Notes: a model not told the origin generated them from the letters alone. Positions 1-64,000 are shown, numbered from the stretch's first letter. The stretch: DNA of 64,000 nt from Escherichia coli (GCF_003334405.1 NZ_QOWM01000002.1), one strand, 5' to 3'. A program made the numbers and translations.

Positions 1-23062: not shown

Positions 23063-23070
23063 GGTTCGCT

Positions 23071-25047
23071 ATGTCTGACGACATGTCTATGGGTTTGCCT
23101 TCGTCAGCGGGCGAACACGGTGTACTACGCTCCATGCAGGAGGTTGCAATGAGCTCCCAGGAAGCCAGCAAGATGCTGCGTACTTACAATATTGCCTGGT
23201 GGGGCAATAACTACTATGACGTTAACGAGCTGGGCCACATTAGCGTGTGCCCGGACCCGGACGTCCCGGAAGCTCGCGTCGATCTCGCGCAGTTAGTGAA
23301 AACTCGTGAAGCACAGGGCCAGCGTCTGCCTGCACTGTTCTGTTTCCCACAGATCCTGCAGCACCGTTTGCGTTCCATTAACGCCGCGTTCAAACGTGCG
23401 AGGGAATCCTACGGCTATAACGGCGATTACTTCCTTGTTTATCCGATCAAAGTTAACCAGCACCGCCGCGTGATTGAGTCCCTGATTCATTCGGGCGAAC
23501 CGCTGGGTCTGGAAGCCGGTTCCAAAGCCGAGTTGATGGCAGTACTGGCACATGCTGGCATGACCCGTAGCGTCATCGTCTGCAACGGTTATAAAGACCG
23601 CGAATATATCCGCCTGGCATTAATTGGCGAGAAGATGGGGCACAAGGTCTATCTGGTCATTGAGAAGATGTCAGAAATCGCCATTGTGCTGGATGAAGCA
23701 GAACGTCTGAATGTCGTTCCTCGTCTGGGCGTGCGTGCACGTCTGGCTTCGCAGGGTTCGGGTAAATGGCAGTCCTCCGGCGGGGAAAAATCGAAGTTCG
23801 GCCTGGCTGCGACTCAGGTACTGCAACTGGTTGAAACCCTGCGTGAAGCCGGGCGTCTCGACAGCCTGCAACTACTGCACTTCCACCTCGGTTCGCAGAT
23901 GGCGAATATTCGCGATATCGCGACAGGCGTTCGTGAATCCGCGCGTTTCTATGTGGAACTGCACAAGCTGGGCGTCAATATTCAGTGCTTCGACGTCGGC
24001 GGCGGTCTGGGCGTGGATTATGAAGGTACTCGTTCGCAGTCCGACTGTTCGGTGAACTACGGCCTCAATGAATACGCCAACAACATTATCTGGGCGATTG
24101 GCGATGCGTGTGAAGAAAACGGTCTGCCGCATCCGACGGTAATCACCGAATCGGGTCGTGCGGTGACTGCGCATCACACCGTGCTGGTGTCTAATATCAT
24201 CGGCGTGGAACGTAACGAATACACGGTGCCGACCGCGCCTGCAGAAGATGCGCCGCGCGCGCTGCAAAGCATGTGGGAAACCTGGCAGGAGATGCACGAA
24301 CCGGGAACTCGCCGTTCTCTGCGTGAATGGTTACACGACAGTCAGATGGATCTGCACGACATTCATATCGGCTACTCTTCCGGCATCTTTAGCCTGCAAG
24401 AACGTGCATGGGCTGAGCAGCTTTATTTGAGCATGTGCCATGAAGTGCAAAAGCAGCTGGATCCGCAAAACCGTGCTCATCGTCCGATTATCGACGAGCT
24501 GCAGGAACGTATGGCGGACAAAATGTACGTCAACTTCTCGCTGTTCCAGTCGATGCCGGACGCATGGGGGATCGACCAGTTGTTCCCGGTTCTGCCGCTG
24601 GAAGGGCTGGATCAAGTGCCGGAACGTCGCGCTGTGCTGCTGGATATTACCTGTGACTCTGACGGTGCTATCGACCACTATATTGATGGTGACGGTATTG
24701 CCACGACAATGCCAATGCCGGAGTACGATCCAGAGAATCCGCCGATGCTCGGTTTCTTTATGGTCGGCGCATATCAGGAGATCCTCGGCAACATGCACAA
24801 CCTGTTCGGTGATACCGAAGCGGTTGACGTGTTCGTCTTCCCTGACGGTAGCGTAGAAGTAGAACTGTCTGACGAAGGCGATACCGTGGCGGACATGCTG
24901 CAATATGTACAGCTCGATCCGAAAACGCTGTTAACCCAGTTCCGCGATCAAGTGAAGAAAACCGATCTTGATGCTGAACTGCAACAACAGTTCCTTGAAG
25001 AGTTCGAGGCAGGTTTGTACGGTTATACTTATCTTGAAGATGAGTAA
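23071..25047 (+). CDS. speA: Biosynthetic arginine decarboxylase
   Basis: ORF 23059..25047; start trimmed to [18 protein letters not shown] (658 aa); fold-type III PLP decarboxylase. Confidence 0.95.
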
Positions 25048-25114
25048 GTCCTGTGTTACTTGAATCCGCTTAATTTAGCGGTGATAATCCGCCACAATTT
25101 ATTGTGACAAATCC

Positions 25115-25157
25115 AACCCTTCCTCGTCGGGCCTAACGACGCGGAAGGGTTTTTTTA
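25115..25157 (+). terminator. Intercistronic hairpin / partial terminator between speA and speB
   Basis: cccttcctcgtcgggcctaacgacgcggaaggg followed by ttttttt. Confidence 0.65.
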
Positions 25158-25184
25158 TATCGACTTTGTAATAGGAGTCCATCC

Positions 25185-26105
25185 ATGAGCACCTTAGGTC
25201 ATCAATACGATAACTCACTGGTTTCCAATGCCTTTGGTTTTTTACGCCTGCCGATGAACTTCCAGCCGTATGACAGCGATGCAGACTGGGTGATTACTGG
25301 CGTGCCGTTCGATATGGCCACTTCTGGTCGTGCGGGTGGTCGCCACGGTCCGGCAGCGATCCGTCAGGTTTCGACGAATCTGGCCTGGGAACACAACCGC
25401 TTCCCGTGGAATTTCGACATGCGTGAGCGTCTGAACGTCGTGGACTGCGGCGATCTGGTATATGCCTTTGGCGATGCCCGTGAGATGAGCGAAAAGCTGC
25501 AGGCGCACGCCGAGAAGCTGCTGGCTGCCGGTAAGCGTATGCTCTCTTTCGGTGGTGACCACTTTGTTACGCTGCCGCTGCTGCGTGCTCATGCGAAGCA
25601 TTTCGGCAAAATGGCGCTGGTACACTTTGACGCCCACACCGATACCTATGCGAACGGTTGTGAATTTGACCACGGCACTATGTTCTATACCGCGCCGAAA
25701 GAAGGTCTGATCGACCCGAATCATTCCGTGCAGATTGGTATTCGTACCGAGTTTGATAAAGACAACGGCTTTACCGTGCTGGACGCCTGCCAGGTGAACG
25801 ATCGCAGCGTGGATGACGTTATCGCCCAAGTGAAACAGATTGTGGGTGATATGCCGGTTTACCTGACTTTTGATATCGACTGCCTGGATCCTGCTTTTGC
25901 ACCAGGCACCGGTACGCCAGTGATTGGCGGCCTGACCTCCGATCGCGCTATTAAACTGGTACGCGGCCTGAAAGATCTCAACATTGTTGGGATGGACGTA
26001 GTGGAAGTGGCTCCGGCATACGATCAGTCGGAAATCACTGCTCTGGCAGCGGCAACGCTGGCGCTGGAAATGCTGTATATTCAGGCGGCGAAAAAGGGCG
26101 AGTAA
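25185..26105 (+). CDS. speB: Agmatinase
   Basis: 306-aa ORF recognised as SpeB (ureohydrolase family). Confidence 0.95.
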
Positions 26106-26109
26106 GCAC

Positions 26110-26305
<196 letters not shown>

Positions 26306-26310
26306 AGGCT

Positions 26311-27069
26311 TTACTTAATCCCATCCGCGCTCATGCGATCGCGAATATGCTGGGCGCGTTCGGCGGATGCAGGATGGTCGTCAAACATTGAGCTTTGGCG
26401 ACCTTCTTCCAGTTTTGCCAGTTTTTCAAAGCTGGTGGCAAGACCTGCCGGGCTGATGCCGCGTTGGCGCAGAAGATCGTAAGAATAATCATCGGCTTCT
26501 GCTTCCTGGCGCTGGGAGAATTGCGAATTGACTAATTTCTCGCCCAGATTACCAAGTTGTGATTGAGATAAACTTCCGACAATCCCGCCCGCAGAGGCCG
26601 CAGCTACTCGCACGGCATTTGTACCAAGTGCCACCTGCATTCCTTTTTTCACATGGCCTAACGCCACGTGCCCCATTTCGTGACCGATCACCGCTTCGAC
26701 TTCGTTATCCGTCATCATATCCATCAGCCCGCTATAGACGCGGATACAGCCGTTAGCCATTGCAAAGGCGTTCACATCCTTCGCCATATACACTTTGTAA
26801 TTTACCGGCTGACCGTTGATATTGTTGCCTAGCGCATTGGCAATAGTTGTCAGACGTTTAGCGTATTCGCTATTGGCTGGCGCAATCGTCGCCTTGCTGT
26901 CCATCTCCTGACATGCCTGATCGCTCAGGGTTTTCACCTGCGCATCACTCAAACTGTAAGCCTGAAAAGCTTCCGCTCCTGATGAGAGCAGTCCGTTGGA
27001 GTCCATATTCTGGCAACCAGTCAGTACCGTTGCCACGCTCATTGCTACCAATAAGGCGCGAATTTTCAT
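26311..27069 (-). CDS. loiP: Metalloprotease LoiP (YggG), M48 family lipoprotein
   Basis: ORF 26311..27288 minus; start trimmed to MKIRALLVAMSVATVLTGC (252 aa); HEMGH zinc motif. Confidence 0.9.
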   Translation of the reverse strand: MKIRALLVAMSVATVLTGCQNMDSNGLLSSGAEAFQAYSLSDAQVKTLSDQACQEMDSKATIAPANSEYAKRLTTIANALGNNINGQPVNYKVYMAKDVNAFAMANGCIRVYSGLMDMMTDNEVEAVIGHEMGHVALGHVKKGMQVALGTNAVRVAAASAGGIVGSLSQSQLGNLGEKLVNSQFSQRQEAEADDYSYDLLRQRGISPAGLATSFEKLAKLEEGRQSSMFDDHPASAERAQHIRDRMSADGIK

Positions 27070-27346
27070 GTTTTCTCTTCCGCACAAGGTCAGGATTATT
27101 CTAAAAATGCGCCGTTTGCAGGTGAATCGACGCTCAGTCTCAGTATAAGGAAAAGCGCAGCGGACGGGCGAGTAGATTGCGCAACATGCGAGCATGATCC
27201 AGAGATTTCTGAAGCGGCAAAAGGATGTTCCATGTACATGACGCGCGGCTTGCGGTAAATTGTTGGCAAATTTTCCGGCGTAGCCCAAAACGCGCTGTCG
27301 TCAAGTCGTTAAGGGCGTGCCCTTCATCATCCGATCTGGAGTCAAA

Positions 27347-29338
27347 ATGTCCTCACGTAAAGAGCTTGCCAATGCTATTCGTGCGCTGAGCATGGACGCA
27401 GTACAGAAAGCCAAATCCGGTCACCCGGGTGCCCCTATGGGTATGGCTGACATTGCCGAAGTCCTGTGGCGTGATTTCCTGAAACACAACCCGCAGAATC
27501 CGTCCTGGGCTGACCGTGACCGCTTCGTGCTGTCCAACGGCCACGGCTCCATGCTGATCTACAGCCTGCTGCACCTCACCGGTTACGATCTGCCGATGGA
27601 AGAACTGAAAAACTTCCGTCAGCTGCACTCTAAAACTCCGGGTCACCCGGAAGTGGGTTACACCGCTGGTGTGGAAACCACCACCGGTCCGCTGGGTCAG
27701 GGTATTGCCAACGCAGTCGGTATGGCGATTGCAGAAAAAACGCTGGCGGCGCAGTTTAACCGTCCGGGCCACGACATTGTCGACCACTACACCTACGCCT
27801 TCATGGGCGACGGCTGCATGATGGAAGGCATCTCCCACGAAGTTTGCTCTCTGGCGGGTACGCTGAAGCTGGGTAAACTGATTGCATTCTACGATGACAA
27901 CGGTATTTCTATCGATGGTCACGTTGAAGGCTGGTTCACCGACGACACCGCAATGCGTTTCGAAGCTTACGGCTGGCACGTTATTCGCGACATCGACGGT
28001 CATGACGCGGCATCTATCAAACGCGCAGTAGAAGAAGCGCGCGCAGTGACTGACAAACCTTCCCTGCTGATGTGCAAAACCATCATCGGTTTCGGTTCCC
28101 CGAACAAAGCCGGTACCCACGACTCCCACGGTGCGCCGCTGGGCGACGCTGAAATTGCCCTGACCCGCGAACAACTGGGCTGGAAATATGCGCCGTTCGA
28201 AATCCCGTCTGAAATCTATGCTCAGTGGGATGCGAAAGAAGCAGGCCAGGCGAAAGAATCCGCATGGAACGAGAAATTCGCTGCTTACGCGAAAGCTTAT
28301 CCGCAGGAAGCCGCTGAATTTACCCGCCGTATGAAAGGCGAAATGCCGTCTGACTTCGACGCTAAAGCGAAAGAGTTCATCGCTAAACTGCAGGCTAATC
28401 CGGCGAAAATCGCCAGCCGTAAAGCGTCTCAGAATGCTATCGAAGCGTTCGGTCCGCTGTTGCCGGAATTCCTCGGCGGTTCTGCTGACCTGGCGCCGTC
28501 TAACCTGACCCTGTGGTCTGGTTCTAAAGCAATCAACGAAGATGCTGCGGGTAACTACATCCACTACGGTGTTCGCGAGTTCGGTATGACCGCGATTGCT
28601 AACGGTATCTCCCTGCACGGTGGCTTCCTGCCGTACACCTCCACCTTCCTGATGTTCGTGGAATACGCACGTAACGCCGTACGTATGGCTGCGCTGATGA
28701 AACAGCGTCAGGTGATGGTTTACACCCACGACTCCATCGGTCTGGGCGAAGACGGCCCGACTCACCAGCCGGTTGAGCAGGTCGCTTCTCTGCGCGTAAC
28801 CCCGAACATGTCTACATGGCGTCCGTGTGACCAGGTTGAATCCGCGGTCGCGTGGAAATACGGTGTTGAGCGTCAGGACGGCCCGACCGCACTGATCCTC
28901 TCCCGTCAGAACCTGGCGCAGCAGGAACGAACTGAAGAGCAACTGGCAAACATCGCGCGCGGTGGTTATGTGCTGAAAGACTGCGCCGGTCAGCCGGAAC
29001 TGATTTTCATCGCTACCGGTTCAGAAGTTGAACTGGCTGTTGCTGCCTACGAAAAACTGACTGCCGAAGGCGTGAAAGCGCGCGTGGTGTCCATGCCGTC
29101 TACCGACGCATTTGACAAGCAGGATGCTGCTTACCGTGAATCCGTACTGCCGAAAGCGGTTACTGCACGCGTTGCTGTAGAAGCGGGTATTGCTGACTAC
29201 TGGTACAAGTATGTTGGCCTGAACGGTGCTATCGTCGGTATGACCACCTTCGGTGAATCTGCTCCGGCAGAGCTGCTGTTTGAAGAGTTCGGCTTCACTG
29301 TTGATAACGTTGTTGCGAAAGCAAAAGAACTGCTGTAA
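27347..29338 (+). CDS. tktA: Transketolase 1
   Basis: ORF 27317..29338; start trimmed to [19 protein letters not shown] (663 aa). Confidence 0.95.
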
Positions 29339-29352
29339 TTAGCATTTCGGGT

Positions 29353-29382
29353 AAAAAGGTCGCTTCGGCGACCTTTTTTATT
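29353..29382 (+). terminator. Rho-independent terminator after tktA
   Basis: hairpin aaaaaggtcgcttcggcgacc followed by ttttttatt. Confidence 0.85.
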
Positions 29383-29651
29383 ACCTTGATATGTCCGTTT
29401 GCGGACAAGCAATAGATAAGGCGTGTTGTAGATCACAAATATTTATATGCAATAAATATCAATTATGTAATATGCATCACGATATGCGTATTGACATTTG
29501 TTGTTATATCTATAACTCAATGTTATATAAGAAATTAATAATTCACTGTTTTCAAAACACCGGTTTCCCTGCTCAATTGCTTTCATTAAACCGCACGAGT
29601 ATTTTATTTTTACCGCCGGACGGTACCCTAAAAATAAAATAAGGATAATTT

Positions 29652-30095
29652 ATGCGGCTTAGTGATTATTTTCCAGAATCATCAATCTCAGTTATACATT
29701 CAGCAAAATATTGGCAGGAAGCTATCGATTTCTCGATGGTATCATTGCTGGATAAAAACTATATCAGCGAGAATTACATTCAGGCAATTAAAGATTCCAC
29801 CATTAACAATGGCCCTTATTATATTCTCGCACCAGGCGTGGCAATGCCTCATGCGCGACCGGAATGTGGGGCGCTTAAAACCGGGATGTCTTTGACATTA
29901 CTTGAACAAGGTGTTTATTTTCCGGGGAATGACGAACCAATTAAATTACTCATCGGACTCTCTGCTGCCGATGCCGATTCGCACATTGGCGCTATTCAGG
30001 CGTTAAGTGAATTACTGTGCGAAGAAGAAATACTCGAACAACTCTTAACAGCATCATCAGAAAAACAATTAGCGGACATTATCAGCCGCGGATAA
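29652..30095 (+). CDS. cmtB: Cryptic mannitol-type PTS enzyme IIA
   Basis: 147-aa ORF recognised as CmtB (PTS EIIA, fructose/mannitol family); AT-rich. Confidence 0.85.
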   Translation: MRLSDYFPESSISVIHSAKYWQEAIDFSMVSLLDKNYISENYIQAIKDSTINNGPYYILAPGVAMPHARPECGALKTGMSLTLLEQGVYFPGNDEPIKLLIGLSAADADSHIGAIQALSELLCEEEILEQLLTASSEKQLADIISRG

Positions 30096-30122
30096 TTACT
30101 CTCTCCTCTACAGGATAATATT

Positions 30123-31511
30123 ATGGAAAACAAGTCTGCTCGTGCAAAGGTCCAGGCTTTTGGGGGCTTTTTGACTGCAATGGTCATCCCCAATATTGGT
30201 GCTTTTATTGCCTGGGGTTTTATTACTGCGTTATTTATTCCCACCGGTTGGCTGCCTAACGAACATTTCGCCAAAATTGTCGGCCCGATGATTACCTATT
30301 TATTGCCCGTGATGATTGGTTCTACAGGTGGTCATCTGGTCGGCGGTAAACGCGGGGCGGTCATGGGCGGAATAGGTACTATTGGTGTGATCGTTGGCGC
30401 AGAGATCCCGATGTTCCTTGGCTCAATGATCATGGGGCCGCTCGGTGGGTTGGTCATAAAATATGTCGATAAGGCACTGGAAAAACGCATACCTGCCGGT
30501 TTTGAGATGGTTATCAATAACTTCTCATTAGGTATCGCGGGGATGCTCCTTTGTCTGCTGGGTTTTGAAGTTATCGGCCCGGCGGTGTTAATTGCCAATA
30601 CTTTCGTCAAAGAGTGTATTGAGGCGCTGGTACATGCGGGTTATCTGCCATTGTTGTCAGTCATCAATGAACCGGCGAAAGTGCTTTTCCTCAATAATGC
30701 GATCGATCAGGGCGTCTATTATCCGCTGGGAATGCAACAGGCTTCGGTTAACGGTAAATCCATCTTCTTTATGGTGGCCTCTAACCCAGGTCCGGGCCTG
30801 GGGCTGCTGCTGGCGTTTACCTTGTTTGGTAAAGGGATGAGTAAACGTTCTGCGCCCGGGGCGATGATTATTCACTTCCTCGGTGGGATCCACGAACTGT
30901 ATTTCCCGTATGTGCTGATGAAGCCGCTGACCATTATTGCCATGATTGCGGGCGGTATGTCTGGCACCTGGATGTTTAACTTACTGGACGGTGGTCTGGT
31001 GGCTGGCCCAAGTCCGGGGTCTATCTTTGCTTACCTGGCACTGACGCCGAAAGGCTCGTTCCTGGCGACAATTGCCGGTGTTACGGTAGGTACCCTGGTG
31101 TCCTTTGCTATTACTTCGCTGATACTGAAGATGGAAAAAACGGTGGAAACGGAGAGCGAAGATGAGTTTGCTCAGTCAGCCAATGCGGTTAAGGCGATGA
31201 AACAAGAGGGTGCATTCTCGTTAAGCAGGGTTAAGCGTATCGCCTTTGTTTGCGATGCGGGGATGGGCTCCAGTGCGATGGGCGCGACCACCTTCCGTAA
31301 ACGCCTGGAAAAAGCGGGGCTGGCAATTGAAGTAAAACATTACGCCATAGAAAACGTGCCTGCGGATGCGGATATCGTCGTTACTCATGCCAGTCTGGAA
31401 GGGCGCGTGAAACGTGTGACGGATAAACCACTGATATTGATTAATAACTATATTGGCGATCCAAAACTCGACACTTTATTTAATCAATTAACCGCCGAAC
31501 ATAAACACTGA
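30123..31511 (+). CDS. cmtA: Cryptic mannitol-type PTS enzyme IICB
   Basis: 462-aa ORF with polytopic IIC domain and C-terminal IIB domain (FVCDAGMGSS). Confidence 0.85.
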   Translation: MENKSARAKVQAFGGFLTAMVIPNIGAFIAWGFITALFIPTGWLPNEHFAKIVGPMITYLLPVMIGSTGGHLVGGKRGAVMGGIGTIGVIVGAEIPMFLGSMIMGPLGGLVIKYVDKALEKRIPAGFEMVINNFSLGIAGMLLCLLGFEVIGPAVLIANTFVKECIEALVHAGYLPLLSVINEPAKVLFLNNAIDQGVYYPLGMQQASVNGKSIFFMVASNPGPGLGLLLAFTLFGKGMSKRSAPGAMIIHFLGGIHELYFPYVLMKPLTIIAMIAGGMSGTWMFNLLDGGLVAGPSPGSIFAYLALTPKGSFLATIAGVTVGTLVSFAITSLILKMEKTVETESEDEFAQSANAVKAMKQEGAFSLSRVKRIAFVCDAGMGSSAMGATTFRKRLEKAGLAIEVKHYAIENVPADADIVVTHASLEGRVKRVTDKPLILINNYIGDPKLDTLFNQLTAEHKH

Positions 31512-31525
31512 TTACAGAGGTAAAA

Positions 31526-32803
31526 ATGAAAACCAAAGTTGCTGCTATTTATGGCAAGCGGGATGTCCGTCTGCGCGTATTTGAACTGCCAGAAATTACC
31601 GATAATGAATTACTGGTGAGTGTAATTTCTGACAGCGTCTGTTTATCGACCTGGAAAGCGGCGTTACTCGGTAGTGAACATAAACGCGTACCCGACGATT
31701 TAGAAAATCATCCGGTCATTACCGGGCATGAATGTGCCGGGGTTATTGTCGAAGTGGGTAAAAATCTCACTGGCAAATATAAAAAAGGCCAGCGTTTTGT
31801 ATTGCAACCGGCGATGGGGTTACCAAGCGGATATTCAGCGGGCTACAGCTACGAATATTTTGGCGGCAATGCCACTTATATGATTATTCCCGAAATCGCC
31901 ATTAATTTGGGCTGCGTATTACCGTATCACGGCTCTTATTTTGCTGCGGCGTCGCTGGCAGAGCCTATGTGCTGCATTATTGGTGCTTATCATGCCAATT
32001 ATCACACCACGCAATATGTTTATGAGCATCGCATGGGCGTCAAACCTGGCGGCAATATTGCACTGCTGGCGTGTGCAGGTCCGATGGGCATTGGCGCTAT
32101 CGATTACGCCATTAACGGCGGCATACAACCGTCGCGGGTGGTGGTGGTCGATATCGACGACAAACGTCTGGCGCAGGTACAGAAGCTGCTGCCGGTGGAA
32201 CTGGCGGCCAGTAAAGGCATTGAGCTGGTGTATGTGAATACCAAAGGGATGAGCGATCCTGTCCAGATGCTGCGGGCGCTGACAGGAGATGCCGGGTTCG
32301 ATGACATTTTTGTTTATGCGGCGGTGCCTGCTGTCGTTGAGATGGCTGATGAATTACTGGCGGAAGATGGCTGTCTGAACTTCTTTGCCGGGCCGACGGA
32401 TAAAAACTTCAAAGTGCCGTTTAATTTCTACAACGTCCATTACAACAGCACGCACGTCGTCGGTACATCTGGCGGTTCAACGGACGACATGAAAGAGGCG
32501 ATTGCCCTTAGCGCCACTGGGCAGTTACAGCCGTCGTTTATGGTGACCCATATCGGTGGCCTGGATGCGGTGCCAGAAACCGTGCTCAATCTGCCGGATA
32601 TCCCTGGCGGTAAAAAACTCATTTATAACGGCGTGACCATGCCGCTCACTGCCATTGCCGATTTTGCCGAAAAAGGCAAAACCGATCCGCTGTTTAAAGA
32701 GTTGGCGCGGCTGGTTGAGGAAACGCACGGCATCTGGAATGAACAGGCCGAGAAATATCTGCTGGCACAATTTGGCGTTGATATCGGGGAGGCCGCGCAA
32801 TGA
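31526..32803 (+). CDS. yggP: Zinc-dependent dehydrogenase/reductase (MDR family)
   Basis: 425-aa ORF with GHECAG zinc-binding signature and Rossmann GPMG motif. Confidence 0.8.
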   Translation: MKTKVAAIYGKRDVRLRVFELPEITDNELLVSVISDSVCLSTWKAALLGSEHKRVPDDLENHPVITGHECAGVIVEVGKNLTGKYKKGQRFVLQPAMGLPSGYSAGYSYEYFGGNATYMIIPEIAINLGCVLPYHGSYFAAASLAEPMCCIIGAYHANYHTTQYVYEHRMGVKPGGNIALLACAGPMGIGAIDYAINGGIQPSRVVVVDIDDKRLAQVQKLLPVELAASKGIELVYVNTKGMSDPVQMLRALTGDAGFDDIFVYAAVPAVVEMADELLAEDGCLNFFAGPTDKNFKVPFNFYNVHYNSTHVVGTSGGSTDDMKEAIALSATGQLQPSFMVTHIGGLDAVPETVLNLPDIPGGKKLIYNGVTMPLTAIADFAEKGKTDPLFKELARLVEETHGIWNEQAEKYLLAQFGVDIGEAAQ

Positions 32804-33765
32804 TGTCCCTGGCGTGGCCATTATTTCGCGTTACGGAACAGGCAGCGTTGGCTGCCTGGCCGCAAACCGGATGTGGCGACAAAAATAAAATTGATGGCCT
32901 GGCGGTCACCGCGATGCGCCAGGCATTAAACGACGTCGCTTTTCGTGGACGAGTGGTTATCGGCGAAGGAGAAATTGACCATGCGCCGATGCTGTGGATT
33001 GGCGAAGAGGTGGGCAAAGGCGATGGGCCAGAAGTCGATATCGCGGTTGATCCCATTGAAGGCACGCGGATGGTGGCGATGGGGCAGAGCAATGCGCTGG
33101 CGGTCATGGCTTTCGCCCCTCGAGATAGCCTGTTACATGCGCCCGATATGTATATGAAAAAGCTGGTTGTTAATCGGCTGGCGGCGGGCGCGATTGATCT
33201 GTCTTTGCCTCTGACGGACAACCTGCGCAACGTGGCGAAAGCGTTAGGCAAACCGCTGGATAAGCTGCGCATGGTTACGCTGGATAAACCGCGCCTGAGT
33301 GCCGCGATTGAGGAAGCAACACAGCTGGGCGTGAAGGTTTTTGCCCTGCCGGATGGCGATGTCGCCGCCAGCGTGCTGACCTGCTGGCAGGATAATCCTT
33401 ACGATGTGATGTACACCATCGGCGGTGCGCCAGAAGGCGTGATTTCTGCCTGTGCCGTTAAAGCATTAGGCGGGGATATGCAGGCCGAGCTGATTGACTT
33501 TTGCCAGGCTAAAGGGGATTACACGGAAAATCGGCAGATTGCAGAGCAGGAGCGCAAGCGTTGCAAGGCAATGGGCGTTGACGTTAACCGTGTGTACTCG
33601 CTCGATGAACTGGTGAGGGGGAACGATATCCTCTTTAGCGCTACGGGCGTGACGGGCGGTGAGCTGGTGAACGGTATCCAACAGACGGCGAATGGGGTGC
33701 GGACGCAGACATTACTGATCGGCGGCGCGGACCAAACGTGTAATATAATAGACTCCCTGCATTGA
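32800..33765 (+). CDS. yggF: Class II fructose-1,6-bisphosphatase (GlpX paralog)
   Basis: 321-aa ORF recognised as YggF; ATGATG overlap with yggP stop. Confidence 0.85.
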   Translation: MMSLAWPLFRVTEQAALAAWPQTGCGDKNKIDGLAVTAMRQALNDVAFRGRVVIGEGEIDHAPMLWIGEEVGKGDGPEVDIAVDPIEGTRMVAMGQSNALAVMAFAPRDSLLHAPDMYMKKLVVNRLAAGAIDLSLPLTDNLRNVAKALGKPLDKLRMVTLDKPRLSAAIEEATQLGVKVFALPDGDVAASVLTCWQDNPYDVMYTIGGAPEGVISACAVKALGGDMQAELIDFCQAKGDYTENRQIAEQERKRCKAMGVDVNRVYSLDELVRGNDILFSATGVTGGELVNGIQQTANGVRTQTLLIGGADQTCNIIDSLH

Positions 33766-33786
33766 TGGTGATCTATCGGAAGACCA

Positions 33787-34296
33787 ATGGCGACGCTGAC
33801 AGAAGATGATGTGCTTGAGCAACTGGATGCACAGGACAATTTATTTTCATTTATGAAAACTGCGCATACCATTTTGCTCCAGGGGATACGCCAGTTTCTG
33901 CCGTCGCTGTTTGTCGATAACGATGAAGAGATCGTGGAATATGCAGTGAAGCCGTTACTCGCCCAAAGCGGCCCGCTTGACGATATTGATGTTGCACTGC
34001 GTTTGATTTATGCGTTGGGGAAAATGGATAAATGGTTGTACGCCGATATCACGCATTTTTCCCAGTTCTGGCATTACCTGAACGAACAGGATGAAACGCC
34101 CGGATTTGCCGATGACATGACCTGGGATTTTATCAGCAACGTCAATAGCATAACCCGCAATGCGATGCTCTATGACGCGTTAAAAGCGATGAAGTTCGCT
34201 GATTTCTCCGTCTGGTCAGAGGCGCGTTTTAGCGGAATGGTCAAAACGGCGCTGACGCTGGCAGTAACGACCACCTTAAAGGAATTAACGCCGTGA
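33787..34296 (+). CDS. yggD: MtlR-like protein YggD (also called FumE)
   Basis: 169-aa ORF recognised as YggD. Confidence 0.8.
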   Translation: MATLTEDDVLEQLDAQDNLFSFMKTAHTILLQGIRQFLPSLFVDNDEEIVEYAVKPLLAQSGPLDDIDVALRLIYALGKMDKWLYADITHFSQFWHYLNEQDETPGFADDMTWDFISNVNSITRNAMLYDALKAMKFADFSVWSEARFSGMVKTALTLAVTTTLKELTP

Positions 34297-35006
34297 AAAT
34301 TGAATTAACGGTGAATGGGCTGAAGATACAGGCACAGTACCAGAACGAAGAGATTGAAAATGTACATAAACCGTTGCTGCACATGTTGGCGGCCTTACAG
34401 ACGGTAAATCCGCAGCGGCGTACGGTGGTTTTTCTTTGCGCTCCGCCGGGGACGGGTAAATCAACCCTAACCACCTTCTGGGAATATCTCGCGCAACAAG
34501 ACCCGGAACTGCCCGCTATTCAGACGCTCCCGATGGATGGTTTTCACCATTACAATAGCTGGCTGGATGCGCATCAATTGCGCCCCTTCAAAGGCGCACC
34601 AGAGACATTTGACGTTGCGAAACTGACGGAAAATCTGCGCCAGGTCGTGGAAGGGGATTGTACGTGGCCGCAGTACGATCGACAAAAGCATGATCCTGTT
34701 GAAGATGCGTTGCACGTTACCGCACCACTCGTCATCGTCGAAGGAAACTGGTTGTTACTGGATGATGAAAAGTGGCTGGAGTTGGCATCTTTCTGCGATT
34801 TTTCTATTTTTATTCATGCACCTGCTCAAATTCTGCGGGAGCGCTTGATTAGTCGTAAAATTGCGGGAGGATTAACGCGGCAAGTAGCCGAAGCATTTTA
34901 TGCCCGCACCGATGGCCCCAATGTCGAGCGTGTGCTGATGAATAGCCGTCAGGCCAATCTGATAGTAGAGATGACTGAAGAAGGCCGGTATCACTTCACA
35001 AGCTGA
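34293..35006 (+). CDS. yggC: P-loop NTPase / putative kinase YggC
   Basis: 237-aa ORF with Walker A CAPPGTGKST; GTGA overlap with yggD. Confidence 0.8.
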   Translation: MKIELTVNGLKIQAQYQNEEIENVHKPLLHMLAALQTVNPQRRTVVFLCAPPGTGKSTLTTFWEYLAQQDPELPAIQTLPMDGFHHYNSWLDAHQLRPFKGAPETFDVAKLTENLRQVVEGDCTWPQYDRQKHDPVEDALHVTAPLVIVEGNWLLLDDEKWLELASFCDFSIFIHAPAQILRERLISRKIAGGLTRQVAEAFYARTDGPNVERVLMNSRQANLIVEMTEEGRYHFTS

Positions 35007-35080
35007 CAATTTATTCCAGTTATTGTAGGGTTATTATTACGCCAGCCTGGAATAAAGCTTCCCACAAAAGGGGATAAAAG

Positions 35081-35096
35081 TGTGATGTGAGTCAGA
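35081..35096 (+). promoter_or_regulatory. Putative CRP site upstream of epd
   Basis: tgtgatgtgagtcaga partially matches TGTGA-N6-TCACA; located ~200 bp upstream of epd. Confidence 0.4.
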
Positions 35097-35290
35097 TAAA
35101 TGTCTTCTTCGGCTGGACAAACATTCCTTTTATTCCACGTTTCGCTTATCCTAGCTGAAGCGTTTCAGTCGATTAAATGTTCGACAATTAACCAATCAGT
35201 CGCAGTTTGCGACAGGTAAGGTTTCCCCGGACGATTTGCTGGATTACTCTGTCTGGCAAATTTGCTCAGGGAAAACCTTGCAGGAGATCT

Positions 35291-36310
35291 ATGACCGTAC
35301 GCGTAGCGATAAATGGCTTCGGTCGCATCGGGCGTAATGTGGTTCGTGCTTTGTATGAATCCGGACGCCGGGCGGAAATTACCGTGGTGGCAATCAACGA
35401 ACTGGCGGATGCTGCGGGCATGGCGCATTTGTTGAAATATGACACCAGCCATGGCCGTTTTGCATGGGAAGTACGACAGGAACGCGATCAACTTTTTGTT
35501 GGTGATGACGCCATCCGCGTATTGCATGAACGTTCACTGCAATCGCTCCCCTGGCGTGAACTTGGCGTTGATGTAGTCCTCGACTGCACCGGCGTATATG
35601 GCTCCCGCGAGCATGGCGAAGCGCATATTGCCGCCGGGGCCAAAAAAGTGCTCTTTTCACATCCTGGCAGTAACGATCTCGACGCGACCGTTGTTTACGG
35701 CGTCAATCAGGATCAACTTCGTGCGGAACACCGCATCGTTTCTAACGCTTCCTGTACCACGAATTGCATAATTCCCGTCATCAAATTGTTAGATGATGCG
35801 TACGGTATTGAGTCCGGCACTGTGACCACAATTCACTCCGCCATGCACGATCAACAGGTTATTGATGCATACCATCCTGACCTGCGTCGCACCCGGGCAG
35901 CCAGCCAGTCGATCATTCCGGTCGATACTAAACTGGCCGCCGGTATCACACGATTTTTTCCGCAATTTAACGATCGCTTTGAAGCGATTGCGGTACGTGT
36001 GCCAACCATAAATGTGACGGCAATCGATTTAAGCGTGACGGTGAAGAAACCTGTAAAAGCCAATGAAGTCAACCTGTTGCTGCAAAAAGCAGCACAAGGT
36101 GCATTTCATGGTATAGTTGACTATACGGAATTGCCGTTGGTCTCTGTAGATTTTAACCACGATCCGCACAGTGCCATTGTCGATGGCACCCAAACCCGGG
36201 TCAGTGGCGCACACCTGATCAAAACGTTGGTCTGGTGCGATAACGAATGGGGCTTTGCTAACCGAATGCTCGACACGACGTTAGCTATGGCTACTGTTGC
36301 TTTCAGGTAA
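35291..36310 (+). CDS. epd: Erythrose-4-phosphate dehydrogenase
   Basis: ORF 35207..36310; start trimmed to [17 protein letters not shown] (339 aa); GAPDH family. Confidence 0.95.
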
Positions 36311-36359
36311 GACGCAAGCAGCGTCTGCAAAACTTTTAGAATCAACGAGAGGATTCACC

Positions 36360-37523
36360 ATGTCTGTAATTAAGATGACCGATCTGGATCTTGCTGGGAA
36401 ACGTGTATTTATCCGTGCGGATCTGAACGTACCAGTAAAAGACGGGAAAGTAACCAGCGACGCGCGTATCCGTGCTTCTCTGCCGACCATCGAACTGGCC
36501 CTGAAACAAGGCGCAAAAGTGATGGTAACTTCCCACCTGGGTCGTCCTACCGAAGGCGAGTACAACGAAGAATTCTCTCTGCTGCCGGTTGTTAACTACC
36601 TGAAAGACAAACTGTCTAACCCGGTTCGTCTGGTTAAAGATTACCTCGACGGCGTTGACGTTGCTGAAGGTGAACTGGTTGTTCTGGAAAACGTTCGCTT
36701 CAACAAAGGCGAGAAGAAAGACGACGAAACCCTGTCCAAAAAATACGCTGCACTGTGTGACGTGTTCGTAATGGACGCATTCGGTACTGCTCACCGCGCG
36801 CAGGCTTCTACTCACGGTATCGGTAAATTCGCTGACGTTGCGTGCGCAGGCCCGCTGCTGGCAGCTGAACTGGACGCGCTGGGTAAAGCACTGAAAGAAC
36901 CTGCTCGCCCGATGGTGGCTATCGTTGGTGGTTCTAAAGTATCTACCAAACTGACCGTTCTGGACTCCCTGTCTAAAATCGCTGACCAGCTGATTGTTGG
37001 TGGTGGTATCGCTAACACCTTTATCGCGGCACAAGGCCACGATGTGGGTAAATCCCTGTACGAAGCTGACCTGGTTGACGAAGCTAAACGTCTGCTGACC
37101 ACCTGCAACATCCCGGTTCCGTCTGATGTTCGCGTAGCAACCGAGTTCTCTGAAACTGCACCGGCTACCCTGAAATCTGTTAACGATGTGAAAGCTGACG
37201 AGCAGATCCTGGATATCGGTGATGCTTCCGCTCAGGAACTGGCTGAAATCCTGAAGAATGCGAAAACCATTCTGTGGAACGGTCCGGTTGGCGTGTTCGA
37301 ATTCCCGAACTTCCGCAAAGGTACTGAAATCGTGGCTAACGCTATCGCAGACAGCGAAGCGTTCTCCATCGCTGGCGGCGGCGACACTCTGGCAGCAATC
37401 GACCTGTTCGGCATTGCTGACAAAATCTCCTACATCTCCACTGGCGGCGGCGCATTCCTCGAATTCGTGGAAGGTAAAGTACTGCCTGCAGTAGCGATGC
37501 TCGAAGAGCGCGCTAAGAAGTAA
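36360..37523 (+). CDS. pgk: Phosphoglycerate kinase
   Basis: ORF 36297..37523; start trimmed to [16 protein letters not shown] (387 aa). Confidence 0.95.
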
Positions 37524-37599
37524 AAAATCACAGGGCAGGGAAACCTGCCCTTGTTTCAGCGCGCTTTTAGAGCACGCAATTTTTCATACTCTAAATAAT

Positions 37600-37725
37600 T
37601 CGAGTTGCAGGAAGGCGACAAGAGAGTGAATCCCCAGGAGCTTACATAAGTAAGTGACTGGGGTGAGCGAACGCAGACGCAGCACATGCAACTTGAAGTA
37701 TGACGAGTATAAGGCCCGACGATAC
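37600..37725. repeat. ERIC / IRU intergenic repeat element
   Basis: gtgaatccccaggagcttacataagtaagtgactggggtgagcg matches the ERIC core (the sequences used for ERIC1R/ERIC2 primers). Confidence 0.8.
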
Positions 37726-37737
37726 AGGACAAGAGAC

Positions 37738-38817
37738 ATGTCTAAGATTTTTGATTTCGTAAAACCTGGCGTAATCACTGGTGATGACGTACAGAAAGTT
37801 TTCCAGGTAGCAAAAGAAAACAACTTCGCACTGCCAGCAGTAAACTGCGTCGGTACTGACTCCATCAACGCCGTACTGGAAACCGCTGCTAAAGTTAAAG
37901 CGCCGGTTATCGTTCAGTTCTCCAACGGTGGTGCTTCTTTTATCGCTGGTAAAGGCGTGAAATCTGACGTTCCGCAGGGTGCTGCTATCCTGGGCGCGAT
38001 CTCTGGTGCGCATCACGTTCACCAGATGGCTGAACATTATGGTGTTCCGGTTATCCTGCACACTGACCACTGCGCGAAGAAACTGCTGCCGTGGATCGAC
38101 GGTCTGTTGGACGCGGGTGAAAAACACTTCGCAGCTACCGGTAAGCCGCTGTTCTCTTCTCACATGATCGACCTGTCTGAAGAATCTCTGCAAGAGAACA
38201 TCGAAATCTGCTCTAAATACCTGGAGCGCATGTCCAAAATCGGCATGACTCTGGAAATCGAACTGGGTTGCACCGGTGGTGAAGAAGACGGCGTGGACAA
38301 CAGCCACATGGACGCTTCTGCACTGTACACCCAGCCGGAAGACGTTGATTACGCATACACCGAACTGAGCAAAATCAGCCCGCGTTTCACCATCGCAGCG
38401 TCCTTCGGTAACGTACACGGTGTTTACAAGCCGGGTAACGTGGTTCTGACTCCGACCATCCTGCGTGATTCTCAGGAATATGTTTCCAAGAAACACAACC
38501 TGCCGCACAACAGCCTGAACTTCGTATTCCACGGTGGTTCCGGTTCTACTGCTCAGGAAATCAAAGACTCCGTAAGCTACGGCGTAGTAAAAATGAACAT
38601 CGATACCGATACCCAATGGGCAACCTGGGAAGGCGTTCTGAACTACTACAAAGCGAACGAAGCTTATCTGCAGGGTCAGCTGGGTAACCCGAAAGGCGAA
38701 GATCAGCCGAACAAGAAATACTACGATCCGCGCGTATGGCTGCGTGCCGGTCAGACTTCGATGATCGCTCGTCTGGAGAAAGCATTCCAGGAACTGAACG
38801 CGATCGACGTTCTGTAA
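37738..38817 (+). CDS. fbaA: Fructose-bisphosphate aldolase class II
   Basis: ORF 37654..38817; start trimmed to MSKIFDFVKPGVITGDD (359 aa). Confidence 0.95.
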   Translation: MSKIFDFVKPGVITGDDVQKVFQVAKENNFALPAVNCVGTDSINAVLETAAKVKAPVIVQFSNGGASFIAGKGVKSDVPQGAAILGAISGAHHVHQMAEHYGVPVILHTDHCAKKLLPWIDGLLDAGEKHFAATGKPLFSSHMIDLSEESLQENIEICSKYLERMSKIGMTLEIELGCTGGEEDGVDNSHMDASALYTQPEDVDYAYTELSKISPRFTIAASFGNVHGVYKPGNVVLTPTILRDSQEYVSKKHNLPHNSLNFVFHGGSGSTAQEIKDSVSYGVVKMNIDTDTQWATWEGVLNYYKANEAYLQGQLGNPKGEDQPNKKYYDPRVWLRAGQTSMIARLEKAFQELNAIDVL

Positions 38818-38841
38818 GATATTCCTTTCTGCTTATCTCAA

Positions 38842-38868
38842 GGCCCGCTCTGCGGGTCTTTTTTTCGC
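38842..38868 (+). terminator. Rho-independent terminator after fbaA (copy 1)
   Basis: hairpin gcccgctctgcgggt followed by cttttttt. Confidence 0.75.
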
Positions 38869-38881
38869 CAAAAGCAAAATT

Positions 38882-38980
38882 GCCTGATGCGCTACGCTTA
38901 TCAGGCCTACACGTATCCTGCAATATATTGAATTTGCAGGTTTTTGTAGGCCGGATAAGGCGTTCACGCCGCATCCGGCA
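38882..38980. repeat. REP/BIME pair
   Basis: gcctgatgcgctacgcttatcaggcctac and gccggataaggcgttcacgccgcatccggc. Confidence 0.85.
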
Positions 38981-39009
38981 TGACAAAGCGCACATTGATA
39001 TCTGTCTGA

Positions 39010-39035
39010 GCCCCGCTCTGCGGGGATTTTTTCGC
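39010..39035 (+). terminator. Second terminator-like hairpin (copy 2) upstream of mscS
   Basis: gccccgctctgcggggatttttt, near-identical to the 38842..38868 terminator. Confidence 0.6.
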
Positions 39036-39174
39036 CAAAAGCAAGGTGATTCAGATGAGAAATCTGTGATCTATTTGGCAAAATTATGCTTTATTGTTTA
39101 CCCTTGTCAGACTGCCCGTCATAAGGCGGCGGAGTGTATTTCTCCATTTTGAGTCAGTTGAAAAGGAATATTGA

Positions 39175-40035
<861 letters not shown>

Positions 40036-40173
40036 TCAACGCTGAGGCCAGATAATACTCTCTGGCCTCTCTCTTATTAGTTTTTCTGATTGCCAATTAA
40101 TATTATCAATTTCCGCTAATAACAATCCCGCGATATAGTCTCTGCATCAGATACTTAATTCGGAATATCCAAC

Positions 40174-40809
40174 GTGTTTTCTTATTACTTTCAAGGTCTT
40201 GCACTTGGGGCGGCTATGATCCTACCGCTCGGTCCACAAAATGCTTTTGTGATGAATCAGGGCATACGTCGTCAGTACCACATTATGATTGCCTTACTTT
40301 GTGCTATCAGCGATTTGGTCCTGATTTGCGCCGGGATTTTTGGTGGCAGCGCGTTATTGATGCAGTCGCCGTGGTTGCTGGCGCTGGTCACCTGGGGCGG
40401 CGTAGCCTTCTTGCTGTGGTATGGTTTTGGCGCTTTTAAAACAGCAATGAGCAGTAATATTGAGTTAGCCAGCGCCGAAGTCATGAAGCAAGGCAGATGG
40501 AAAATTATCGCCACCATGTTGGCAGTGACCTGGCTGAATCCGCATGTTTACCTGGATACTTTTGTTGTACTGGGCAGCCTTGGCGGGCAACTTGATGTGG
40601 AACCAAAACGCTGGTTTGCACTCGGGACAATTAGCGCCTCTTTCCTGTGGTTCTTTGGTCTGGCTCTTCTCGCAGCCTGGCTGGCACCGCGTCTGCGCAC
40701 GGCAAAAGCACAGCGCATTATCAATCTGGTTGTGGGATGTGTTATGTGGTTTATTGCCTTGCAGCTGGCGAGAGACGGTATTGCTCATGCACAAGCCTTG
40801 TTCAGTTAG
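40174..40809 (+). CDS. argO: Arginine exporter (LysE family)
   Basis: 211-aa ORF from GTG start; recognised as ArgO/YggA. Confidence 0.9.
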
Positions 40810-40901
40810 GCGCTATCTGATGGAAAAATAAAACAGAGGCGCTAAGCTTGCCTCCAGAGGTCCTGAATTTTGGGCAAGTCAATTAACACGGAGAGACTAA
40901 C

Positions 40902-41642
40902 GTGAAGTTCAAAGTTATCGCCCTGGCGGCATTAATGGGTATTAGCGGGATGGCAGCGCAGGCTAACGAATTGCCGGATGGACCGCATATTGTCACCTCC
41001 GGTACGGCAAGCGTGGATGCGGTGCCAGACATTGCCACTCTTGCGATTGAAGTTAACGTGGCCGCGAAGGATGCCGCTACTGCCAAGAAACAGGCAGATG
41101 AGCGCGTCGCACAATACATTTCCTTCCTTGAACTCAATCAGATCGCGAAAAAAGATATCAGCTCAGCGAACTTACGCACCCAGCCAGATTATGATTATCA
41201 GGATGGTAAAAGTATCCTTAAAGGCTACCGCGCTGTGAGAACGGTGGAAGTCACGCTCCGTCAGTTAGACAAACTGAATTCCTTGCTGGATGGCGCGCTG
41301 AAGGCGGGTCTTAACGAAATTCGTTCTGTGTCGCTGGGCGTGGCGCAGCCGGATGCCTATAAAGACAAAGCGCGTAAGGCAGCGATTGATAACGCGATTC
41401 ATCAGGCGCAGGAACTGGCGAACGGCTTTCATCGTAAACTGGGGCCGGTATATAGCGTGCGCTACCATGTTTCCAACTATCAGCCCAGCCCAATGGTGCG
41501 GATGATGAAAGCCGATGCCGCGCCGGTGTCCGCCCAGGAAACTTACGAGCAGGCCGCTATTCAGTTTGATGATCAGGTCGATGTGGTCTTCCAGTTAGAA
41601 CCTGTGGATCAACAACCCGCTAAAACACCTGCAGCACAATAA
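40902..41642 (+). CDS. yggE: DUF541 (SIMPL) periplasmic oxidative-stress protein YggE
   Basis: 246-aa ORF from GTG start with signal peptide. Confidence 0.85.
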   Translation: MKFKVIALAALMGISGMAAQANELPDGPHIVTSGTASVDAVPDIATLAIEVNVAAKDAATAKKQADERVAQYISFLELNQIAKKDISSANLRTQPDYDYQDGKSILKGYRAVRTVEVTLRQLDKLNSLLDGALKAGLNEIRSVSLGVAQPDAYKDKARKAAIDNAIHQAQELANGFHRKLGPVYSVRYHVSNYQPSPMVRMMKADAAPVSAQETYEQAAIQFDDQVDVVFQLEPVDQQPAKTPAAQ

Positions 41643-41649
41643 TATTTGT

Positions 41650-41680
41650 AGCCCGACGTATTCGTCGGGCTAATGCCTTT
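41650..41680 (+). terminator. Putative terminator after yggE
   Basis: hairpin agcccgacgtattcgtcgggct followed by a weak T tract (aatgccttt). Confidence 0.45.
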
Positions 41681-41808
41681 ACCCGATATTGCCTCCTTTT
41701 TCTGTAATTTTCTGTAAAACCATGACGTAATCACCTATCTTTGCTCGCGGTTTCATCAAGGATAGGCTGACTGAAACGGTTAAGCGGACAAGGATGCGGG
41801 GGAGGGGG

Positions 41809-42705
41809 ATGGACATTTTTATTTCGAAAAAGATGCGCAATTTCATTTTATTAGCGCAAACCAATAATATTGCCCGGGCGGCAGAAAAAATCCATATGAC
41901 GGCTTCGCCATTTGGTAAAAGCATTGCCGCGCTGGAAGAACAAATTGGCTATACGCTATTTACCCGCAAAGATAATAATATCAGCCTCAATAAAGCCGGA
42001 CAGGAACTGTATCAAAAACTGTTCCCGGTTTATCAACGGCTTTCTGCGATTGATAATGAAATCCATAACTCAGGGCGTCGTTCACGAGAAATTGTGATTG
42101 GCATAGATAATACTTATCCGACAATTATTTTCGATCAGTTGATTAGTCTCGGAGATAAGTATGAAGGCGTGACCGCCCAGCCAGTTGAGTTCAGCGAAAA
42201 TGGCGTTATCGATAATCTTTTTGACCGCCAGTTAGATTTTATTATCTCCCCACAGCATGTATCTGCACGAGTTCAGGAACTGGAAAACCTGACTATCAGT
42301 GAACTACCACCGCTGCGATTAGGCTTTCTCGTTTCTCGCCGTTATGAAGAGCGACAAGAGCAAGAGCTGCTTCAGGAGCTGCCCTGGCTACAAATGCGCT
42401 TTCAGAACCGGGCCAACTTCGAAGCAATGATTGATGCGAATATGCGACCTTGTGGGATCAATCCAACCATTATTTATCGTCCCTACAGTTTTATGGCCAA
42501 AATCAGCGCCGTGGAGCGCGGACATTTTCTGACGGTGATCCCGCATTTTGCCTGGCGACTGGTGAATCCGGCAACGCTGAAATATTTTGATGCACCGCAC
42601 AGGCCGATGTATATGCAGGAATATCTTTATTCAATCAGAAATCATCGTTATACCGCCACGATGCTTCAGCATATTGCTGAAGATCGTGACGGGACGAGTC
42701 ATTAA
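41809..42705 (+). CDS. ygfI: LysR-family transcriptional regulator YgfI
   Basis: ORF 41794..42705; start trimmed to MDIFISKKMRNFILLAQTNN (298 aa); N-terminal HTH; AT-rich. Confidence 0.8.
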   Translation: MDIFISKKMRNFILLAQTNNIARAAEKIHMTASPFGKSIAALEEQIGYTLFTRKDNNISLNKAGQELYQKLFPVYQRLSAIDNEIHNSGRRSREIVIGIDNTYPTIIFDQLISLGDKYEGVTAQPVEFSENGVIDNLFDRQLDFIISPQHVSARVQELENLTISELPPLRLGFLVSRRYEERQEQELLQELPWLQMRFQNRANFEAMIDANMRPCGINPTIIYRPYSFMAKISAVERGHFLTVIPHFAWRLVNPATLKYFDAPHRPMYMQEYLYSIRNHRYTATMLQHIAEDRDGTSH

Positions 42706-44180
42706 CCCAGCATCGAGCCGGTTGCAATTAAATTACGGTGTAAGTCGAAGACGTGGCTAAGATCGTGGTGAATATGTCCGCCAGGCGCATTTTCCAGATA
42801 GCGATGCAGATAATCCCGATACATAGGATGTGCACAATTATCAATGATAGTGCGGGCGCGTTGAAGCGGGGAAAGACCGCGCAGATCGGCGATCCCTTGT
42901 TCGGTGATGATCACTTTGACGCTGTGTTCGCTGTGATCAACATGGCTGCACATTGGCACGACGGTTGAGATCTTGCCTTCTTTAGCAATCGACGGGGCCA
43001 TAAAGATCGACAGATACGCGTTGCGTTCAAAATCACCGCTGCCGCCGATGCCGTTCATCAGATCGACCCCGGCTACGTGTGTTGAGTTGGCATGCCCGTA
43101 AATATCAAACTCCAGGCCGACGTTCAGAGCGATGACGCCCAGACGACGGATGATTTCCGGGTTATTGGAAATCTCCTGCGGACGCAACACAATGCGGCTG
43201 GCAAAGTAATCCATATTGTCGTAAATCTTGCGCAGGGAATCGGCCGAGATTGTCAGGCTGGAGGCGCTGGCCCCGCTGATTTTGCCGGTTTCCAGTAAAT
43301 GCACCACCGATTCCTGTAGCACTTCCGAATACATCATAAACGGAGGAATTACCGGGTTTTCCCCCAGACGCGCCATTACCGCATTATTGATATTGCCCAC
43401 GCCACTTTGCAGCGGCAGAAATTCCGGCGGAATACGCCCATGCGCTATTTCCTGCAATAAGAACGTGACCACGTTATCGGCAATCTGCTGGCACATGGGA
43501 TTTTGCTTATCCAGCATATTACCGGCGTCGGGCAAGTTGGTTTCCACGACGGCGACAATCTTTTTCGGATCGATTTGCACATAGCGGGTACCGACGCGAT
43601 CCATTGCATGGAAGATCGACACGCTATTGCGCCGCGGTGGCGCGCCAGGAATCACAATATCCGCCAGTTCTGCAACGCGCGGATCGTGATAGTGATTGAG
43701 TTCAATGATCACTTTCTTCGCCCGCAGCAGCCAGGTCGGCGCATTACCGATCCCGCTGGTTAACCAGACTCGACCATCCGGTGCCAGTGCCGATGCTTCA
43801 ATGACGGCAACATCAATGTCGCCGAAGAAACCGTAATTGACCATTTGCGCCACTTCGCTCAAATGCAGGTCAACGAAACTCACCGCGCCCTGATTGATCT
43901 TTTTACGTAAACCGGACGATGTTTGATATGGCGCACGCCAGGAAACAGCATCGGCGTCAGAAAGTACATCGTCAGCGGCGGCGCTGATTGACGCACCCGT
44001 CAGAAGGCGAATTTGATACGGCTTTTTGGCCTCATGCTGTTCGTTAGCTCTGCGGGCAATCGCGGTGGGTAGGGCTTTCGGCGAACCCGCCGGGGTAAAG
44101 CCGCTAAATGCCACCATGTCGTTATGCTGGATAATTTCTGCCGCTTCATTGGCGGTCATCCTTGTCCACTGAGTTTCCAT
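42702..44180 (-). CDS. scpC: Propionyl-CoA:succinate CoA transferase
   Basis: 492-aa ORF recognised as ScpC/YgfH. Confidence 0.9.
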   Translation of the reverse strand: METQWTRMTANEAAEIIQHNDMVAFSGFTPAGSPKALPTAIARRANEQHEAKKPYQIRLLTGASISAAADDVLSDADAVSWRAPYQTSSGLRKKINQGAVSFVDLHLSEVAQMVNYGFFGDIDVAVIEASALAPDGRVWLTSGIGNAPTWLLRAKKVIIELNHYHDPRVAELADIVIPGAPPRRNSVSIFHAMDRVGTRYVQIDPKKIVAVVETNLPDAGNMLDKQNPMCQQIADNVVTFLLQEIAHGRIPPEFLPLQSGVGNINNAVMARLGENPVIPPFMMYSEVLQESVVHLLETGKISGASASSLTISADSLRKIYDNMDYFASRIVLRPQEISNNPEIIRRLGVIALNVGLEFDIYGHANSTHVAGVDLMNGIGGSGDFERNAYLSIFMAPSIAKEGKISTVVPMCSHVDHSEHSVKVIITEQGIADLRGLSPLQRARTIIDNCAHPMYRDYLHRYLENAPGGHIHHDLSHVFDLHRNLIATGSMLG

Positions 44181-44203
44181 TTTTACTCCTTCGTTCGCAG
44201 GGA

Positions 44204-44989
44204 TTAATGACCAACGAAATTAGGTTTACGTTTTTCGAGGAAAGCGTTCATCCCTTCCTGGTAATCTTCGCTGTCATACACCGCGCGGCGCATCCCCTGA
44301 ATACGTTCAAATTCATCGGAGTTCATGGTGTGTGCTTCGCCCAGTACACGCAGCTCTTCTTTGATAACGGCAATGGCTAACGGCGCTTTCTCAGAGATGT
44401 GGTGCGCCATTTGTAAGGTGAAATCTTCCAGTTCTTCCACTTCCACAACATGGTTGAGGATGCCGACAGCCAGCGCGCGCTGGGCGGTGATTGGCGAAGC
44501 GGTAAAAATCAGCTCTTTGACAATGTGGAAGCCCGCGTCGCGGGTCAGGTTGTGAATGCCGACCAGGTTATACGGGACGCCGAGGTTTACAGGCGTCATT
44601 GAGAAGGTTGAGGTACTGGCGGCGATGATCAGATCGGAACTCATGATCATTTCAAATGCGCCACCCCAAACACTACCTTCCACCATCGAAATGATCGGTT
44701 TCGGGAATTTTTGGATCATGCGGGTGATTTGACGCAATGGATCATCATAGGAGAGCGGATCGCGACCGCCAGACGGCAGTTCGTGAATATCGTGACCTGC
44801 GGAGAAGACTTTGGATCCACTCGGTGCGCGCAAAATGATACAGCGAATTTCCGGCCGGTTGAGATCGCTTAACGCCTGCATAAGATCATCAATAAAGACT
44901 TTACTTAAGGCATTAAGTTTTCGGCCATAGTTAAACTCAATGACCGCCACTTTGTTGATAGTGACAACGTTAACATACTGATAAGACAT
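44204..44989 (-). CDS. scpB: Methylmalonyl-CoA decarboxylase (crotonase family)
   Basis: ORF 44204..45031 minus; start trimmed to MSYQYVNVVTINKVAVIEF (261 aa). Confidence 0.9.
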   Translation of the reverse strand: MSYQYVNVVTINKVAVIEFNYGRKLNALSKVFIDDLMQALSDLNRPEIRCIILRAPSGSKVFSAGHDIHELPSGGRDPLSYDDPLRQITRMIQKFPKPIISMVEGSVWGGAFEMIMSSDLIIAASTSTFSMTPVNLGVPYNLVGIHNLTRDAGFHIVKELIFTASPITAQRALAVGILNHVVEVEELEDFTLQMAHHISEKAPLAIAVIKEELRVLGEAHTMNSDEFERIQGMRRAVYDSEDYQEGMNAFLEKRKPNFVGH

Positions 44990-44999
44990 AAAAATTCCT

Positions 45000-45995
45000 T
45001 TAATCAAAATATTGCGTCTGGATAAATTCACTGAGCTGCCGCAGGCCGGTGCGCGGTGAGAGCGTATTGTTTTTGACCGCTAAAAGCGTCTGGCGGTAAT
45101 AGCGATCGAAATCTTCATTCGCGAACAGGTGATTCAGTACTTCTTCTTCGGTCTGCTTACGCAGCCATTCCACCGATTGTTGTTGCCGCACTTGTTGTAA
45201 ACGACCACTGGCAGTTAGCGCGGTTTTGAAGTCGATGATGGCGTGCCAGATCTCATCGATTCCACGTTTTTCCAGTGCGCTACAAGTCAGAACCCGTGGC
45301 TGCCATTCGTCGTATTTACGTCGCAGAATATGCAGGGCACTCTCGTACATATGCCGGGCAATGGCGACATTGGTATGGTTATCGCCATCGTCTTTGTTGA
45401 TAACGATCAGATCAGCCACTTCCATCAGCCCTTTTTTAATGCCCTGCAGATCATCGCCGCCACCGGCAATTTGCAACGAGATAAAACAGTCCACCATGCG
45501 GGCGACTTCTGTTTCCGACTGCCCGACGCCAACCGTTTCGACAATCACTACGTCATAACCCGCTGCTTCGCATAACAGCATTAATTCCCGCGCTCGCTGA
45601 CTGGCACCGCCCAGATGACCGGAGGATGGTACCGGGCGAATAAACGCCGCTTCGGCACGCGCCAGGTCATTCATGCGGGTTTTATCCCCGAGAATGCTAC
45701 CGCCAGTGACCGGGCTGCTGGGATCGACCGCAATAACCGCGACCTTTAATCCCTCTCGAATCAACAACATGCCAAAGGCCTCAAGAAAGGTACTTTTCCC
45801 CGCGCCGGGGGTGCCGGTAACGCCCAGTCGCAGGGTGTTACCGCAGTACGGCATAATGGCATCAAGCAGCTGCGTACTTAGTGCCTGATGACGCGGGTGA
45901 CGGCTTTCCACCAGCGTCATGGCCTGGGCGAGTGTGGCACGCTCACCCTGACGTAAGCGGCGAATACTTTCTGCCAGCGTGGCTTCATTAATCAT
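45000..45995 (-). CDS. argK: MeaB-like G-protein chaperone for methylmalonyl-CoA mutase (ArgK/YgfD)
   Basis: 331-aa ORF with P-loop GTPGAGKST. Confidence 0.9.

Positions 45996-64000: not shown

Follow-up and report, generated by a model that had tools for sequence, protein, structure and literature searches.

Why is the spacer between pgk and fbaA 214 nt long in Escherichia coli, when it is about 90 nt long in related genera, and does the additional sequence influence the mRNA that carries it? We examined these questions in a window of 64,000 nt of E. coli DNA (GCF_003334405.1, NZ_QOWM01000002.1), in which a first-pass annotation, prepared from the sequence alone, had placed an ERIC/IRU repeat in this spacer within the epd-pgk-fbaA operon.

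Identity and extent of the repeat

According to the ORF list and a comparison with RefSeq K-12, the + strand of the window from 35,000 to 40,200 carries yggC-epd-pgk-fbaA-mscS-argO. A window position p corresponds to the MG1655 coordinate 3,108,982 - p, and this map was tested both on gene ends and on the repeat. Transferred by the map from RefSeq K-12, pgk (387 aa) occupies 36360..37523 on the + strand, and fbaA, encoding class II fructose-bisphosphate aldolase (ATG start; 359 aa and 1080 nt in RefSeq), occupies 37738..38817 on the same strand. The spacer between them, 37524-37737 (+), has an equal length in RefSeq K-12 and is 100% identical to that of many complete E. coli genomes. In the mechanical ORF list, pgk starts from a TTG at 36297 (408 aa), an over-call that begins 63 nt, or 21 codons, too early (36297-36359).

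We searched the window with the 44-nt ERIC core, GTGAATCCCCAGGAGCTTACATAAGTAAGTGACTGGGGTGAGCG, which carries the ERIC1R and ERIC2 primer sites. Its only occurrence, on the + strand at 37626-37669, is exact (44/44, 0 mismatches), and it was found in none of 100 dinucleotide-preserving shuffles even when 3 mismatches were allowed. As independent references we used Wilson & Sharp's consensus for E. coli (127 nt), which also contains the core, and the Salmonella SeRU-1 copy (PMC2759123, Table 1a). When reverse-complemented, these references aligned to positions 37586-37711, corresponding to consensus positions 2-127, with identity in 115 of 129 columns (89%) for the E. coli consensus and in 117 of 126 positions, without gaps, for SeRU-1 (93%). 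Because the alignment spans consensus positions 2-127 at 89-93% identity, the similarity runs along the whole length of the element, including the core and both ends. The full-length ERIC/IRU element of 127 bp thus lies at 37585..37711 on the + strand (MG1655 3071271-3071397 by blastn), its + strand is the mRNA sense, and in this orientation the core reads GTGAATCCCC...GGGGTGAGCG. We are practically certain that it is a member of the ERIC/IRU (RU-1) family.

The repeat and its location in the operon, as proposed in the first-pass annotation, are therefore confirmed by the exact core and the full-length alignment; that annotation had named alignment to the ERIC consensus as a check, and no poor match appeared outside the core. 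Its interval of 37583-37737 does contain the element, but starts 2 nt early and ends 26 nt too far, and the overshoot takes in the fbaA leader with its Shine-Dalgarno sequence, stopping immediately ahead of the fbaA ATG.

The copy shares with its family the length of 127 bp, the exact core, the terminal inverted repeats, the TA-type termini, the intergenic but transcribed location and the occurrence in multiple copies. The differences are minor: its first base is C rather than T, so that the left TA is now CA, and the stem pair 34:93 (alignment numbering) is A/A. With the spacer as megablast query, E. coli genomes contained ERIC copies at a median of 6 places (range 1-11), and blastn revealed more copies at loci of Yersinia, Hafnia, Photorhabdus and Citrobacter. 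The Rfam search at gathering thresholds reported no family over the pgk-fbaA spacer. Elsewhere in the window, matches above the gathering score included naRNA4/CssrE, which is REP-derived (10448-10518, +), SIB antitoxin RNA (52017-52167, -) and 6S RNA (52816-52999, -).

Insertion site and alleles without the repeat

One genome per species was scanned with a degenerate pattern representing the first 32 nt of fbaA, which yielded at least 120 loci, and for each locus the pgk-fbaA spacer was measured and searched for ERIC; Salmonella, Shigella, E. fergusonii and Klebsiella fall outside the listed loci. Among the matches listed, most of the Enterobacteriaceae examined have no ERIC in this spacer, and ERIC-free spacers of 86-97 nt were observed in Citrobacter werkmanii, C. 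youngae, Enterobacter, Kluyvera, Kosakonia, Pluralibacter, Cedecea and others. Since ERIC-free spacers elsewhere have this length, and since removal of 127 nt from 214 nt leaves 87 nt, the ERIC is an insertion, which explains the difference in spacer length between E. coli and related genera.

In the ancestral spacer, pgk is followed by two conserved hairpins (GGGCAGGgaaaCCTGCCC, then GCGCGC...GCGCGC) and next by ...CTTTCCAAGGCCGAAGATACAGGAC...ATG; the ERIC is flanked by the second of these hairpins on one side and by the ribosome-binding region of fbaA on the other. An empty site is present in the cryptic Escherichia lineage L082, which is approximately 94.8% identical to E. coli over 8 kb and has a spacer of 89 nt that reads ...AATTTTC TA CAGCCCGACG... 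at this point. The empty allele carries a single TA (TTTTC TA CAGCCC); the filled site reads ...GAGTA TA AGGCCC at its right junction and TTTTT CA TACTCT at its left. Filled and empty flanks show 3-4 differences within 8 nt of the junction, which points either to mutation of one TA copy or to divergence of the flanks. A transposase for ERIC is not known (PMC2759123).

In Citrobacter sp. FP75, a full-length ERIC (L021 3742-3868) that is 77% identical to the E. coli copy occupies the same position, and the spacer is also 214 nt long; the other Citrobacter species among the matches listed have an empty spacer of 88 nt. Its presence is compatible both with independent insertion at one target site and with an old, shared insertion followed by several losses. 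ERICs were also found near fbaA but outside the pgk-fbaA spacer, in Hafnia paralvei (L079 6226-6352, about 200 nt 3' of fbaA), Yersinia thracica (L054 2158-2284) and Y. artesiana (L019 8860-8986).

E. albertii (L008) has E. coli-like flanks and a short ERIC that consists of the ends only; approximately 72 central nucleotides, including the entire core and the central stem-loop, are gone. With a 52-nt query over the junction of this short form (about 290-360 of L008), matches of 80-95% identity were obtained at other loci in 3940 of the 5426 E. coli genomes, one of them being the kdpE-speF spacer of CFT073 (L125 1501-1558). From their similar deletion boundaries, such short ERICs look like a recurrent sub-family rather than the product of a one-off deletion.

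Of 5426 complete E. coli genomes, 5418 contain 80% or more of the spacer, and a 44-nt query over the empty-site junction matched exactly 8 of the 5426. We retrieved three of these 8 (PS10-3, AH04 and MB53; L122, L123 and L124, respectively), all of which have a spacer of 89 nt at positions 2458-2546 of the retrieved sequence. Over epd-mscS these three share 99.0-99.5% identity with the window, compared with about 97.4% with L082, and on these values we rejected the possibility that the 8 genomes are mislabelled cryptic Escherichia. Because they are true E. coli, the element is dispensable.

Precise excision was considered as the source of the empty allele and rejected, because the junction TTTTCTACAGCCCG is not derivable from the filled flanks by simple deletion and equals the L082 allele. 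Judged by its junction, the ERIC-free spacer is an allele in its own right and not the result of a recent excision. The identity of this junction to that of L082, in surroundings of about 5 kb that are E. coli-like, suggests a short introgressed tract or an old polymorphism.

Predicted fold and RNA 3' ends

The terminal inverted-repeat arms of the element, 37586..37609 on the left and 37687..37710 on the right (both + strand), pair with each other; each is 24 nt long, they are 79% complementary with 77 nt between them, and they are paired in the minimum-energy fold. Inside lies a central stem-loop of 32 nt (CCCCAGGAGCTTAC / GTAAGTGACTGGGG; 37632..37663, +), which was recovered both as an inverted repeat, with 14-nt arms that are 79% complementary, and in the folds. 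We computed a folding energy of -48.9 kcal/mol for the ERIC RNA, compared with -24.9 +/- 3.0 kcal/mol for shuffled sequences (z -7.9; 0 of 200 shuffles as stable), and the identical hairpin was formed when the whole spacer was folded. The 44-nt core by itself reached -22.6 kcal/mol (z -6.1). The expectation in the first-pass annotation that the element adds secondary structure to the transcript is thus supported, at the level of a predicted fold.

We further aligned seven ERIC copies, namely the pgk-fbaA copy, four from other genera and two published sequences. RNAalifold predicted 41 pairs, 9 of them with compensatory double changes, and the pairs of the terminal arms are retained. As a comparison of sequences, this shows that the ERIC family keeps its palindrome; a palindrome kept in a MITE can, however, reflect requirements at the DNA level as well as a function of the RNA.

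Two further hairpins precede the element. Nine nucleotides past the pgk stop, a GC-rich hairpin (AGGGCAGG gaaa CCTGCCCT, then TGTTT; 37532..37551, +) folds with -17.1 kcal/mol; it belongs to the ancestral spacer and not to the ERIC, is kept in Citrobacter, Enterobacter, Kluyvera, Pluralibacter and others, and is a weak intrinsic terminator or a 3' stabiliser of pgk transcripts. The second, smaller hairpin of the ancestral spacer (GCGCGCTTTTAGAGCACGC; 37559..37577, +; -8.6 kcal/mol, z -2.3) is likewise conserved across genera. The pgk-proximal hairpin also scores as an intrinsic terminator on the - strand, where GTGATTTTTT follows it, compared with only TGTTT on the + strand, and could stop antisense transcription arriving from fbaA; no RNA end on the - strand of the window was seen among the retrieved table rows of Adams 2021.

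RNA 3' ends were taken from Supplementary file 1 of Adams et al. 2021 (PMC7815308), a Term-seq data set based on uniquely mapped reads only. The register was checked on the thrL row, in which base 51 of a 61-nt string represents the 3' end, and repeated listings of an end were taken as the sheets of three growth conditions (LB OD 0.4, LB OD 2.0 and M63). A 3' end of the class 'orphan' at MG1655 3071314 (- strand), equivalent to window position 37668, is listed three times, with 24,316, 48,771 and 35,983 reads; in the same order of listings, the fbaA terminator has 160,555, 54,607 and 120,854 reads (PMC7815308). Position 37668 lies 5 nt 3' of the central stem-loop. A second end, of the class 'primary, pgk', at MG1655 3071427 (window position 37555) is listed twice and is absent from the presumed LB OD 2.0 listing (PMC7815308); it is located four bases past the pgk-proximal hairpin. 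The ERIC is therefore outside any CDS but inside a transcribed region, with 3' ends of the sense strand both within the element and upstream of it, and in the published data the element carries a 3' end of RNA rather than a 5' start site.

The same file contains six rows with the ERIC core, all in the same orientation and none in the opposite one. Three of these are the pgk-fbaA locus, and at least one is the copy in the aceF-lpd spacer (MG1655 127845, +), also in the same orientation, where the Term-seq 3' end lies 11 nt past the central stem.

The spacer downstream of fbaA (fbaA-mscS, 38818-39174) contains a duplication of the fbaA terminator: a hairpin, a T-run and CGCCAAAAGCAA occur at 38841-38877 and again at 39009-39044, with a period of 167-168 nt. 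Between the two copies lies a REP-type palindrome (38897-38959; Rfam ES036/CssrF, 38903-38945, - strand), and Term-seq 3' ends are recorded at both copies (MG1655 3070118/9 and 3069950; PMC7815308). In strain AH04 this spacer is 167 nt longer (525 compared with 358 nt), which suggests copy-number variation of the terminator unit.

Possible role in the pgk-fbaA mRNA

On balance we lean towards a combined reading in which a full-length ERIC insertion, without a promoter of its own, is co-transcribed with the operon and serves as a point of RNA processing or as a barrier to exonucleases. For the barrier or processing mechanism, taken separately, we rate the chances as somewhat below even. It would operate as follows. 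The ERIC inserted beside a TA in the ancestral spacer of about 87-89 nt, between the two post-pgk hairpins and the fbaA ribosome-binding site, and is transcribed within the pgk-fbaA and epd-pgk-fbaA mRNAs, in which its RNA is predicted to form a long, imperfect hairpin around an inner stem-loop of 32 nt that is very stable. Once the RNA had been cut by an endonuclease further 3', for instance within the right arm with its loose pairing, a 3'-to-5' exonuclease would come to a halt 5 nt 3' of this central stem-loop, the point at which some transcripts end. RNA containing pgk would in this way obtain a protected 3' end, read-through molecules would carry fbaA, and pgk and fbaA would be modestly uncoupled.

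Stable stems are known to halt 3'-to-5' exonucleases a few nucleotides to their 3' side, and REP elements, for example between malE and malF, are 3'-exonuclease barriers inside operons. Like these REP elements, the ERIC is a stable intercistronic repeat stem-loop with a 3' end a few nucleotides downstream, which fits protection of the upstream cistron; unlike them, it is of another family, size and sequence, and a true REP is found elsewhere in the window, 3' of fbaA (38897-38959). In Yersinia, co-transcribed ERICs act through RNase E on how stable the adjoining parts of the mRNA are, and their effect depends on orientation, according to the summaries of De Gregorio 2005 in PMC2229807 and PMC10969869. 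Those ERICs resemble the present copy in lying between co-transcribed genes, in forming an RNA hairpin and in being associated with differential RNA ends, represented here by a 3' end inside the element and a predicted fold; they differ in that the pgk-fbaA copy begins 61 nt after the pgk stop, neither overlapping nor abutting it, and the role of RNase E is described for the Yersinia copies. The Correia/NEMIS elements of Neisseria are, as ERICs are, MITEs with TA termini that are co-transcribed, form long hairpins and act as RNA processing sites; however, their sequence is unrelated, RNase III cleaves them in the stem of the terminal inverted repeats, and some copies carry a promoter or IHF sites (PMC10969869). 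From the strong fold, the reproducible 3' end, the stalling of exonucleases and the Yersinia precedent together, we infer that the repeat may act as a processing point or exonuclease barrier; this inference extends to the nucleases involved and to any influence on the Pgk:FbaA ratio.

Two considerations weigh on the barrier reading. The complete long hairpin should stall an exonuclease near its base at 37712 and not at 37668, so the model needs a cut in, or an opening of, the outer stem. In addition, 8 E. coli genomes and most related genera with the same operon do without the element, and E. albertii lacks the central stem-loop, so nothing indicates that the proposed activity is under strong selection. 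The 3' end at 37668 may also be no more than an innocuous intermediate of decay.

The main rival is a neutral one, in which the ERIC would be the fixed relic of an old MITE insertion, tolerated between the pgk hairpins and the fbaA ribosome-binding site, and the 3' end an intermediate of decay that has no effect on expression. The true E. coli genomes without the element (8, with epd-mscS 99.0-99.5% identical to the window), the ERIC-free spacers of most Enterobacteriaceae among the matches listed, the retention of the ends only in E. albertii and the stem mismatches of the present copy (C at position 1 and A/A at pair 34:93) are all consistent with such a passenger. Less easily accommodated are a 3' end that is reproducible in three conditions with approximately 15%-90% of the reads of the fbaA terminator, and the measurable effects of co-transcribed ERICs in Yersinia as those summaries give them; a hairpin of -49 kcal/mol in a highly expressed mRNA is also unlikely to be without any effect on decay. 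We give neutrality a substantial but clearly minority chance of being correct.

A stronger form of the barrier reading would make the ERIC a working RNA module, whose central stem-loop sets a stable pgk 3' end in all growth conditions and tunes the pgk:fbaA ratio, with copies in the same orientation acting alike in other highly expressed operons, such as aceF-lpd. This form we regard as doubtful.

Alternatively, the ERIC hairpin, or Rho acting in the spacer, could stop some polymerases, so that 37668 would be a site of termination or a trimmed Rho product and fbaA would be transcribed less than pgk. The 3' end is indeed located at a stable stem-loop, a 214-nt untranslated spacer could expose a Rho-loading sequence, and the pgk hairpin upstream already gives a terminator-like 3' end at 37555. 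Against such attenuation, MG1655 3071314 is absent from Supplementary files 2 and 3 of Adams et al., which list Rho regions and 3' ends upstream of ORFs, although this is a weak argument because the regions may carry other coordinates. The central stem is, moreover, followed by GGGGUGAGCGAACGC / UGAGCGAACGC, in which there is no U-tract, and the terminator scan made no call there, the stem being without the U-tract that completes an intrinsic terminator. Termination at the hairpin is thus unlikely, and attenuation in either form is improbable.

The first-pass annotation had suggested that the repeat provides internal promoter context for fbaA. A -35/-10 pair supplied by the element or its junction could in principle direct a monocistronic fbaA transcript; the spacer is long, and internal promoters are common in glycolytic genes. 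A consensus scan of 37524-37737 on both strands found no sigma-70-like promoter site, however, and ERIC-free spacers serve fbaA, an essential gene, both in 8 E. coli genomes and in further genera. Furthermore, 5'RACE with fbaA primers gave no product and no start site in the 214-nt spacer, and fbaA was found to depend on upstream promoters (Olvera et al. 2009, PMC2759082); the result applies to the growth conditions used. The suggestion is not upheld by these observations, and an internal promoter is very unlikely.

The remaining possibility concerns coding. The mechanical ORF list starts fbaA from a GTG (37654..38817, 387 aa), so that the frame reaches 84 nt back into the repeat, and the first-pass annotation had called this an over-call. 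The in-frame extension (37654..37737, +), which takes in the right half of the ERIC, is indeed an ORF-calling artefact. The fbaA leader 3' of the insertion (37712..37737, +) lies outside the repeat and contains the Shine-Dalgarno sequence AGGA at 37726-37729, 8 nt ahead of the ATG at 37738. The Shine-Dalgarno context GATACAGGAC, directly 5' of this ATG, is kept with or without the ERIC in the species compared, and the N-terminal sequence of FbaA is conserved in genera entirely without the repeat. GTG-37654 was thus rejected as the true start of fbaA, since RefSeq uses the ATG, the Shine-Dalgarno sequence is placed at the ATG and the extension is missing from ERIC-free spacers. A coding role in either form, as a real extension of FbaA from GTG-37654 or as the 42-aa peptide described for the ERIC reverse complement, has next to no chance of being correct: the frame is open from 37654 into fbaA, minus-strand ORFs are present at 37556..37732 and 37584..37868, and Delihas 2007 pointed out open frames in ERIC (PMC2759123), but the RefSeq and Shine-Dalgarno evidence favours the ATG, the extension is absent where the ERIC is absent and broken in E. 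albertii, and the GTG is buried in a stem of -22.6 kcal/mol.

The ERIC between pgk and fbaA is a feature of an already known kind. Such elements have been known since 1990-91; the ERIC/IRU/RU-1 descriptions are reportedly those of Sharples & Lloyd 1990 and Hulton et al. 1991, and the E. coli copies are said to have been catalogued by Wilson & Sharp 2006. A full-text literature search for ERIC jointly with fbaA and pgk returned irrelevant matches only. In the literature searched, we found no earlier description of the rare ERIC-free E. coli allele, of the short-form ERIC in E. albertii or of Term-seq 3' ends that coincide with ERIC central hairpins, but these details are minor and leave the element among the known kinds.

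For annotation, recognition of the repeat means that fbaA is no longer extended 28 codons upstream, and the importance of the finding beyond this correction is small. If the post-transcriptional reading is true, the locus would provide an E. coli model of a domesticated MITE hairpin that sets the mRNA levels of two glycolytic enzymes, for which the natural ERIC-free alleles would serve as controls. It would then extend the findings on Yersinia ERICs to E. coli, rather than open a new field.

Follow-up and report, generated by a model that had tools for sequence, protein, structure and literature searches.

REP and BIME sequences, known for some four decades, make up about 1% of the Escherichia coli genome. 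The closest described relatives of the locus considered here are the BIME-1/RIP (RIB) elements of E. coli, in which inverted REPs with CTAC and GTAG tags and a long linker form a single unit that is extragenic, lies at the 3′ end of a transcription unit, and is present or absent as a whole among strains. This presence/absence polymorphism was reportedly described by Bachellier and colleagues, in 1997, as “excision of a whole BIME-1”. In the literature on these elements (Gilson, Bachellier, Hofnung; Oppenheim, 1993; Boccard and Prentki, 1993), as summarised in Ton-Hoang, 2012 (PMC3333891), a BIME-1 consists of z1 and y REPs joined by a long conserved L linker, often with an IHF site, and is found in single copy per locus. 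How REPs and BIMEs are disseminated is still not understood (PMC8266576; PMC3333891).

Several mobile systems share some of these properties. REPINs mobilised by RAYTs (Nunvar, 2010; Bertels and Rainey, 2011) are likewise REP doublets that fold into one long hairpin, are non-autonomous, and combine vertical inheritance with long persistence. The models proposed for REPINs and RAYTs follow the “peel and paste” scheme of IS200/IS605, which leaves no target duplication, whereas the BIME-1 elements described here are accompanied by duplications of the size of a structure. MITEs of DDE transposons, such as ERIC/IRU and Correia, resemble BIME-1 in being short, non-coding and able to fold into hairpins, with terminal inverted repeats and flanking target repeats, but their duplications are short and fixed at 2-10 bp, whereas those around BIME-1 vary between 18 and 37 bp and correspond to a hairpin. 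Class C group II introns insert after intrinsic terminators, and IS1397, ISKpn1 and IS110-family elements insert into REPs. All of these, like BIME-1, use an intergenic stem-loop as a safe target; unlike BIME-1, they encode their own enzyme and are not known to duplicate a whole hairpin. Slipped mispairing or unequal exchange at short direct repeats flanking a palindrome would explain alleles with one, two or three terminators, but only as later changes of copy number and not as the origin of the first duplication. A 2011 review described REPs as being without MITE signatures (PMC3184786).

The window analysed here is a 64,000-nucleotide stretch of E. coli DNA, one strand of which was read, and it contains a BIME-1 between fbaA and mscS. 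The element itself is an ordinary, long-known BIME-1 and differs in nothing from those already described. What is added here is a family-wide footprint, a duplicated terminator hairpin around the element together with inverted motifs at the element ends. In the open literature we found no mention of inverted terminal motifs of BIME-1 combined with a flanking duplicated hairpin; the primary papers of the 1990s may have it.

The fbaA-mscS spacer and its BIME-1

From the fbaA stop codon to the mscS start the spacer measures 357 bp (Table 1), and the RefSeq record of MG1655 annotates no repeat feature within it. The start of fbaA was inferred from the annotated length of the gene, 1080 nt. Alignment of occupied with empty alleles leaves the 130 bp upstream of mscS unaffected by the insertion.

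Table 1. Features of the fbaA-mscS region, with positions counted from the first nucleotide of the window.
Feature	Position	Strand	Basis
fbaA, class II fructose-bisphosphate aldolase CDS	37738..38817	+	RefSeq annotation of identical DNA; ORF end 38817
fbaA stop codon TAA	38815-38817	+	ORF
Copy 1, proximal fbaA terminator T1	38841..38877	+	Sequence, repeat finder, terminator scan, RNA fold, allele alignment
BIME-1/RIP-type element, 131 bp	38878..39008	+	Allele alignment; paralogues elsewhere; fold
Left REP, z-type, inverted, ends CTAC, TGCCTGATGCGCTACGCTTATCAGGCCTAC	38881..38911	+	Pattern match; inverted repeat I1
Long linker, conserved core GCAATATATTGAATTT	38912..38944	.	Rfam; 16-mer shared across BIME-1 loci
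Right REP, y-type, GTAG before it, GTAGGCCGGATAAGGCGTTCACGCCGCATCCGGC	38945..38980	+	Pattern match; inverted repeats I1/I2
Right-end “B” motif, 28-nt tail, ATGACAAAGCGCACATTGATATCTGTCTG	38981..39008	+	Alignment with paralogues
Copy 2, distal terminator T2	39009..39044	+	Sequence, repeat finder, terminator scan, RNA fold, Escherichia comparison
mscS, small-conductance mechanosensitive channel	39175..40035	+	ORF; RefSeq annotation; allele alignment

The element, from 38878 to 39008, folds into a single long hairpin (-51.6 kcal/mol, z -5.0). Its two REPs each match the REP pattern with no mismatch (38881-38910 and 38950-38979), are inverted relative to each other, and visibly carry the CTAC and GTAG tags of a z- and y-type pair; together they make one extragenic unit at the 3′ end of a transcription unit, between fbaA and mscS, as expected of a BIME-1. 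The core of the linker, a 16-mer, is common to at least about 20 independent BIME-1 loci. Two Rfam families match the element: ES036/CssrF (RF02751) on the minus strand at 38903-38945, with 47.3 bits against a gathering threshold of 37.6, and naRNA4/CssrE on the plus strand at 38949-38984, over the y REP, where the match is partial and its 38.2 bits are below gathering. Both families essentially model the repeat itself. Rare alleles of the fbaA-mscS spacer carry two BIME units.

In strains that have no BIME at fbaA, the element has its nearest paralogues at mog-satP, narP-ccmH and yajD-tsx. From paralogues the full ends of the element can be read, with 5′ TGAGAyTGATGACAAACGCAAAAC on the left and CATGAACAAAGCGCACtTTGTcAACAATCTGA on the right, so that the element ends ...TTGTCAACAATCTGA 3′. 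The two ends are imperfect inverted repeats of each other, and the termini are precise and conserved in at least 12 BIME-1 loci. At fbaA the left “A” motif is without its first ~10 nt (TGAGAyTGAT), and its remaining ~12 nt merge with the target. The right-end motif has diverged from the family consensus; in E. whittamii it is still canonical.

Two copies of the fbaA terminator

The element is bracketed by two copies of one segment in direct orientation, a first of 37 nt (AGGCCCGCTCTGCGGGTCTTTTTTTCGCCAAAAGCAA) and a second of 36 nt (AGCCCCGCTCTGCGGGGATTTTTTCGCCAAAAGCAA), whose starts are 167-168 bp apart. Copy 1 is composed of a hairpin (38840-38860), a run of seven T (38860-38866) and then CGCCAAAAGCAA, and copy 2 of a hairpin (39011-39025), an A followed by six T, and the same final sequence. 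The copies differ by three substitutions and by one T, inserted or deleted, in the T-run, while their final 18 nt are identical; relative to copy 1, a G·T pair in the stem of copy 2 has become C-G. By our own arithmetic, chance would produce an exact 18-nt repeat within 700 bp about 4e-6 times, and a chance repeat is ruled out by the repeat-finder match together with alleles that hold exactly one copy. The existence of such alleles settles the homology of the copies independently. A donor locus that already carried a BIME with the hairpin variant of copy 2 was also considered and rejected, with mog-satP, narP-ccmH and yajD-tsx matching only as far as ~39000-39013; since these paralogues match the element and not the terminator, copy 2 was not imported with the element.

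In both copies a GC-rich stem-loop directly precedes a T-run on the fbaA sense strand, the form of an intrinsic terminator. A terminator scan flags both, copy 1 with a 9-pair stem and T7 and copy 2 with a 6-pair stem and A-T6, and RNA folding gives -14.1 kcal/mol (z -4.6) for copy 1 and -11.6 kcal/mol for copy 2. An earlier note on this DNA had described a segment occurring twice in direct orientation around a REP pair, which the sequence and the repeat finder bear out; its limits, 38847-38877 and 39015-39045, mark the same repeat, with the left edge placed about 6 nt too short. The predicted folds and T-runs also agree with its further suggestion that the two copies would be tandem fbaA terminators.

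Occupied and empty alleles

The occupied allele, with the full spacer, is present in 3726 of 5426 complete E. coli genomes. In genomes without the full spacer the match falls into two pieces that lie 167 bp closer together, and a junction-specific query identifies the single-terminator, BIME-less allele in 1605 of the 5426. Four short alleles were fetched and aligned, and each has one terminator and no BIME. At the junction of the empty allele the copy-1 hairpin is joined to the sequence downstream of copy 2, and the alignment shows copy 1 to have the same sequence as the sole terminator of these alleles.

Outside Escherichia, about 50 loci were collected from further enterobacterial genera, among them Citrobacter, Klebsiella, Kluyvera and Enterobacter, in a scan of genome contigs that yielded no locus from E. 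albertii, E. fergusonii, E. marmotae or Salmonella. Here the spacer measures 158-218 bp, mostly 176-194 bp, against ~190 bp in empty E. coli, and a single terminator was found in all eight of the outgroup spacers that were read (Citrobacter, Klebsiella, Kluyvera, Pseudescherichia and others). What follows the terminator in the outgroups, such as TTGCCTTTTCAATATGAT in Kluyvera, is the positional orthologue of CGCCAAAAGCAAGGTGAT in Escherichia, and this orthology identifies CGCCAAAAGCAAGGTGAT as native target sequence and not as a remnant of the element. Among the E. coli and outgroup alleles examined, none had two terminators while lacking the BIME. From these comparisons we infer that the one-terminator state is ancestral and that the second terminator arose together with the BIME. 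The earlier note had looked to REP-less alleles with a single terminator as a check, and to REP-less strains with both copies as the contrary outcome; the former are found in the 1605 E. coli genomes and the eight outgroup spacers, and the latter did not appear in the alleles examined.

Some genera have longer or different fbaA-mscS spacers, of 405, 494 and 2123 bp (L029, L038, L075), and about 23 loci have no fbaA within 2.5 kb upstream of mscS (Trabulsiella, Citrobacter amalonaticus, Pseudocitrobacter and Buttiauxella among them). These loci have either other inserts in the spacer or a different gene order.

The same footprint at other BIME-1 loci

Empty and occupied alleles can be compared at other loci as well. 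At mog-satP, 467 genomes are occupied and the rest are 170 bp shorter, and the hairpin ATCCCCCCGAGCGGGGGGATC is present once in three of three short alleles and on both sides of the element in occupied ones. At narP-ccmH, where 1505 genomes are occupied and the rest are 176 bp shorter, the hairpin TAGCCCGATGGCATCACCATCGGGCC is again found once in three of three short alleles and on both sides when the site is occupied. At a third locus, downstream of fbp, the 23-nt hairpin AACGCCGGATTGCTCCGGCGTTT is perfectly duplicated in a metagenomic Escherichia contig (L188), and a related genome (L218) has a single hairpin.

For a wider sample, metagenomes were scanned with the 16-mer linker core, which gave many unrelated AT-rich matches and at least 38 true BIME-1 copies among the matches listed. 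These, with narP-ccmH (L086) added and short or duplicate ones removed, make 19 distinct BIME-1 loci, at each of which the 75 nt left of the left REP were aligned to the 85 nt right of the right REP. Scores between flanks of the same locus range from 6 to 28, against a mean of 8.0 (sd 1.6, 99th percentile 13) in 342 cross-locus controls; eight of the 19 loci lie above the control 99th percentile (Mann-Whitney p = 1.5e-5), and two further loci have clear hairpin duplications with altered loops. The matching flank segments adjoin the element ends exactly and are foot-to-foot hairpins of 18-27 nt. The length of the duplication is 37 bp at fbaA, ~21 bp at mog-satP, ~26 bp at narP-ccmH, 23 bp at fbp and 18-27 bp elsewhere, and direct repeats surround BIME-1 at a minimum of 11 loci. 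About half of BIME-1 loci are without a two-sided hairpin, mostly with a hairpin on one side only, or with none. Judged from predicted hairpins, the arrangement terminator-BIME-terminator would be the usual footprint of the BIME-1 family, in about half of its loci.

Where only the hairpin is duplicated, the left copy has no T-run and the right copy keeps it, and at convergent gene pairs the left copy retains the A-run that serves the opposite gene. With the T-run and the A-run divided in this manner, both genes should still terminate, only after transcribing the BIME. At fbaA, by contrast, the duplicated segment also takes in the T-run and 12 further nt, which leaves two complete predicted terminators around the BIME. 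At most loci the two hairpin copies differ at several clustered positions, even with nearly identical flanks, as in the replaced loop at narP, a change of CC to TT at mog and the inverted loop at fbp; these clustered differences are not obviously predicted by simple duplication and drift.

In the K-12-like narP-ccmH allele (L086:350-420) the loop of the left copy has changed from CATCAC to ATTTAT, so that GATTTATCA within the hairpin repeats GATTTATGA, found 16 nt off at the start of the adjacent element; the replacement looks like a templated and not a random mutation. At fbp the empty allele (L218:540-580) has the loop GCAA, and both copies of the occupied allele (L188:11760-11990) have its reverse complement, TTGC, which is either a polymorphism of loop orientation or a relic of an intermediate with a hairpin cap. 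We rejected loop inversion as a general mark of insertion, for it occurs only at fbp, where it is perhaps a lineage polymorphism, and the loops at narP and at L095 are not reverse complements.

The occupied mog-satP allele of the Nissle type (L085:380-560, compared with L089-L091) has extra substitutions in the right hairpin copy and over ~15 nt beyond it, including the end of satP. Its Mog protein accession is shared with two empty-allele strains and its SatP accession with one, and another lineage (L128) has an older, diverged occupied allele. The Nissle allele may have been imported by recombination. At yajD-tsx the tsx/yajD terminator hairpin flanks BIME-1 on both sides in one lineage (L135), and in E. 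coli (L119/L088) the left hairpin and the element start are absent, with the yajD stop adjoining the truncated element, probably through a later deletion of ~40 bp.

The window itself contains a second element of the same family (7184-7322, within 7184-7340), with the left motif GATGACAAATGCAAAAC, z and y REPs, a short linker of non-IHF type and a right motif ending ...TTGTTATCAATCTGG. Its right end adjoins a terminator hairpin, GGCCAGCAAATGCTGGCC, with a T-run, and there is no left copy of the hairpin. Three REP clusters of at least three REPs with short linkers, BIME-2-like or atypical (10440-10570, 14890-15016 and 26120-26290), have no obvious duplicated flanking hairpins. The hairpin-duplication footprint may be specific to BIME-1.

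Proposed hairpin-directed insertion and its alternatives

As far as aligned sequences can show, the terminator hairpin of the target is duplicated upon insertion, the element has precise termini, and the length of the duplication tracks the structure. Our best explanation for fbaA, which we hold to be quite probable, is that insertion of a BIME-1 at the fbaA terminator duplicated 37 bp in a hairpin-directed event and that the repeats recombined later. The comparison of alleles shows that the element entered the intrinsic fbaA terminator in a common ancestor of several Escherichia lineages. By the mechanism that we favour, insertion would be aimed at the hairpin in extruded or single-stranded form, each strand would be broken or re-primed at a different foot of the hairpin, and the hairpin would be copied to both sides of the element by repair synthesis (fill-in). 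Copied in this way, the duplication would have the length of the structure and not that of a fixed stagger. At fbaA the event duplicated the hairpin, the T-run and 12 nt to give terminator-BIME-terminator, as the allele comparison also shows, and afterwards the two copies act as direct repeats, which either add units or delete the BIME with one copy to leave an “empty” allele. The hairpin-directed mechanism is a reading of footprints only.

Its extension to the whole family is more tentative. The proposal that BIME-1 elements are MITE-like units with defined inverted termini, which would integrate specifically at terminator hairpins in a structure-directed manner and duplicate the whole hairpin from foot to foot, is one that we entertain with more doubt than belief. 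Against hairpin-directed insertion stands the atypical form of fbaA itself, where the duplication reaches 20 nt past the hairpin and the left end of the element lacks ~10 nt. The fbaA junction falls within a 9/12 match between the target CGCCAAAAGCAA and the element TGACAAACGCAA, and the left junction looks like the product of microhomology joining or of a later 21-bp slippage deletion. No convincing shared target motif, whether C|T, a tetranucleotide or another, was found at the four loci with known empty sites. The variable length of the duplication excludes a fixed-stagger cut of DDE type; DDE transposons and MITEs leave a fixed short duplication, whereas the range across loci is 18-37 bp.

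The main rival to hairpin-directed insertion is replication template switching (copy-choice) without a transposase, in which the terminator would be copied, replication would jump to a BIME-1 elsewhere and return upstream, and the terminator would be copied again. We consider this somewhat unlikely. Template switching would fit the microhomology at both fbaA junctions, where the left end of the element is truncated exactly at the 9/12 match and the target TTATCTCAAGG resembles the element end AATCTGAGG, and it would fit a duplication whose length differs among loci. It could also produce the clustered, apparently templated changes in one hairpin copy. At narP the loop of the left copy reads GATTTAT, matching the start of the neighbouring element, GATTTATGA; at fbp the alleles have the hairpin loop in opposite orientations; and at two loci (L141, L107) a sequence like the right-end motif of the element lies upstream of the left hairpin. 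However, the same precise termini, TGAGAyTG... and ...CAATCTGA, recur at 12 or more independent loci, which chance microhomology should not reproduce, and similarity between flank and element across loci is at background, with a mean score of 8.0. A general likeness of targets to element ends was rejected on this ground, as it is seen only at fbaA, L141, L107 and narP.

Classical single-strand transposition of the REP pair by a RAYT (TnpA-REP), with the repeat as the target-site duplication of that enzyme, was the reading of the earlier note, and we regard it as unlikely. The REPs of the element carry the GTAG/CTAC tags that TnpA-REP needs, and in vitro the enzyme both cuts and recombines BIMEs at C|T sites, which may lie as far as hundreds of nt away from a REP (Ton-Hoang, 2012; PMC3333891). 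Each terminus of the element has a C|T on the strand that this would require (...CAATC|TGA on one side and the complement of TGAGAC... on the other), and hairpin targets would suit an enzyme that binds DNA hairpins. Yet the IS200/IS605 family makes no direct target repeats (PMC3333891; PMC2817692); its products have a specific short target and no flanking repeats, whereas BIME-1 has repeats at 11 loci or more, and duplications of 37 bp, or of a variable 18-27 bp, fit no described Y1 reaction. The authors of Ton-Hoang, 2012 moreover propose integration only into targets that already bear a REP or BIME. Because known Y1 chemistry gives no duplication, the RAYT route would need an extra, undescribed step. 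Of the earlier claim, insertion with duplication of the terminator stands, and the attribution to a RAYT target-site duplication, as worded, is unsupported and at odds with known chemistry, in that Y1 relatives make no flanking repeats and the length of the repeat is not fixed.

A history in two steps, in which a BIME landed beside the terminator without duplication, terminator and BIME were duplicated in tandem, and the second BIME was lost, seems very improbable. Tandem duplication of a terminator-BIME unit demonstrably occurs, and at several loci only one side of the element has a hairpin, but three events would be needed at each of at least 11 loci, all reaching the same foot-to-foot structure, and the predicted intermediate, terminator-BIME-terminator-BIME without a last terminator, was seen at no locus. 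Ancestral tandem terminators between which a BIME landed, with all single-terminator alleles as deletions, are rejected on the outgroup spacers and hardly credible: deletion between repeats is plausible and probably occurs (strain FACU 2024 is empty on a K-12-like haplotype), unit number changes by recombination and several Escherichia species are occupied, but the spacers of ~50 loci in other genera are only 158-218 bp long, with one terminator in eight of eight read and an orthologous CGCCAAAAGCAAGGTGAT stretch after it, no two-terminator BIME-less allele was seen, and hairpin-BIME-hairpin with single-hairpin empty alleles recurs at three unrelated loci.

The fbaA locus and at least ten similar ones have a reproducible insertion footprint, of precise ends set against a duplicated terminator hairpin. 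It indicates where the element lands (intrinsic terminators) and what the intermediate spans (the hairpin), and it suggests why insertions are tolerated, since termination would be kept on both sides with the element in 3′ UTRs. If hairpin-directed insertion is correct, a bidirectional terminator is split in two and the element placed inside 3′ UTRs; the footprint would then be the first direct sequence evidence for entry of REP/BIME into naive sites, and would define a target for TnpA-REP in vitro. It makes testable both the cutting by TnpA-REP at the feet of terminator hairpins and the gain of insertions in RAYT-less lineages.

Age of the insertion and later changes at fbaA

The insertion is found beyond E. 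coli. E. whittamii (L008) has terminator-BIME-terminator with a decayed distal hairpin, and in Escherichia sp. E1V33 (L007) three terminators alternate with two BIMEs. The left junction ...CAAAAGCAAAATTGCC is identical in E. whittamii and has one substitution in E1V33, and an internal terminator copy with a GGGG and T6 variant is common to both. The same junction and the same variant across species indicate a single origin of the insertion, which is old and dates to an ancestor of several Escherichia lineages; the earlier note had called it a local footprint of REP mobility, but with its presence in other Escherichia species it is not confined to E. coli and Shigella.

The differences in copy 2 can be followed through these species. 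E1V33 has a T-to-G change alone, which breaks a pair, and E. coli adds a G-to-C change on the opposite arm that restores a C-G pair. This compensatory change makes the distal hairpin appear maintained, and suggests that the distal copy in E. coli still works as a hairpin. A simple quasi-palindrome correction was rejected as the source of the copy-2 differences, because the passage from G·T to C-G takes two changes and E1V33 is the intermediate.

The repeats are, on the evidence of the alleles, recombinationally active, with gain of units and loss of the BIME together with one terminator copy. E. coli SW070917 has a perfect tandem of two 167-bp units (terminator-BIME-terminator-BIME-terminator). 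The empty allele of FACU 2024 differs from the haplotype of the window at only 3 of 932 flanking positions, as against 13-23 differences over the same 932 bp in other empty alleles, and the exact K-12-like empty junction is present in 76 genomes. From the near-window haplotype of FACU 2024 and the 76 K-12-like junctions, at least some empty alleles in E. coli are probably secondary deletions between the repeats, and the sharing of the insertion with other Escherichia species likewise means that some may be secondary losses. Most empty alleles lie on more divergent haplotypes and may represent either ancestral retention or loss. The locus is a reminder that “empty” sites can be secondary, and its alleles with one, two and three terminators amount to a clean length polymorphism, prone to recombination, in the interval between two core genes.

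One further allele, in E. coli E69 (L006; CP089930.1), is a mosaic. It and the window differ at 4 of 432 positions on the fbaA side and at 61 of 500 on the mscS side, where it is nearest to E. whittamii (17 of 500), which implies a recombination breakpoint in or near the spacer.
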